From contig CBDDCA010000004.1 of assembly GCA_965226055.1 (NCBI GenBank), positions 128,001 through 192,000 on the forward strand: 64,000 bases of DNA, in the 5' to 3' direction. The position numbers were made by a program, and so were the translations under genes. Below, one piece after another: positions 1 through 64,000 of the stretch (the stretch's first letter is position 1; each line of letters opens with the position of its first letter). A model generated the notes under the pieces. The model ran no database searches. It was given only the letters and a program-made list of their open reading frames with translations, and was not told the DNA's origin. Source of the stretch: Spirochaetia bacterium. Lineage in GTDB: Bacteria > Spirochaetota > Spirochaetia > WTKD01 > G963693115.

Positions 1-339
1 GAGTATGCACATATATTGGCAGCTGCAGATCTTGTGCTCAGCCGTGCTGGGACAGGTGCAATTTGGGAATGTATAGTGTTATCACGTCCTACATTACTGC
101 TTCCTTTACCTCACTCTCATTCACGGGGAGATCAAATAGAAAATGCTGCGTATTTTGCAAAAAAAGGAGCAATGATTGATCTTGGAACAGATATGTCTTC
201 TCAAGATATAGTGAAATCTATACAACTATTGCTCTATGACGAGGAAAGACAAAAAGAGTTATCAATGGAATGTCATGCACTGCTCCCTTCTCATAAGAGT
301 GCGGATATTATTGCAGACTATATTGTATCTTGTGTATAA
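1..339 (+). CDS. murG: MurG glycosyltransferase, C-terminal part (5' end outside window)
   Basis: Frame is open from base 1; ADLVLSRAG...E...P...DQIENA motifs of the GT28 C-terminal domain; precedes cvpA as in spirochaetes. Confidence 0.9.
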   Translation, partial: EYAHILAAADLVLSRAGTGAIWECIVLSRPTLLLPLPHSHSRGDQIENAAYFAKKGAMIDLGTDMSSQDIVKSIQLLLYDEERQKELSMECHALLPSHKSADIIADYIVSCV

Positions 340-398
340 TAAATATATTGGTATGTAGTATAGGTTCGCATACATATAATATATAAAGGCGATATAGA

Positions 399-896
399 AT
401 GGGTCAAGTTATAAATTTTTTAATTATTGCTATTTGTCTTTATTTTGCTATAAGAGGGCTATTTTTTGGTTTTGTATCAGGAATATTTTCTTTACTTGCA
501 TATGTCATAAGTTATTTTGCTGCAGTGATGCTTGCTCCTGTGTTGATACAACTTGTAAAAGAGAATATTGCTATAAATGAACTTCTTATTCAGATAATTT
601 CATATGTCGTAATTTTTTTACTATCTTATATTATCATTAAGATTATTGAAATGCAGGTAGCTCGTATTACAAATACTAGTATATTATCAGGATTAAACAG
701 AGTGTCAGGGATTATATTAGGGTTGTTGCAAGGGATAGTGGTAGTAGTATTTATTGATTTTCTTCTACAGGTACAGCCTGTATTTGAATTTTCTTCATTT
801 CTTAATAGTAGCTCTATCCTTATGTACTTGCGTGATATGTCCACTGTAGTACATCAGTACATACGTACTGTTATTCCTTCTACTCCTAGTATATAG
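399..896 (+). CDS. cvpA: CvpA (colicin V production) family membrane protein
   Basis: 4 hydrophobic helices, 'RGLFFGFV' and 'LNRVSGIILGLLQG' patterns. Confidence 0.85.
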   Translation: MGQVINFLIIAICLYFAIRGLFFGFVSGIFSLLAYVISYFAAVMLAPVLIQLVKENIAINELLIQIISYVVIFLLSYIIIKIIEMQVARITNTSILSGLNRVSGIILGLLQGIVVVVFIDFLLQVQPVFEFSSFLNSSSILMYLRDMSTVVHQYIRTVIPSTPSI

Positions 897-2146
897 TGGT
901 ATCTCCAATGTTTGAGTCTATTATAGGGTACAGTGAAATATGTAAACAATGTGCAGAATTTGTACGTACTAACTCTACCCCTTCTGTATTTCTTATATCA
1001 GGAAATCGTTATGCTGGTAAATGTAGTATTGCTCTTGAATTTTCACGCCTGTTGCTTTGTGAAAGAACAACCGAAGAAATATCTTCACAAGCACAGTGTA
1101 TGTGTAATAGCTGTATGCTAGCAAGAAAACAGAATCATCCTGATATTAAAGTGTTAGGAAACCGAAATTTTTCTATTGAGCTTGATGCTGTGTTTAATGC
1201 CTTTATTGCTAATAAACAGGAGCAGACAAGACAGGCTTTGTTACAGGTATTGAGAAAATTGCTTGCAAGAGCAGACTTTATTGTATGGGAAGATACAGAA
1301 GTTTGGTCCTCAGGCATAAAATCTGCAAGTGCAGCTCTGGCTGATCAGTTATACAAGTACGAAACAATGGAAACTGATGAATGGCAACGGCTCTCTGTGA
1401 GTGTGTTTACTGATATATACAAGGCAGCAGTAAAACTTATTCAGTCTTTTCCTGAACAAATGTACACGGTAAAAGGTGTTCGCAATATTATTTCTTGGGC
1501 TAAAGTAAGTTCGCGTAGTAATCTAAAAATAGTAATTTTCGAATATGCTGATAAAATGTCAAGTATGGTCGAAAATATGCTCTTAAAAACATTAGAGGAG
1601 AGTCCACAAAATACTATTTTTTTTGTATTAAGTGATAACCCCTATGCATTGTTAGAGACTACACGTTCACGATTGTTTCATTTATCTGTTCCTCAACGAT
1701 CTATAGCACAGGAATTACAGGTAATTGAACAAATTTTGGGAGTAACACAGGAACAGCTAGATACTAAAAAAATACCCATTAAAACGATACGAGATTTTAT
1801 GCAGCATTTTTCACAATCACAAGGGAATCATGATGTATCTATGTATGCTGATAGGTATTTACATGCTCTTCAACAACACAAGCATTTTGATGCTACATTA
1901 TTAGAATTTCTTCGTGCCACTCATACAAAACAATCAAAGCTGGCTCTGTTTTTTTTGGAAATGATACGTACTAAAATTCATCAATACCTATTTACCTCGC
2001 AGAAATATGCAACAGCATTGCCATTGATATGGAAAACAGTAGAAGAAACATATATAAGAATAGAAAAGTATCATGTATCACCAAAGTATATTTTAGAATC
2101 TCTTTACTATTCATTAGCTCAGTGGTATGAAAAATTTTCTCTCTAA
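896..2146 (+). CDS. holB: DNA polymerase III delta' subunit-like clamp-loader protein
   Basis: FESIIG start, degenerate Walker A (GNRYAGK), Zn cluster C-x-C-x2-C...HPD, NMLLKTLEES and TTRSR motifs. Confidence 0.8.
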   Translation: MVSPMFESIIGYSEICKQCAEFVRTNSTPSVFLISGNRYAGKCSIALEFSRLLLCERTTEEISSQAQCMCNSCMLARKQNHPDIKVLGNRNFSIELDAVFNAFIANKQEQTRQALLQVLRKLLARADFIVWEDTEVWSSGIKSASAALADQLYKYETMETDEWQRLSVSVFTDIYKAAVKLIQSFPEQMYTVKGVRNIISWAKVSSRSNLKIVIFEYADKMSSMVENMLLKTLEESPQNTIFFVLSDNPYALLETTRSRLFHLSVPQRSIAQELQVIEQILGVTQEQLDTKKIPIKTIRDFMQHFSQSQGNHDVSMYADRYLHALQQHKHFDATLLEFLRATHTKQSKLALFFLEMIRTKIHQYLFTSQKYATALPLIWKTVEETYIRIEKYHVSPKYILESLYYSLAQWYEKFSL

Positions 2147-3320
2147 AGCAAAACGTACTCTTTCAAAATTAGATAATCAACAGATTATAGAATTGTACTC
2201 TAATGTGCTAGGTGAACAGAGTAATATTGATAGTTTATTTCAGTCTTTACCAGAATTATTTATTATCTATGATATAACGGGGAGGATACTATTTTATAGT
2301 AATCATTTGTTAGATCGCTACGGGTTTGTAAAACGGATAAAAGGAAAATACATATGGGATGCTCTTATCAATACTCAGTTATCTGAAAAAATACAAAAGG
2401 CACTTAAAAATAATGAAGATGTAGATGAAGTATTACTCGTAAAACATGACTCTAAAAGTGATGAAATGTATCACACACGGTTTCGTACTTTACCGTTTGT
2501 GCAAGAAAAAAAAATTACAGGAACAATACTCATTGTTTCTGATTATACTGCAGAAAAACAGTATATTGAAGATATATTGCGTTTTGGGAGGATATCTTCA
2601 ATGTCCGATATATCAAGTGGCATTGCCCATGAGATAAGAAACCCTCTTGCTGCTATTGGACTGCATTTACACTTAATACAGAAAGAAATTGATCGCATAT
2701 CAAAACAAAATCCTACTATTGAAACAGAAAAACTTACACGATATACAAAAATTATTGAAGAAGAATGTCAGTCTATGGATGATGTTGTAAGTTTCTTTTT
2801 GTATAATACAAAGAAAGAGTCATTTGATGTGGATATGACAGATATCAATAGTCTTATTCGATCAGTGTTAGAGTTAATCGTCCCTGAATGTGAGCAAAAG
2901 AATATACATGTTTATACGCAATTAAGTGATGGAGAAGCGTTTGTTCTTATTGCTCCATCGGCAATACGGCATGTATTACTAAATTTGATAAAGAATGCAA
3001 TGGATGCTATGACACAAGAAGATACAAATGACAAAGCCTCAAAAGATATTACCATAGGGAGTAGAGTAAAAGATAATATAGTACAGGTATGTGTTGCTGA
3101 TACAGGGAAAGGGATAGACAAAAGCATTAAAGATAAAATTTTTAATGCCTATTTTACTACAAAGGACGATGGTACTGGTATTGGATTAGCTATTGTAGAA
3201 AAAATTATGGAGCTTCATAAAGGAAAGATATATCTTGATACGCAATATAAAAAAGGAGCTTGTTTTGTATTAGAGTTTCCAGCCTATGCAAAATATTTTT
3301 TACAGAAAGAATCTTCTTAG
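2127..3320 (+). CDS. PAS-domain sensor histidine kinase (Hk2/NtrB-like)
   Basis: H-box AHEIRNPL, N-box NLIKNA, G1 DTGKGI, FTTK, G2 GTGIGL; directly upstream of a sigma54 response regulator. Confidence 0.92.
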   Translation: MKNFLSKAKRTLSKLDNQQIIELYSNVLGEQSNIDSLFQSLPELFIIYDITGRILFYSNHLLDRYGFVKRIKGKYIWDALINTQLSEKIQKALKNNEDVDEVLLVKHDSKSDEMYHTRFRTLPFVQEKKITGTILIVSDYTAEKQYIEDILRFGRISSMSDISSGIAHEIRNPLAAIGLHLHLIQKEIDRISKQNPTIETEKLTRYTKIIEEECQSMDDVVSFFLYNTKKESFDVDMTDINSLIRSVLELIVPECEQKNIHVYTQLSDGEAFVLIAPSAIRHVLLNLIKNAMDAMTQEDTNDKASKDITIGSRVKDNIVQVCVADTGKGIDKSIKDKIFNAYFTTKDDGTGIGLAIVEKIMELHKGKIYLDTQYKKGACFVLEFPAYAKYFLQKESS

Positions 3321-3396
3321 TCTACATTATACACAAAACAGTGCTATAATAAGAGTACGGTGTAAGTAATATATGCTACTCCTATGAAACATAAGT

Positions 3397-4743
3397 ATGA
3401 AATTTAGAATTCTTATAGCAGATGATGAAGTGAATCTCAGAGCAGGCCTTATAGAAGTACTAAGTAGTGATTACGAGGTGCAAGGAGTTGCCAATGGAAA
3501 AGAAGCAATACAAAAGCTGTCTGAGGAAGAGTTTGATCTAGTATTATCAGATGTCAAAATGTCTCCAGTATCAGGAGAGGCACTGTTAAATCATATTATA
3601 ACAAACTATTCTACTATACCAGTTATTATGTTTACTGGACATGGAACAGTAAAAAATGCAGTAGATGCAATGCACAGGGGAGCTTTTGATTATATTAGTA
3701 AGCCTATCAATATACAGCATTTACAACAGCTTATTCGTCGTGCTTTGCAAAATCGTAATGTATCATTGAAAAATAGAGCGATAGATGAAGAGCTAGCACA
3801 GCTAAGCGAACAACTTCATTTTATTACTAAGAATAAAAGAATGCTTCAGTTATTGGATAATATAAAGTTGATTGCGCCTACTAATTCTGTTGTCTTACTG
3901 ACAGGAGAAAGCGGAGTAGGGAAAGAGATTCTTTGTAATCGTATTCATAAGTTATCCGATAGGAGTAATAAGCCCATAGTCTTCGTGCATTGTGCGGCAT
4001 TATCCGAATCGTTGCTTGAGAGCGAGCTATTTGGTCACGAAAAAGGAGCATTTACTGGTGCTATTGCACAACGTAAAGGGCGCTTTGAGCTTGCAGACGG
4101 AGGGACTATATTTTTAGATGAAATAGGGGAGATAGATAAAAACCTTCAAGTGAAACTTTTACGTGTCTTGCAAGAAAAAAGTTTTGAGCGTGTAGGAGGA
4201 GAAGAATCTATTAGTGTTGATGTGAGGATTATTGCTGCAACTAATAGAAATTTACGACAGGAAGTTGAAAACGGTAATTTTAGAGAAGATTTGTACTATC
4301 GTTTAAGTGTCATTCATATTGAAGTGCCTTCTTTGAGTGACAGGCCTGAAGATGTACTACTATATGCACAACATTTTTTGCAGCAATTTTTAGTGTTATA
4401 CAATAAACAACACATACAGGGATTTTCAAAAAAAGTACTTCTCATTTTTACGAAGTATCATTGGCCAGGAAACATACGTGAATTACGTAATTGTGTAGAA
4501 CGAGCTGTTATTATTGCTCGTTCTAAGATAATCAATGTAGAGGATCTTCCTAATGAAATTCGTGAAGAAAGAGGAGCTCGTCATATAGAGTTTTCGTTAG
4601 GGATGCGTCTTGAAGAAGTAGAAAGGCTGTATATACAGCGGATGCTTGATTATTTTGATGGTAATAAAAGTGAAACTGCAAAAGCACTAGGTATTGGACG
4701 CAAGACACTTCATAATAAAATCAATAAGTATAATTTATTGTAG
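3397..4743 (+). CDS. Sigma54-dependent response regulator (NtrC/Rrp2-like)
   Basis: Receiver domain (ADDE...D...K), Walker A GESGVGKE, ESELFGHEKGAFTGA, FLDEIGE, WPGNIREL, C-terminal Fis-type HTH. Confidence 0.95.
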   Translation: MKFRILIADDEVNLRAGLIEVLSSDYEVQGVANGKEAIQKLSEEEFDLVLSDVKMSPVSGEALLNHIITNYSTIPVIMFTGHGTVKNAVDAMHRGAFDYISKPINIQHLQQLIRRALQNRNVSLKNRAIDEELAQLSEQLHFITKNKRMLQLLDNIKLIAPTNSVVLLTGESGVGKEILCNRIHKLSDRSNKPIVFVHCAALSESLLESELFGHEKGAFTGAIAQRKGRFELADGGTIFLDEIGEIDKNLQVKLLRVLQEKSFERVGGEESISVDVRIIAATNRNLRQEVENGNFREDLYYRLSVIHIEVPSLSDRPEDVLLYAQHFLQQFLVLYNKQHIQGFSKKVLLIFTKYHWPGNIRELRNCVERAVIIARSKIINVEDLPNEIREERGARHIEFSLGMRLEEVERLYIQRMLDYFDGNKSETAKALGIGRKTLHNKINKYNLL

Positions 4744-4773
4744 GAGATACAGTATCTTTTTTGCTAAGGAGGA

Positions 4774-4800
4774 AGAGCTGTCCTTATAGCAAACAGCTCT
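4774..4800. terminator. Hairpin between the convergent response regulator and ssb genes
   Basis: agagctgt ... acagctct inverted repeat in the 77-bp gap between convergent genes. Confidence 0.5.
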
Positions 4801-4820
4801 CCAGATATTAGAGTCAGCTC

Positions 4821-5240
4821 TTAAAAAGACACTTCCTCAACTTCAGTGTTTCCTTGAACTTGCGACTCAGCTTCAAAGTTTTGGTTTTCTTGTTCTTTGC
4901 TGTTACTGCTCTGCTTTTTTTTAGGGAAAAAATCAGCGTGTTCCCCAATGACTTTTATGGTCTGTCGTGCATTATCATTGGCATCTTTCCAACGTTCCTG
5001 TTTCAGCCTGCCAACAATTCTAATGCCATTGCCTTTATGTAAATATTTTGCGCAATTTTCAGCGGTTTTTCCCCAGAACTCAATTTGAAAAAATGAAGTC
5101 TCTTGGATATTTACATCATCTTTTTTATAGAATCTATTGCAGCCTATGGAAAAAGTACATAGACTTTTTGATTCAATTTGTTTTAGTGTAGGATCTTGAG
5201 TAAGATGTCCTTCTAATAGTACAGAATTTAAGTTATTCAT
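4821..5240 (-). CDS. ssb: Single-stranded DNA-binding protein
   Basis: LNSVLLEGHLTQDP, WGKTAE, GRLKQERW OB-fold motifs; acidic C-terminus EEVSF; GGAGG RBS. Confidence 0.92.
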   Translation of the reverse strand: MNNLNSVLLEGHLTQDPTLKQIESKSLCTFSIGCNRFYKKDDVNIQETSFFQIEFWGKTAENCAKYLHKGNGIRIVGRLKQERWKDANDNARQTIKVIGEHADFFPKKKQSSNSKEQENQNFEAESQVQGNTEVEEVSF

Positions 5241-5328
5241 GTAACCTCCTTATATAGAGTAATATATGTATTTCTTGCTTTTGATTGAAAAAATCAATAA
5301 AAAATAAGAAAATACAGTACAATGAAAT

Positions 5329-5784
5329 ATGCAAAGAAAAGACAATAGCAATGCTCTATTACACTATAGAGTAACAATGCAAGTACGAGATTACGAATGT
5401 GATACACAGGGAGTAGTGAACAATGCAGTGTATCTTAACTATTTAGAGCATGCACGAAATCAGCTTTTTTGGAATAAAGGGCTTTCTTTGACAGATTTAC
5501 ATGCTATAGGGGAAGATCCTGTTGTTGCAAAAATTGAAGTACAATATATGCGTTCTTTACATGCACGGTCCTATTTTTATGTTGATACTCAGGTGGAAAC
5601 AAAAGGGAATTTTAAGCTCCTCTTTCATCAAACAATACTAAAAGGATCATCACAGCAAAGAGAACAGGAGGCTAATGATATAGAATCGATAGTACACGCA
5701 AAGGCTATCGTTACTGTGGCTGTACTACAGCAAGGGAGTCCAACACGGATAAAAAATACAACATTATACACTGCACTTGTGTAG
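5329..5784 (+). CDS. Acyl-CoA thioesterase (4HBT/YbgC family)
   Basis: VRDYECDTQGVVNNAVYLNYLEHAR signature. Confidence 0.9.
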   Translation: MQRKDNSNALLHYRVTMQVRDYECDTQGVVNNAVYLNYLEHARNQLFWNKGLSLTDLHAIGEDPVVAKIEVQYMRSLHARSYFYVDTQVETKGNFKLLFHQTILKGSSQQREQEANDIESIVHAKAIVTVAVLQQGSPTRIKNTTLYTALV

Positions 5785-5815
5785 CTGTGTATCTGCTCTA
5801 TTGTGTATTGTGTCC

Positions 5816-6319
5816 TTAAGATTTACAGCCACATGAGCCACCACAGCCACACCCTTGATTTTCATCAGGCACTGTAATATTGGTGATAGTGGCAGTAAAA
5901 AATAACTCTTTTCCCGCTAAAGGATGATTGCCATCTACTGTTATCAGATCATTTTCCACTGCAGTAATAGTCATCTGTGTATTGTTGATAGAGACAGTGT
6001 TTCCTACTGTAATTTGGTAGTCAGCAGGAAAAGAATTGCGAGGAAGTACATGTACTAAACGGGAGTCCTTCTCTCCATATGCTTCGCCTGCAGGAATGCT
6101 AAAGGTTCGTGTCTCTCCCACAACTGCCCCTTCAAGATTTTTTTCTAAACCGGGAATTGCATCACCAAAGCCAGCGAGGAATGTGTATTCTCCACTATGC
6201 TCCGAGCTTCCCAATATAGTATTATCTTTATCAGCAAAAGAGTACTCTATACTGATGCTGTAGCCTTGTTCTACTTGCAATGTGTTTTGTGATATGTTTT
6301 GTTGCATTTCGTTACTCAT
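5816..6319 (-). CDS. slyD: FKBP-type peptidyl-prolyl isomerase SlyD
   Basis: IPGLEKNL, EAYG, VDGNHPLAGKELFF; Cys/Gly-rich metal-binding tail GCGCGGSCGC. Confidence 0.92.
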   Translation of the reverse strand: MSNEMQQNISQNTLQVEQGYSISIEYSFADKDNTILGSSEHSGEYTFLAGFGDAIPGLEKNLEGAVVGETRTFSIPAGEAYGEKDSRLVHVLPRNSFPADYQITVGNTVSINNTQMTITAVENDLITVDGNHPLAGKELFFTATITNITVPDENQGCGCGGSCGCKS

Positions 6320-6394
6320 AACGATATATATTGTAGTACAAATTGTTTTTTTTTGCTATTGTAGTTTTTGTGTTTTTATGGTATATTTTTAAGT

Positions 6395-7750
6395 ATGAGT
6401 ACCTATAGCATACATTTAGAGAATTTGAGGGCTATTAAAAAAGCTGATATACAACTGAAGGGTATTACAGTGCTAGCAGGACCAAATAGTTCTGGCAAGA
6501 GTACTATCTCTAAGTTTTTTTATCATTTCATAGGCTCTGTAATGAATTTTGAAAGGAAAGAATTATTTGATTTTTTTAGTTTGCTGCGTAAGATTGACAC
6601 AAGTATACACAGATTTTTGTTACGAGTTGAAGATGAAAAGGTAGCTGGTAATGAGAAATTAAAGGTATATCTTAAATCATGGCAATCTCTTGTTATAATT
6701 TTCAGAGATATTGGAGAGAATAAGGAAAATAAGGATATTAATTATTTTATTGATTGTATAGATACAGAATTAAATAAGTGGATAGAGGCTATAAAGAGTA
6801 TTGTTTATTTTATGCAAACATTAGATATAGATGATTTGGACATTTTTGATGAGTTTAGTAGTGTATTTACAAGAGAAGAAAGAAAAAGAATGATTCAGAG
6901 TGATAATGATATAAGTATTGATACCATAGTTGAATTGCTGATTACTATAATCAAGGATAAGTATAAGCACAGAAAAGAAAATATAAAAGAAAGATCAGAA
7001 GATACTCTTCGTTCTATGGTCAATAAAAGATTACATATTCCAATATCCGATAACTATTTCTATGATATACAAAAAAATAATCATTCTCTAAAACGAAATG
7101 GAAAGGTAGAGGATATGCAGGAGTGTAATATTACTTATATTATACCAACACATGATATGGAGAATAGAAGAGAAATGTCAGGATATTGGCCACAAGAAGA
7201 AAAAGAACACGTTACTCCTTCTGAGGATAGTAGTATATATTCTTTATTTGTGTCAGATACATTCTTAGGAGGAGATGTAAAAAAACAAGGTGATAATAAA
7301 TTACAGTATATTCAAAAATATCATCCATATCCTTTTTCTTTAGAAGATTGTGCGTCGGGAGTAAATTCAGTAGCACAGCTATTTTTAGCGTATAAGGAAG
7401 GGGGGAAGTTTGAGAAAGATGATATTGTTATTATTGATGAACCAGAGGTGCATTTACATCCAGCATGGATAGTAGAATATGCAAAGATCATTGTAGCTCT
7501 ACGTAAGGAGACAGAGGCTATTTTTCTTATTGCTACTCATAGTCCTTCTATGGTGTCTGCTCTTAAGTATATATCTGAAGCGAAGGATATGGATATAGGG
7601 GATGAGGTACTTTTTTATCTATCAAAGAAAGTAGAGGATGATCCTGATACATATGAGTTTACATCACAAGATCAGGATATTGATGAAATATATGGTTCTT
7701 TTAATGAATTTATGGATAGAATAGATGACATACAGAATGAAAAAGAATAA
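6395..7750 (+). CDS. ABC-type (AAA_15/AAA_21-like) ATPase, candidate defence component
   Basis: Walker A GPNSSGKST, signature ASG, Walker B IIDEPEVHLHP, H-loop ATHSP; start moved to ATG 6395 behind an extended -10. Confidence 0.85.
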   Translation: MSTYSIHLENLRAIKKADIQLKGITVLAGPNSSGKSTISKFFYHFIGSVMNFERKELFDFFSLLRKIDTSIHRFLLRVEDEKVAGNEKLKVYLKSWQSLVIIFRDIGENKENKDINYFIDCIDTELNKWIEAIKSIVYFMQTLDIDDLDIFDEFSSVFTREERKRMIQSDNDISIDTIVELLITIIKDKYKHRKENIKERSEDTLRSMVNKRLHIPISDNYFYDIQKNNHSLKRNGKVEDMQECNITYIIPTHDMENRREMSGYWPQEEKEHVTPSEDSSIYSLFVSDTFLGGDVKKQGDNKLQYIQKYHPYPFSLEDCASGVNSVAQLFLAYKEGGKFEKDDIVIIDEPEVHLHPAWIVEYAKIIVALRKETEAIFLIATHSPSMVSALKYISEAKDMDIGDEVLFYLSKKVEDDPDTYEFTSQDQDIDEIYGSFNEFMDRIDDIQNEKE

Positions 7751-8339
7751 AAACAAAGCTGAAGATTGTGAAGGAAAAGACTGGAAGTATTCTCATGCAG
7801 TGACTACAAGCCATTCTCTTTTTAAAAAATATTGTTGTTGTAAAGAGCCTAACGGTACTAGCTATTGTAAATGTTGTCGTAAGTCTATCAAAGTTATAAA
7901 TTCTATTGATAATATTATTGAGAAGGATTATAAAAAGCATAAAAAAATATTTGATAAGCATAGAGGCATTGATGGTGATAAATTAGAAGAAATAATAAAT
8001 CCAGCAAAACAAGACCCATCAGTAGATCTAATTATAGGATTAAAAGGAAGAGAAAATAACGATAAAAGATTATTGTTTATTGAATGTAAATTTAAAGAAG
8101 GAAAACCATGGGCAAAATCAGGTAAAGATTGTAAAGGATATAGGGCAAAATATGATAAATATGATAAAATCAAACCTTTATTAGTTAGTGAAATCCGTGT
8201 ATGTAAAAGATATATAATACTGTGTAACAATGAGGGGCGTCAAGTAAACTATTCTAAACAAGAAGAAAATATAGGAGAAGAAAAGTACCTTCTTTGTTTT
8301 TATTCTCCTAAAAGACTATATGACAAGTATTTTAAGTAA
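7737..8339 (+). CDS. Hypothetical protein with PD-(D/E)xK nuclease-like motif and Cys-rich N-terminus
   Basis: SVDLIIG...LLFIECKF motif; YCCCK...YCKCCR; start overlaps ATPase stop. Confidence 0.55.
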   Translation: MKKNKNKAEDCEGKDWKYSHAVTTSHSLFKKYCCCKEPNGTSYCKCCRKSIKVINSIDNIIEKDYKKHKKIFDKHRGIDGDKLEEIINPAKQDPSVDLIIGLKGRENNDKRLLFIECKFKEGKPWAKSGKDCKGYRAKYDKYDKIKPLLVSEIRVCKRYIILCNNEGRQVNYSKQEENIGEEKYLLCFYSPKRLYDKYFK

Positions 8340-8364
8340 TAGCCCTCTATATTTCTCCCCATAG

Positions 8365-9567
8365 CTACACCAAACCCTCCCGTTCATCAAATCCATAGTA
8401 TATATTAAAATTTTGTACTGCTTGCCCTGCAGCTCCTTTCCATAGGTTATCTATGGCACAGTGCAGTATAATACTGTTATCTTCGCAATGTGCGTATATA
8501 AGTGCAGTATTGGTGTTGCGTACATCTGCTGTCCCATGCATGATAGCAGTATGCTCTTCCTGTACCTGTACAAAATGCTCACCTACATATTGTGCATGCA
8601 GAGCCTCCTTTGCTCGTATGCTTTCTTTCTTTGATGACAATGGCACTGCAATAGTAGTAAACATGCCTTGAATGATGGGGGCAAGATGGGGACTAAACAC
8701 AAAGGAGCAGGGTGTTTCATTATCTGCCATCATGTGTTGTATGCACTGTTGTATTTCTGGTACATGACGATGCTGTAATCCTGATGCATATGCAGATATG
8801 TTTTCTTGGCGTTCACAGAACAGTAAATTTTGTGTTACTGTACGACCTGCTCCTGATATACCCGATATTGAATGAATATGGATAAGTCCTTCTACTGTAC
8901 AGTTTCTGATAACAGGCAGAAGAGGAAGCAATGCCGATGTAGGATAACAACCAGGGTTGGCAATAATAGGAGTTCTCGTATGCATGATATTGCCGTGTCG
9001 ACTATTACTAGCACTGTTTTTTATATTTGTACGATACCATTCGCTCAGTCCATATACTGCCGTTCGAAGTAGCTGTGGCTGAGGATGCTTATTTTTGTAG
9101 TACTGGGCATACAGTTCACCCTCTTTAAGACGAAAATCTGCAGAAAGATCTATTATGAGAGCTTTGGCATGAGAGCTATTTTCTGTTGCCGCGGTACTTT
9201 GCGAGCTTTTTTTGTCATCAGGGAGTTGTTGGAGAGGGAGAGAAGTAGCTGCTTTGTTTGTAGTACCAGAAAGAGCATAGAGGGTATGTATGTGCTGTGC
9301 CAATATGCCGTGAGGGAGACAGGAAAATACAGCAGAGTATGTAGTGTCAATGGTTTTTCCTAATATATCACGCGTAGAAACATACCGTTGTTGGTTATCA
9401 ATTTTTTCTAATAATGAAGTATCAAGAGAAGGAGAAAAAGCCTGTACGGGCGTTCCAGTAGCACTGTCTGAACTCACAGTTATGGTCTGTACATGGGGAT
9501 GACGCAATAACAAGCCTAATAATGTTGAACCTACATAGCCACGTGCTCCTAATAATAAAATATGCAT
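8365..9567 (-). CDS. argC: N-acetyl-gamma-glutamyl-phosphate reductase
   Basis: GARGYVG Rossmann motif, LPHG, IIDLSADFRL, IANPGCYPT, SGISGAG, DNLWKGAAGQAVQN; start trimmed to MHILLLG. Confidence 0.95.
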   Translation of the reverse strand: MHILLLGARGYVGSTLLGLLLRHPHVQTITVSSDSATGTPVQAFSPSLDTSLLEKIDNQQRYVSTRDILGKTIDTTYSAVFSCLPHGILAQHIHTLYALSGTTNKAATSLPLQQLPDDKKSSQSTAATENSSHAKALIIDLSADFRLKEGELYAQYYKNKHPQPQLLRTAVYGLSEWYRTNIKNSASNSRHGNIMHTRTPIIANPGCYPTSALLPLLPVIRNCTVEGLIHIHSISGISGAGRTVTQNLLFCERQENISAYASGLQHRHVPEIQQCIQHMMADNETPCSFVFSPHLAPIIQGMFTTIAVPLSSKKESIRAKEALHAQYVGEHFVQVQEEHTAIMHGTADVRNTNTALIYAHCEDNSIILHCAIDNLWKGAAGQAVQNFNIYYGFDEREGLV

Positions 9568-9571
9568 AATA

Positions 9572-10930
9572 CTAATCCCTATTATTGTGTATATCTTTGT
9601 CGTGTGTAAAGGAAGACATTTCTTCATCAGCGTCGTATAATGCTTCCTCTTGTGACCCAAAGTATTCTTCATCTAACTCTACACCAAAGCCTTGTTGTTC
9701 TTTTCGTAGCTTTTGAATTTTGTTTGCTATAAATAGCTGCATAAAAGAGCAAGAGACAGCATCAATGCCTGCAGCAAACCCCACTAACACTAACTGTACA
9801 GGAATAAGAATAATATATGAATCATGCACATTAATAGATGGTATTTGTGAAAAAGTTATGATAGCACTAATGAGTATTGAACTAGTAATAGTAGAAGAAA
9901 GGTATGAAGTTATGATAGCTCCAATAAATACCATTACAAAAAATGATATATCCATAGGTATGGAGCTATATACCTTATATATAAAAAGATATGACAAAGC
10001 AAATGTTACCGCAGTACCAGCACGACAAAATACAAGGGCAAACGAAGTGCTCATCTCATTGTTTCTTTTACGAGAATATCCCAGTTCTTCTACATGTAAT
10101 AGTAAGGTCCCACTTGCAAGAATATTTGTTGTAGACAATGCAGTACTCATGGCAGGAATAACTTGGGTATACCATAATCGAAATGAAATTTTTACTCCTA
10201 ATATACGAAGTAATACTGGATAGATTACAAAGAGTAACGATAACAATAGGATAGCTAAGAATAGAAATAGTTTAGTAATAATGTATAATTGTTCGTAATT
10301 GATTATTGTAGATGACAGTACTGCAGAAGCAAATAATATACCAATAGTAAAATATGGCAACAGTACTCGTACTATTCTTAAATTTATACTACGCATTGCA
10401 TCAATAACATCGAAAAATACATTGCCACGTTGAATATTATTGACTGCCATTGTTCCAATAAGACAGCATACTATGAGGATGGCAGCAATAGAAGTGTGAG
10501 AAGAACTGAGTACTTGAATAAAATTACTAGGAAATAAAATTTCAATGATACTCAATAATGGCGTATAGGTATCTAATGGTATATCGGGAATAAAAGAGAT
10601 AGAGGAATTATGAGGGATGAATAAAAAGATAATCATTGATACAAGTGTAAGCACCACTATGGTGAAAAGTCCTCTTGTAATACTATATTTGAGCATAGAA
10701 CCGAATAAATGTAAATCTTTTAATTCAAAACTATTGATAATAATTGAAAAAATAAAATACGGTATAGTAAGATAGAGCATAGCTCTTGTTAATATTCTTG
10801 CTATTATCACAACAGTATTGTTTATTATATCGGCAGGGATAAATATGCCTGCTACAGAACCAGCTACAATACTAATAATAAATAGCACAAGTTGTTTCCT
10901 TGTGAGGTGGTACATTTTACTTTCTTTCAT
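9572..10930 (-). CDS. Dicarboxylate/amino acid:cation symporter (DAACS) family, divergent
   Basis: About 10 hydrophobic segments, LFPSNF, ALSTTN (serine-rich motif equivalent), RAGTA. Confidence 0.7.
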   Translation of the reverse strand: MKESKMYHLTRKQLVLFIISIVAGSVAGIFIPADIINNTVVIIARILTRAMLYLTIPYFIFSIIINSFELKDLHLFGSMLKYSITRGLFTIVVLTLVSMIIFLFIPHNSSISFIPDIPLDTYTPLLSIIEILFPSNFIQVLSSSHTSIAAILIVCCLIGTMAVNNIQRGNVFFDVIDAMRSINLRIVRVLLPYFTIGILFASAVLSSTIINYEQLYIITKLFLFLAILLLSLLFVIYPVLLRILGVKISFRLWYTQVIPAMSTALSTTNILASGTLLLHVEELGYSRKRNNEMSTSFALVFCRAGTAVTFALSYLFIYKVYSSIPMDISFFVMVFIGAIITSYLSSTITSSILISAIITFSQIPSINVHDSYIILIPVQLVLVGFAAGIDAVSCSFMQLFIANKIQKLRKEQQGFGVELDEEYFGSQEEALYDADEEMSSFTHDKDIHNNRD

Positions 10931-10981
10931 ATTCTCATGATACTACATGTTTCCTTTACAGATGATAGATTGATATGAATA

Positions 10982-11749
10982 TTACTCTTTTTTCTTTCTA
11001 AAAAGAGGAAAGGAATGTTTTTTAATAACAAGACGGCTTTTTGTCTGTTTGTTTCTCAATATAGGCATAATCCATTTTTTTCCTATTGTAGCAAGAGAAT
11101 GTAATAATGAACTATGATTACGGCTACGAAAATGGAGAGCATGTGCAATATGATGTTGTATCATATTTGTTTTCATAGCAAAAGGAATAGTATGATGATA
11201 GTGTAGCAGTGTAATAGTGACAGGGTACTTTGACAGTGCTAGCATATGCCTTGAAAAATGTATATATGCATGAACAAGCATATGTATAAAAATATTTTTC
11301 TCGCTTGCAGTATCCTTATCCATTTGTGGCAACACAACAAAAATATTTTTTCGTATTGTAGCAGTATATTTTACACTGTTTTGTGTGGTAGAAGAAGAAT
11401 CTTTTTTATTACTGAGAAAGAAAAATGATTTTCTTAATAGCTCTATTGTAAAAAAAAATTCAGTATTAAAATAGTTTGCAAATAATCGTTCTTCTATATT
11501 CTCTAACGATGGTATTTCTGGTGCTCGAAAGCAGAGAAAAATAGTATTAGTATCATTATTTTTATGACTATGAAGATGAAGATCAATGAGGGATGTTGAT
11601 AAAGAATGTATTTTTGGAGCAGTACTATGAATAGAATCTGTCTCAAATAAATTTAGTATGCTATACTTTTGTTTGAGATTGTAAAAAAAAGTATTCATAG
11701 ACAGTATGATATTTTTATCAGTACCAGTAATAAAAGTACATTGCTCCAT
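10982..11749 (-). CDS. Hypothetical protein
   Basis: Long ORF in the same direction as the downstream genes; start MEQCTF chosen because TATTAT lies 6 nt upstream. Confidence 0.55.
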   Translation of the reverse strand: MEQCTFITGTDKNIILSMNTFFYNLKQKYSILNLFETDSIHSTAPKIHSLSTSLIDLHLHSHKNNDTNTIFLCFRAPEIPSLENIEERLFANYFNTEFFFTIELLRKSFFFLSNKKDSSSTTQNSVKYTATIRKNIFVVLPQMDKDTASEKNIFIHMLVHAYIHFSRHMLALSKYPVTITLLHYHHTIPFAMKTNMIQHHIAHALHFRSRNHSSLLHSLATIGKKWIMPILRNKQTKSRLVIKKHSFPLFRKKKE

Positions 11750-11785
11750 ATATACATAATAGTAAATACTGTACAATTATAATAC

Positions 11786-13681
11786 ATGCAACTTACTATT
11801 TCACAATTAAATACTACTGTTGGTAACATTGAAGAGAATGCTAGGCTCATCATTGAGACTATTACGCAAAATAAAGATACAGATATGTTTGTGTTTCCTG
11901 AATGTGTGTTGTCAGGGTATATGCCTTTGGATAACCTCTACTATGATTCTTTTTTTGATAAATTACAGAAAGCCTTACAACATATTCAACAATCTCTGAA
12001 TGATACACAATATTGTATCATAGGAACACTCCACAAAGAGGAACAGAAGAAAGATACATTGAATGTGCAACAAAGTATGCAAGATACTACTATTTCATCA
12101 AAAAACAACAATACACTGCAAACATATGAATCTCGTTATTATTCGTATATAAGTTCCAGTAATGTATATAACTCGGCTATATATTGTTGTCACGCACAAG
12201 GGACAATAGGAATGCAGCATAAGCGATTGCTTCCACAAAAAGATGTGTTTTTTGAGCAACGATATTTTCAAACAGAAACAAAAAGTAGGCTATTTCATCA
12301 CAATGATACCTCTTTTGCAGTGCTTATCTGTGAAGATCTGTGGGGACCAATAGAGGCAGGATACCCTGCATATGATGTGTTACAGTTGCGCCCAGATATT
12401 ATCATTGTCATTAGTGCCTCTCCTTATGAGTTTGATAAAAAAAATAAGCGTATGATACTTGCAAAGAAATTAGCGTACAGCATTGGGAGTCCCCTTATAT
12501 TTTGTAATATGGTAGGAGCAAATGATGAAATTATATTTGATGGCTCATCGTTTGTATTAACAAAAGAAGCCCAGCTTCTCGCTCAGCTATCTCATTGTAA
12601 AGAAGAACATATGAATGTATATTTTTCTCATAACAACAAAGACATGAGAGTTATACCAACACAGAACACTGTACATGATACTATATCTGAGCATGATAAG
12701 GACACAAATACAAATGCTGTTCATCCCTCTCTTACAAAAGAACAGAGTGCTTTTTCTGTACAACAAAAAGAATTACATGATCACTCTTCTTATATGGAAC
12801 TTGATGCTCCATTTTCTATCTCACAGGCTTCGTTTTCTTCCTATATTGGTGAAGTAGTAGAAGCGCTTTGTATGGGGCTGAGTGATTATCTTACAAAATC
12901 TTCATTGTCTCATAAAGTACATTTAGGAATAAGTGGAGGTATTGATTCAGCGGTAGTTGCAGCCCTTGCGTGTCGCAGTGTTGGGGCGCATAATGTATGC
13001 GGTATTTTACTTCCTTCACAATATACCAGTAAAGAAAGCTGGGAGGATGTACAAGCACTTATTGAAAATGCAGGGATGTCTCATTATGTACTGTCTATAA
13101 AAGAGACATATACAACAATGATGGACACGCTTGCTCCTGTTTTTCAAAACACCTCTTTGGATACTACCGAAGAAAATTTGCAAGCTCGCATTCGTGGTAT
13201 ATTGCTTATGAGCTATGCCAATAAACATGGCTCATCTTTGCTTACTACTGGGAATAAATCTGAACTTGCAGTGGGCTACGCAACTTTATACGGAGACATG
13301 TGTGGAGCTATCAATATTATTGGAGATATCTATAAGACACAAATATATGAAATAGCAGAATACCTAAACAGAGATACTCCTATTATTCCCAAAAGAATAC
13401 TTGAAAAAGCTCCTAGTGCTGAGTTACGGGAAAACCAGAGGGATGATGACAGTCTTCCTCCATATGATGTATTGGATGAGATTCTTTACTTATTTATAAA
13501 TGAATACAAAAGTTTAGAATATGTATTATCCTTACATATATATGAAGAAGAAAGTGTGAAAAAAGTATGGAAACTGTATCAAACATCAGAGTTTAAGCGG
13601 TATCAAGCAGCCCCTATATTAAAAGTCTCTTCTCGTGCGTTTGGAAAAGGGCGTTTTGTTCCCTTAGTAGCGCAATTTTAA
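11786..13681 (+). CDS. nadE: Glutamine-dependent NAD+ synthetase
   Basis: Nitrilase domain (FPE, K, ICEDLW) plus SGGIDS, ENLQARIRG, TGNKSE, GYATLYGD, PSAEL. Confidence 0.96.
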   Translation: MQLTISQLNTTVGNIEENARLIIETITQNKDTDMFVFPECVLSGYMPLDNLYYDSFFDKLQKALQHIQQSLNDTQYCIIGTLHKEEQKKDTLNVQQSMQDTTISSKNNNTLQTYESRYYSYISSSNVYNSAIYCCHAQGTIGMQHKRLLPQKDVFFEQRYFQTETKSRLFHHNDTSFAVLICEDLWGPIEAGYPAYDVLQLRPDIIIVISASPYEFDKKNKRMILAKKLAYSIGSPLIFCNMVGANDEIIFDGSSFVLTKEAQLLAQLSHCKEEHMNVYFSHNNKDMRVIPTQNTVHDTISEHDKDTNTNAVHPSLTKEQSAFSVQQKELHDHSSYMELDAPFSISQASFSSYIGEVVEALCMGLSDYLTKSSLSHKVHLGISGGIDSAVVAALACRSVGAHNVCGILLPSQYTSKESWEDVQALIENAGMSHYVLSIKETYTTMMDTLAPVFQNTSLDTTEENLQARIRGILLMSYANKHGSSLLTTGNKSELAVGYATLYGDMCGAINIIGDIYKTQIYEIAEYLNRDTPIIPKRILEKAPSAELRENQRDDDSLPPYDVLDEILYLFINEYKSLEYVLSLHIYEEESVKKVWKLYQTSEFKRYQAAPILKVSSRAFGKGRFVPLVAQF

Positions 13682-15469
13682 TATTTCTGCTTGTTTTTTT
13701 AGCGCCATAAGAAGAGTTTTCACTGTACGATCATGAGGGTATTTTTTCTGATATATTTCTAACAAAGAGATGCTTTCTGGGAGTTTATTTCTGTACAGGA
13801 GAGTAATAGCATTATTATAGTGATTGAGTAATGCTTTTTTTTGAAATTTCATTTCTGGTGGATCACTCTCAAATAATTCATACACTCCCTTTTCTTTTTC
13901 TAAGCCTTTTATAAAGATCGTAGGAAGAATCCGCACTGCATATGAATTTTTAGTAGGGAGCATAGCATATGCAGACTTACTTATAATACATTCTGTTTTG
14001 AATAGTGTGTTTATTTTTTGTAAACGTGAGCTTATTATGCCTTCATTGCTGAGTAGTGTAGCTTGAAGTCCTGTATTTTCTTTGCCTATAATTCCAAGTG
14101 CTACATTTCCTATAGTAATTCCAATACAGAGTTTTATGTCAATATTTGAAGAAGTGTAATGTGCTATTGCTTTTTGTAATATTTCTTTTGTTTGTATCAT
14201 TTGCTCGGCAACACCAATAGCTTGTACTGGTGCATGTTCCTTAAAAAGAGCTATGATATTTCCATTTGTATCGTTATGGGCATATCCTGAATCTTGAGTA
14301 ATAACAGTATGCACATGCTCATGGTATACGCTAAGAAACTGTGCGGTATCTTTTGTTTCAAGAGTAGATATAATATGAGGAAAATTTTCTATTCCTATGC
14401 ACATAACCGACATTGGCTGTTGTATACTCTCTCCTGATCTTAGTTGATATACATGCTTTTTATTAAAAAAGGAAATGTTTGTTTTTGGCATGAACCTGTT
14501 GTACGCATACATAGTTTCTCTTTGTTGACTGATTATCTGTTTAGCATTATCTATAAGATTATTTTTTGAAAATAACTGTTCTTTTTTATTTTTTATTATA
14601 TGAGTAGCTATACATACCATAAGTATTCCACAAAAAGCAAGAATAACACTCATAATCAGATACCATATAGGAAAAGACCCTAGTTGTAGGTAGTTGGTTA
14701 ACGATAGCGAGATAATGAAAGAGAAAATAGTAAAGAGGATAGTACTTATGAAATGAAGCGTATAGGTAACCCTTTGTCTTTGGAGTTGAATAAAACTGAT
14801 ATAGAGTAGTACAATGCTTGTGCCTGCAAGAAATATTCCTAAAAATATAGAGCTTGTATCATAGGAAGAAAAGATACATACTACCAGCATACCTATACAC
14901 ATAGAGAGCAGTAATTGAATAATAAGAGCTGTTTTTTGTTTAGTATATTTTGTAATAACGAGCAGTTCTTTAGAAAAGAGAGTATAAAAAAACAAGATAC
15001 ATACTATTACAATAAGAGATGTTATTTTGTTGTCTATTATGGTGTGCAGAGGGAACAATGAAATTGTGTGTATCTTTGCGTACAGTAGACTGAGTATAGT
15101 AAAGCATGCTATAAGCAATGTGATATAGATATATTCTTTGATACGAGTAGTGAAAGAGAATACTATGCTTATAAAGAGAAAAGCAAGCATGATACCAAAG
15201 AAGACATAGGATATATTTTGTGCAAAATCATTGTGAGGAATGACTGTTGCTTTATAGAGATTATATGTAAATTCGGGGGAAATTGGATTTTCTTCTCTTG
15301 ATTGAGCTATAGTATTATGAGTAATATAAGTATGTTGCTTATAAGAGAGAGAAAATTGCGTACCTTTATTATTACTGGCATTATTATTGGATATGTCTAT
15401 AGCACTTACGGTGTCATGAAAATATGCTATAACAGTTAATAGTAAAGATAAAAATAGAATTTTTTTCAC
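13664..15469 (-). CDS. 7TM (DISM-like) membrane protein with degenerate class III nucleotide cyclase domain
   Basis: Signal peptide, 7 TM helices, YNRFMP linker, IGITIGNVALGIIG, SRLQ, IKG...VYEL; GTG start chosen to avoid tRNA overlap. Confidence 0.75.
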   Translation of the reverse strand: MKKILFLSLLLTVIAYFHDTVSAIDISNNNASNNKGTQFSLSYKQHTYITHNTIAQSREENPISPEFTYNLYKATVIPHNDFAQNISYVFFGIMLAFLFISIVFSFTTRIKEYIYITLLIACFTILSLLYAKIHTISLFPLHTIIDNKITSLIVIVCILFFYTLFSKELLVITKYTKQKTALIIQLLLSMCIGMLVVCIFSSYDTSSIFLGIFLAGTSIVLLYISFIQLQRQRVTYTLHFISTILFTIFSFIISLSLTNYLQLGSFPIWYLIMSVILAFCGILMVCIATHIIKNKKEQLFSKNNLIDNAKQIISQQRETMYAYNRFMPKTNISFFNKKHVYQLRSGESIQQPMSVMCIGIENFPHIISTLETKDTAQFLSVYHEHVHTVITQDSGYAHNDTNGNIIALFKEHAPVQAIGVAEQMIQTKEILQKAIAHYTSSNIDIKLCIGITIGNVALGIIGKENTGLQATLLSNEGIISSRLQKINTLFKTECIISKSAYAMLPTKNSYAVRILPTIFIKGLEKEKGVYELFESDPPEMKFQKKALLNHYNNAITLLYRNKLPESISLLEIYQKKYPHDRTVKTLLMALKKQAEILKLRY

Positions 15470-15490
15470 AAGTATAATGACTAGAAATAT

Positions 15491-15565
15491 CGGGAGCGAC
15501 GGGGATTGAACCCGCGACCTCCGGCTTGACAGGCCGGCGCGATAAACCGACTTCGCCACGCCCCC
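15491..15565 (-). tRNA. tRNA-Asp (GTC)
   Basis: Acceptor GGGGGCG/CGCTCCC, anticodon arm CCGGC-CTGTCAA-GCCGG, T-loop GTTCAAT; CCA not encoded. Confidence 0.95.
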
Positions 15566-15595
15566 TACTAGTAGTATAACATATATACTGTAATT

Positions 15596-15624
15596 AGTAT
15601 ATATACTTGTGCTATCGCTGTCAA
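15596..15624 (-). promoter_or_regulatory. Sigma70 promoter of tRNA-Asp
   Basis: TTGACA-17 nt-TATACT on the minus strand. Confidence 0.75.
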
Positions 15625-15660
15625 TGGAAATTTGTAAAAAAGTGAAAATTCAACTGTGCA

Positions 15661-15690
15661 TTGACTAATATGCTATAATATTGCTATAAT
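15661..15690 (+). promoter_or_regulatory. Sigma70 promoter of rplS
   Basis: TTGACT-18 nt-TATAAT with extended TGn. Confidence 0.7.
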
Positions 15691-15772
15691 AAATATTACA
15701 GAAGTAGCTCTATATCTGTAATAGTATCTTTCTAGTTACAAGAGTTATAGTAAGAATATAAAGGATTACATT

Positions 15773-16147
15773 ATGAGTCAGAAAATCATTCATGATATTG
15801 AAAAAAAATATATTAACTCCGAAATAGCTAATTTTAATGTAGGAGATAGAGTTGTTGTTCACTTTAAGATTGTAGAAGGTAGCACAGAACGTGTACAGTT
15901 ATATGAAGGTATAGTATTACAAAAACGAGGCTCTGGAGTAAGAGCTACTTTTACTGTTCGAAAAATATCATCAGGAATCGGTGTTGAGCGTATTTTTCCT
16001 GTTCATTCGCCTCGTATTGCAAAGGTTGAAGTAAAAAACAGAGGAAAAGTTCGACGTGCAAAATTATATTATCTTCGTTCTAGAATAGGAAAAGAAGCCC
16101 TAAAAGTGAAAGAGAAATTTACTACTGTCAAATCAAAAGGGAAATAG
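15773..16147 (+). CDS. rplS: 50S ribosomal protein L19
   Basis: [40 protein letters not shown]. Confidence 0.98.
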
Positions 16148-16311
16148 CAAAGTAAAATAAGACAGAACAGTAAAATAGAACAGCTTTTTGTACATAATAG
16201 GATATACCATTATGTACTGTTTCTATTATCTTAGTATGCGGTAAAGTATACTAGCATATACATATACTAGATTTTTCTCAAGCATCTTATTGATCTAAAT
16301 GTGTTTTAAGT

Positions 16312-16695
16312 ATGGCACAATATAAATATACAGCATACAACAATACAGGAAACACTGCGTATACCTATGGAAAATTTGGTGAGCAGGTAGTCGTACATTA
16401 TTTACTGTGTAAAAATTTTATAATTTTGAAAAAAAACTATAACTGTAAGTTTGGGGAAGTCGATATTATATGTAGTAAGGGAAATACTCTTATTTTTGTC
16501 GAGGTAAAATCATGGTATTATTATTCTGTGCCTGAGTTACACAGGATTATCAATGCAAAAAAACTTGACAGAATAAGAAAATGTGCAGAATTGTTTCTAG
16601 CTAATTTTATTAGTCACACATGGATGTGTGCTAGGATTGATGTAATACTTGTAAAGCTACTACATCATATCATGATTCATTACAAGGGAGTGTAG
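16312..16695 (+). CDS. yraN: YraN/UPF0102 family nuclease-like protein
   Basis: GKFGE, NY...GEVDII, LIFVEVK, RIDVI. Confidence 0.9.
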   Translation: MAQYKYTAYNNTGNTAYTYGKFGEQVVVHYLLCKNFIILKKNYNCKFGEVDIICSKGNTLIFVEVKSWYYYSVPELHRIINAKKLDRIRKCAELFLANFISHTWMCARIDVILVKLLHHIMIHYKGV

Positions 16696-16702
16696 AATAA
16701 TC

Positions 16703-16852
16703 ATGCCAAATAAAATTAACAAGTCAAAGTATGCCATTACTAATGAGCAAGTTTCGGTATTAAAGGAGAAGATTAATGATCCTCAATACCTAGACAAAGC
16801 AATAAATTGGATAGCAAAGCAGTTAGCCAACAAAATTAGTAGTAAGCAATAG
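16703..16852 (+). CDS. Small 49-aa protein not in the ORF track (MPNKINKSKYAITNEQVSVLKEKINDPQYLDKAINWIAKQLANKISSKQ)
   Basis: ATG...TAG fills the yraN-coaD gap, AAGGGAG upstream, amphipathic helical pattern. Confidence 0.6.
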   Translation: MPNKINKSKYAITNEQVSVLKEKINDPQYLDKAINWIAKQLANKISSKQ

Positions 16853-16855
16853 ATT

Positions 16856-16884
16856 TTGCACATTCAAGGAAAATACAATATCAT
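16856..16884 (+). promoter_or_regulatory. Leaderless-type sigma70 promoter of coaD
   Basis: TTGCAC-17 nt-TATCAT-6 nt-ATG, no SD. Confidence 0.7.
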
Positions 16885-16890
16885 AATACT

Positions 16891-17403
16891 ATGAATGTTG
16901 TTTTTCCAGGAACATTTGATCCGCCTACGAACGGACATATAAATATCATTGAACGTTGTTCAAAACTGTTCGTTCGTACGGATGTGGTCATTGCAGACAA
17001 TCTAAAAAAAGAACGGTTATTACAACCATATGAACGCCTTCAGCTTTTACAGCAGTTATCGCAACGGTATAGTAATGTGCATGTTATCATATGGAATAGA
17101 TTGTTAGTAGATTATCTCATAGAAAATAGCATAGATGTTATTGTAAGGGGAGTACGGAGTTCTGCTGACTATGAATATGAGTACTCTTTATCACAAATTA
17201 ACAAAGGCTTAGGAAAAAGTAAACAGAGAAATATAGAAACATTGTTATTGCCTACTGATGAAAAATATTATTTGTTACGATCCTCTACTATTAAAGAAAT
17301 TTTGCATTTTGGAGGAGATGTTTCTGATAAAGTACCCACTATAGTACTTGATATCTTAAAGAAAAAGTTTGAACGTACTAAAAAGGATGAAAGCAAAGTG
17401 TAA
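16891..17403 (+). CDS. coaD: Pantetheine-phosphate adenylyltransferase
   Basis: FPGTFDPPTNGH, VRGVR...DYEYE, SSTIKEI. Confidence 0.96.
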   Translation: MNVVFPGTFDPPTNGHINIIERCSKLFVRTDVVIADNLKKERLLQPYERLQLLQQLSQRYSNVHVIIWNRLLVDYLIENSIDVIVRGVRSSADYEYEYSLSQINKGLGKSKQRNIETLLLPTDEKYYLLRSSTIKEILHFGGDVSDKVPTIVLDILKKKFERTKKDESKV

Positions 17404-17475
17404 ACATAATAATAGTATTTTTGCTATAATTTACTTTGTATGATACATACACGATAATAAAAAAAGGAGGCCTTT

Positions 17476-20400
17476 ATGATACATAGAGATCTACAAGCTG
17501 TGAAAATCGGGGGGGGGGGGGTACACTCTCGATATAAGCAAAACCTAACTATACTAGCAGTGCTAGCAATGACTACCCTCGTACTCGTAGGATGTGCAGA
17601 GAGTAGCAGTAGTTCCTCAGGCGGAGGGGGAACGCCAGTAACCCCGACACTCGCATCAGTGTCCAATGTGCAGATACAAGTAGCAGGCAACGATGGGATG
17701 CTCTCGTTACGCTGGCAAGCTCCCAGCGAAGCTACGCATGTAGTCGTAAAAGCTACATCAACGACACCAGCCCAGTCCATACAGGTGCGTGTTCCTGCAA
17801 TAGAATATCGTGCATTGTTTCAACAAAACAGACCCTACACCCTCAGAGGCTTGCACGCTACTACCGATTATACTGTAGAGATAGAAGCCCAAAAATCAGA
17901 CTCAGGCTCAGACACAGAAGTATCACCAAAAACAACCCGTTCTGTGACAACACTTAGCGATGAAACTGCACCGCAGGACACCTTTACACAGGTAGCAGTA
18001 GAATCAGCAACAAATGGCATAAAGATAACATGGGACAAAGCACTGCTCTCGTTAGGCAAGACAGACATAGCAGAAGCAATAATACAGGTGATAGAAAGCA
18101 CCACTAATGTAAAAAAAGAAGTAACAGTACAAGATGTAACACAAGGAGAAGTAACTATTGCTGTCCCTACTATAGACGGCATAAGCTATGATGTAACAGT
18201 AGTATACAGAGATAGCAATGGCAACGAAAGCACGGCAAAGCAAGCGCTCAGAGGCATAGTGCCATCAGCACTCTCACAAACAGTAACGCCACTTTCTGCA
18301 TCAGATCTTACAGTAACAGCAAACGATAAAAGCAATAGCCCAGCCGATGAAAGCCTGCTTATCAAGTGGGATGATAAAGATGACAGCTTTGACTTTTCAA
18401 ACAAAAGCCTCCAAGTACGCGTTATAGCAACCGCAACAAATACAGTAGTAGCAGAGGAGACAATAGACAAAGATACAAGTGCAACAAATGTCAGCGGAGC
18501 AAGTGCAGACAACCAAGAGTACGCCACTGTGTATGTAGCAAAAGATGGCATAGCACTCACAAAACTCTACGGCACGCTTACTTACAAAGTAGAAGTGTAT
18601 GTCTTTAAAAACGGAAAGTACTCCACTGCAGTGTCAAAAGAACAAGCAACAACCGACAAAAGCACAGAGCCTGTAAGCAATGTAAGTGCAGTAGGAGGAG
18701 CAACAAGCATAGTAGTAGGCTGGCAAGCCCCCGATGTACGAGACTACGCAGGAGTGAGTATAACAGCAACAGAAAAGGACAGCAGTACCGCGGCAAAGAC
18801 AGTAACAATAACAGAGAGAACAGTACGCAATACACAGATACCAGGCCTCAAAGCAACCACCGAGTATACAGTGGCAGTCGTGTCAATGGACAGTGCAGGC
18901 AACAAAGGAACAGAAGCAACAGCCACAGTAGCCACCGCAGCAGATAGCACCGCCCCCGATGCAGTAACAAGCATACAAGCAAGCTATCCTTTTGTATCAG
19001 CAGCAAAGATAGGAACACAGATAACATGGACAGCCCCCGATACAACAAAAGCCAATAACAAAGATATAAAAGAGTACAGCGTAAGCATAGCAGAAAAAGG
19101 CACAAGCACCACAGTACTGAGCGAGAAGAAAATACCCTATCCCACAACATCACTCTCTGTCGAAGAACTCACGCAAGGCAAAACATACACCATAACAATA
19201 CTCACGCTTGATTACTCAGAAAATAAAAGCACCCAAGCAACAAAAGACATAACCACCCCCAACTCACTCACAGCTCCTTCAGAGGATCTCTTTCAAAACA
19301 AGCCTACCCTAGACAAAACAGGAGCAATACAAATAAAAGCAACTTTTAAGCAAGCTCCAGGCATAGGGCGATACTACACCCTGCGTATGAAAGATGGAGC
19401 AAACTTAATAGCAGAAAAAAGCATAACAAACACAGCAACCACCATTAGCTTTGGGATAGCAGATGGCGTAGAAGTACCCAAGAGCCAAGCAAATGCCAAG
19501 AATTATCGCTTTGATTTTCTGCAAATAGCAAATAACAGAGTAAGCCCCGTAACCGCACTGAGTGATGCAGTAGCAGTATACGATAGCACCTCGACAGCAC
19601 CGCCCGCTCCCAAAGATGCAAAGCTCACCGTAGAGTCAGTAACACAAACAACTGCAAAAGCAGTCTATACATTTAGTGCAGGAGACATTACTGACACCAA
19701 CAAAGCACCCAGTGGAGCAAAACTCACGCAAGCACAAATACAATACAAAGTATACATAGCAGCAGGAGACCACAGCACAAAGACACTAGACGAAATAAAA
19801 GCCCTTGCAGGAGTACAAACAAGAGAGCTAGCAGGAGATAGCACTCCATTAAAAGCAACATTTATAGGAACAAAAGGAGCAGACTATACCGCAGGAGTAG
19901 AAGCGATAAACAGCCTCAATCCCGCCTATAGCATAGGAGCATCAGTAACAATAAAGAAAGCAACGCTTACCGCTCCCCCAAGCACACCAAAAGTAACAAC
20001 CTACACTAACAGTAATGCAGTGGTATTTGCAGTGCCTACAACAGGAAGCAACAGAGGGAAAAAAGTCATAACAGTACAGCTCAATGCCTCAGCTATAGCA
20101 GGAGTGAGCAAAGCAAATGGCAATGCCCTTGAAGCGACAGATCTTGCCTACTATGTGCTATACCTCAAGAAAGAAGATACCACAGGAAAGCCTGCCAGCG
20201 TATCAGCCTTGTGGGCAGTGGAAAAAAGTAGTGTAAAAGTAGCAAAGTATGTAAAAGCAACAGGAACAACTCAAGACACAATATCCATAGCAATAGTAGA
20301 CAGCACCAGTGGAAGCAATGCAGGAGCAACGCCCATAGAAACAGCAAAAGACTACTACATAGGAGTGAGGATAGTAAACACAACATCCCCTAATTACGAT

Positions 20401-22068
20401 GCAACAAATAGCGACAAGCTCTTTCCTGCAGGCTTTTACACCGATGTAACAGAAATAAAGGAAATCTATACTTCCAAAGCAGTAGCACCCAGCCAGTCAT
20501 TACTGACAGGAAAGCTAGTAGTATCACAGTCAACAAATACTACAGGCACAATAAAGCTGGTACTTACCGAGCTAAATACATTTACAGGAGCAAAAGACTA
20601 CGATGGCACAAGCATAACAGCAAATGACAAGCTAGTATACACAGTGTATGGCTTACAGAAAGACACTGACCCTAGCATAGCAGAAGTACTTGCAGGCAGA
20701 AAGATAAACCTAGGCAGTGCAACAAGCGGAGTGTACACAGTACCAGCCCTTGCCAGTTTAGGCTTGTCATCAGACACAGCACCAGTAGTAGCAATAAAAG
20801 GAGCGACAAAGTATTACTTTGTGGTAGAAGTAGCAGTAAAAACAGATACAAGCAAGAAAGTAGCATCCTCAACAGTGGCAAGCGTAACAACCGCATCGCA
20901 GGCGACTGCCCCCGCAGAAGTAACAAGCATACAAACAAGAGTAGCCCAGACAGGTATGAGAGTATCGTGGACAGCTCCCAGCCTCAGTGCAAGCCACAAA
21001 GCAAATACAGGCGATGCCCTAACAGTAGCACAAGTATCGTACAAAGTATACAAAGTAGCCAAAAGTGGCAGTGCAAGAAGCGTAACAGCGATAAAAAATG
21101 CAGACTCAAGCCCCACAACAGTAGCAGCAGGAACAACAAACACTACCCTGACAGGATTGACAAATGGAACGACCTACGAAATAGTAGTACAAGCAGTAAA
21201 CAGCACCGATCCTACAAAAGCATCGACAGGAGAACGCCACGAGTTTGAAGTAAGCGCAATATCTATAGGAAATACTAGCGTAGTATCAGCAGAAGTAGGC
21301 AAAACACCAGCAATAAATACTACAAGAGTACTTACCAGCACACCCAGTGGCAATGCCTTTACCTGTGATGCCAATATACAAGAGGCAGATGCAGAGAAAA
21401 TCAAAAAAGAAACAGGCCTTACAGTATCGTTTGATCAGAGTAGCAAAACAGTTACCATAACAGGCATAGCAAATAAGTCCAATATACGAGACACAGCTAT
21501 TACTGAGTATAGCTATGATGTAGCACAGTGTACCCTTACTGCATCAAAGAAAAAAGTACCAGCCACTATCGTTATACAGACAGATATAAGAACAGCACCA
21601 TCAGGAAAAGCAGAGGCCTATTACAGACCAACAACAAAATCAGCACTACAAACTATTATCAGTGAAGAAAAGACAAGGCAAGCTACAGGAGGGAAGAGTA
21701 GCAACCCTAGCCCCAACCTCAACATGATAGACACCAGTGCTATTACTGATATGAAGGGTTTATTTTTTGGTGATAGAACTTTTAATGGAGACATAACACA
21801 GTGGAATACAAGTAGCGTAATGAGTATGAATGGTATGTTCTCTGGAACTATAAAGTTTAATCAAAATATAAGCGGGTGGGATGTCGGAAATGTTACTAAT
21901 GCATACAGTATATTTAATGTTGCCACGGCATTTAATCAAGATTTATCATCGTGGAGAATGTGTAAAATTAAACCAAACTCAGCTGATATTCACTCTATGT
22001 TTTTATTAGCACCTTTAACAGCAGATAAGTACCCAAAATTTAAGGGATCTCCACAGTGTAGCACATAG
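17476..22068 (+). CDS. Large surface lipoprotein with fibronectin type III repeats and C-terminal DUF285/BspA-like repeats
   Basis: AGGAGG RBS, lipobox LVGC, Fn3 patterns (W..P...Y...GL..T.Y.V.V), terminal FNGDITQWNTS / FNQNISGWDV / FNQDLSSW repeats. Confidence 0.85.
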   Translation: MIHRDLQAVKIGGGGVHSRYKQNLTILAVLAMTTLVLVGCAESSSSSSGGGGTPVTPTLASVSNVQIQVAGNDGMLSLRWQAPSEATHVVVKATSTTPAQSIQVRVPAIEYRALFQQNRPYTLRGLHATTDYTVEIEAQKSDSGSDTEVSPKTTRSVTTLSDETAPQDTFTQVAVESATNGIKITWDKALLSLGKTDIAEAIIQVIESTTNVKKEVTVQDVTQGEVTIAVPTIDGISYDVTVVYRDSNGNESTAKQALRGIVPSALSQTVTPLSASDLTVTANDKSNSPADESLLIKWDDKDDSFDFSNKSLQVRVIATATNTVVAEETIDKDTSATNVSGASADNQEYATVYVAKDGIALTKLYGTLTYKVEVYVFKNGKYSTAVSKEQATTDKSTEPVSNVSAVGGATSIVVGWQAPDVRDYAGVSITATEKDSSTAAKTVTITERTVRNTQIPGLKATTEYTVAVVSMDSAGNKGTEATATVATAADSTAPDAVTSIQASYPFVSAAKIGTQITWTAPDTTKANNKDIKEYSVSIAEKGTSTTVLSEKKIPYPTTSLSVEELTQGKTYTITILTLDYSENKSTQATKDITTPNSLTAPSEDLFQNKPTLDKTGAIQIKATFKQAPGIGRYYTLRMKDGANLIAEKSITNTATTISFGIADGVEVPKSQANAKNYRFDFLQIANNRVSPVTALSDAVAVYDSTSTAPPAPKDAKLTVESVTQTTAKAVYTFSAGDITDTNKAPSGAKLTQAQIQYKVYIAAGDHSTKTLDEIKALAGVQTRELAGDSTPLKATFIGTKGADYTAGVEAINSLNPAYSIGASVTIKKATLTAPPSTPKVTTYTNSNAVVFAVPTTGSNRGKKVITVQLNASAIAGVSKANGNALEATDLAYYVLYLKKEDTTGKPASVSALWAVEKSSVKVAKYVKATGTTQDTISIAIVDSTSGSNAGATPIETAKDYYIGVRIVNTTSPNYDATNSDKLFPAGFYTDVTEIKEIYTSKAVAPSQSLLTGKLVVSQSTNTTGTIKLVLTELNTFTGAKDYDGTSITANDKLVYTVYGLQKDTDPSIAEVLAGRKINLGSATSGVYTVPALASLGLSSDTAPVVAIKGATKYYFVVEVAVKTDTSKKVASSTVASVTTASQATAPAEVTSIQTRVAQTGMRVSWTAPSLSASHKANTGDALTVAQVSYKVYKVAKSGSARSVTAIKNADSSPTTVAAGTTNTTLTGLTNGTTYEIVVQAVNSTDPTKASTGERHEFEVSAISIGNTSVVSAEVGKTPAINTTRVLTSTPSGNAFTCDANIQEADAEKIKKETGLTVSFDQSSKTVTITGIANKSNIRDTAITEYSYDVAQCTLTASKKKVPATIVIQTDIRTAPSGKAEAYYRPTTKSALQTIISEEKTRQATGGKSSNPSPNLNMIDTSAITDMKGLFFGDRTFNGDITQWNTSSVMSMNGMFSGTIKFNQNISGWDVGNVTNAYSIFNVATAFNQDLSSWRMCKIKPNSADIHSMFLLAPLTADKYPKFKGSPQCST
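17509..17521 (+). repeat. Poly-G13 tract in the lipoprotein signal-peptide coding region
   Basis: 13 consecutive G in an AT-rich genome; reading frame currently intact. Confidence 0.9.
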
Positions 22069-22088
22069 TGGGAATATAAGAGATACAC

Positions 22089-22129
22089 ACATATGGCAAG
22101 AAAGGAAATGCTCCTTTCTTGCCATATGT
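22089..22129 (+). terminator. Perfect 18-bp hairpin after the lipoprotein gene
   Basis: acatatggcaagaaagga-aatgc-tcctttcttgccatatgt. Confidence 0.75.
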
Positions 22130-22173
22130 TAAGTAGACTATTATGTGGGATATATAGTAACATAGGCATAGGT

Positions 22174-22839
22174 ATGGTAATAAAATATAAGCAATTATGG
22201 GGATTTTTATTATTATTCTTTTATATCAGTAGTACTGTTTTTTCCCATATTATAACAACAGAGTTCTCAGCAGGATTTCTTTTCCGATATTTTATATGGA
22301 ATGGTATTCAATATATATTTTCTTATGGTTTTTATCATATATTATGTATTCTTGGAATTGTATGTGTCATACAATCACGTACTGCTAGTATTCAACAAAT
22401 AGTATTGTTTTTCGTAGCGTATTTGTTTTCTCTCTTTTGGGGAGCTAGTAGTAATGTTGTTATTCCTCAGTACTATAGTAGCATAATTCTGTTTCTTTCT
22501 CTTGTATTCTTAGGGGTTGGAAATGGTATAGGAATGAGATATCCTAAGTATCGTTGGCTTTTTATTCTATTTTTGGGATATATGTACGGTACAGATGCTG
22601 CAAGTAGTATGAAAAGTCTCTATGCTCCATTGTTATTTCACAGCACAAATAACACTGTGAGTGTTCTGGCGTTTGCTATTGGTATTATAGTAGCATTGCT
22701 CAGTGTAGTGGGCTTGGTATATATGATAGTATTTCCTTTCCGTAAGTATAAAGCCCTTGTGTTTCGGTATGTAAATTTCACTATTGCAGTACTAGGAGTA
22801 CTATTACTATTACAGTCCATAATAGGAGGGTTACTATAA
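22174..22839 (+). CDS. HupE/UreJ-like membrane protein
   Basis: Signal peptide ending FSH, GIQYIFSYGFYHILCIL resembling G..HP..G.DH.L, multiple TM helices; start placed after the hairpin. Confidence 0.55.
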   Translation: MVIKYKQLWGFLLLFFYISSTVFSHIITTEFSAGFLFRYFIWNGIQYIFSYGFYHILCILGIVCVIQSRTASIQQIVLFFVAYLFSLFWGASSNVVIPQYYSSIILFLSLVFLGVGNGIGMRYPKYRWLFILFLGYMYGTDAASSMKSLYAPLLFHSTNNTVSVLAFAIGIIVALLSVVGLVYMIVFPFRKYKALVFRYVNFTIAVLGVLLLLQSIIGGLL

Positions 22840-23001
22840 CCGCTGTTATAAGACAAAGGCATATCTTAACAAACTATAGAATGCATTCCTTTTTATATTT
22901 CCTTGCTCTTTTCTACTCCTTTGTCACTCATAATAATGTGTTTCGTGTATACATCATACAGTGACATTTTCAAGTTTTTGTTACAAAAGGGATGTATTGT
23001 A

Positions 23002-23030
23002 TTGACCATAAGGCTATGCTATGATATAGT
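23002..23030 (+). promoter_or_regulatory. Sigma70 promoter of tRNA-Gly
   Basis: TTGACC-17 nt-TATAGT with extended TGn. Confidence 0.7.
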
Positions 23031-23040
23031 AATAGTAAAT

Positions 23041-23112
23041 GCGAGCGTCGTATAGCGGCTATTATATCAGCCTTCCAAGCTGAGGATGCGGGTTCGATTC
23101 CCGCCGCTCGCT
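23041..23112 (+). tRNA. tRNA-Gly (TCC)
   Basis: Acceptor GCGAGCG/CGCTCGC, anticodon arm TCAGC-CTTCCAA-GCTGA, GGTTCGATTC. Confidence 0.95.
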
Positions 23113-23154
23113 ATAGTATTGAAATTATTGCAAAAAAATTTAGCAGGGGGAAAT

Positions 23155-23418
23155 ATGAAATTACGGGGAGAAATTTACTCAGATAAGTATAGTACTTCAA
23201 ATGGTCGTAGAACGTATTTTTTTAATGTCAAAAAAAATAGAGAAGGCGATCTTTTCTTAAATCTTGTCGAGAGCATGAAGAAATTTGATGGTCGTTTTGA
23301 TAGACAAGAAATTATTATCTATGAAGAGCATATAGAAGAGTTTAGAGACGCTTTTAATAGGGTTATTGACGAATTTATTGTCCTAAAGCAAAAACACAGT
23401 AAAGATTCATCTGAATAG
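23155..23418 (+). CDS. DUF3276 / PUR-domain nucleic-acid-binding protein
   Basis: RGEIYS...RTYFFNVKKNREGDLFLNLVES...FDRQEIIIYEE, typical of spirochaete Pur proteins; GGGGG RBS. Confidence 0.9.
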   Translation: MKLRGEIYSDKYSTSNGRRTYFFNVKKNREGDLFLNLVESMKKFDGRFDRQEIIIYEEHIEEFRDAFNRVIDEFIVLKQKHSKDSSE

Positions 23419-23449
23419 TATTCATCTGAATATTTAGTTGAATATTTAG

Positions 23450-23476
23450 TACAGGTATCTTATTACGATACCTGTA
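23450..23476. terminator. Intrinsic terminator hairpin
   Basis: tacaggtatc-ttattac-gatacctgta followed by a T-rich tail, between convergent genes. Confidence 0.7.
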
Positions 23477-23557
23477 TATTTTCTTTCCATTCTCTTTATT
23501 GTTATAGTATATCGTGAGTATGCTTGTTCTATGTAGATACAGTATACAAAGTAATGT

Positions 23558-24457
23558 TTATATACTCACTTTTAGTTGAGATAATAAGTCCTTTGGTAGC
23601 TTATGGTGTGGTCTAGAGCCTAGTAAATATGCAAGGAACATAGCACGTGGAGCTGAATCTGATCCTGCTATGATATTACTTTGCATTAGTTTCATGAAAT
23701 CAAATTTTTCACGTAATAGTAAAAGAATACAATAAGGAAGATTACTTCGAATATCACATCCTAATCCAGCATCTTCTATTAACAAACGGGTACTTTTGTC
23801 TGTTGACGCAAGTGCTTGTCCTTTTTTAATAAGATCAATCAGTTCTGTATCATTTGTTTTACTATTAGCATACTGTATTGTTTGTTCTATACTGTACTCG
23901 TTTGATACTGCTATGCTAGCATGTATAAGCCATTGTATGCCTGCTCTAATAAGGGCATGATTATGGGTCATATCACTTCTTTTTTGTATTGATGTAATAA
24001 TATCTTCTGCACTGTTGTCAGCATGAGATTGTACGATAAGAGATACTCCACACAGTACTCCACAGAAATCGGTACTCGTAGTGTAGTATGGAGTTATGTT
24101 TTTTTGTAAATTTTGGAGTGTACTCTTTGTGCTACCATCTTTATGTCCATCATAGTTTTCTACAAACTGCTGCCAAGATTTGCTGTACTCATCAGTAGAA
24201 AAAGAGCTATTGTTCTTTCCATAATGATATAAATGTAAAAGCATGTCACCATAATGGCTTTGTTGTCCCTTCTCTTTGCTAGCAAAATAAGTGTTATATT
24301 TTCCTGAATTAAGCATAGAGAGATCAATAGAACCATTTTCAATAAGAGTATCTATGTTTTTTAAATCATAGTTCCAATGCAAAGGCATTGTATATGAATC
24401 AGCTACGAGTATATGTTGTAAAAGATTTTGTATATTTAGGTTTTTAATAGTATCCAT
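23558..24457 (-). CDS. ADP-ribosylglycohydrolase (crystallin J1-like) family protein
   Basis: VADS...HWNYD, GQQSHYGD, MTH, NIIAGSDSAPRA motifs. Confidence 0.8.
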   Translation of the reverse strand: MDTIKNLNIQNLLQHILVADSYTMPLHWNYDLKNIDTLIENGSIDLSMLNSGKYNTYFASKEKGQQSHYGDMLLHLYHYGKNNSSFSTDEYSKSWQQFVENYDGHKDGSTKSTLQNLQKNITPYYTTSTDFCGVLCGVSLIVQSHADNSAEDIITSIQKRSDMTHNHALIRAGIQWLIHASIAVSNEYSIEQTIQYANSKTNDTELIDLIKKGQALASTDKSTRLLIEDAGLGCDIRSNLPYCILLLLREKFDFMKLMQSNIIAGSDSAPRAMFLAYLLGSRPHHKLPKDLLSQLKVSI

Positions 24458-24592
24458 ATTTGTATTATAGTATATTTATTCTGTTTTTGCTCCTTTGTCA
24501 ATTTAATGCTTGAACTTTTGAATTTGAATTTTCAAATAAAGCACTTTTTTTATTGACTTTTATTGATTTTTATATTATTATAAAGAAAATAC

Positions 24593-24666
24593 GCCATCTT
24601 AGCTCAGCTGGCTAGAGCACGTGACTTGTAATCTCGGGGTCGTCAGTTCGAATCTGACAGATGGCT
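24593..24666 (+). tRNA. tRNA-Thr (TGT)
   Basis: GCCATCT/AGATGGC acceptor, TAGCTCAG, anticodon loop CTTGTAA, GTTCGAATC. Confidence 0.95.
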
Positions 24667-24671
24667 AAACA

Positions 24672-24753
24672 GGGGAGTTTCCCGAGCGGTCAAAGGGGGC
24701 AGACTGTAAATCTGTTGGCGTCGCCTTCGCAGGTTCGAATCCTGCACTCCCCA
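24672..24753 (+). tRNA. tRNA-Tyr (GTA)
   Basis: GGGGAGT/ACTCCCC acceptor, anticodon loop CTGTAAA, long variable arm, GGTTCGAATCC. Confidence 0.95.
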
Positions 24754-25027
24754 AAATGTATTGCAAATATATTGCGTAATGCTTGAATTATTGAAAGAAA
24801 TGTGTAGATCTAATAATAGAGAAGGAATAAGTATCGCAGTCGTGTTTTGTATTACGTTAATAGTAAGTTCTTAGTTTTTATCTGTTTTTCTTTTAGTATT
24901 TATTGATTTTATATGATTGTAATGATAGCATTAAATATGTGTGGTAGTATATATGAGAGATATGTACTATAGTGTATAATGAAATTATACCAGAGGTATA
25001 ATAAAATATATTATTTTTGTTACAAGT

Positions 25028-25990
25028 ATGAAATTTTGTTGTAGAGGAGTTAGAGGATCTCGCACTGTTATCAATACAGTTGAAGACTATATGCATAATT
25101 TTGCACGATTCTTTCTGTCTCTTGATAAGCACGAGCTTCTTTCTCTTGGTGATGATTTAGAGTCAGTGAAGAAGCATTTCTATTCGGTGTCTTCGCGTGA
25201 AAAAATGCATTCGATACTAGGATATGGTAATAATACTCCTTGTGTTGAATTACAGTGCGGTGATAAGGATACATCTTTTATTTTTGATCTTGGAAGTGGT
25301 GCCAGTAATATTGTTCTTCCTGAGCACTTAAAGTCAGTCCATATATTTTTTTCGCATTTTCATTATGATCATATTATTGGTATTCCTTTTACAAAATTTT
25401 TACAAAGAAAAGATATTGATATTCATTTTTATAGCCCTGTTGAAAATTTTGAAAAAATAGTTCGTGATTATCTACAACCGCCCTTTTTTCCTATTGATTT
25501 AGATATAATTACAGGGTACAATAAAAAAGTATATTTTCATTCATTACATGGTAAAAAGAGTATAAGCATAGCTGGAAAAGATATAACATGGATGGAGCTT
25601 AATCATCCTGGTGTTTCTTATGCATATAAAGTGAAAGATGGAAGCAAATCATTTTGTTATTTTACTGATGTAAATATAATAGATGACTATTTTCTTGCAT
25701 CGGAAGAAAAAAATGTATTTTTGGATACTATTGATAGTATGATTATTGATGCATCACTTAATTTTGCTGATTCATTGCAGAAAAGATCGTGGGGACACAC
25801 CAATATTTATGAAGGAGTAAATTTTGCAACGAAATGGGGAGTAAAAAAAATATATCTTTTTCATTATGATCCAGAAGATAGTGAGCTTGCAATTAATATA
25901 GGATATCAAACTGCTCTTTGGTATAAGAAAATGGTGTCTTCAAATACAAAAATTTTTCTTTCTCATGAAGGTCAGTGGGTTACCGTATAA
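25028..25990 (+). CDS. MBL-fold metallo-hydrolase
   Basis: GVRGS, YGNNTPC, DLGSG, SHFHYDH, HPG, TD, WGH, LFHYDP. Confidence 0.9.
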   Translation: MKFCCRGVRGSRTVINTVEDYMHNFARFFLSLDKHELLSLGDDLESVKKHFYSVSSREKMHSILGYGNNTPCVELQCGDKDTSFIFDLGSGASNIVLPEHLKSVHIFFSHFHYDHIIGIPFTKFLQRKDIDIHFYSPVENFEKIVRDYLQPPFFPIDLDIITGYNKKVYFHSLHGKKSISIAGKDITWMELNHPGVSYAYKVKDGSKSFCYFTDVNIIDDYFLASEEKNVFLDTIDSMIIDASLNFADSLQKRSWGHTNIYEGVNFATKWGVKKIYLFHYDPEDSELAINIGYQTALWYKKMVSSNTKIFLSHEGQWVTV

Positions 25991-26239
25991 TTGAAAGTAA
26001 CAGATTCTTCTTTAGAGTCAAATATGCATACTCTCTTATGTGATGAAAAAGAATTAAAAGAAATGTATGTTGTTCTCTGTTCTTTTGAAAATTTACCGAG
26101 TAGTTTATGGAATTTGCAAAAAAGAATAGGAAAGTTACTTACAAAGAAAATAACGGTACATGAATTACTTACAATGAAGAGTAGGATGAAGCATCTATTC
26201 CTTGGGACATTGATTGAAAAAAATGAGAAGTTAGATTGA
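25991..26239 (+). CDS. Hypothetical protein
   Basis: Fills the gap exactly between the MBL gene and dnaG; start uncertain (TTG 25991 or ATG 26024). Confidence 0.45.
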   Translation: MKVTDSSLESNMHTLLCDEKELKEMYVVLCSFENLPSSLWNLQKRIGKLLTKKITVHELLTMKSRMKHLFLGTLIEKNEKLD

Positions 26240-28149
26240 TCATGAATTCATTATTAAACAAAGGCTTTATTTCTAAGCATATTATAGATGAGATTGAAAG
26301 AAAAATTGACATAGTATCAGTCATTGGACGCTATGTTGCACTTCATAAACGAGGAGGGAAATATTGGGGATTAAGTCCTTTCAAAGTGGAAAAGACTCCA
26401 TCGTTTACTGTTGATCCTGTAAAGAAATTATATTACTGTTTTAGTACACAGCAAGGAGGGAATGTATTTACTTTCATTAAATCTGTTGAAAATGTCAATT
26501 TTGTAAATGCTGTACATATACTGGCAAAAGAAGCAGGAGTTGTTATTCCTGATGTACAGTATTCTTCTACAGGGAAAGACCAAGATGAAAATAGTATCTA
26601 TGAGAGAGCGCTTAAGATACTATCGTATATAAGTGAGCAGAGTGTTGCTATGCTATCTCATGATCCACAGGCTTATACAGTGAGAGAATATCTTCATAGA
26701 AGAAATATACATCAGGATAGTATACAACGCTTTCGTTTGGGCTATGTTCCATCTAAAAGAGATTGGGCTTATCAGCTTTTGAAGCAAAAAGGATTTAGTG
26801 ATCATGAAATGGCATCTTCTGGGTTATTTAGTAAAAAATCTCCGCAATACTGTCTTTTTACACAGCGATTGGTGTTTCCTATTATGAAACTATACGGACA
26901 AGTTGTTGGTTTTGGAGGACGTTTATTAGAAGGAGAGGGACCTAAGTATCTTAATTCTCCACAAAGTAGCTTTTTTGAGAAGAAACAAATGGTGTATGGC
27001 TTATATGAGGCTACACAAGGAAAATATAATTTTGAAAAACTTTATGTAGTTGAGGGATATTTTGATGTTATTGCTATGCATCAAGCTGGTATCACTAATA
27101 CAGTGGCTCCGTTAGGTACTGCATTTACTGTTGAGCATGCACGAATACTACGAAGGTTTACGGATACCATCGTACTGGTGTTTGATAATGATGAGGCAGG
27201 GAGACAAGCTGCATTGCGTGCAGCAACTATATGTGAGAGCATAGGGTTTCGTGCTATTCGTACAGTAGATCTTCCAAAAAAAGATGTGGCTGATATTCTA
27301 CAAGAGTATGGAGAAGGAGGCGTAAGAGATGAAGTACTTGAAGATAGGGATTTTTTTGATTATTATATTGATAGGTTGCTTTTAGGACAGAACGAAAGTC
27401 AAGAGTATAGAGAAAAGGCTTTGTTAGAGATAAGTTCGTATATTTCTGGTGTGTCACTAGGGTATAGAAAGGAAATGTATCTTGCAAAGGTTACACAGTT
27501 ATTTGGAGTAACAAAAGCTACATTACAGGGGATTATGAAATATATGCTAAAACAAAGGGGGGACGGAAACAGTACTCATTATGAAGAACAGCATGATTCT
27601 ACTGGCGTAACACAGCAGAAGCCGAGTAAAAAAGTCCCAAAAACAGCTGAGTTATTGTTTGTAGCAGCATTAAGTTATAATCTTACAAATTATGAGGTGA
27701 TAAGACGAGAGATAGCAGCAGATGATTTACTTGATAGTAATGCAAAGCATGTGTATCTGAAAATAGAAGAATTATACAGAACAGATACTCTTAGTTTTAC
27801 AGAGTTAATGGAACAAATTGATCAAGATGTGGCTACTGCTATTCGTACCTTAGTGTTTAGCGGAGAAGTTTCAAGGTATGCTAATGTGTTAGTGACAGAG
27901 TTTATAGATAAGCATAAAATATTAAAATATCGACATAGAAGTAATGAAATAAATAGGTTGCTTGCAATAAAAGAGCAACAGCTTGTTCAACAAAATGCCT
28001 TGGGTGATGGTAATGTTTTGTTAATGAGAAAGGAGATGAAGGAGCTTTTAGAAGAGAAAAAGTATATTAGTACTATGCTGTTGCACCTAAGTAAAAATAA
28101 AGGAAATGGCAGTAATAGTAATGGTGGAAAGACATATTCTTCGGTATAA
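26236..28149 (+). CDS. dnaG: DNA primase
   Basis: Zn-finger-like SPFKVEKTPSF (Cys/His substituted), GFGGR, PKYLNSP, VEGYFD, TOPRIM FDNDEAG. Confidence 0.97.
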   Translation: MIMNSLLNKGFISKHIIDEIERKIDIVSVIGRYVALHKRGGKYWGLSPFKVEKTPSFTVDPVKKLYYCFSTQQGGNVFTFIKSVENVNFVNAVHILAKEAGVVIPDVQYSSTGKDQDENSIYERALKILSYISEQSVAMLSHDPQAYTVREYLHRRNIHQDSIQRFRLGYVPSKRDWAYQLLKQKGFSDHEMASSGLFSKKSPQYCLFTQRLVFPIMKLYGQVVGFGGRLLEGEGPKYLNSPQSSFFEKKQMVYGLYEATQGKYNFEKLYVVEGYFDVIAMHQAGITNTVAPLGTAFTVEHARILRRFTDTIVLVFDNDEAGRQAALRAATICESIGFRAIRTVDLPKKDVADILQEYGEGGVRDEVLEDRDFFDYYIDRLLLGQNESQEYREKALLEISSYISGVSLGYRKEMYLAKVTQLFGVTKATLQGIMKYMLKQRGDGNSTHYEEQHDSTGVTQQKPSKKVPKTAELLFVAALSYNLTNYEVIRREIAADDLLDSNAKHVYLKIEELYRTDTLSFTELMEQIDQDVATAIRTLVFSGEVSRYANVLVTEFIDKHKILKYRHRSNEINRLLAIKEQQLVQQNALGDGNVLLMRKEMKELLEEKKYISTMLLHLSKNKGNGSNSNGGKTYSSV

Positions 28150-28273
28150 TTTTTATTGTACTGATAGTTAAAAAAATAGCTAAAAAGATAGTTAAAAAAG
28201 ACAGCAAAAAAGGATGGATTTACTATAATATATAGGTATATATATGCACTATAAACATAAAAAAGGATAGCGT

Positions 28274-30412
28274 ATGGAAAAAAAAGAGAAAAAAAGTAAT
28301 GTTATAAAGAAGAAGCAAAAAATGGATGAAAATAAGAAAACAAAAAGCAGTGTTACTGAAAAAAAGAACACTGCGGTGAGTACTAAAAAGAATGTTCCTA
28401 AAAAAGAGGTAAAAAAGAAGAATAGTACTACAGAAAAAAAAGGAGCAGATAAGGAAACAAAAGTTTCTCGTAGTAGCAAAAAAAATGCTACTACTGTTAG
28501 TAAGGAAGCAAAAGTAAGTGTAAAGCTAAGTAATGCTGATGTACATAAAGATGTACAGAAAAAGGAAAGCGTGCCTAAGAGAAAGAAAAAGTCGTCTGGG
28601 TCTACTGCTGTGAAAAAGAAAGCTACAGTTGCAGTGTCGGCAGAGGGTATACTTGAGTACGATATGGATGAGGCGAGTTATAGCGTACAATTACCAAAGG
28701 ATATTCAAGATAGTGTTGATGAGTTGTTATTGGAAGCTAATGTAAAGATCCCAATATCCGTTGATAAGCTCATAGAAGGGGTGAGTAGTGATGAGATGAT
28801 AAGTGCTAAAAATGTTAAGAATATTTTGAGCTATGTACAAAAAAGGGGTTTTACGGTAACAGACATTGATTTAGAAGGAAAGGATGGTTTAATAAGTGAT
28901 GTAGATGAGAATGAAGACACCATTAATGATCCTGTTCGACTGTATTTGCGAGAAATAGGGAGAAAAAAATTATTAAGTGCAGAGGATGAAATAAATCTTG
29001 CACGTGAAATGAGGGAAGGAGAGCAAAAAATTGCAAGCCTCATAAAAACATCAGGGTTATTTTTGTTAGAGCTAAACAATATAATGCTCAATATGAAAAA
29101 GACAAAAGATAATGATGCCGAATCTGATACCTTACATAAATCTGAAAATGAAGATTTCGATTCTAATGTAGAAATTAAGCGTTTGTCTCAGTTGTATAGA
29201 TCTATTATTAATCAGATTGAAAATCCTTTGACACAGTATTTACACTTAAAGAAAAAAGCGTTTATGAATGGGGAAAATTTTTTTGATGATCCTACTATTC
29301 TTAAGCTGAGAGAAGGTATATTTAAGAAGATTAAAAAAGTTGAAATTGATGCATCAGAAATACAACGGATAACTGATGTGTTTTTCTCTATCTTAAAGAC
29401 TATTGAGGGATATAAAAAAAGAAAGCAAACTATATGTAATTTATTTCAAGTAAGGGACCCTAAGGAAGTACGAAAGTTTGGGCGTAATTTAATTACTGCT
29501 ACGCAGAGAAAAGAAATATATCAAAAGTTAGGGATTTCTATTTCTGATATAAAAAAGTATATACAAGAATTTAAGGAAGCTGATAAACGATTGTCTCATG
29601 TAGAATACTATTATGATATGACATTACAGGAGATAAAGGATATACTGTCTAAAATTGCAAGATTACATCTTCATCTTCAAGAAGTAAAGGAAAATCTTAT
29701 TGAATCTAATTTACGATTAGTGGTGAGTATTGCAAAAAAATATACAAATAGAGGTCTTATGCTATTTGATCTTGTACAAGAAGGAAATCTTGGCTTAGTA
29801 AGAGCAGTGGAAAAATTTGAATACTTAAAAGGCTTTAAGTTTTCTACCTATGCAACATGGTGGATTCGACAGGCAATAACGAGAGCTATTTCTGATCAAG
29901 CAAGAACTATTCGTGTTCCTGTGCATATGATTGAACAGATAAACAAAGTATCACGAGTAGAGAAAAAGCTCATGCAAGGATTAGGGAGGGAAGTGAGTGA
30001 TGAAGAAATAGCAGAAAATTTAGGATGGGAAAAAAATAAAGTGAAGAATGTTCGTAATGTGTCGCGTGAGCCTATTTCTTTAGAGACTCCTGTTGGGGAA
30101 GAAGATGATTCGTTGTTGAGTGATTTTGTAGAAGATAAGAGTACTCATTCTCCAAATCAGCTTACATCGTTTTATTTATTGCAAGAACAGCTACGGGAAG
30201 TGCTGTCAACATTGCCTCATCGTGAACAACAAGTCATTCGTTTACGTTTTGGGTTGGACGATGGATATCCTCTCACTTTGGAAGAGGTTGGGCTGCATTT
30301 TAATGTAACGCGTGAGCGTATTCGACAAATAGAATCAAAGGCATTGAAACGTCTTCAAAATTCACGATTTAGACTAAAATTACGTGACTATCTTGAAGAA
30401 GATGAGAAATAG
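28274..30412 (+). CDS. rpoD: RNA polymerase primary sigma factor with long Lys-rich N-terminal extension
   Basis: [50 protein letters not shown]...[10 protein letters not shown]. Confidence 0.98.
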
Positions 30413-30425
30413 TGTATAATAGATT

Positions 30426-31418
30426 ATGAGAGATATTATAGTGGAGGAAAGAGTGCTAAAAAATACATTAGAACAATTAAGAAAATTTCAGGAGATTCTT
30501 AACCAAAAATTTGAAGTTGAAAAACAGCTTCAGGAACTCCCTAAGGAAATTGAAAGAAGAGATGAAATAGTCATTCGTATGAAAGAAAATTTCCTTGAGT
30601 TTAATGATAAGCGAAATGCTTTGAAGAAAGAAATTATTGTTAAGCGAGATGAGCTTGATAAAGTGGTAGAGAAAACATCTAAACTTGAAAAAGAAGTGGG
30701 AAACGTAAGTTCTCAGCGAGATTATGAACAAATTGATAGGGCTATTAAAGATAATAATGAGTCTGAGCAAACCTTACGTAGGGAAATACAAGTAGCTGAG
30801 AAGAAAATACATGATTTTCAAGAAGAATTTACGAATGCAGAAACATTGTTGCAAGAACAAGAGCATTCTCTTATGAATATTAAGGATAAAATTGAACAAG
30901 ATATTATAAAGTATGAAGTGCAACTGAAAGAACTGGAAGCAAAGAAACAAGAAGTGACAATGTATATGGAAGATAATCTAGTATTTAAGTTTGAGCGTAT
31001 TCTAAAGTCGAGAGAAGGTGATGGTATTGTTCCTATTCGGCAGAATGTATGTTATGGGTGTCATATGCTCCTTCCTCTCAAGATAGTAAATGAAGTATGT
31101 GAAGAACAGAGGGTAGTCACTTGTCCTTATTGTTCTAAAATTTTATTTTATGATGGAGATAGCGATAAAGAAGAAGTTGAGAACATAGAGATTGCAGGAT
31201 TGAAAGATATTATTGATACTCAAGATATTTCTCTTGATGATTTTGATGAAGAAGATTATCATAGTTTTATGCAAAAAGATGATTTAGGATCTGATGAGTA
31301 TATTCCTGCTCAAAATTTAGAAGAGATGGAAGATGATATAGAGGATGATTTGGACGATGATGATATAGAGGATGAATTAGGTGACGATATAGAGGATGAA
31401 GATTTAGGTGATGAATAA
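30426..31418 (+). CDS. C4-type zinc-ribbon coiled-coil protein (CT398/HP0958-like) with acidic tail
   Basis: Long coiled coil, CYGCHM...CPYCSKIL, Asp/Glu-rich tail; alternative GTG start at 30453 after GGAGG. Confidence 0.85.
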   Translation: MRDIIVEERVLKNTLEQLRKFQEILNQKFEVEKQLQELPKEIERRDEIVIRMKENFLEFNDKRNALKKEIIVKRDELDKVVEKTSKLEKEVGNVSSQRDYEQIDRAIKDNNESEQTLRREIQVAEKKIHDFQEEFTNAETLLQEQEHSLMNIKDKIEQDIIKYEVQLKELEAKKQEVTMYMEDNLVFKFERILKSREGDGIVPIRQNVCYGCHMLLPLKIVNEVCEEQRVVTCPYCSKILFYDGDSDKEEVENIEIAGLKDIIDTQDISLDDFDEEDYHSFMQKDDLGSDEYIPAQNLEEMEDDIEDDLDDDDIEDELGDDIEDEDLGDE

Positions 31419-31463
31419 TACTCTATATACATAGCTGGTATTTGTATGTATAATAAGATGAGA

Positions 31464-31797
31464 GCAATTATAGGTAGTAAGGGGTACTGCTACAATTATT
31501 TGTAGAGGAAAGTCCGGACTCCATAGAGAAAGTCACTGGGTAATGCCCAGCGAGCGTGAGCTTAGAGAAAGTGCCACAGAAAATATACCGCCAAGAGGTA
31601 AGGGTGAAAAGGTAAGGTAAGAGCTTACCGATTTTATAGCAATATAAAATGCATGGTAAACCTTGACTGGAGCAAAACTAGAAAGTAAAGGATATCTCGT
31701 CTTTATTTACAGGTAAGTTGCAAGAATACAGTACAATACTGTATCAAGATAAATGGTGCCCATTACAGAATCCGGCTTACGTACTGCCTATAGTTGT
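31464..31797 (+). ncRNA. rnpB: RNase P RNA
   Basis: GAGGAAAGTCCGGACTCC, AGTGCCACAGAAA, GGGTGAAA, GGTAAACC, ACAGAATCCGGCTTA, and P1 pairing (caattataggtagta/tactgcctatagttg). Confidence 0.95.
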
Positions 31798-31875
31798 TTT
31801 TACTTTTTAAGATTTTCTTTATAGTGTATAATCAATAGTGAGTGTAGATATATACTGTATAATTAGGGAGGGAAT

Positions 31876-32790
31876 GTGAGGAAAACTCATTTATTTCTTA
31901 TTATTGTATTACTTATAAGCATTCTCTTTATTGGATATTTTGTATTTCGTGGGCTATTTATACAAAGCAGGGAAAGAGAGGTACATTTACATACTATCAA
32001 TAAGTATTGGAATGCACAGGATTATGAGGGACTCATAGAGTTTGTAGATACATATCAAACACAATTTTTAGATGATGATTATGTAATGCTTTTGAAAGGA
32101 TTCTCTCTTTTTAATGTTATTTTTTTAGAAAGCATCCATGATTTAACTACTCTTAATTATGAAAAATTATGGGAAGCTATTCGGCATATACGCAGAGTAA
32201 TTGCTTTACATAGCTCAAATGAGTGGATAGCTGAAGCATATTATGTGTTAGGAAAAGCATACTATTTTTTATCAAAAAATAATCTTAATAAATCTATAGC
32301 GTATTTTGAGATGGCACAAGCACAAGGGTTTTATTTAGAAGATATAAATGAATATTTGATAGCTGCTTATAGGGAATTAGGGGATGTTGAGATGCTTGAA
32401 ACGATACTTATGCGTTCAATTAAAGAGAATCCAAAGTTTGAATATTTTGAAATATTACTGGATCTGTATTTAGAAACAAAGCAAGATAATAATATTTCTG
32501 ATACAATAAAAAAAGCAGAGCAATTTGTAGTTTCACAAGCTGATACTGAAGCATTAACGATTATAGAAGCAAGACGTTTAATGAATAACAATCAGTTTGA
32601 TAAAGCAGAAGCATTATTGCTAAATATTTTAGAATCCAATGTACAGTCTGCACAAGCCTATTTTTTTCTAGGAAATGTATATGAAAGAATGGGGAAAATG
32701 GTAAAGGCACGCTTTAATTGGAGGCAAGCATATAAATTACGGCCTACATGGGAGGAAGTAATTATAAAACTAAAAGATAATAATAGCTAA
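31876..32790 (+). CDS. Membrane-anchored TPR protein
   Basis: N-terminal TM, AYYVLGKAYY and AYFFLGNVY TPR motifs; same position before mreB as in other spirochaetes. Confidence 0.8.
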   Translation: MRKTHLFLIIVLLISILFIGYFVFRGLFIQSREREVHLHTINKYWNAQDYEGLIEFVDTYQTQFLDDDYVMLLKGFSLFNVIFLESIHDLTTLNYEKLWEAIRHIRRVIALHSSNEWIAEAYYVLGKAYYFLSKNNLNKSIAYFEMAQAQGFYLEDINEYLIAAYRELGDVEMLETILMRSIKENPKFEYFEILLDLYLETKQDNNISDTIKKAEQFVVSQADTEALTIIEARRLMNNNQFDKAEALLLNILESNVQSAQAYFFLGNVYERMGKMVKARFNWRQAYKLRPTWEEVIIKLKDNNS

Positions 32791-32812
32791 ATAAAAGCAC
32801 AAAGAGGGAGCA

Positions 32813-33832
32813 ATGGGTTTTTTTTCTAATTTTATTCGTTCTGATATTGGGATTGATTTAGGTACTTGTAATACATTGGTTGCAGTATATAATAAAGGCA
32901 TTGTAATTGATGAGCCTTCGGTGGTGGTAGTACATCTTGAGACTAACAAGATTATTGCGGTAGGAAAGGAAGCACAATCAATGTTACACAGAACTCCTGG
33001 TTACTATGATGTCATACGTCCATTACGGGATGGTGTAATAGCAGATTTGGGGATGACAGAGAGGATGATTCGTCATTTCTTAGGAAAGGTATTACAGCAT
33101 AGGCGTTTCATCAGTCCTCGTATTGCTATTGGTGTTCCTTCTTGTATTACCGATGTAGAGAAACGAGCGGTAGTTGAATGTGCAGAAAGAGCAGGAGCAC
33201 GTCAGATACGGGTAATACATGAATCTCTTGCTGCAGCAATAGGGGCAGATCTTCCTATTTATGAGCCTGAAGGGAACATGATTTGTGATATTGGGGGCGG
33301 AACTACTGAAATATCTGTGTTGTCTTTAGGGGGAATGGTAATATCCAATGCAATTCGGGTAGGAGGAGATGAATTTGATGAGGCTATTATACGTAAAATT
33401 CGCAATGAACATAACATAACAATAAAACAACCGACCGCAGAAAAAATAAAGAAAACTATAGGTACGCTTGATCCGCAGGATAATAGCGATGTGATGGAAA
33501 TTCGAGGAAGAGATGCTTTGACGGGTTTACCAAAGAAATTAGAAATTAACAGTCGTGAGATAAGCGAAGCTCTTATGGAACCATTTAATATTATTATTGA
33601 TGAAGTGAAAAAAACATTAGCACAAACTCCTGATGAGTTGGTATCAGATATTATTGAAAGAGGTATTGTGTTAGCAGGTGGTGGGGCTTTATTAAGGGGT
33701 ATTGATGCCAAGCTCGCTGAAGGTATTGGGATACCAGTAATTATTACAAAAGACCCTCTTCGTTGTGTTGCTGAAGGTGCAGGAAAATATTTTGAGCATG
33801 AGAGAAAAATAAAAGCGCTGTTTAGACATTAA
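32813..33832 (+). CDS. mreB: Rod shape-determining protein MreB
   Basis: IDLGTCNT, DIGGGTTE, LAGGGALL. Confidence 0.98.
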   Translation: MGFFSNFIRSDIGIDLGTCNTLVAVYNKGIVIDEPSVVVVHLETNKIIAVGKEAQSMLHRTPGYYDVIRPLRDGVIADLGMTERMIRHFLGKVLQHRRFISPRIAIGVPSCITDVEKRAVVECAERAGARQIRVIHESLAAAIGADLPIYEPEGNMICDIGGGTTEISVLSLGGMVISNAIRVGGDEFDEAIIRKIRNEHNITIKQPTAEKIKKTIGTLDPQDNSDVMEIRGRDALTGLPKKLEINSREISEALMEPFNIIIDEVKKTLAQTPDELVSDIIERGIVLAGGGALLRGIDAKLAEGIGIPVIITKDPLRCVAEGAGKYFEHERKIKALFRH

Positions 33833-33869
33833 TAATGTTGTTATTCTATTAGTATTGTTGTTGAATTAT

Positions 33870-34697
33870 ATGTTCCAAATTCTACAAAAGCGTGTATTTT
33901 ACTTTATTATATTATTAGTAATTTCAATTCTTTTTATTGTCAATTATAAGATAAACTCTCGTCTTTTATATAATCTTAGTTCCTATGCTCTTAATACATC
34001 GGTAGCGATAAAAGAAGGAATAGGGTATGTCGTGTTCAAGCTCAATAATTTTCGAGAATCTATAGCGAGCAATTTTGTGTTGCGTGAGCGTATTAAAACA
34101 TTAGAAAAGGAAATTTTAGAGTATGAACAAAATTATCGTTCTACAGTATCGCTTGATTATCAAATATCACGTTTACAGCAGATGCTGGGGTTTTCTCTCA
34201 ATACTGATTATGAGTTGCTTCCTGCATTTCTTTATTCTCAAGATACTACATTTCCTCACCGATATTTGATAAACAAAGGGCAACAGGATGGAGTCTATGA
34301 TGATAATCCTGTGCTTGCTATGTATCAAAATAAATTGGTATTTTTAGGAAAAATAAAAGAGAGCTATGATGGTTCTTCTCTGTTTGTTTCAGTCAATGAT
34401 ATAGATTTTTTTGTTCCTGTTATTACTGATGTTACGAATCAAATAGGTATATTGTATGGGAATGGTATGAGGGATGACACTATGACATTAGAGCTAGATG
34501 CTATTTCTGGTATAGAACAATTGTTTGTTGATGAGGTGGTGTTAGTCAATGAGTTTTCAAAAAATTATCCTCCAGGTATTCCTATAGGACGAGTAGTAAA
34601 TGTCAGTTATGGAAAAGAAGATCTTCTTATTAGAGCAACAGTGAAACCGTATGTGGATATAAAATCTATTGATATAGTGTTTATATATAAGCAATAA
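33870..34697 (+). CDS. mreC: Rod shape-determining protein MreC
   Basis: TM + coiled coil, INKG..DGV, YPPGIPIGRV, VKP; follows mreB. Confidence 0.88.
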   Translation: MFQILQKRVFYFIILLVISILFIVNYKINSRLLYNLSSYALNTSVAIKEGIGYVVFKLNNFRESIASNFVLRERIKTLEKEILEYEQNYRSTVSLDYQISRLQQMLGFSLNTDYELLPAFLYSQDTTFPHRYLINKGQQDGVYDDNPVLAMYQNKLVFLGKIKESYDGSSLFVSVNDIDFFVPVITDVTNQIGILYGNGMRDDTMTLELDAISGIEQLFVDEVVLVNEFSKNYPPGIPIGRVVNVSYGKEDLLIRATVKPYVDIKSIDIVFIYKQ

Positions 34698-34707
34698 AGA
34701 GAGTAGT

Positions 34708-35214
34708 ATGTTTATTTTTGTGTTATTGTTTAAGCATATAGTGCCTGGCATACTATTGCTCTCTATTCAACAAGTTTTGTCGTTGCAAGTACATTCAGCA
34801 TTTTCTCTTCCTGATGTACTATACATATATATATTATTACTGCTTTACTTTAATGAAGAACAGAACCCGTGGATATTTATTGCTGCTTTTGTTCTCTCTC
34901 TTATTCAAGAGTATAATTCTGGTCAGATAATAGGTATTACTTCTTTATATTTTCTGTTGTTTTCTTATTTTTATTCTAGGATAAGTAACCTTTTTTCTTA
35001 TAATACTTTTTTTATTGTTATTGCTGTATCGTCTTATATAGCATGGATCTGTTTTGAAATTCTTATGCATTTTATTTTAGGATTTCCGTTACCTGTATAT
35101 TTTTTTTCCGTTACTATGTTGATTAAATTTGGTATAAACATTATCATTATTATGGTATTTTATTTCTTCTTGTCAGTTGTTCTTTCTAAAAAGGATTCAA
35201 GATATGAAGAGTAA
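34708..35214 (+). CDS. mreD: Rod shape-determining protein MreD
   Basis: Hydrophobic, LPD motif, lies between mreC and mrdA. Confidence 0.75.
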   Translation: MFIFVLLFKHIVPGILLLSIQQVLSLQVHSAFSLPDVLYIYILLLLYFNEEQNPWIFIAAFVLSLIQEYNSGQIIGITSLYFLLFSYFYSRISNLFSYNTFFIVIAVSSYIAWICFEILMHFILGFPLPVYFFSVTMLIKFGINIIIIMVFYFFLSVVLSKKDSRYEE

Positions 35215-37036
35215 GTTTATTTATTTAGGAATTTTTTTTAGTAGTGTAGTTCTCTTGTTTTTATCTTTTTTATATCGATATCAAATTATAGATAATCAGC
35301 AATATCGAGATTATATTGATAAGCTTGCTACACGACAAAATCAGCTACGTTCTTTGCGAGGAAATATTTATGATCGTAATAAAGATGTACCTCTTGCAAT
35401 GAATGTCAGTGCGTATCGTATTATTATGGATACAAAAAAATTTCCAATGAAAGAGAGAGCAAAGTTAGTAAAAGATCTTTCTCTTTTACTAAATGTAAGT
35501 GAAAATTTTATATATTCTGTACTGGATGAAAAAAAGAAAGAAATTGTGCCTCAGGTTTTACTGGATAATTTACAATATGAAGAAGTAATAAATATAGTAG
35601 AAAAAATAGGGAATTTTCCGGGCGTAACATGGCAAAGAGTAATTAACAGATATTATCCTCATAATAGTTCTATGTCACATATTATTGGTTTTATAGGAAA
35701 AATAACAGATACAGAGACACGTTTATTAAACTATGAAGGGTACACGGTCTATGATGAAATAGGAAAAGCAGGGATTGAAAAAGAGTATGAAAAGGAATTA
35801 CGAGGACAGGCTGGACAAAAAAAAGAGTTAGTCAATGTTTTTGGTGAAAAAATTGAACAAAGAAAAGAGATTGTAGAAACAGTAAAGCATGGACATAACC
35901 TTATATTAAGTATAGATAGAAATATTCAGGAGATTGTAGAGAAAGCTATTGGTGACAGGGTAGGGGCAGCTGTGATATTGAAACCACATAGTGGGGAGAT
36001 TCTTTCGATGGTGTCGTACCCTCGTTTTAATCCTAATATTCTCTCTCTTAGCTCTGATAAGAAACTTATTTCTGATATTATATCGAATGTAAACTCTCCT
36101 TTTTTTAATAGAGCTATTCAAGCAAGTACTTCTCCTGCATCTACATTTAAGGTTCTTATGGCACTTGCATTTTTACAAGAGTATCCTCGTCAGTGGGATT
36201 ATTCAATATATGATGAAGGGTATATTACTATTGGAGATAGAGTCTTTTCTGATTGGTATCGTTTAGGACGTGGGTGGGTTTCTATTTCTGATGCTCTTGC
36301 GTATTCTAATAATACATTTTATTACAGTATAGGGGTAGATAAACTAGGTATTTCAAATATAGTGCAATATTCATCGTTTATGGGCTTAGGAAAAAAAACG
36401 AACATAGATTTACCGGGAGAAGTGAAAGGAACAATACCAAGTCCTCGTTGGAAATTTTTACGGTATAGAAAGCCTTGGCTTGCTGGTGATACAGCAAATA
36501 TCTCTATAGGGCAAGGGTATCTTTCTACTACCCTTATACAGCTTGCAAATCTTACTGCAGGAATTGTGAATGAAGGTACTATTTATACCCCACATCTTCT
36601 TAAAGAAGTAAGGGAACAAATTTCTGGTACGGTAATTAAAAAAATTGAGCCTGAAGTTCTTTATACCATAGATACTATAGATAAAAAAGTATTTAAGAGA
36701 ATGAAAAAGGATATGCGTGGAGTAGTACAATATGGTACTGCAGAAAAAGTTATTACTACTGATGCAGTTGCAATAGCTGCAAAGACTGGTACAGGGCAGG
36801 TATACGCAGATGTAAGTGAGCCTCATTTTAATTCAATGTTTATTTCCTATGCTCCTTATGATGCTCCTGTTGAAGATCAAATAGTGTTAGCTATTTGGAT
36901 AGATGCAGTAAATGAATGGGAATGGTGGGCTCCTAAAGCAGCGAATATTATTTATCATGCTATCTTTACTGATAGTACCTATGAGGAAGCTCTAAAATCA
37001 TTGAAAGATAAAGGGACCTGGTATTTATATGAATAA
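35204..37036 (+). CDS. mrdA: Penicillin-binding protein 2
   Basis: RGNIYDRN, RYYP, STFK, SNN, KTGT motifs. Confidence 0.95.
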   Translation: MKSKFIYLGIFFSSVVLLFLSFLYRYQIIDNQQYRDYIDKLATRQNQLRSLRGNIYDRNKDVPLAMNVSAYRIIMDTKKFPMKERAKLVKDLSLLLNVSENFIYSVLDEKKKEIVPQVLLDNLQYEEVINIVEKIGNFPGVTWQRVINRYYPHNSSMSHIIGFIGKITDTETRLLNYEGYTVYDEIGKAGIEKEYEKELRGQAGQKKELVNVFGEKIEQRKEIVETVKHGHNLILSIDRNIQEIVEKAIGDRVGAAVILKPHSGEILSMVSYPRFNPNILSLSSDKKLISDIISNVNSPFFNRAIQASTSPASTFKVLMALAFLQEYPRQWDYSIYDEGYITIGDRVFSDWYRLGRGWVSISDALAYSNNTFYYSIGVDKLGISNIVQYSSFMGLGKKTNIDLPGEVKGTIPSPRWKFLRYRKPWLAGDTANISIGQGYLSTTLIQLANLTAGIVNEGTIYTPHLLKEVREQISGTVIKKIEPEVLYTIDTIDKKVFKRMKKDMRGVVQYGTAEKVITTDAVAIAAKTGTGQVYADVSEPHFNSMFISYAPYDAPVEDQIVLAIWIDAVNEWEWWAPKAANIIYHAIFTDSTYEEALKSLKDKGTWYLYE

Positions 37037-38366
37037 AAAGATAGATTTTGTTATGCTTTTGTCTGTTCTCACTTTGCTTATTGTAGGGGTGTTGGCAATT
37101 TATTCTAGTTCAGTTGATATACATAATGAAATTAAATCAAACGAGTATATTCGTCAAATTATTTTTATTGTACTTGGTATTGGTTTATTTTTGAGTATAC
37201 ATCTTATTTCATTAAAAGATATTCAAAAATATGTTGTTGTATATTATATAGTGTGTATTCTGTTGCTTATCATAACATTATTTTTTGGACAGATAAGAAA
37301 TGGAGCGAAATCATGGATTGGTATTTGGAATTTTGGAATACAAATTTCTGAATTTTCAAAAATTGCGGTAGTGTTAATGCTGGCTAAGATTGCTGAAGAT
37401 GGAGGAGAATATAATTTTAGTGCAAGGTTTATCATACGTGCTTTGTGTCTTGTTGCTATTCCTTTTGCGCTTATATTATTACAGCCCGATATGGGTACTG
37501 CTTTAGTATACATTCCTATACTGCTTTCTATTTTTTTTGTGTCTGGGGTACAGTGGCATCGTATCATGTTTGTAGTGTTTGTTGGGATTGTAAGTATTAT
37601 TACATTGATTTTGTTATTTTTCTTTTATTCTTCTGATATTGCTTCTATCAGTCCTGAAGATATTATTCGTCAATCAACTTCTATGATAACTATTTATATC
37701 ATAATACTGCTTTCTTTAGTTCTTTTAAGTTTGGTAGGTATCAATCTCTCCCATTTTAAGAAATTTTTTCATGTTTCATTATATATATCGTCAGTGTTGA
37801 GTGTAGGGACTGTTTTAGCAGTAGCTGCTTTGCGTATACTGAAACCGTATCAGTTACAACGATTGCTTATTTTTATAAACCCTAACTCTGATCCTCTTAA
37901 TACTGGATGGCATATTTTACAATCGAAAAATGCTATTGGAACTGGAGGATTGTGGGGACTAGGGTTTCTTGAAGGTAATCAGTCAAAATTACAATATCTT
38001 CCAATGGCACAAACTGACTTTATTTTTTCGGTTATAGGAGAAGAGTTTGGATTTATAGGAGCATCGTTTGTGTTGTTGTTGTATTTTGCTATTATGTGGA
38101 GAATACTCATTATTGGATATAAATCTTCTAGTATTTTTGGGGCTATCTGCTGTGCTGGTATATTTGCTATTTTCTTTACTCATTTTACGGTAAATGTTGG
38201 CATGACATTGGGGTTAATGCCAGTAACAGGCATTCCTCTGATGTTGCTTTCGTATGGAGGCTCTTCTTTATGGACAGCTCTTATGTGTATAGGAATAGTC
38301 CATACTATTTTTTTTCAAGAAACGAAATATAAAGCTGGGGCTGTTGCGTTACTTGTAGTAAAGTAA
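37029..38366 (+). CDS. rodA: Rod shape-determining protein RodA (SEDS)
   Basis: GAKSWI, QISEFSK, QPDMGT, TDFIFSVIGEEFG, PVTGIPL..SYGGSS. Confidence 0.95.
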   Translation: MNKKIDFVMLLSVLTLLIVGVLAIYSSSVDIHNEIKSNEYIRQIIFIVLGIGLFLSIHLISLKDIQKYVVVYYIVCILLLIITLFFGQIRNGAKSWIGIWNFGIQISEFSKIAVVLMLAKIAEDGGEYNFSARFIIRALCLVAIPFALILLQPDMGTALVYIPILLSIFFVSGVQWHRIMFVVFVGIVSIITLILLFFFYSSDIASISPEDIIRQSTSMITIYIIILLSLVLLSLVGINLSHFKKFFHVSLYISSVLSVGTVLAVAALRILKPYQLQRLLIFINPNSDPLNTGWHILQSKNAIGTGGLWGLGFLEGNQSKLQYLPMAQTDFIFSVIGEEFGFIGASFVLLLYFAIMWRILIIGYKSSSIFGAICCAGIFAIFFTHFTVNVGMTLGLMPVTGIPLMLLSYGGSSLWTALMCIGIVHTIFFQETKYKAGAVALLVVK

Positions 38367-38552
38367 TAGTAACATATCCAATATGTAGGTCATATTTAGG
38401 GGATATAATAGTGTATTGAAAAAATATGTACAAAAATTACATTGAACATTAAAGATTAAAAAAATATGTAAATGTACATGAAAATAAGATATTTTTTATA
38501 TAGTATGCTATCATTATTAGATAAAATACTATATACTTAAAGCAGAGGCTTA

Positions 38553-39011
38553 GTGAGAATGCAAAGAGGACTTTATGATGTCATTGATTTTTCAAAAAGG
38601 GTATTGGTAGATATTCCTTTTGGTATCACAAATCTAAAATTACAAAAATTAATGTATTTTATCTATGGGACCTATTATTGCGAAACAGATAAAGAATTAT
38701 TTAATGAAAGACCACAAGCATGGGATTATGGTCCTGTATTTCCTAAAGTCTTTTATAAATACAGAAGCAGTGCTGGTGGAGATATAGATAATACTCACAT
38801 TTTTTCTAAATTAGAAATTGATGATAAAAAAGTAAAAAATATAAAAGAGGCAGTACTAAACCAATTAGCCGATAAATCTGATTCTAAGTTAATTGGTATG
38901 ACACATATAGATAATGCTGCTTGGAGTCGTGTCTATAAACCTGGGGTAAGAGGTATACTTTTAGATCTAAAGGATATTAAGAAGGATTTTGCCAAATATG
39001 TCAGAAAATGA
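38553..39011 (+). CDS. Panacea (DUF4065/SocA-like) antitoxin
   Basis: ITNLKLQKLMYF, QAWDYGPVFP, L...TH...AW motifs. Confidence 0.88.
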   Translation: MRMQRGLYDVIDFSKRVLVDIPFGITNLKLQKLMYFIYGTYYCETDKELFNERPQAWDYGPVFPKVFYKYRSSAGGDIDNTHIFSKLEIDDKKVKNIKEAVLNQLADKSDSKLIGMTHIDNAAWSRVYKPGVRGILLDLKDIKKDFAKYVRK

Positions 39012-39357
39012 ATCAGAAGATATATTAGAATATGATTACAGTGATCCACAAGTTCAAGAAAAAAATAAAGACGATAATAGAGAACAAGAGTTAGAGAAAT
39101 TAAGAGAAAAAGTGAATCAACTAGAAGCTGAAAGACAAAAATTAGCTGCATTAAGTTCAACATATATAAGTATTATTGTGATTGGAAGTGCTTTACTTTT
39201 TAATATCTATATATTTCATAATTTTAATTTCAATATAGTAGGATCTATTATTATAGGGTTAATTGAGGTGATAGCACTGCTTATAATAGCAAAAATGTAT
39301 AAGATAAGCGTCATCAATAATCTATGGGAAGAAATTACATCTCTTTTTAAGAAATGA
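38998..39357 (+). CDS. Small two-TM protein, putative Panacea-paired toxin
   Basis: Overlaps antitoxin stop; acidic N-terminus, coiled coil, two TM helices. Confidence 0.6.
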   Translation: MSENESEDILEYDYSDPQVQEKNKDDNREQELEKLREKVNQLEAERQKLAALSSTYISIIVIGSALLFNIYIFHNFNFNIVGSIIIGLIEVIALLIIAKMYKISVINNLWEEITSLFKK

Positions 39358-39437
39358 TAAAAAGTAACAATACTTATATTAGCATTCTCCTTTATCTCAT
39401 ATAATCTTTGAATTTACAAAAAAACTCTCATTTTCAC

Positions 39438-39467
39438 TTGATTTTTTTTTTTTTTTTATTTTAAAAT
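39438..39467 (+). promoter_or_regulatory. Sigma70 promoter of dynamin operon with T16 tract in the spacer
   Basis: TTGATT (39438-39443), 18-nt spacer, TAAAAT (39462-39467); T run 39442-39457. Confidence 0.7.
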
Positions 39468-39508
39468 AAAGTAAATTATAAAAACAAATATAAAGAGGAA
39501 CAAGTAAT

Positions 39509-41206
39509 ATGAGAAAAATATATCTCCATTTTTTACAAGAAATGGAAAAAGAATTACAAACTATTGATTATGATACCCAAAAGGTACGTGATTTGCAACA
39601 GTACATAGAATCAAAAGAGCTACTGCTTCCAGTGATAGGGCAGTTTAGCTCTGGGAAAAGTACGCTCCTCAACTCGTTTATAGGGAGAGATATACTGCCA
39701 GTGGGCATTACGCCCGAGACAGCACTAGCATCAGAGCTGAGATATGCAAGTGATGAAAGAATAGAGGCTATCAAAAAAGATGGGGGCATCACAACATTTT
39801 CAATAGACGAAATAGAAAAGATAAAGGAAAGAGCAAAAGATTTTTCGTATCTTACGTTTTTTATCAATAGTAATGTTGTTCGTGATATTGCTCCGTTAAT
39901 CCTTGTTGATATGCCAGGCTTTAGTGCAGCCAATGAGTTTCATCAACAGGCTATTATGGAATATCTCAACAAAGGAGTGCATTATGTCTGTCTTATCAGT
40001 GTTGAAGAAGGAACTATTCAAAAATCTATGGAAATACAGCTGAGGGATGTTAAGGAGTTTGAAAGAAAATTTTCAGTATTTTTAAGCAAATGTAATCTCC
40101 GTTCTCCAGAAGAATCGAAGGAAATAGCCACTAAGATACAAGAACAGCTAGAAGATAATTTTGATGAACATATATCTGTTGTGCCAATAGATGACAATGG
40201 AGGCGAAAGTCTTGGGACAGTCATGCAGGAGATACATATTTCTGATCTTGAGAAACAAGTATTTTTCTCAGGAGTTGAAGCGTTATACAGAGATATTTTA
40301 GGGAGCATCAATACAGAAATAGCATCTCTCACAAAAAGCAAAGAACAAAACGATGATGCCATTACTGCACTCAAAGAAAGTGTAGCAAAGATTGAACAAA
40401 AACGCGATCAGCTTATGAATGATGCTCGTAATACCTACACAGAGCAACATGCTCGTCAGATTATTGAAGCAGTAGGTTCTGATCTTTCAAGCAGTGTAGA
40501 GCAGTTTGTATCTATTGCAATGTCAGGAAACTCTGATGAGATGTCACGGCAAATATCAGAAGTAGCACGTTCATCCTTAATTTCAAAGATGAAAGAAGTT
40601 ATGACTACTATAAGCAGTAGTATTATTGATACGTTTCAGCTTAATATACAGGATATTGAGACGAATGTATCAGGCTATACTCCTGATGCTTCATTGCTTG
40701 AGAATATTGCAGATACAGTAAAAGGGAAGATGTCAGGTATACAACAGAGCATGACAGATATGGTAGCTGAACGCCAAAAAAAGAAAGGGGCAAGCGGAAT
40801 ATATATGGCTATTACTGGTATTTTAGCACTTTCTACTGGTGTTATTGCACCAGTATTAGAAGCAATAATTGTATTTTTGCCAAGTCTATTGAGCGGGCTT
40901 TTTAAGAAATCGAGAGAAGAAAAACAAAGAGAACAAATTAGATCTACATTGCTCACACAGACATTTCCATCAATAAAAAGAGAAATAGCAACTAAAGTAG
41001 AATCGTTATTGGAAGAGCAAACAAAAACCTTAATACAAGGCATTGGTACTCAGTATCAGGAATTGTTGGAACAAAAAAGCAAAGAGATTGAAAAAGCAGA
41101 GGAAGAAAAAAATAAAAAAATACAGGATATTGAACAGATAATAGCTACAAAAAAAGAATGTGTGGCACATATTACCTCTCTTGCAAACGAGAAATTATAC
41201 GGATAA
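39509..41206 (+). CDS. Bacterial dynamin-like GTPase, LeoA-like
   Basis: G1 GQFSSGKS, LPVGITPET, G3 DMPG, G4 SKCN, hydrophobic paddle, coiled-coil stalk. Confidence 0.88.
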   Translation: MRKIYLHFLQEMEKELQTIDYDTQKVRDLQQYIESKELLLPVIGQFSSGKSTLLNSFIGRDILPVGITPETALASELRYASDERIEAIKKDGGITTFSIDEIEKIKERAKDFSYLTFFINSNVVRDIAPLILVDMPGFSAANEFHQQAIMEYLNKGVHYVCLISVEEGTIQKSMEIQLRDVKEFERKFSVFLSKCNLRSPEESKEIATKIQEQLEDNFDEHISVVPIDDNGGESLGTVMQEIHISDLEKQVFFSGVEALYRDILGSINTEIASLTKSKEQNDDAITALKESVAKIEQKRDQLMNDARNTYTEQHARQIIEAVGSDLSSSVEQFVSIAMSGNSDEMSRQISEVARSSLISKMKEVMTTISSSIIDTFQLNIQDIETNVSGYTPDASLLENIADTVKGKMSGIQQSMTDMVAERQKKKGASGIYMAITGILALSTGVIAPVLEAIIVFLPSLLSGLFKKSREEKQREQIRSTLLTQTFPSIKREIATKVESLLEEQTKTLIQGIGTQYQELLEQKSKEIEKAEEEKNKKIQDIEQIIATKKECVAHITSLANEKLYG

Positions 41207-41247
41207 CAAGAAGAAAAAACAATATTAAATAGTAAAGAGGTATATAT

Positions 41248-43476
41248 ATGAACAAAGAAGAATTATTGACAAAGCTAAAAGGTATTGAAGCTATTGTTAA
41301 TAGCAATCATACTGTTATTGGAAAGGATGCAGAATATCTAGCAGATGACTGTGGCGTAGAAGAATCATCGAAAATACAAGATGCTATGAAACATACTGAA
41401 GACGAAGGGCGTCTATTAAAAATTGGTATCATAGGCAGGGTAAAAGCAGGAAAGTCTTCATTATTAAATTCACTTATCTTTGAAGGAAAGGATATTCTCC
41501 CAAAGGCAGCCACTCCCATGACTGCCAATCTCACGGTGCTGTCCTATGGTGAGAGGAATGCAGCAGAAATAGAATATTTTAGTCCTGAGGACAGAGAAGA
41601 TATTAAAAAGAAACATGACATATACGAAAAAAGAATGCATGATTTAATGGCACAATACCAACAGGAACATAAAGAAAAGCAAAAAGAAGAGCCAGCTGAC
41701 AAAGAAAAGATAGAACGCAAAGCCAAGCGAGAACTAAAAGGCAGTATCGAAGAAGCCTCGTATGATCAGCACAAACGCATGCAAAAGTCAGGGGTAGATC
41801 CAACTCGCCTTGAAGAGAAAACAACGCTAGAATCAAATACAATGGAGGAGCTAGCCCATGAGCTGATAGACTATGTCTCAGCTGAAGGAAAATACATGCC
41901 ATTTACAAGAAGCATCCGTGTGGCATTGCCGAATGAATTTCTCAAAGACATAGAAATTGTTGATACGCCTGGACTGAACGATCCTGTAGTATCAAGGGAA
42001 GAAAGAACAAGGGAGCTACTACGGTACTGCGATGTTATTTTTATTGTGAGTCCTTCGGGGCAGTTTATGACCGAGCAAGACATAGAATTATTACAGCGTA
42101 TATCGACAAAAGAGGGACTGAGAGAGCTGTATGTAGTAGCAAGTCAGGTTGACACACAGCTATTTGGGAGCGAAAAGAAAGCTACAGTCATTGATGCTAT
42201 TGATGGCCTTAGCAACATACTTGCTACAAGATTGCAGGAGGTAATTTCAAAACTAAAAGAACATTCTCCTGAGGTAGGAGATAAATTAAATCAGCTTATT
42301 GAAAACAATCGTGAGCGTATTATATGCTGTTCGGGGATAGCACAATCTATTCTTTTGCGTATGTATGACTCTGGTACAATAACGGATGAAGGACAAACAA
42401 CAGTATGGAATAATCTAAAACATCATTATCCAAATAATTTTTCTGACGGAGACAAAACTACATCGGAAGAAAATCTAAGAGTGCTTGCAAACATTACAAA
42501 AGTGGAAGAAAAAATACAATATGTGCGTTCTCAAAAAGAGAAGATTTTTGAAGACAAGCAGAAAGATTATATACATGCAAAATCACAAGCACTGAGTAAC
42601 TATCAAAAAGCACTCCTTGATGCAGTAGAGAAAAAAATACAAGAGCTTCAAGAGGCTGATATAGATGAACTAAAAAAGAAACAAAAGGAACTACAAAAAA
42701 GTAAAAAAACAGGAGAAATGAATCTTAATAAAACCTTCAGTGAGCTTGTATTAGAACTATGTATGGACATGAAGAATAGGCTCAGTGCTGGGGTAAAAGT
42801 GTTATTTCGAGAAGCATCACAAGGAGTAGCTTCTGCTGAGGGTACAAGTACAGAATATGAGACTGTTAATGATGGTGTTGGGGCAAAAATTGTGAATTTT
42901 GTTACTTTTGGTTTATTTTGTAAGGAAGAGACGACGAGTTACTCAGTTACAACAGTACGAACAGGAGATATACGAAATACTCTGAGAGATTTAACATCAG
43001 AGATAGAAGCAGAGATAGAAAATGTAGCATATGAAAAAGTAAGCACATGGAAGAAAAAAATGCAAAGTACCCTTGTATCTTCTCTCAGAGAGGTAATGGA
43101 TGATGAGTACTTGGATGATTTTATGATTAAAAGTATGCTTCATACCCTTGCCAATACCATTGTATATCCTGATATATCCTTTGAAGATAATAGTCTTAAT
43201 TCTACTCTACGGCAATCAGGGACACTTAAAGAAGATGAAGCAGAGGAGTATATGGAAGCAGCCAGAGACTATATAAGTACTTTTAAGGCTTCTGTCACCA
43301 AAAAGACAAAACAATATACAGAGCAACTAAAAAATACACTTTCCAAATATGAAATTGGCACAGAAATATTTGCAAACATTGACGAGACTATCACTGCTTT
43401 TGAAGACAATATAAAAAACAAAAAGGCGGTATTAGCACAATATGACACAATAAAAAAGGATTTAACAGTAGTATGA
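41248..43476 (+). CDS. Bacterial dynamin-like GTPase
   Basis: G1 GRVKAGKS, LPKAATPMT, G3 DTPGLND, G4 SQVD, long helical C-terminus. Confidence 0.88.
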   Translation: MNKEELLTKLKGIEAIVNSNHTVIGKDAEYLADDCGVEESSKIQDAMKHTEDEGRLLKIGIIGRVKAGKSSLLNSLIFEGKDILPKAATPMTANLTVLSYGERNAAEIEYFSPEDREDIKKKHDIYEKRMHDLMAQYQQEHKEKQKEEPADKEKIERKAKRELKGSIEEASYDQHKRMQKSGVDPTRLEEKTTLESNTMEELAHELIDYVSAEGKYMPFTRSIRVALPNEFLKDIEIVDTPGLNDPVVSREERTRELLRYCDVIFIVSPSGQFMTEQDIELLQRISTKEGLRELYVVASQVDTQLFGSEKKATVIDAIDGLSNILATRLQEVISKLKEHSPEVGDKLNQLIENNRERIICCSGIAQSILLRMYDSGTITDEGQTTVWNNLKHHYPNNFSDGDKTTSEENLRVLANITKVEEKIQYVRSQKEKIFEDKQKDYIHAKSQALSNYQKALLDAVEKKIQELQEADIDELKKKQKELQKSKKTGEMNLNKTFSELVLELCMDMKNRLSAGVKVLFREASQGVASAEGTSTEYETVNDGVGAKIVNFVTFGLFCKEETTSYSVTTVRTGDIRNTLRDLTSEIEAEIENVAYEKVSTWKKKMQSTLVSSLREVMDDEYLDDFMIKSMLHTLANTIVYPDISFEDNSLNSTLRQSGTLKEDEAEEYMEAARDYISTFKASVTKKTKQYTEQLKNTLSKYEIGTEIFANIDETITAFEDNIKNKKAVLAQYDTIKKDLTVV

Positions 43477-44972
43477 TAAATGAAAATATATTGATTGTAT
43501 TAATTTCTACTATTGTCTTTATATGCATAGTAATGCTTATTATCCGCCTCATTCAGAACAATAAAAAAATAAAATCGTTAGAGGATACAATAACTCGTAT
43601 ACATAAGAAATTACAAACACTAGAGGAAAAAATAGTTCACCAAAGCAATAATATAACCAGAATAGAAAAAGAGAAGACAGTATTAGAGGAGCAATATATG
43701 AAAAAGAAGAGAGATTTTGATGCTCTTGAACAAGAATCACGAGAGGCACGTGGAGCAAAGGATAAACTAGACTTAATAAGTGCTATTCTTGGAGCAAAAC
43801 TCCCTAGCAATGCTGGATTGGTTGAATTTAAGCGATTATTACGTGAAGATTTTCTCGATTTTGCTAATGAAGAATCTTCTGTAGCAGAAGAAGCTACATG
43901 TATATTAAAGTTACAGAATATTGAAAAAGAGCTAGAGCTTATGAGCAATTATTCTGCTATTATAGGAAAAACACGTATAGCAGTTGCAGGGGGCTTTAGC
44001 AGTGGAAAATCTAGTTTCTTAAATGGGATTATCCCTGATACAAACATTAAGCTCCCTGTGGGAGTAAATCCTGTAACGGCAATTCCTACCTATATCATAT
44101 CTCAACAATCAGAGAGTGCTGATACTACTATTACTGCTTTTTCCACAAAGGGAGGAAATACGCCTATCTCTAGTGAAATATATAATAAATTATCCCATGA
44201 TTTTATCAACTCACTAGGGTTTAATCTAAAAGATATTCTTGCCTTTATGGCAATAACCATTTCAGAAAAAATATATGAACATATTTGCTTTATTGATACC
44301 CCTGGATATAATCCTGGATCTTCGGGAGAAAGTACTCATTCTGATACAAAAACAGCATCTGAGTTTGTGGAGCAATCTGATATAGTGTTGTGGTGTATTG
44401 ATATTGAAAGAGGTACTGTGCCAAAAACAGATCTTGAATTTATAAGGGAACATTTACAAGAAAAGACACTCTATGTAGTGATGAGCAAGGCTGATATAAA
44501 ATCCTCTGAGGAAATTGAGGATATACTGGATGAGGTGGAAGAAATGCTCCATGATGAAGATATTGCCATAGAGGGAATCTCAGCCTGTAGTTTTCTTAAT
44601 GGCATAGAGGAGAAAACATCAAGAAAAATGAATATAGACGATTTTCTCACATTGTATAACAAAAACAGTACAAAGCATGAAAAAGAAATACTCATTGCTC
44701 GCGTAGAGGAGGTTTGTGATATATATGATAAGGCTATCAACGAAAGTATCAAATTTAGCAAAGAGCATCAAAAAGAATTACACTCTATTGGGCTTGATGT
44801 ATTAGAGTTAGGAGTAGATGATGAGGATAAAAGTGTTAAAACAAGTAGAACGAGTAAAACAGGAAGAAGCAAGAAAACAAGTAGATCAGGAAAAATAAGT
44901 AAGGAATCATCATCAATATTCGGATGGCTTGGACAGTTTGTTGGTGATGAATCAGATAATGATGAGGAGTAA
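43473..44972 (+). CDS. Dynamin-like GTPase with N-terminal TM anchor and coiled coil
   Basis: G1 GGFSSGKS, LPVGVNPVT, G3 DTPGY, G4 SKAD; start overlaps previous stop (ATGA). Confidence 0.85.
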   Translation: MINENILIVLISTIVFICIVMLIIRLIQNNKKIKSLEDTITRIHKKLQTLEEKIVHQSNNITRIEKEKTVLEEQYMKKKRDFDALEQESREARGAKDKLDLISAILGAKLPSNAGLVEFKRLLREDFLDFANEESSVAEEATCILKLQNIEKELELMSNYSAIIGKTRIAVAGGFSSGKSSFLNGIIPDTNIKLPVGVNPVTAIPTYIISQQSESADTTITAFSTKGGNTPISSEIYNKLSHDFINSLGFNLKDILAFMAITISEKIYEHICFIDTPGYNPGSSGESTHSDTKTASEFVEQSDIVLWCIDIERGTVPKTDLEFIREHLQEKTLYVVMSKADIKSSEEIEDILDEVEEMLHDEDIAIEGISACSFLNGIEEKTSRKMNIDDFLTLYNKNSTKHEKEILIARVEEVCDIYDKAINESIKFSKEHQKELHSIGLDVLELGVDDEDKSVKTSRTSKTGRSKKTSRSGKISKESSSIFGWLGQFVGDESDNDEE

Positions 44973-44977
44973 ACATT

Positions 44978-45127
44978 ATGAGCGATAGTAACAGCATAGG
45001 CGATAAACTGAGAGAAATGCAGAAAAAGTTTGATTATAAGAAAAATCAAGAGCAATTAAAGAAATTAGCTATTATCAGAAAAAAAATGATAGATGCTATA
45101 CATACTACTTTTGAATTTAAACACTAA
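44978..45127 (+). CDS. 49-aa helical ORF, possibly a detached C-terminus of the third dynamin (not in ORF track)
   Basis: GAGGAG RBS 8 nt upstream; MSDSNSIGDKLREMQKKFDYKKNQEQLKKLAIIRKKMIDAIHTTFEFKH. Confidence 0.55.
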   Translation: MSDSNSIGDKLREMQKKFDYKKNQEQLKKLAIIRKKMIDAIHTTFEFKH

Positions 45128-45247
45128 TATTGTTGCATTCAAGATGTGTGAGAAATAGAATTTTTGGTGCTGACATGGATAACTGAAAAATGAAATAATT
45201 CAGAGAGAAATGCCAAGAAAGAGAAAATTAGTACATAGGAAAAAATT

Positions 45248-45442
45248 ATGTTTAAATTTATGTTTAATATCTTTAAATGGGGTACAGCCCCAAATGAAGA
45301 ACAGTCGCCTCCAGCAAATCCGACTACTCTAGATACTGAGCAGTATAGAAAGTATTCAGAATCCATGCAAGAGATACAAAGAGAAATTGCAGTTGCGAAT
45401 TCAAAAACATTAAATGAGAAAAGGAGAAAAAAGAATGAATAA
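45248..45442 (+). CDS. Small hypothetical protein
   Basis: AGGA RBS, 64 aa, same strand as the island genes. Confidence 0.4.
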   Translation: MFKFMFNIFKWGTAPNEEQSPPANPTTLDTEQYRKYSESMQEIQREIAVANSKTLNEKRRKKNE

Positions 45443-45583
45443 TTTAGATAAGGGTCAATTTTTATTAGATGCATCTACTTGTTTGATAGATATATTTAAT
45501 AGGAATAAAGTAGTTTCATCTTAATATGATGAAAGATATATATTTCTTTAAAAGCATGGTAGTATAATTTGAAAATTCAATAT

Positions 45584-46000
45584 CTACATACACAACTCTT
45601 CGTATTCTAGCTGCTGGGATGAATGTGTTGCTTCAATGGGAGTTTTGAATATAGTTTGTGTAAACACCTGTTGCCAGTGCAGTATTTTTGCTGTTTCTTT
45701 TGTTTTTTGTCTAAACAATGTGAGTGTTGCTTCGTATGTATCGCTAAGTTCATATATAAAGTATAAGTATATTTCGTATAGTTTTGATTGAGAGAAATAG
45801 GTATTGTTATATGCGGTATGTACTGCATCAATAGTATATAACAGACTGAGAAGATGCTGTACATGGTAGTCTATTTCTGACATATGTATAGCCTCTGTGT
45901 CGGTATGTGTTAAGAGTGTTTGTATGTGTGTACATAATTCAATAGCGGTATGTACAGAGTCAATTTGTTTTTTTATGTTATAGGCCTTAGTTTCTTGCAT
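45584..46000 (-). CDS. Hypothetical protein downstream of fliS (possible flagellar chaperone)
   Basis: Helical ORF directly after fliS; start trimmed to MQETK to avoid overlap. Confidence 0.5.
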   Translation of the reverse strand: MQETKAYNIKKQIDSVHTAIELCTHIQTLLTHTDTEAIHMSEIDYHVQHLLSLLYTIDAVHTAYNNTYFSQSKLYEIYLYFIYELSDTYEATLTLFRQKTKETAKILHWQQVFTQTIFKTPIEATHSSQQLEYEELCM

Positions 46001-46014
46001 ATCTTCTTGTATAT

Positions 46015-46455
46015 CTATAGTGAAATATTGAGTCCTTTTCGTGTGTTTGGCATAGTCTTGCTGGTAGTCCGTACTACTTCTTTCCATGCTTCTAGTAGTT
46101 CTTTTAAGCAGTGAATAATAGGAATGATTCTTTTGCTATCTTTAGTAAAGTTTGCTTCTCGTAGCTCTTGATTAAAATAAAGATATAAATTATGTAGGTT
46201 ATCATACAATGAGCTACTTGCATTTTTGTTGAGAGAGAGCATAAGCTCGGTAATAAGTGCTTGAGATTTAGTGAGGAGATTGTTTACTGTATCAAACGAT
46301 TTATGTTTTTCTTTTTCTAGTAATGCTACTGCTTGTTCTAAAAAAGTTATAGTTTCTTCATACATGGTAATGATTAAAGTGCCACTATCCGCAGTTTTTA
46401 GATCTATTTCTTTATACATTTTTGCTAATTCGTATTGTTCTTGATTCTGATTCAT
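46015..46455 (-). CDS. fliS: Flagellar export chaperone FliS
   Basis: YK...KTA..LIITMYE, KSQALITELMLSL, NLHNLYLY, ELLEAWKE. Confidence 0.93.
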   Translation of the reverse strand: MNQNQEQYELAKMYKEIDLKTADSGTLIITMYEETITFLEQAVALLEKEKHKSFDTVNNLLTKSQALITELMLSLNKNASSSLYDNLHNLYLYFNQELREANFTKDSKRIIPIIHCLKELLEAWKEVVRTTSKTMPNTRKGLNISL

Positions 46456-46501
46456 ATGCTATGTCCTGTACTAATTATGCTTGTAAGTAGTAATATATAT
46501 A

Positions 46502-46528
46502 GTATCGGCTTTCATACACAAAAGTTTA
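46502..46528 (-). promoter_or_regulatory. Sigma28 (FliA) promoter of fliS
   Basis: TAAA-15 nt-GCCGATAC on the minus strand, near-consensus. Confidence 0.85.
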
Positions 46529-46545
46529 TATATTTTGCATTTCTT

Positions 46546-48210
46546 CTATGTACCCGTTTTGTTATTTTTGTCTATTTGCTGTAAAAATAAATAGGCTTGC
46601 TCTTTTGCTTGTGCACTAAACATAGCACTCCCATTCATGGTAGAGCAGCCATGTTGTTTTGCTTCTCGGAGAAATTTTGTTTCTGGGGGAGTATAGATAA
46701 TATCATAGACGGTTTCTTTGCCCGAAAAATGATATGCAGGAAGAGGGGATATATCTTTTGTCATGCCAACGCTCGTGGTTTGTACGATAATATCTGCGTT
46801 CCATTGTTTCATTGTTGCATAATCTTGCAGCAAACAGTAAGATATAGGATAAGGAGAGAAGTGCTGTGCTATTATTTTTGCGTTATCAATGCTTCTGTTT
46901 GCTATGAGGATATTTGCTCCACAGAGCTGTAACGCATAAGCTACTGACTTTGCTGATCCTCCTGCTCCTATAATGAGGCACGATATATCTTTAAGTGCAT
47001 TATGGTAATTATCAATACTGAGAGGCGATGTGTGTTCTTTATAGGGGATATGGAGTGTTTTCAGTAATGGATGTAAAAAACCAAATACATCAGTATTGTA
47101 TCCTTTCCATTCTTTTTGTGTACAGAGTACTGTGTTGCAAGATGCACATGCTTGCACTACTTGATTGCTATATTTCAAGGTACTGATAATAGTACTTTTA
47201 TGAGGTACTGTTACCGATAAGCCTTGTATGTTCATATATTCTGCTATGTTCTGTATATGTGTGATAGTATCGCTGTGGAGGTGAATATACACTGCTTTTT
47301 TATTCTTTTTTTGAAATAAGGCATTGAAATACTGGGGCGATTTTGAATGGAGTACAGGGTCGCCTATGACTGCAAATACAGGAATATTGTTATTAGTGTT
47401 CAGTTGTAGTTCATGATAACGATACATGGTATCAAGCTGATATGCTGAGATTTGTCCTAGTGTTTGTGTAAGTGTTGAGGATGAGTCTGTAGAGTCAGGC
47501 ACATCTGGACTACAGTAGGTCCACAACGATGAACTAAGATAACTGAGAATACGAGCAGCTTGTCCAAAACTTCCCATAGGAATGAGGATATACTCATGTG
47601 CGTCTTTTTGTAATTCATTACTCGCTATGAGGTATTGGTGAAAATCTGCACTACTGTTACAGTGTATTGCATATTTGATAATAGCAAAAGGGTATTTGTT
47701 TGCATAATATCGTAGAGTGTGTATAAGTTCTTCGGCAGAAAAGGAGGGGGAAGCATTGTCTTTTTCATGATGCGTTTGTTTTTTTGCAGAGTGAGGTGTA
47801 AATACATGCTGTGAAAGAATAATACGACAAGTGCTGTTATGTGCTATAGATGTTTCATGTGCAGCAAGTATAAATGAGGTATTTTCTTGCTTGGTGCTAT
47901 CTTGTAATTCTATATCAACATACTCAAATAAGGATGCTTGTATTATCTTTATGAGTATATCTTGTTTTTGTAATGGACTATTGTTATTACTGTCGTTATT
48001 ACTCCAATGCCCACCATCGTAGTGTTCACGAATGGTACATATACCTGGTAATGAGAGCTGTTGTTTCCATTGTTCTATATTGTTCCAATGCAGCTCATTT
48101 TTATCAAGAAAATCGACTCGTAACTCAAATAAATCAGCATAATTTTGATTTATTTGCAATAAATGATTATTTTTTTCAAAAGTAGTAGCATTTAAGCAGA
48201 CACATATCAT
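46546..48210 (-). CDS. aroE: Fused type I 3-dehydroquinate dehydratase / shikimate dehydrogenase (AroD-AroE)
   Basis: N-terminal ELRVD, TIR...GG, YVDIEL, SQH, MG; C-terminal GDPVLHSKSP, SVTVPHK, NT...GYNTD, GAGGSA, YDIIYTP. Confidence 0.92.
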   Translation of the reverse strand: MICVCLNATTFEKNNHLLQINQNYADLFELRVDFLDKNELHWNNIEQWKQQLSLPGICTIREHYDGGHWSNNDSNNNSPLQKQDILIKIIQASLFEYVDIELQDSTKQENTSFILAAHETSIAHNSTCRIILSQHVFTPHSAKKQTHHEKDNASPSFSAEELIHTLRYYANKYPFAIIKYAIHCNSSADFHQYLIASNELQKDAHEYILIPMGSFGQAARILSYLSSSLWTYCSPDVPDSTDSSSTLTQTLGQISAYQLDTMYRYHELQLNTNNNIPVFAVIGDPVLHSKSPQYFNALFQKKNKKAVYIHLHSDTITHIQNIAEYMNIQGLSVTVPHKSTIISTLKYSNQVVQACASCNTVLCTQKEWKGYNTDVFGFLHPLLKTLHIPYKEHTSPLSIDNYHNALKDISCLIIGAGGSAKSVAYALQLCGANILIANRSIDNAKIIAQHFSPYPISYCLLQDYATMKQWNADIIVQTTSVGMTKDISPLPAYHFSGKETVYDIIYTPPETKFLREAKQHGCSTMNGSAMFSAQAKEQAYLFLQQIDKNNKTGT

Positions 48211-48235
48211 ACTATCATTGTAGAATATAAAAAGA

Positions 48236-49510
48236 ATGAATGAAAGAGTATATTGTAATGAATTATATAAGTATGTAGGTACACAGGTATGTATTGAAGG
48301 ATGGGTACATAAGGTACGTGATTTAGGAGCAATAAGCTTTATTATTGTCCGCGATAGAACGGGCTTTGTACAGGTTGTGAGTGATACAGTTGCTTGTAAG
48401 GTGGAAAGCGTAGTTCGTATGACTGGGACTGTGCTAGAAAATGAGAAAGCCCCAGAAGGGGTAGAACTGCAGTTACAGGATATGAAACTGTTTTCAGAGC
48501 CTGCTGATGAGCTTCCTATTTCTGTGTCTTTGGAGTATGAAAAATATGGCCTTGAGGTATTGCTAAATCAACGGCATCTGTCTCTGCGAAACCCAAAGTT
48601 GCGTTCAATTTTTGAAGTGCAATCAGAGATTATCTATGCATTTTCGCAGTGTTTACGTGAAAAAGGATTTTATGAGATAAAGACAAGCAAAATTATCAAT
48701 AGTGGCACAGAAGGTGGTACGGGATTATTTGAAGTACAGTATTTTAATACCACTGTGTTTCTTTCTCAGTCCCCACAGTTCTATAAGCAAGCGGCAGTGG
48801 CTACAGGTTTAGAGAAAGTGTTTGAGGTAGGCGCTGCATATAGGGCAGAAAAACATGAAACAAACAGGCATCTCAATGAGTATGTTTCCCTTGATTTAGA
48901 AATTGGATTTATAGAAAGTCTTGATGTATTGTTTTCAATAGAGAGAGACATTATGAGTTTCATAGCAGAACGCCTTTTAAGTGCCTGTGCTACTCAAATA
49001 CAATTATGGGATGTTACTATTCCGAGTCCTGAGAGTTTTCAAAAAGCTCCTGCCTTGTCCTATGATGAAGTAAAAGAGATAGCGTCACAGCAGGTAGGGA
49101 AAAAGCTTATGGAAATTGATGGGATAGCAGAAAAAGCTATTTCGGATTGGGCAAAGAAAGAGCATGGTATTGCTGCAGTATTTATTTATGGGTATCCTAG
49201 GAGAAAGCGTCCATTTTATACTATGCCCGATGATGCAAAAACAAAGAGTTTTGATTTTATCTTTAATGGAGTGGAACTCACTTCAGGAGGATTACGTATT
49301 CATGATTATGCTATGTTATTAGAAAATGTAAAGCGTTTTGGAATGGATGCAAATACATTGCAAGATTATCTTTCTATTTTTAAGTATGGATGTCCTCCTC
49401 ATGGGGGCTTGGCTATTGGCTTAGAACGATTGACACAGAAATTTCTTAATATAGATACAGTAAAACTTGCATCAATGTTTCCTCGCGATAGAAACAGAGT
49501 AAGCCCATAG
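48236..49510 (+). CDS. aspS: Archaeal-type non-discriminating aspartate--tRNA(Asp/Asn) ligase
   Basis: 424 aa without the bacterial insertion domain; GWVHKVRD, KAP, LSQSPQFYKQ, YRAE, SGGLRIH, PPHGGLAIGLERL, FPRD. Confidence 0.92.
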   Translation: MNERVYCNELYKYVGTQVCIEGWVHKVRDLGAISFIIVRDRTGFVQVVSDTVACKVESVVRMTGTVLENEKAPEGVELQLQDMKLFSEPADELPISVSLEYEKYGLEVLLNQRHLSLRNPKLRSIFEVQSEIIYAFSQCLREKGFYEIKTSKIINSGTEGGTGLFEVQYFNTTVFLSQSPQFYKQAAVATGLEKVFEVGAAYRAEKHETNRHLNEYVSLDLEIGFIESLDVLFSIERDIMSFIAERLLSACATQIQLWDVTIPSPESFQKAPALSYDEVKEIASQQVGKKLMEIDGIAEKAISDWAKKEHGIAAVFIYGYPRRKRPFYTMPDDAKTKSFDFIFNGVELTSGGLRIHDYAMLLENVKRFGMDANTLQDYLSIFKYGCPPHGGLAIGLERLTQKFLNIDTVKLASMFPRDRNRVSP

Positions 49511-49534
49511 TGTAAAGGCTGGATTATATAGCAT

Positions 49535-50686
49535 ATGCAATCGCAGAAAAATATTGAACTTATGTTAGGGCATAGCCCCTCCTCTATTTGTTTTGTTCCA
49601 TCGTTGCAAGAGCTATTTTCTATGCTTGTGTCTACTGATATGGTGGTGCTTGATAGGGCAATACAGGATAATTTTCCTTTTCAATCGTTATTGGATGCTT
49701 CTCCTCATCTTGTGATGAATGGAGGTGAGCTAGTAAAAACACAGTCATCGGTACGAGAGATAACGGACGCTTTTTTTCAGCATACTCTGTTACGTACAAG
49801 TACTGTTACTGCAGTAGGAGGAGGAGCAATTTGTGATAGTGTTGCTTTTGCAGCTTCTCTGTACATGAGGGGGGTGGATTGTGTGCTAGTACCAACGACA
49901 TTGCTTGCTATGGTAGACGCATCGATTGGAGGAAAGACTGCAATAAATGCCTATCATCGTAAAAATATTATTGGGAGTTTTTATCCTCCTAAAAAAGTTA
50001 TCATCTGTCCTGAATTTTTGTCTGCTTTGCCACAGCGTCATTATATAAGTGGTATTGCAGAAATTATAAAAGCAGGGATGTTGTATGATCCTGTTATTCT
50101 GAGTATGTTTGAAACACTAGTATCTCAAAGTGGCATTTTTAATGATAACAGAGAACATACAGACAACACAGACAAGGAACATACACATACCAAAGATATC
50201 TGTTCTTTGTTACGACAAGAATCTCATAGTGCGGTGTTACTTGAGCTTATTGAACGATCTGTTTTAGTCAAAAAAATGGTAGTAGAAACTGACTTTAAGG
50301 AACAGAATATTCGTTCTTTTCTTAATTTAGGCCATACCTTTGCTCATTCTATTGAAAGTAATGCACAAAAGAAAGGCTTGGATATGTTACACGGGGAGGC
50401 AGTAGGATTAGGGATACGAAGCGCTTTGAAATTAGGGGAACGCTTAGCCATGACAGAGAGTGCCTATGCAGGCAGGATATACGCCCTGCTTGATGCTATA
50501 GGGTTTCTGAAAGAGTATACTGTATTTGATATGGACGATATTCTCTCTGCCATGAAACACGATAAGAAAGTAGATGCAAAAGGATTGCGTTTTATACTAC
50601 AAAAACAGCAAGGTGAGACCGAAATAGTATATGTAGAGGAAACTATAGTGAAAGAAGTACTTCTTTCTATGAATATCTCTTCTTAA
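49535..50686 (+). CDS. aroB: 3-dehydroquinate synthase
   Basis: GGGAICD, YMRG, PTTLLAMVDASIGGKT, KNIIGSF, LNLGHTFAH, HGEAV, DKK. Confidence 0.96.
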   Translation: MQSQKNIELMLGHSPSSICFVPSLQELFSMLVSTDMVVLDRAIQDNFPFQSLLDASPHLVMNGGELVKTQSSVREITDAFFQHTLLRTSTVTAVGGGAICDSVAFAASLYMRGVDCVLVPTTLLAMVDASIGGKTAINAYHRKNIIGSFYPPKKVIICPEFLSALPQRHYISGIAEIIKAGMLYDPVILSMFETLVSQSGIFNDNREHTDNTDKEHTHTKDICSLLRQESHSAVLLELIERSVLVKKMVVETDFKEQNIRSFLNLGHTFAHSIESNAQKKGLDMLHGEAVGLGIRSALKLGERLAMTESAYAGRIYALLDAIGFLKEYTVFDMDDILSAMKHDKKVDAKGLRFILQKQQGETEIVYVEETIVKEVLLSMNISS

Positions 50687-50760
50687 AAATAGAGCGATAT
50701 ATGAGTATTTATTGTAAACACACACAAATAGCATAGAAATAATAGTATAAAAATAACAGT

Positions 50761-51915
50761 ATGAAAGTATCAAACATAGCATTTATATCCCTGTATCTTG
50801 TATGCACAGTGTTTTATAGCGTTGTAGGACAACAAGCATCGCAAAATCAAGATACAGCAGTAATTTCAGAACAAGGAAGAGAAGGTGCATCATCGCATGA
50901 TGAAGCAGTATCAGTGGATGCTACGGGTACTGCTGTTGCGTATAGCCAGTTTCTTTTTAGTAGCAGTGGAGTTATAAACTCTCTTTCACAAACGGTAAAT
51001 ACGGTACTCTTAAAAGGAAATACTGTTTCATGGGATGTAGTTGCTAAAAAACGCTATGCGGCAGTAGTACAATCTTCAACATTGGATACTGCCATTCGTT
51101 TGAATGTAGATGGCATAACAGTATACCGCGATCTATATCTTGGGGAACAAGCTGGGATTGTGTTTAGTCCCGTGCAAGACTCTACTGTACAATTAACAGC
51201 ATTTGCTAACACAACATTTTTTTCTTATGATGCAGAAACATTTGATGGATCGTATGTTATGAAAGTATATGAGGTACAAGCAGAGCCTGATGTGATAGAG
51301 CAGTTTCCTTACAATAGTAGCTCTCGTATAGATGAACAACATTCTCTTGCGTTACGCAAAGCAAGGGAGTATACTATTGCTTTACAACAGGATGTACGGG
51401 TATACATCCGTTTGTTTAGTGATGTGTTTGATCCTTTGCTTGAACTGTCTGATACATATGGAAGGAGCATTACATCAGATGACTGGCAAGGAGATGAATC
51501 AATCATTACACTGCTCTCTCCTAAAACAGATGATTATTTTATCACTGTAAGTTCTTTTGATGGAAACCAAAGTGGTGCATATACATTGTTTGCTACTACC
51601 AGTAATAATGAGATTTTCCTTGAAGAGAGTAGTACTATTTCACAGTCGGATACGCAATTACTATCGCAATATTACAAGGAATATAGCATTACTATGGGCG
51701 AAAAAGATTTTCGAGCTCTTGATATACATGCTCTTGATGGGGATATTACCATTGCTTTTACCACTAAAGAAAAGCAGACTATTGTACAGTATGATGTCGC
51801 AAAGAAACAGCGTTTATCTCTGCCGTTATTTGTCAGTAAAAGGGGAGAATATTTAATTGTACTGTTATCTTCTACTCCTGCCATTGTAAACTATACTCTG
51901 ACAATATATAAGTGA
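50761..51915 (+). CDS. Secreted protein with PPC-like beta-sandwich repeats
   Basis: Signal peptide; FDPLLEL...SDD...DYFITVSSF...GAYTL pattern of pre-peptidase C-terminal domains. Confidence 0.6.
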   Translation: MKVSNIAFISLYLVCTVFYSVVGQQASQNQDTAVISEQGREGASSHDEAVSVDATGTAVAYSQFLFSSSGVINSLSQTVNTVLLKGNTVSWDVVAKKRYAAVVQSSTLDTAIRLNVDGITVYRDLYLGEQAGIVFSPVQDSTVQLTAFANTTFFSYDAETFDGSYVMKVYEVQAEPDVIEQFPYNSSSRIDEQHSLALRKAREYTIALQQDVRVYIRLFSDVFDPLLELSDTYGRSITSDDWQGDESIITLLSPKTDDYFITVSSFDGNQSGAYTLFATTSNNEIFLEESSTISQSDTQLLSQYYKEYSITMGEKDFRALDIHALDGDITIAFTTKEKQTIVQYDVAKKQRLSLPLFVSKRGEYLIVLLSSTPAIVNYTLTIYK

Positions 51916-51995
51916 TAAATAATGATATAATAAATAGCATCGAGAGAATATATGTATCGCTATTGTAGTTGTATAGGATTGTATGTATATAAGGC

Positions 51996-53492
51996 TTATT
52001 TATAGTTTCGTGGGTTTATAGCATATTTATTGATACGCAATCCTAGTTGACGTTCTGTTAATTGTAAAAGTAGAGCTGCTTGCTTTATGTTTCCTCTTGA
52101 GCTTTTTAAGGCATCAATAATTAAGTCGGTTTCTACTTGGGAAATTTTTATATGAAAACTTTCTGTAGTATTGGTATTGGAGCTTTCTGCACTTTGTAAG
52201 CTAGGAGGAAGGAGGTGAGCATGAATGACCCCGCTTTCACACGATCTATAGGCATAGTTGATGACTTGTTGTAGTTCACTTACATTTCCAGGCCAATGGT
52301 ACGAAGTCAATAAATTGATAGCAGGAGTAGAGATACGTTTGATATTTTTTTTGAATCGTTTGTTTTCATTGTTTAAGAAATGGTTCATAAAAATTACAAT
52401 ATCATTTTTTCGTTTTCTCAGTGGAGGCACAGTAACCTTGTTTTTGATAAGCAAAGCATATAATTGTTCATCAATCAAAGCATTGTCTTTAAGGACAGAA
52501 ATAATATCAGAGCTAGTAAAAATACATCGAGTTTTTAGTGGTTCTATTGAATTATGAATAGCATATTCTTTATTGAATAGAATTTGTATAATATGTTTTT
52601 GTAATACTAAGGGAAGTAATGTAAATTCTTCTATGATGAGAGTTGAATTTTGTGCTTGATGTAACGCTGTATTAAATTCCTGCTCTAGTTCTTTAGGAGA
52701 TTTGTTATCGGATTTATAACAGTAATAGCTGATAGGAGCAAGTGTTTTTCGATTACTTGCGTAATGGATAGCATGTGCAAAAAAAGTCTTGCCACTCCCT
52801 TCTTCTCCGTATATCAGAATATGAGTATCAAGTTTACTTATTTTGTATATTTCCATCTTAAAGTCTTTTATTATGCCTGAATTGCCTAGTAAATTTTCTA
52901 TTCTTAATTGAGAGTTTTCATGGGTAAGAAAAGGAGTTTCATCTATTGATTGTAATTTTGTAAGGCGTCTTACTACTGCTGGAGCAATAAGGAAAGAGAG
53001 TATTTTTAGCTTATTAGCAATGCCAAGCAATTTTGTCATACTTTGTTTTGGAGGAGTAATGCTGATAGTGCCAAGAATTTTTTGTTGATACAATATAGGG
53101 ATACAAATAAATGCAAGCTGAGATAGCCGATTTCCACGTTGCTTTGTTTTTTCTAAAAAACGTTTTTCTTGAGATATATCAGGGATAATCATTACTTGTT
53201 TTGATTGCACTACCTGTCCAATAATACCTTCTCCTGTTTTGTATTGTCCTTTCATTTTTTCTTCTGCTGAGAGACCATAGGAAGAATCGATATAAATTTC
53301 TTCTTTTTTTTGATCGTATATGGTGATAGCACCATCTTCAATCTCAAAGTAATCTGCGACAATCATAAAAATAGGATTGAGTGTATCTTCAAGGTTAATG
53401 TTGCTTTCCAATAAGTAACATATATCCATAAAGAGATTTAATTCTGTATTGTTGTCATCTGTTAAGGTTTCTTGAAAATTGTGTATTGTCAT
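51996..53492 (-). CDS. NifA-like GAF-AAA-HTH regulator lacking GAFTGA
   Basis: GAF (GEGIIG...FICIPI), Walker A GEEGSGKT, PPLRKR..DI, WPGNVSEL, C-terminal HTH. Confidence 0.85.
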   Translation of the reverse strand: MTIHNFQETLTDDNNTELNLFMDICYLLESNINLEDTLNPIFMIVADYFEIEDGAITIYDQKKEEIYIDSSYGLSAEEKMKGQYKTGEGIIGQVVQSKQVMIIPDISQEKRFLEKTKQRGNRLSQLAFICIPILYQQKILGTISITPPKQSMTKLLGIANKLKILSFLIAPAVVRRLTKLQSIDETPFLTHENSQLRIENLLGNSGIIKDFKMEIYKISKLDTHILIYGEEGSGKTFFAHAIHYASNRKTLAPISYYCYKSDNKSPKELEQEFNTALHQAQNSTLIIEEFTLLPLVLQKHIIQILFNKEYAIHNSIEPLKTRCIFTSSDIISVLKDNALIDEQLYALLIKNKVTVPPLRKRKNDIVIFMNHFLNNENKRFKKNIKRISTPAINLLTSYHWPGNVSELQQVINYAYRSCESGVIHAHLLPPSLQSAESSNTNTTESFHIKISQVETDLIIDALKSSRGNIKQAALLLQLTERQLGLRINKYAINPRNYK

Positions 53493-55264
53493 GGTTCATA
53501 TGCATATAGTTCTTTGCCCGATATAATAATTTCTTTACCATCAGGAATATCAGTAAATACTAATTTATTAGTTTGTACTAATATAGCAGTATTAGGAGCA
53601 TACTTTTGTAATGTCTCTATGGGAATTTCTACTGGCATTTCTATCACTATTCCTGCAATTTCTGATAGTACCGTAATTATTTGAAAATTCAACTTTTTAA
53701 TGAAGTAGATATATTTTTCATTTTTATTGCTATTTTCATCTTTGTGCTGAATGAGCTGCTGAGGGGTTTGTACATGTACTATTTTTCCATGTATGGCTGG
53801 TCCTATACCAAATCTAGCACGAAGTATTATTTTTCCTTCAAAATGTATTTGTACTGTATTAAGCTGAAATGGTTTATTCATAGGAAAGCCACCAATAATA
53901 ACGATTTTTTCATTTTTCTTGATGAGCTTTTGTGTGCGTATTTGATCGATAACATCTTCTGGGGTATTGTTTGCGGCATGTTCACTAATTAAAATTGGCT
54001 TTACTCCCCATAACAGATTGAGCTTTTTATAAATACGATGACTTGTAGTGGGAGCAATAATGGGCTGTTTCGGTCGTGTACATGCCATAATTCTAGGGGT
54101 ATTTCCTGAAGACGTTGGGCATGCAAACATAGTAGCGTTTGATTTATCTGCCACCACCTGTGCAGCAGATACAAAGGTTTCGCTTGCAGAATCTCCAGTG
54201 CTTGCTTGTGTTTCTGTAAATTTTTGGCGAATGTGAGTACTGAATAAACTGGATTTTTCTACTGCTAAGGCTACATTGTTCATTACTGTAATGGCTTCTA
54301 CAGGATACTTTCCTTTTGCTGTTTCTCCCGAAAGCATAATGGCATCAGTTCCATCAAAAATAGCATTTGCTACATCAGTAAGCTCTGCTCGTGTAGGAGC
54401 ATTGGAGTTTTCCATAGACTGTAGCATCTGCGTAGCAGTGATAACAATTTTTCTGAGTGCGTTGCATTGCGATATAATATCTTTTTGTATCAGAGGAATG
54501 GTCTCTGCAGGCACTTGTTCTGCAAGATCCCCTCGTGCTATCATAATACCGTCAGCTACTTGGATAATGCTTTTTAAGTTATCAAGGCCTTCTTGGTTTT
54601 CTATTTTTGCAATGATGTGTATATCACTGCCATATTCTAGCAGTATTTCTCGTATTTCTTGAATATCTTCGGAGCTTCTAATAAAAGATGCTGCAATATA
54701 ATCAAAGTCATGCTGTACCGCAAACTTTATGTCTTCAATATCTTTTGCTGAAATGCTTGGTAGTTGAAGATGCGCTTCGGGAATATTGACATTTTTTTTG
54801 CTACTGAGCAAGCCTCCATCAATAATGTCTGCTATAATAATTTCTTCTTGTATATCTTTTATTCTAAGATGTATAGAGCCATCTGCAATTTTTATATTCA
54901 TCCCTTGTTTTACTTCATTGTGTATACGAGCATACGAAAGAGCAATACATTTTGCGGTGCTTATAGTTTGTTTTCCTGACAGCATTATTGTCTTTCCTGT
55001 TTTGAGCTCTATAGGTTCGCCTTCTACAATACCAGTACGTACTTCGGGACCTTTTGTGTCAAGTAGATATACTGAATCGATACCAGTTTTCTTTTCGGCT
55101 TCTTGCAGTAATGTAAGTCGTTCCAAGTGTTCTTTGTGATCACCGTGACTGAAATTGAAACGTGCACAATTCATTCCTGCTTTTAGCATGTTCATGATAG
55201 TATTGGTATTATGACATCCAGGACCTAATGTTGCAATAATTTTTGTTCTTTTATAAGATTCCAT
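53489..55264 (-). CDS. pyk: Pyruvate kinase with degenerate C-terminal extra domain
   Basis: KRTKIIATLGP, RFNFSHG, DTKGPEVR, AKIE, MIARGDL, ATQML.SM, TRAE, DAIMLSGETA; start trimmed to MESYK. Confidence 0.97.
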   Translation of the reverse strand: MESYKRTKIIATLGPGCHNTNTIMNMLKAGMNCARFNFSHGDHKEHLERLTLLQEAEKKTGIDSVYLLDTKGPEVRTGIVEGEPIELKTGKTIMLSGKQTISTAKCIALSYARIHNEVKQGMNIKIADGSIHLRIKDIQEEIIIADIIDGGLLSSKKNVNIPEAHLQLPSISAKDIEDIKFAVQHDFDYIAASFIRSSEDIQEIREILLEYGSDIHIIAKIENQEGLDNLKSIIQVADGIMIARGDLAEQVPAETIPLIQKDIISQCNALRKIVITATQMLQSMENSNAPTRAELTDVANAIFDGTDAIMLSGETAKGKYPVEAITVMNNVALAVEKSSLFSTHIRQKFTETQASTGDSASETFVSAAQVVADKSNATMFACPTSSGNTPRIMACTRPKQPIIAPTTSHRIYKKLNLLWGVKPILISEHAANNTPEDVIDQIRTQKLIKKNEKIVIIGGFPMNKPFQLNTVQIHFEGKIILRARFGIGPAIHGKIVHVQTPQQLIQHKDENSNKNEKYIYFIKKLNFQIITVLSEIAGIVIEMPVEIPIETLQKYAPNTAILVQTNKLVFTDIPDGKEIIISGKELYAYEP

Positions 55265-55386
55265 ATGTTTATTATAGAGCATTTTTGAATTATAGAAAAA
55301 TAAAGGACTGGTATAGCAGAACCTGTGATTAATTTGAAATTTTATTTTCATAATTCCAAAAATAAAATAAATGGTATAATAAGGCT

Positions 55387-55662
55387 ATGTCATATCAAGA
55401 AGAATTGAAAAATGTAATAGAAGAATATCACAGTGCAAAGGAAGTATTTGAACGATTGCACAACAAAAAAGATGAAGGCATATACAATCAAGACGAATAC
55501 GAAAAAGCAAGAGCAAAGGCATATGACATAGCACAAAAAGCATATGACATAGGAAAAAAAGCATATGATGAAGGATATTATATGCATAAACAAGAATTTC
55601 AAAAAGTATTATCAGCATTAAAATCAGAACTAGATTATTATAATAATAGAAATAAGAAATAA
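55387..55662 (+). CDS. Hypothetical helical protein with three KAYD heptad repeats
   Basis: Extended -10 (TGgTATAAT) 6 nt before ATG; 21-nt repeats at 55516-55578. Confidence 0.6.
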   Translation: MSYQEELKNVIEEYHSAKEVFERLHNKKDEGIYNQDEYEKARAKAYDIAQKAYDIGKKAYDEGYYMHKQEFQKVLSALKSELDYYNNRNKK

Positions 55663-55708
55663 GGTTTATAATAATGCTAAAATATAAGCAATTATTTTAG
55701 GAGGTTTA

Positions 55709-56797
55709 ATGAGTGAAATTAAAACACAAATTATTAGAGTAAATAGTAAAAAATTATCTTTGGATGCAAAAAATCCACGTTTCCCTATTTCTTTTGAAAA
55801 TAAATCTCAAGATGAGATATGGGAATGTATGAGTAGAGCTTTTAGGCTTGAAGAATTAGCTCTTTCAATGGTTGAGAATGGATATTTTGAAATTGAGCCT
55901 ATGGCAGTCATTCCAAAAAAAGCAATTTCCAATCAGAAAGAATATGATACATATAAAGTATCTGATAATGAGTTTATTGTTGTTGATGGTAATAGAAGAT
56001 TATCTGCTATAAGAGGGCTTATTAATAATAAATTTCCTGATATAAAGATAACAAAGGATTTACAAAAACAATTTGAAGATGGTATTCCTGTACTATTTTA
56101 TGTTAAGAGAGATGATATTTTGTCATTCTTAGGAGTGCATCATCTTGCTGGAGTAAGAAGTTGGGATATATATGATCGTGCAAGGTATATAGTGCATTTA
56201 AAAAGAGAAAAAGGTAGATCGTTGTCACAAATTCAAGATATGATAGGAAATGATATGAATTTACCAACAAAATTGTATGTATCTTATCGACTGATTGAAA
56301 TATTGAAAGAACATGATGATAATTTTGATGATAAGAGTGCCAAAGACAATTTCTCTTTTTTGACATTAGCACTAAGTAAGCCAGAAATAAGAGCATATAT
56401 CGGTTTACAAGCATGGCAAAAATTATCTGATAGTGAAGTCGAAAATCCCATTGCCTCTGAAAATCGAGAAAGATTAAGTAATGTATTCAGATGCATATTT
56501 GACTATAATAGCGATACAAAACGTATAATAAGGGAATCTCGTGATATTGATACATTATCTATAATTTTTTCTTCTGAGGAAGGGATAAATCATCTACTAA
56601 CTCATAAAGATATTGATGAGGCATATGAAATAAGTATAGATGAAACTCCACCTCATGTATTGATTAATAAATATTGGCTAGGAAAGGAAGCTACAGATAA
56701 TGTTTCATCCATAAAAATGATGGATTTTCTTATTTATAAAATATGTTCTGGATTAGAGGCAAGGCAGGGTGAGCAATACAGAGAAAACTATATGTAA
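55709..56797 (+). CDS. ParB/Sulfiredoxin N-terminal domain protein
   Basis: LSLDAKNPRF, LALSMVENGY..EP, VVDGNRRLSA, H..G...W; GGAGG RBS. Confidence 0.82.
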   Translation: MSEIKTQIIRVNSKKLSLDAKNPRFPISFENKSQDEIWECMSRAFRLEELALSMVENGYFEIEPMAVIPKKAISNQKEYDTYKVSDNEFIVVDGNRRLSAIRGLINNKFPDIKITKDLQKQFEDGIPVLFYVKRDDILSFLGVHHLAGVRSWDIYDRARYIVHLKREKGRSLSQIQDMIGNDMNLPTKLYVSYRLIEILKEHDDNFDDKSAKDNFSFLTLALSKPEIRAYIGLQAWQKLSDSEVENPIASENRERLSNVFRCIFDYNSDTKRIIRESRDIDTLSIIFSSEEGINHLLTHKDIDEAYEISIDETPPHVLINKYWLGKEATDNVSSIKMMDFLIYKICSGLEARQGEQYRENYM

Positions 56798-56800
56798 TGG

Positions 56801-57688
56801 ATGAACATGAAAAACAATGCAAAAGCAAAACTGAAAGAGAAAGAACAATATGCAAAAGCAAAACTAGAAAAAGAATTATTACAGAAAAAGAGAATATCTA
56901 AGGAAGATATAAAGGAAGATATAGTAGCTCTTTTGGGAGAAGAAGATGATAGTATTGATAGTAAGGCTGATGATAAGATTAATAAATATAAGAAATTATT
57001 TGATATTTACGGAGAAACTGTTTTTACATGGGATGATGAAGCAAAGGTTATATCTCTCCATAAAGATTTTAAAGCAATAGAAGAATATCTATATTGCTTA
57101 GCATGTCATTTATTAACAGAAAAAGAGAAGTCAACTATAAAGGATAAATTCTGTTTCGAAAAAATTGTTGGAGAGGCATTAAAAGTATTATTCGGAAAAG
57201 ATTCGCATTATGAGATTACTGACGCTCATTATAGAAACTTAATTAAAAATACTGATTCTGATAATAAAAACTTAATTAAAGATATAGCAGAAAAAATGAA
57301 TGAAGAATTTGTACAAAAAATCGAAACAGGAAAAGATGCTGCTTGTGATATTGTATTTTGGAAGTGTATTGAAAAATCTTTAGGGAGTAATATAGTAGTA
57401 TTGGCTCAATGTAAGACAGGAAATAATTGGAAAGACGGTAAAAGTGTATATGTTGATTTTTGGAGAACTTTGATAATTTTTTCTATACCTCCAATAAAAG
57501 CATTTGCTATTACTGATTTAGTAGTAGATAGAAAAGATATAAGAAGATGTACAAAACAAAGAGGTTTATTTTTAGATAGGGCAAGTATTATAAAGATTCT
57601 CTCAAATCAGGATAATGAGGGATTACAGAAGATTCGGGCAGATATATCTCAATTAGAGTTGGGACAAAGATTGGAAGAAGAAATGTAA
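56801..57688 (+). CDS. Putative restriction-endonuclease-fold (PD-(D/E)xK) protein
   Basis: FEKIV, KDAACDIV, LAQCKTG..WK motifs; GLFLDR tail. Confidence 0.7.
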   Translation: MNMKNNAKAKLKEKEQYAKAKLEKELLQKKRISKEDIKEDIVALLGEEDDSIDSKADDKINKYKKLFDIYGETVFTWDDEAKVISLHKDFKAIEEYLYCLACHLLTEKEKSTIKDKFCFEKIVGEALKVLFGKDSHYEITDAHYRNLIKNTDSDNKNLIKDIAEKMNEEFVQKIETGKDAACDIVFWKCIEKSLGSNIVVLAQCKTGNNWKDGKSVYVDFWRTLIIFSIPPIKAFAITDLVVDRKDIRRCTKQRGLFLDRASIIKILSNQDNEGLQKIRADISQLELGQRLEEEM

Positions 57689-57691
57689 ATA

Positions 57692-57970
57692 CTATGACTC
57701 AATAGCTTCGTCTAAGCGAGAAATGAGTTTAGATGCAGAATAGGCAGTATCATTGCTCAGTTCTACATTGAATTTTTTCTCATCAAGCAATTCATGGGAG
57801 AGGAGCAGAGATACCATAATAGATAATTTAAGAGGATCAGAACAATCAATTTCACTTTGTATGCTCTGCATTCTTGCTTCAATTATTTCACATAATTGCT
57901 GTATGTAAGCACTGCTTTCATCGCTATGTAAGATAAAGGAAGTTCCAAATAAATTAATTCTTGTTTTCAT
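57692..57970 (-). CDS. zapA: Cell division protein ZapA
   Basis: INLFGTSF...Y...DPLKLSIMVSL.L..EL; spirochaete rplT-zapB-zapA order. Confidence 0.8.
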   Translation of the reverse strand: MKTRINLFGTSFILHSDESSAYIQQLCEIIEARMQSIQSEIDCSDPLKLSIMVSLLLSHELLDEKKFNVELSNDTAYSASKLISRLDEAIES

Positions 57971-57989
57971 TCTTATTCCAGTGAAATTG

Positions 57990-58679
57990 CTAGAGAATTT
58001 CTAATTTAGTATGTTCGTCCTCTTTTCTATCTGATAGGGGGTCAAAGTCGCTTGAAAAATCAATTTCATCAATGTTTATATCATTATCATTTTGAAACAC
58101 ATTATCGTCATCATGGAAAGAATCGCCAATATCTAAGGAGGTATCGCCCATAGATGAATGAAGTGAATCATTCATAGTATCATCTGATACGAAAATTGTG
58201 TCACCTTCATCGTGTGATGAGCCTGAAGAAATAGCACTGTTTGTAGAAGTATCTATACCCGTATTGCTACGAGATGTTGGCACTGTGTTATCGGTAGAGG
58301 CATGACTTTCTTTCGCTTTTGCACTGGAGCTACTGTTGCTGTTGTCTATGGTAGCAGAGGGTTGTGTTTGTGTGCTTGAAAAATCTACACCATTTTGAAG
58401 CTCTTCGATAGTTTCAAAATTGCTTATGGCATTTACAACACTTTTTTCGAGATTAGATTGCTCTTTTTGGGCAGAATCTACCAGCTTTTCCAATTCCAAT
58501 ACACGTTCTTCGTATTCGTCAAGTTGCCCTTGAATCGTTTCTTCATACTCTTGAAACTTTTTCTGCATTTGTTCTTTCTCTAAGGATATTTGTGTTATTC
58601 TTTGTTTTAGTTGTTGAATAAGATCAATAGCAGCTTCCACTTTTGTTTCTAGCTTAAAGATAATTTGCTTAGGACTCAT
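57990..58679 (-). CDS. ZapB-like coiled-coil protein with acidic disordered tail
   Basis: KLETKVEAAIDLIQQLK start, heptads, position between rplT and zapA. Confidence 0.65.
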   Translation of the reverse strand: MSPKQIIFKLETKVEAAIDLIQQLKQRITQISLEKEQMQKKFQEYEETIQGQLDEYEERVLELEKLVDSAQKEQSNLEKSVVNAISNFETIEELQNGVDFSSTQTQPSATIDNSNSSSSAKAKESHASTDNTVPTSRSNTGIDTSTNSAISSGSSHDEGDTIFVSDDTMNDSLHSSMGDTSLDIGDSFHDDDNVFQNDNDINIDEIDFSSDFDPLSDRKEDEHTKLEIL

Positions 58680-58711
58680 AATTCCCCCTTAATTTTCCTA
58701 TAAAAATATTG

Positions 58712-59056
58712 TTAGGCTATGAGTTCAATAATTTTGTTGAACTCACTACTATTTGTAACGGCAAGATTAGAGAGTACTTTACGATTTATTTGTATATTTT
58801 TTTGGGCTAGCCTATGTATAAAGTCTGAATAACGAAGTCCTTTTGCACGAACGGCTGCTGAAATTCTTGCTATCCATAGCCGTCTGAACTCTCGTTTTTT
58901 GTTTTTTCTATCCCGATATGCGTATAATAACGCCTTAGATACAGCGTCTTTGGTACTACGATAGAGGTTTTTACGTCTTCCCCAATATCCTTTTGCTAAT
59001 TTTTGTAATTTTTTACGATGAGTTTTTCGAATACTTCCGTTTGTTGCTCGTGGCAT
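58712..59056 (-). CDS. rplT: 50S ribosomal protein L20
   Basis: AKGYWG, YAYRDRKNKKREFRRLWIARI, INRKVLS. Confidence 0.98.
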   Translation of the reverse strand: MPRATNGSIRKTHRKKLQKLAKGYWGRRKNLYRSTKDAVSKALLYAYRDRKNKKREFRRLWIARISAAVRAKGLRYSDFIHRLAQKNIQINRKVLSNLAVTNSSEFNKIIELIA

Positions 59057-59101
59057 GTACTTCCTCCGATACTAAATAAGTTTGGTTATATTGGTAGCTT
59101 T

Positions 59102-59296
59102 TTAATTATTAAGCATCAATGAAACTCGCTTTGTTTCACTTGATGATAAAATACTAGGCTTACGTAAATTTCTTTTTCTTTTTGTGCTTTTCTTTGTCAA
59201 TATATGTCGTAATCCCTGTCTTTTGTACTTAATTTTACCAGACGCAGTCTTTGAGAATCGTTTAGCTACACTTTTAACTGTTTTTTGTTTTGGCAT
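59102..59296 (-). CDS. rpmI: 50S ribosomal protein L35
   Basis: MPKQKT...KRF..TASGK, RHILTKK..KRKRNLR. Confidence 0.97.
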
Positions 59297-59334
59297 ATTA
59301 CTCCTAATGTATATTAGTTTATATAACTTTTTAT

Positions 59335-59364
59335 AGTATACTAACTTTTGAAAAATTAAGTCAA
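59335..59364 (-). promoter_or_regulatory. Sigma70 promoter of rpmI-rplT
   Basis: TTGACT-18 nt-TATACT on the minus strand. Confidence 0.65.
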
Positions 59365-59467
59365 CTGTAGAATACAGATTTTTGTATTATTGTTACATTG
59401 TAAAGAAATTTAGTATATCTATAGTGGATGTGATACAATAGTAGTAGTATAAATAGGAGGAAAACAT

Positions 59468-61558
59468 ATGGCAGAAAGTAAAAGTATAGGACAATTACAA
59501 AAAGACGCGGAGCAATTTTTTAAGGATAAAAAATATTATAAATGTATAGAGGTTTGTACAGAGATTATTAGTAGGGATGATGCAACAGAAACAGATAAAG
59601 CAAGTGCGTATTATAACAGCGGAAAAGCGAAAGCTAAACAAGGAAAGATGGATGAAGCGATAGCTGATTACGATAAAGCGATAGAGCTAGATCCAAAAGA
59701 TGCATCAGTATACTACAACAGAGGAGTCGCGAATAGTAAACAAGGAAAGTATGAAGAAGCGATAGCTGATTACGATAAAGCGATAGAGCTAGATCCAAAA
59801 GATGCATCAGTATACTACAACAGAGGATATGCAAAAGATGAATTAAAAAAGTATGAAGAAGTGATAGCTGATTACGATAAAGCGATAGAGCTAGATCCAA
59901 ACAAAGTAGAAGCATACATCAACAGAGGAAATACGAACTATCGACAAGGAAAGTATGAAGAAGCGATAGCTGATTACGATAAAGCGATAGAGCTAGATCC
60001 AAAAGATGCATCAGTATACTACAACAGAGGATATGCAAAAGATGAATTAAAAAAGTATGAAGAAGCGATAGCTGATTACGATAAAGCGATAGAGCTAGAT
60101 CCAAACAAAGTAGAAGCATACATCAACAGAGGAAATACGAACTATCGACAAGGAAAGTATGAAGAAGCGATAGCTGATTACGATAAAGCGATAGAGCTAG
60201 ATCCAAACAAAGTAGAAGCATACTACAACAGAGGAGTCGCGAATAGTGAACAAGGAAAGTATGATGAGGCGATAAAAGGTTACGATAAAGCGATAGAGCT
60301 AGATCCAAACAAAGTAGAAGCATACTTCTACAGAGGAATTACGAAAGCTAAACAAGAAAAATATGAAGAAGCATTAGCCGATTATGATAAAGCGATAGAG
60401 CTAAATCCTCAAGATCCAAAAGCATATTATTACAAAGGTTTATTATTATTAATTCATAAAAAATACGATTCATCAAAAATATTAGAAGGTATTTATTGTT
60501 TGAATATTGCTTTACAAAATGGTATATCTGGTATAGATATGAATGATATTGCAGATAGTGATAGTAATGATAATAAAAACAATATTTTGTCTGTATTTAA
60601 AAATGTATTGGAAATATTGGATAAATTAAAAGTAACAAAAAATGATAAAAATTATAAAGAGTATCTTTCACATACTACTCGTTTATCTGTATTAAAACAA
60701 CTTTTGCCTATACCGTCACCATCCTCCCAAAGTGAAAAAGCATCTTCCAAAAATATAGTGTCAGCATTTCGATTGTACCATATTGTATATTCAAATGATC
60801 CGACAGAAGGAGATATTCTCTTTAAGACATTAGGTATTGAAGATGAAAAAGAATCACTCCCTTATGTAATGATAGCGAGCTTTTCTAGTGGGGATTCCTC
60901 AGAAAAATTAGATGTTTTGCCTCTATGGAGTACATATGGAGATAATACAAAGGGTGTATCTCTATTATTTAAGACAGAAGGTATAGCTTCTGATGAAAGA
61001 AAACATATTGGTGTTTCTGGAGTAAAGAAGGTATTGGAAAAAGATATAAACATAACAAAAGATACGGATGATAGTTCTTATTTAAAGCCAATACTCTATA
61101 GAGTTTATTATACTGATATAAGTAAAAATGAAGATGGAGTGACTAAAAATAATGAAGAAGAAATAGCTATTTATCTCAAAAATATAAAAGATAGTCTTAA
61201 AGAGATAAAACCAAAAGAGAAAAATGAGCAACAAGAAGAAATATACAAAAAAATCTTAGAATTGTTATTTGGATTGAGGTATCTTATTAAGGATAAAAGC
61301 TATGAATATGAAAATGAATATCGCTTAGTATGTTTTCCTCCATTTGATAGTATACAATATGACGAAAAAGATACTGAAAACGATGCAATAAACCGTATGT
61401 ATGTAGAAGAGGATATTATAACAAAATTAGATAGCTTAATAGTAGGAGCTAAAGTTCCTCCTGCCAAAGTGCTTGAAATAAAATATTTGCTAAAAAAGTG
61501 TGATAAGACTAAAAATAGAGAAATTAAAGTAATACCAAGCAGTATTCCCTACCGCTAA
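59468..61558 (+). CDS. TPR-array protein with C-terminal DUF2971-like domain
   Basis: 8 near-identical TPRs; SNDPTEG, ASFS, LPLWSTYG...GVSL, KDKSYEYENEYR motifs; GGAGG RBS. Confidence 0.85.
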   Translation: MAESKSIGQLQKDAEQFFKDKKYYKCIEVCTEIISRDDATETDKASAYYNSGKAKAKQGKMDEAIADYDKAIELDPKDASVYYNRGVANSKQGKYEEAIADYDKAIELDPKDASVYYNRGYAKDELKKYEEVIADYDKAIELDPNKVEAYINRGNTNYRQGKYEEAIADYDKAIELDPKDASVYYNRGYAKDELKKYEEAIADYDKAIELDPNKVEAYINRGNTNYRQGKYEEAIADYDKAIELDPNKVEAYYNRGVANSEQGKYDEAIKGYDKAIELDPNKVEAYFYRGITKAKQEKYEEALADYDKAIELNPQDPKAYYYKGLLLLIHKKYDSSKILEGIYCLNIALQNGISGIDMNDIADSDSNDNKNNILSVFKNVLEILDKLKVTKNDKNYKEYLSHTTRLSVLKQLLPIPSPSSQSEKASSKNIVSAFRLYHIVYSNDPTEGDILFKTLGIEDEKESLPYVMIASFSSGDSSEKLDVLPLWSTYGDNTKGVSLLFKTEGIASDERKHIGVSGVKKVLEKDINITKDTDDSSYLKPILYRVYYTDISKNEDGVTKNNEEEIAIYLKNIKDSLKEIKPKEKNEQQEEIYKKILELLFGLRYLIKDKSYEYENEYRLVCFPPFDSIQYDEKDTENDAINRMYVEEDIITKLDSLIVGAKVPPAKVLEIKYLLKKCDKTKNREIKVIPSSIPYR
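59600..60415 (+). repeat. In-frame tandem array of eight 102-bp TPR units
   Basis: Near-invariant core gcgatagctgattacgataaagcgatagagctagatccaaa every 102 bp. Confidence 0.95.
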
Positions 61559-61653
61559 ATAGTAGAGAGTATGTGGTAATATATGTATTCTAATCAAGCT
61601 GGTATTTTTATAGTATATTTTCACTGATTAAAGAAAAAATATTACTAATTGAG

Positions 61654-62208
61654 TCAGTGGCAAATAAATCTAAGTAATGCTGAAAAGAGAGAAAGATTAT
61701 TATAATAACACCTACAAATATTAGGAAAAAATAGAATAGAAAGAAATAATAGAATAGAAAGAAATAAAAGTACAGAAAAGAAAGATATAAAAACATAAGT
61801 AGTAGCATATTCTCTCTTTTTTACTATATGGTATTCTTCAGGAAGTCGTTTTCTTTCTATATCTTCTTCTGTAAAGCATTCAAAAGGGAAATATTTTTCT
61901 ATCCTTTTGATAACTTTGTATTTTGCTTTATTTAAATGTTTGTATGAGTATACATTACAAAGCCATATTATAGAAAAGCATAATCCAAGAATACTCATAA
62001 CAAAAATAAATACAGTAGTAAATGGAAGTTCTAATTTATCCTGTGTAGCAAGAATAGCAACAATCCCTCCAATAGAAGTAAGTATAAGAGAGCAAATAGA
62101 AAAATAAAAGTTATTACTTCGCAGTCTTCTATCGCTAGTATCTTCTGCTGTTTTTAAGTATATTTTGTATATTTCCAGTAAACGATCTTTACTTTTATAA
62201 TCACCCAT
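61654..62208 (-). CDS. RipA/SLATT-like small membrane protein
   Basis: LLEIYKIY...SDRR...NNFY, two TM, W...SYK.LN.AKYKVI..IE..FP...F..E pattern, third hydrophobic segment. Confidence 0.7.
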   Translation of the reverse strand: MGDYKSKDRLLEIYKIYLKTAEDTSDRRLRSNNFYFSICSLILTSIGGIVAILATQDKLELPFTTVFIFVMSILGLCFSIIWLCNVYSYKHLNKAKYKVIKRIEKYFPFECFTEEDIERKRLPEEYHIVKKREYATTYVFISFFSVLLFLSILLFLSILFFPNICRCYYNNLSLFSALLRFICH

Positions 62209-62321
62209 ACCATAATTATATATTGTTTAGTAGTTTCCGTTACATTTTTGTTACAATATGCTTTACATATTTTTTATTCTATGGTATTATCTTATTATGG
62301 GAATAATAAAGGGGGACAGTA

Positions 62322-63932
62322 ATGATTATTCGCGGTATAGAATCTATTGGTGAGCAGGAAGGCACGCCGTCAGCACATGAGCAACATAGTCGAGAAGTAA
62401 ATACAAGCCATACTCATGGAGCTTTTTCAGGAAACATGCCTGAAAGAGAAAATGGTGTCTCAGGCACATCGCAAGGAGCAACTGCTCCTGCTAATACCAT
62501 TGTAAATAATAGCACTATTGATACCTCTGTGTCAAACTCCGAGTTATTTTATAAGAAACGCGTTATTGGTGGAATAGAGAGTGCATTTAGTCCCACAAAG
62601 ATAGCCGTTATTGGTGTTGGTGGAGGCGGAGTAAATGCAGTAAGCAGTATGGTAGACTTAGAATTAGATGGCATAGACCTGTGGGCTGCAAATACCGATG
62701 CTCAAACCTTAAGCGACTGTCCCGTGAGTAATGTCATATTGCTTGGTTCTAAATCCTGTAATGGTCTCGGAGTAGGAGGAGATCCACAACGGGGAGCCGA
62801 AGCTGTGTATGAAATGCAAGAGGATATTGGTGGTGTACTAAAAAACTATGACATGATATTTCTTGCCACAGGCTTAGGAGGAGGAACAGGCTCTGGAGCT
62901 ATTCCTGTACTTGCAAAAATAGCACGGGATAGTGGCGTACTTGTTGTCTCTATTGTTACTATGCCATTTCTCTACGAAGGACAGAAAAGACAAAGCAATG
63001 CCGAAAACAGCTTAGAAGAACTAGAAGAATTTACAGACGCGCTGATAATAGTGCCTAATAACAGCCTTATCACTACCAGTGCTTCTCGTTCTGATGTGTT
63101 TGTGGAAGATAGCTTTCATACTGCCAATAAGATTTTGTCAGATACCGTTAGCTCCATTACTAATATTCTCACTACAAGAGGACGTGTCAATATTGATTTT
63201 GCAGATATTAAAAGCTGTATTCAAAATTCTGGTCTTATTTCGGTTGGCATTGGAGAATCGAATATTGAAGAAAGTCATGGAGGCAATGCTCACAGAGCCA
63301 CTGAAATAGCCCTTACAAATAAATTGCTTTCCGAAGAGAACGCACAGGTACTTTCGTATGCAGACAATATTATTGTAAATGTTGTGCTAGGAAAGAGCTG
63401 TCCTATGCATGATTATGCCGCTATTACAGATATGATTATTTCACGTACCTCTGTTAAGCCAAGCAATATAAAAACAGGACATCGTTTTGAATCCACATGG
63501 GATCATAAAGTGCAAGTTACCATCATTGCAGCATCCAGCTTAAAAAGTCATGGAAAAAAAATAGTCAATCCCAACAGAAGCATGAGCAGTGCAAGGAGCA
63601 TGCCCGTACATGATACAGGCAGGCATGCTACTGTCAATCACGTGCCTACCTCTGTAGCTCCAGCACATGATACCGTGTACTCACACGCGTACACTGAAGA
63701 ACAAGCAGCACATAACAATAGTCCTCCATATCCCTACGATAGAGAAAAAAGAGACATCAGTTTACAAGGCATGTACGAAACCTCTGACTCGGATCAAAAA
63801 TATATAGACAGCGATGTATTTCGCTCGTTGATAAATCAGCCCATAAGAGATGTCAATGAAATTTTACAGGAAGAACTTGACACGATGAAAAAAACAACAC
63901 CAGTGCAACAGTATTCTGATATCATTCCATAA
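62322..63932 (+). CDS. ftsZ: FtsZ-family tubulin-like GTPase with long N- and C-terminal extensions
   Basis: IGVGGGGVNAV, NTDAQ, GLGVGGDP, GLGGGTGSG, PFLYEG, NIDFAD. Confidence 0.9.
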   Translation: MIIRGIESIGEQEGTPSAHEQHSREVNTSHTHGAFSGNMPERENGVSGTSQGATAPANTIVNNSTIDTSVSNSELFYKKRVIGGIESAFSPTKIAVIGVGGGGVNAVSSMVDLELDGIDLWAANTDAQTLSDCPVSNVILLGSKSCNGLGVGGDPQRGAEAVYEMQEDIGGVLKNYDMIFLATGLGGGTGSGAIPVLAKIARDSGVLVVSIVTMPFLYEGQKRQSNAENSLEELEEFTDALIIVPNNSLITTSASRSDVFVEDSFHTANKILSDTVSSITNILTTRGRVNIDFADIKSCIQNSGLISVGIGESNIEESHGGNAHRATEIALTNKLLSEENAQVLSYADNIIVNVVLGKSCPMHDYAAITDMIISRTSVKPSNIKTGHRFESTWDHKVQVTIIAASSLKSHGKKIVNPNRSMSSARSMPVHDTGRHATVNHVPTSVAPAHDTVYSHAYTEEQAAHNNSPPYPYDREKRDISLQGMYETSDSDQKYIDSDVFRSLINQPIRDVNEILQEELDTMKKTTPVQQYSDIIP

Positions 63933-64000
63933 TCATTGACTGCACCCATTCCTGTTTACGATATATTTGATATGTATGTTGATTTTCTCGTGATAGAAAA

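Follow-up and report, generated by a model that had tools for sequence, protein, structure and literature searches.

A TPR repeat array joined to a predicted ADP-ribosyltransferase-like DUF2971 domain in a Spirochaetia bacterium: a candidate sensor-effector of biological conflict

Structure of the gene and its product

The window, by which we mean the whole 64,000-nucleotide stretch of DNA analyzed here, from an uncultured Spirochaetia bacterium, holds a gene whose product joins an N-terminal array of tetratricopeptide (TPR) units to a C-terminal DUF2971 domain (Table 1). A promoter-like site upstream of the gene (59398 to 59425) was weak, its match of 9/12 being no better than that of shuffled sequence. 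The product is predicted to be soluble and cytoplasmic, with no signal peptide and no membrane segment; the Kyte-Doolittle maximum over 19 residues was 1.1 for the whole 696-aa protein and −0.1 in the N terminus. The GC content of the part encoding the linker and the C-terminal domain is 27.9%, against a window mean of 34.2%.

Table 1. Features of the TPR-DUF2971 gene, in window coordinates
Feature	Position	Strand	Basis or detail
Whole gene	59468..61558	+	ORF of 696 aa plus stop
Shine-Dalgarno sequence AGGAGG	59455..59460	+	7 nt ahead of the ATG
N-terminal capping hairpin, aa 1-42	59468..59593	+	Full-length model: helices 7-19 and 23-35
Eight 102-bp TPR units, aa 43-314	59594..60409	+	TPR_1 E 2.4e-92, 8 stretches; pLDDT 95-99
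Units 3-4, first copy of the 204-bp block	59798..60001	+	203/204 nt identical to 60002-60205
Units 5-6, second copy of the duplicated 204-bp block	60002..60205	+	Repeat comparison
Ninth, degenerate TPR-like hairpin and conserved helical linker, aa 315-395	60410..60652	+	Helices 317-329, 335-350 and 368-387 (model)
DUF2971/ADP-ribosyltransferase-like domain, aa 396-696	60653..61555	+	Pfam and model
H402, end of first strand (YLSHTT), candidate motif I	60671..60673	+	Conservation; putative role
Y441-x-N443-D444-P445-x-E447-G448, just past second strand, candidate motif II region	60788..60811	+	Conservation
S471-F472-S473, third strand	60878..60886	+	S-F-S of the sequence-only reading
E615-N-E617 (ExE), then Y-R, candidate catalytic motif III	61310..61318	+	Conservation
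Inner hyperdivergent stretch, compared with sister genome	59600..61300	+	36-80% nt identity per 100 nt

The 34-aa helix-turn-helix units and their match to TPR_1 place the product among the TPR repeat proteins. In a full-length model (pLDDT 86.2, pTM 0.81), 20 TPR helices were placed at pLDDT 95 to 99, and the pTM hints that the TPR part and the C-terminal domain take up a defined mutual arrangement. As modeled, the solenoid would comprise ten TPR-type hairpins, eight of them recently homogenized units, and would offer a concave groove for predicted binding. Array-less relatives retain the part corresponding to aa 315 to 395, that is, the ninth hairpin and the linker; the conserved linker columns in alignment A1 were I51, F55, I61, L62, L65, K66 and V67. 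The best 25 of 31 Pfam hits included no NACHT or NB-ARC NTPase and consisted of TPR-type families and DUF2971.

Recombination marks in the repeat array

Tandem Repeats Finder reported a period of 102 (7.8 copies, 82% matches, score 959) and a period of 204 (3.7 copies, 88% matches, score 1114). Cutting the array at 59594 + 102n gave eight units of 34 aa and recovered exactly the eight helix-A blocks listed in a sequence-only reading that preceded this work: KAKAKQG, VANSKQG, YAKDELK, NTNYRQG, YAKDELK, NTNYRQG, VANSEQG and ITKAKQE. That reading had described two linker alleles. Both are present, KDASVY in units 2, 3 and 5 and NKVEAY in units 4, 6, 7 and 8, but unit 1 carries a third, unique allele, DKASAY. 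The helix-B halves are near-identical as DNA; the helix-A halves are a few block alleles in mixed combinations. Across units 2 to 7, the mean pairwise difference was 13.7 nt in the first 51 nt versus 2.3 nt in the last 51 nt, and synonymous divergence was some 4 times higher in the helix-A half than in the helix-B half. The pN/pS ratio of the helix-A half was 1.2 to 1.5, a value drawn from non-independent pairs of very short sequences in a kind of test that recombination inflates.

In the assembled sequence, units 3 and 4 are indeed repeated as units 5 and 6, with 1 mismatch in 204 nt. Unit 3 agrees with unit 5 at 101/102 nt and unit 4 with unit 6 at 102/102, the sole difference being GTG versus GCG, and the longest exact repeat in the array is 141 nt (59863 = 60067). 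Both linker alleles are found together with VANS as well as with other blocks, giving all four combinations. Since these alleles differ at many bases, the presence of all four implies that units have exchanged sequence at least once. The assembled array thus bears marks of such exchange and of a recent duplication of two units, as expected of the recombination that had been proposed.

The mean amino acid identity between units was 69% (73% for units 2 to 7), units 1 and 8, at the ends, being the most divergent of the array. This is below the "high internal conservation" defined for fungal repeats in the accessible text of PMC4986451 (at least 85% over at least 100 aa); identity of at least 85% is reached only by the helix-B halves and the duplicated pair. 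Mapping the variable residues to the TPR groove, for which we used Magliery and Regan positions 2, 5, 9, 12, 13, 33 and 34, placed five of the six columns with at least three residues at concave-groove positions (hypergeometric P 4e-4). Since concave positions are where TPRs in general vary most, any functional TPR would be expected to show such variation.

Public contigs break within the array, and none spans it, all runs consisting of short contigs. In three samples from one study (X1 to X3), contigs matched the unit-specific blocks and junctions at 100%, and the same held for the unit-specific parts of the second duplicated copy. No alternative junctions were reported among the array contigs of these three samples, which match the window at 99% or more, and ongoing shuffling is not visible at the scale of three samples from one study. 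Contigs of the duplicated block lay at 1.3 to 2.4 times the depth of flanking contigs (9.08 and 10 versus 6.96 in X1, 6.72 and 8 versus 3.4 in X2, 11.4 versus 7.7 in X3) and those of the unit-2 block at a depth of 6 in X1 and 4 in X2, contig depth being no measure of copy number. A run with a different organism label from a different study (X5) held a relative 90 to 95% alike with replaced stretches.

Sharply bounded divergence between near-identical genomes

FtsZ, RplT and ZapA are 98.9 to 100% identical between the window's genome and a sister genome, versus 53.8% for the TPR-DUF2971 protein. The 1.7-kb divergent stretch has sharp boundaries at about 59600 and 61300, and its flanks show 92 to 100% nucleotide identity with the sister genome. 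The N-terminal cap is identical to that of the sister allele at 41 of 44 residues over aa 1 to 44 (93%), and the C-terminal domain is, like the array, hyperdivergent between the genomes. Segment by segment, the window allele is nearer now to P0003 and now to P0002, making it a mosaic; in a tree it groups with P0002 and not with the allele of the sister genome (94/94). Such sharply bounded hyperdivergence, with mosaic alleles, between otherwise near-identical genomes is a new observation.

The sequence-only reading had proposed comparing the array among strains and paralogues. Between the two near-identical genomes, the gene proved hyperdivergent and mosaic, and across paralogues each of the 9 close-family loci carried a different array. 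Four paralogues lie in genome G003, three of them elsewhere in the genome than near ftsZ, and three in G214, each with its own array. The window query did not find the gene in 3 of the 6 family genomes, which are 85 to 93% complete. Among the matches listed, the C-terminal domain was reached only in G000, G004, G003 and G214 (4/301 genomes of the class). A larger tally, 93/301 genomes, was rejected as noise, ordinary TPR proteins matching the TPR columns still in alignment A1.

The C-terminal domain resembles ADP-ribosyltransferases

Pfam assigned aa 486 to 620 to DUF2971 (PF11185; E 1.5e-5, 26.7 bits versus a cut-off of 22), the domain alone scored 28.5 bits, and the nearest Atlas clusters were all DUF2971 (score 0.89, which is a lead only). 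An AlphaFold model of the domain had a pLDDT of 85.8 and a pTM of 0.88, with large helical inserts and two disordered loops. In an unbiased structure search of 48161 chains, all five chains with Z of at least 5 were Tpt1 or DarT: Tpt1 7yw4 matched best (Z 6.8, rmsd 2.9, 118 residues aligned), and the DarT chains were 7yk3 (Z 6.4), 7omv (6.2), 7omu (5.8) and 8baq (5.7). When 149 chains were realigned, the top 12 all belonged to the ADP-ribosyltransferase (ART) superfamily, and the DarT chains were covered nearly end to end. A Foldseek search, suggested by the sequence-only reading, also returned DarT for its top five, yet with E values of 0.17 or worse, and gave no match for the domain at 0.001 or better. 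The model therefore appears to have the ART core fold, with a resemblance of moderate strength (Z 5.7 to 6.8); Z values below 8 and Foldseek E values of 0.17 or more can mean a common arrangement only. A profile search of PDB sequences matched only designed TPR proteins and no known ART. That the domain is ART-like, as had been suspected, is backed by the Pfam score and the structural matches of the model, and the literature agrees (partial texts of PMC12522546 and PMC11381338). An ART-like nature of DUF2971 is already in print and is not a new finding.

We assigned candidate catalytic residues by conservation and strand order. The three motifs read from the sequence as catalytic, H402-T-T, S471-F-S and E615-N-E, are all present in that order. 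S-F-S is probably wrong as the middle motif, since the available text of PMC12522546 (2025) describes DUF2971 as a DarT/AbiGi-like ART with a modified H-Y-E pattern, a conserved Tyr and ExE. These family motifs, the conserved Tyr region and ExE, were found in our alignment of 35 relatives, in which N443, D444, P445, E447, G448, W487, Y490, E615, E617 and R619 were invariant (35/35). H402 was invariant in 10/10 close relatives, and both it and S471 were kept in at least 90% of the 35. In the model, H402 lies on or beside strand 1, Y441 and S471 on or beside strands 2 and 3, and E615 and E617 on or beside strand 5.

Distribution and gene neighborhoods

The same domain is preceded by arrays of 84 to 90% internal DNA identity in Haemophilus parainfluenzae and two Neisseriaceae MAGs, and by arrays of less similar units in Clostridium, Chitinophagaceae and Fibrimonadaceae MAGs. 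The recurrence in several phyla of near-identical TPR-like repeats fronting a DUF2971 domain is new. Units matching a narrow TPR-unit profile were present in 34 of 152 proteins, counting that of the window. This is an undercount, since a Pfam scan of 25 long proteins without a profile match gave Sel1 for 2 and TPR for 2. Relatives of 362 to 385 aa have no array, and in one natural case (L060) the gene is split into two overlapping ORFs.

Restriction-modification (R-M) or other defense genes adjoin 3 of the 6 loci of G000, G004 and G003. A PD-Lambda-5_A-like pair adjoins the gene in the window and at L008, and HsdS and a GmrSD-like HNH protein adjoin it at L011. At L009, in G003, two type III Mod genes follow the gene. 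The three loci of G214 have the order Mod, TPR, DUF2971, and stops and starts overlap in L060 and L065. This association with type III methyltransferase genes in two Spirochaetia genomes (G003 and G214) is also new. No type III Mod gene lies beside the window gene or in L008; the window's genome has one, on contig C6, with no TPR or DUF2971 neighbor.

The gene sits between rpmI-rplT and ftsZ in two genera, and in the window, at L008 and at L012 (the other genus) it lies upstream of a co-oriented ftsZ. Between the TPR-DUF2971 gene and ftsZ are an IS element and a gene for a membrane protein. Distant homologues are found mostly among housekeeping genes and without other defense genes, and no Mod gene neighbors any of the 7 distant loci examined. 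By tblastn we found no phage record, and the only three plasmid records were Streptococcus megaplasmids.

Comparison with known systems

We know of one DUF2971 protein that has been tested against phage, and how that member senses infection is, to our knowledge, not known. Aristaios, a lone DUF2971 protein of 316 aa from the Lactococcus plasmid pUCCL641, has been shown to be an abortive-infection system that affects phage transcription, according to the accessible parts of PMC11381338 (2024) and PMC13064643. Aristaios shares with the window protein the Pfam family, the single-gene organization and a predicted ART fold, but it has no repeats, whereas in the window protein a TPR array and linker of about 395 aa precede the shared domain.

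DarT ADP-ribosylates DNA and acts against phage. Its chains 7omv, 7yk3 and 8baq align with the window domain at Z 5.7 to 6.5, over 134 to 151 residues and nearly the whole DarT chain, and the window domain likewise has a His where the first strand ends and a Glu ahead of core strand five. In contrast to DarT, it has large helical inserts and ExE in place of a single Glu, and no profile similarity between the two was detectable: Pfam at E values up to 10 gave DUF2971 alone and no DarT (PF14487), and hhalign of domain alignment A2 against six spirochaete DarT sequences gave a probability of 0.07. We therefore do not file the gene as DarT. Nor is a DarTG antitoxin (a DarG-like macrodomain or NADAR) adjacent, the neighbors being rpmI and a gene for an 8xMP membrane protein, on which our literature search found no relevant paper.

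The precedent invoked by the sequence-only reading, that high-identity repeats with variation at binding positions generate specificity in fungal NLRs, is as stated there (PMC4986451, accessible text). The likeness extends to near-identical repeat DNA, shuffling and changes of repeat number, concave-face variation and the joining of the repeats to a death or effector domain. However, the window protein is bacterial, has no NACHT or NB-ARC between sensor and effector, and carries its array at the N terminus and its effector at the C terminus. It functions in an NLR-like way at most and is not an NLR/STAND member. With bacterial STAND, Avs and NLR-like defense proteins it shares the logic of a TPR sensor plus an effector, and the window's ART domain is matched by the C-terminal end of one relative, the TIR-NB-ARC-TPR protein P0125. 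The window protein lacks the ATPase switch of these proteins and would therefore need a means of activation other than nucleotide-driven oligomerization.

Two PADLOC models of PDC-S31, a single-gene candidate defense family, matched parts of the C-terminal domain (4.1e-5 and 1.6e-4), but the matches are partial and weak and PDC-S31 is a candidate family only, of which we found no mention in the literature searched. That literature likewise yielded no description of a TPR array joined to an ADP-ribosyltransferase as an anti-phage sensor. The main text of the Legionella survey mentions neither TPR, Sel1 nor tetratricopeptide. One survey records DUF2971 in 5981 species (partial text of PMC12522546).

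Proposed function and alternative explanations

We consider it somewhat probable that the gene encodes a self-contained cytoplasmic sensor-effector of a biological conflict system, most likely one acting in anti-phage abortive infection. In the mechanism we propose, the TPR array would hold the C-terminal 370-aa enzyme module in check until a foreign protein or peptide binds; the released enzyme would then ADP-ribosylate DNA, RNA or a core protein at the expense of NAD+, bringing replication or transcription to a stop. Against the proposal, no antitoxin or ADP-ribose hydrolase gene is adjacent, which leaves autoinhibition an assumption; the mostly housekeeping surroundings of the distant homologues and the absence of phage records from the tblastn result also weigh against it. 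New binding surfaces may arise as the 102-bp units undergo unequal crossing-over and gene conversion, and also as alleles swap the inner part of the gene, the conserved 5′ and 3′ ends serving as possible anchors. Ligand sensing, autoinhibition, NAD use, toxicity, the target and the defense role are all points that we infer. The variable groove residues, hyperdivergence and paralogue expansion fit conflict-type evolution. The fold resemblance, the motif conservation, the Aristaios precedent, the adjoining R-M and other defense genes, the low GC content of the linker and ART part and the recurrence across phyla also count in favor of the proposal, and the earlier interpretation of the gene, a recombination-diversified sensor controlling an NAD-using toxic domain, is partly supported.

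An unlikely alternative in our estimation is that the ART-like toxin or enzyme is real and the TPR array is a generic scaffold or oligomerization part, the blocks being a by-product of concerted evolution and the difference between the genomes one old allele replacement. The greater divergence of the end units is what neutral unequal crossing-over predicts, the array is uniform among the three samples, its unit identity of 69 to 73% is under the fungal criterion, concave positions vary in all TPRs, and array-less relatives exist. Yet in successive units homogenization does not extend into the helix-A half (13.7 versus 2.3 nt), every one of the 9 close-family loci has a different array, the same array pattern recurs in distant phyla, and the ART domain is hyperdivergent too. 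Hypervariability would also suit a gene of host interaction, and the protein might be an effector or toxin exported against an animal host or rival bacteria, its TPR part being an interaction domain of eukaryotic type; PMC12522546 (partial text) predicts effectors to make up about 18% of the DUF2971 family, and relatives occur in runs of several organism labels, the small shares in X6 and X7 not counting as evidence. Against this, the protein shows neither a signal peptide nor a lipobox or membrane segment, the window gene has no secretion, Rhs, CDI or immunity gene beside it, and the neighbors are ribosomal, cell-division and restriction-like genes, all of which make export very improbable.

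Could the protein instead be the effector arm of a methylation-linked, restriction-like system, its array binding a partner such as a type III Mod, its DarT-like domain modifying unmodified DNA and the window copy being an orphan? Mod genes adjoin 4/9 close-family loci, including the thrice-repeated Mod-TPR-DUF2971 order of G214, with its overlaps, and the two Mod genes after the L009 gene, and the closest folds are those of ARTs that act on DNA and RNA. However, the three G214 loci are apparently duplicates of each other and thus not independent, and the same G214 island contains a ResIII gene, which would allow Mod to be part of an ordinary R-M system. There is also no Mod beside the window gene or in L008, the one Mod of the genome being on another contig, and none at the 7 distant loci. 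We think this explanation distinctly unlikely. The position of the gene directly upstream of ftsZ in two genera could point to a cellular role and thus against defense, and a fast-evolving regulator, for example of division or translation, would account for the seat between rpmI-rplT and ftsZ. We judge this the least probable of the explanations: the window query finds no copy in half of the six family genomes, the ART domain is reached in only 4 of 301 class genomes among the matches listed, three of the four G003 copies lie elsewhere, the protein is 54% identical where FtsZ is 98.9%, and an IS element and a membrane-protein gene intervene before ftsZ.

Our preferred reading, that of a conflict-system sensor-effector, can be extended from this gene to its class, in a form that we hold to be possible though doubtful. 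TPR-array-DUF2971 proteins may be widespread NTPase-less bacterial pattern-recognition receptors in which a solenoid diversified by concerted evolution is fused to a DarT-like nucleic-acid ART or encoded by an overlapping upstream ORF. Shuffling and exchange of allele cassettes would make new surfaces as in fungal NLRs, and in some Spirochaetia the receptor would be wired to a type III Mod in a restriction-like system, the "cut" being ADP-ribosylation of DNA.

The repeat-shuffling route to new immune specificities has so far been known mainly from fungal NLRs, and the window protein would be a bacterial example of it that works without an ATPase switch. A fast-evolving TPR sensor fused to the enzyme would give a handle on the trigger of DUF2971, because arrays can be swapped and binders pulled down, and the split, array-less and methyltransferase-linked versions in close relatives widen that handle. 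Should the sensor reading be wrong, the locus would still offer a sharply bounded hypervariable gene in near-identical symbiont genomes.

A TPR array fused to a predicted ADP-ribosyltransferase domain

The window lies on contig 4 of an assembly of 2.25 Mb in 6 contigs, from an uncultured bacterium of the class Spirochaetia. The gene under study encodes a 696-aa product, and a strong Shine-Dalgarno site precedes its open reading frame (ORF) by 7 nt. Pfam recognized eight TPR units (TPR_1, E 2.4e-92) and a C-terminal DUF2971 domain (26.7 bits; curated cut-off, 22), and a sequence scan of the full product found neither a signal peptide nor a membrane segment. In a full-length AlphaFold model (pLDDT 86.2, pTM 0.81), twenty helices form ten hairpins: the eight units, preceded by an N-terminal cap and followed by a degenerate ninth hairpin. 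Beyond these come a helical linker and an alpha/beta domain that contains two disordered loops. The part of the gene encoding the linker and this domain has 27.9% GC versus a window mean of 34.2%.

Residues 323 to 696, modeled from 80 sequences, gave a confident structure (pLDDT 85.8, pTM 0.88). We compared it, independently of Foldseek, with 48161 representative PDB chains. The Z values were middling, and only five chains reached Z ≥ 5, all of them nucleic-acid-acting enzymes of the ADP-ribosyltransferase (ART) superfamily. Yeast Tpt1 scored highest (Z 6.8, rmsd 2.9, 118 aligned), and the other four chains were DarT entries (Z 5.7-6.4). Lower ranks in the same search included SopF, scabin, CteC, and pierisin. 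The top five Foldseek matches were all DarT (E 0.17-0.8), and when the 149 best Foldseek chains were re-aligned, twelve ART entries came out on top before values fell to Z 3.8. None of the sequence methods used linked the domain to DarT. A sequence-only reading of this DNA had proposed an ART-like domain, and the structural matches support it. The DUF2971 literature agrees independently. DUF2971 is classed there as an ART of modified H-Y-E type near DarT, AbiGi, and Tox-ART-HYD1, with large helical inserts (PMC12522546), and Aristaios, a lone 316-aa DUF2971 protein from a Lactococcus plasmid with an ART-like model, was shown by experiment to cause abortive infection, phage transcription being disturbed (PMC11381338, PMC13064643).

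Across 35 aligned relatives, N443, D444, P445, E447, G448, W487, Y490, E615, E617, and R619 were invariant, and H402 and S471 were retained in at least 90%. This makes it very likely that the H and E-N-E of the sequence-only reading represent motifs I and III. The S-F-S put forward with them is a weaker candidate for the middle catalytic motif than the Tyr region, which is more likely to fill that role.

The repeat array

Tandem Repeats Finder gave periods of 102 and 204. Recutting the array reproduced the eight units, helix-A blocks, and linker alleles originally listed, as well as the recurrence of units 3-4 as 5-6 (203/204 nt identical); the longest exact repeat within the array is 141 nt. 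Among units 2-7, the half encoding the loop and helix A differs by a mean of 13.7 nt and that encoding helix B and the closing loop by 2.3 nt. Synonymous divergence between units is 0.19 in the first half versus 0.05 in the second, and pN/pS in the helix-A half is 1.2-1.5, values that come from short, non-independent comparisons and are suggestive only. The VANS block occurs with either linker, KDASVY or NKVEAY, and both linkers also accompany other blocks; since four combinations of alleles differing at many bases are present, exchange between units is required.

The columns with at least three residues correspond to canonical TPR positions 33, 5, 9, 12, 13, and 15. Five of these six (hypergeometric P 4e-4) fall among the seven positions to which Magliery and Regan ascribe the highest variability and exposure on the concave face that binds ligand (PMC1261162). 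The variable columns thus lie mostly at groove positions, as predicted, and those of TPRs in general do likewise.

About 90% of the region's words were present in three runs (three samples, one study). Contigs from these runs matched the unit-specific blocks and junctions at 100%, none spanned the array, and no alternative junctions were reported among them. Contigs carrying the duplicated blocks had 1.3-2.4 times the depth of the flank, which fits two copies and is not proof of them; with non-spanning contigs and raised depth, the two-unit duplication is plausible but unproven. A run from another study, under another organism label, contained a relative 90-95% alike, with replaced stretches. 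The proposed shuffling of units was not visible among the three samples' contigs. Every array differed among the paralogues found in another genus (genome G003; four paralogues, one again immediately 5' of ftsZ) and another family (genome G214; three paralogues), where internal DNA identity was 70-87%.

Hypervariability between sister genomes

The close family is small, with 6 proteins in a search of 5.8 billion and 10 relatives at E ≤ 1e-30 among 1.84 billion representatives. Among the matches listed, those reaching the ART domain came from only four of 301 class genomes: the window's own, its sister G004, G003, and G214. G004 has the same gene order (ParB-like gene, partner, zapA, zapB-like gene, rplT, TPR-DUF2971 gene, ftsZ). 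RplT is 100% identical in the two genomes, ZapA and FtsZ are 98.9% identical, and the TPR-DUF2971 protein is 53.8% identical. DNA identity is 95-100% until ~59600, 36-80% from there to ~61300, 92-93% over the gene's last 250 nt, and again 91-100% from 62100 onward. By segment, the two alleles are 93% identical in the cap, 59% in the array, 43% in the linker, 67%, 58%, and 51% in the ART parts, and 89% at the C-terminal end. Compared with the metagenomic protein P0002, identity is only 55% in the cap but 67% in the linker and 79% in the first ART part, and the domain tree pairs the window protein with P0002 (support 94/94), placing the G004 allele elsewhere. Such divergence between genomes otherwise ~97-100% identical locally cannot have originated in place. 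Old alleles have exchanged the gene's inner portion, for which the conserved ends are likely anchors.

The ZapB-like coiled-coil protein has a long Ser/Asp/Asn-rich tail and is 88.6% identical, with indels, to its G004 copy, being less conserved than its neighbors zapA and rplT. FtsZ (536 aa; merely 443 aa in G003) carries ~90 residues ahead of its tubulin domain, which Pfam matches from residue 93, and ends in a long tail.

Neighboring genes

In the window, the TPR-DUF2971 gene is solitary, with rpmI on one side and, on the other, a convergent gene for an 8xMP membrane protein.

Features of the window and of compared loci
Feature	Location	Strand	Details
Low-GC gene pair	window 55709-57688	+	29.8% and 28.3% GC
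zapB-like gene	window 57990-58679	-	
TPR-DUF2971 gene	window 59468-61558	+	
8xMP membrane-protein gene	window 61654-62208	-	Pfam PF24838, 6.4e-26; 26.5% GC
18-bp tandem repeat	window 61725-61792		~3.2 copies, within 3' end of 8xMP ORF
ftsZ	window 62322-63932	+	
Split TPR and DUF2971 ORFs (G214)	L060:1593-4291		4-nt overlap
Additional Mod-then-TPR pair (G214)	starts at L064:3064-5600		
Surroundings of DUF2971 homologue (Fibrimonadaceae MAG)	L021:2614-8778		
Partial DarT match (window's genome)	G000:C6:119568-119888 (L029)		model positions 1-124 of 201; E 1.6e-11

The 8xMP protein has a weak PADLOC match to SLATT of DRT systems. In G004 its gene is split by an IS element (aa 1-50 and 63-167 separated by 1.3 kb), and in G214 a 42%-identical homologue lies 3' of a ThsB-TIR-like gene that itself directly follows a DUF2971 ORF. 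Found twice beside the family, 8xMP may be a recurring neighbor. The 18-bp repeat encodes its Leu/Phe/Ser-rich tail, which is missing from the 156-aa G214 homologue.

Farther 5' of the TPR-DUF2971 gene, past the ribosomal and zap genes, is the low-GC pair. Its first gene encodes a 362-aa ParB/GmrSD_N-like protein matched by PADLOC to PDC-M38A (2.4e-19) and PD-Lambda-5_A (2.9e-12). The 295-aa product of the second has no family match; the Atlas clusters nearest to it lack names (score 0.97) and point weakly to restriction endonucleases. Both are present in G004 (92.7% and 83.3% identical, with patchy DNA divergence), and they are probably a separate two-gene defence system.

Among the G003 paralogues, that of L009 lies beside two type III Mod genes and that of L010 beside a NERD nuclease gene; at L011 the neighbors encode HsdS, a GmrSD-like HNH protein, and an ImmA-like peptidase. 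In G214 a type III Mod gene precedes all three copies. Counting both genomes, Mod directly adjoins TPR and DUF2971 genes at four loci (L060, L061/L063, and L065 in G214; L009 in G003). At L060, Mod is followed by a 514-aa TPR ORF and a 385-aa DUF2971 ORF (identical to relative P0005) with ATGA overlaps between them, then by ThsB-TIR-like, 8xMP, and GmrSD genes; stops and starts overlap likewise at L065. Array and enzyme can thus be separate proteins; the split at L060 falls where fused relatives continue in frame. Upstream in the G214 island are ResIII, HicB-like, and ParA-like genes.

Recurrence in distant phyla

The best 150 representatives are mostly 450-1000 aa long with the domain C-terminal. 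At least 34 of the 152 proteins, the window's own included, have recognizable TPR units; others carry Sel1 repeats. TPR-like arrays precede the domain in Clostridium, Chitinophagaceae, Haemophilus parainfluenzae, Neisseriaceae, Fibrimonadaceae, and another spirochaete. DNA identity between units is 90% over 813 nt in H. parainfluenzae and 84% and 89.5% in two Neisseriaceae MAGs, the first helix again holding most differences. The metagenomic protein P0125 (1160 aa) is a TIR, NB-ARC, and TPR protein whose last ~120 residues match the window ART domain (E 1.8e-8), although Pfam did not call DUF2971 there; it may be an NLR-type relative of this architecture.

Seven distant loci were mostly single genes amid housekeeping genes, and one lay among TIR, TPR, and patatin genes. 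In the Fibrimonadaceae MAG (L021), the homologue has on one side a 581-aa TIR-domain protein and an uncharacterized 263-aa partner, and on the other a TPR protein and a patatin-like phospholipase.

A possible sensor-effector of a conflict system

On balance, we lean toward a reading in which one chain acts as both sensor and effector of a conflict system, most likely one directed against phages. The supporting observations are circumstantial but agree with one another: the family has one validated anti-phage member, the ART-like fold is nearest to DNA/RNA-directed enzymes and keeps its conserved motifs, the variable residues of the array are groove residues, mosaic divergence between near-identical genomes is extreme and sharply bounded, paralogues have expanded, restriction-modification neighbors are frequent, and homogenised arrays recur independently N-terminal to the same domain. 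The lack of an adjacent antitoxin is a further point, as control of the predicted ART would have to be internal. Sensing, autoinhibition, NAD use, target, and phenotype are features that we infer.

Variability at groove positions is, however, general TPR behavior and not peculiar to this array, and divergence is highest in the end units, the pattern of any array evolving by unequal crossing-over. Both points bear on the main rival, in which the array is a mere scaffold and its repeat pattern a neutral by-product of concerted evolution; we regard this as unlikely. Mod linkage of family loci suggests a more specific, restriction-like variant, to which we give still less credence. An exported effector finds little support and is improbable, and a housekeeping role near ftsZ, likewise poorly supported, is if anything slightly less likely.

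Published work already covers both the ART nature and the defence role of DUF2971. In the main texts of the literature searched, we found no description of the TPR-array fusion and its concerted evolution, of the cassette-like hypervariability, or of forms that are split or coupled to Mod. As a sensor-effector the protein would work like an NLR, but without the NTPase that defines NLRs. Its C-terminal domain has a DarT-like fold but falls outside the DarT family. Elsewhere in the window's own genome, on contig C6, a partial match to the DarT family falls in a 170-aa open frame.
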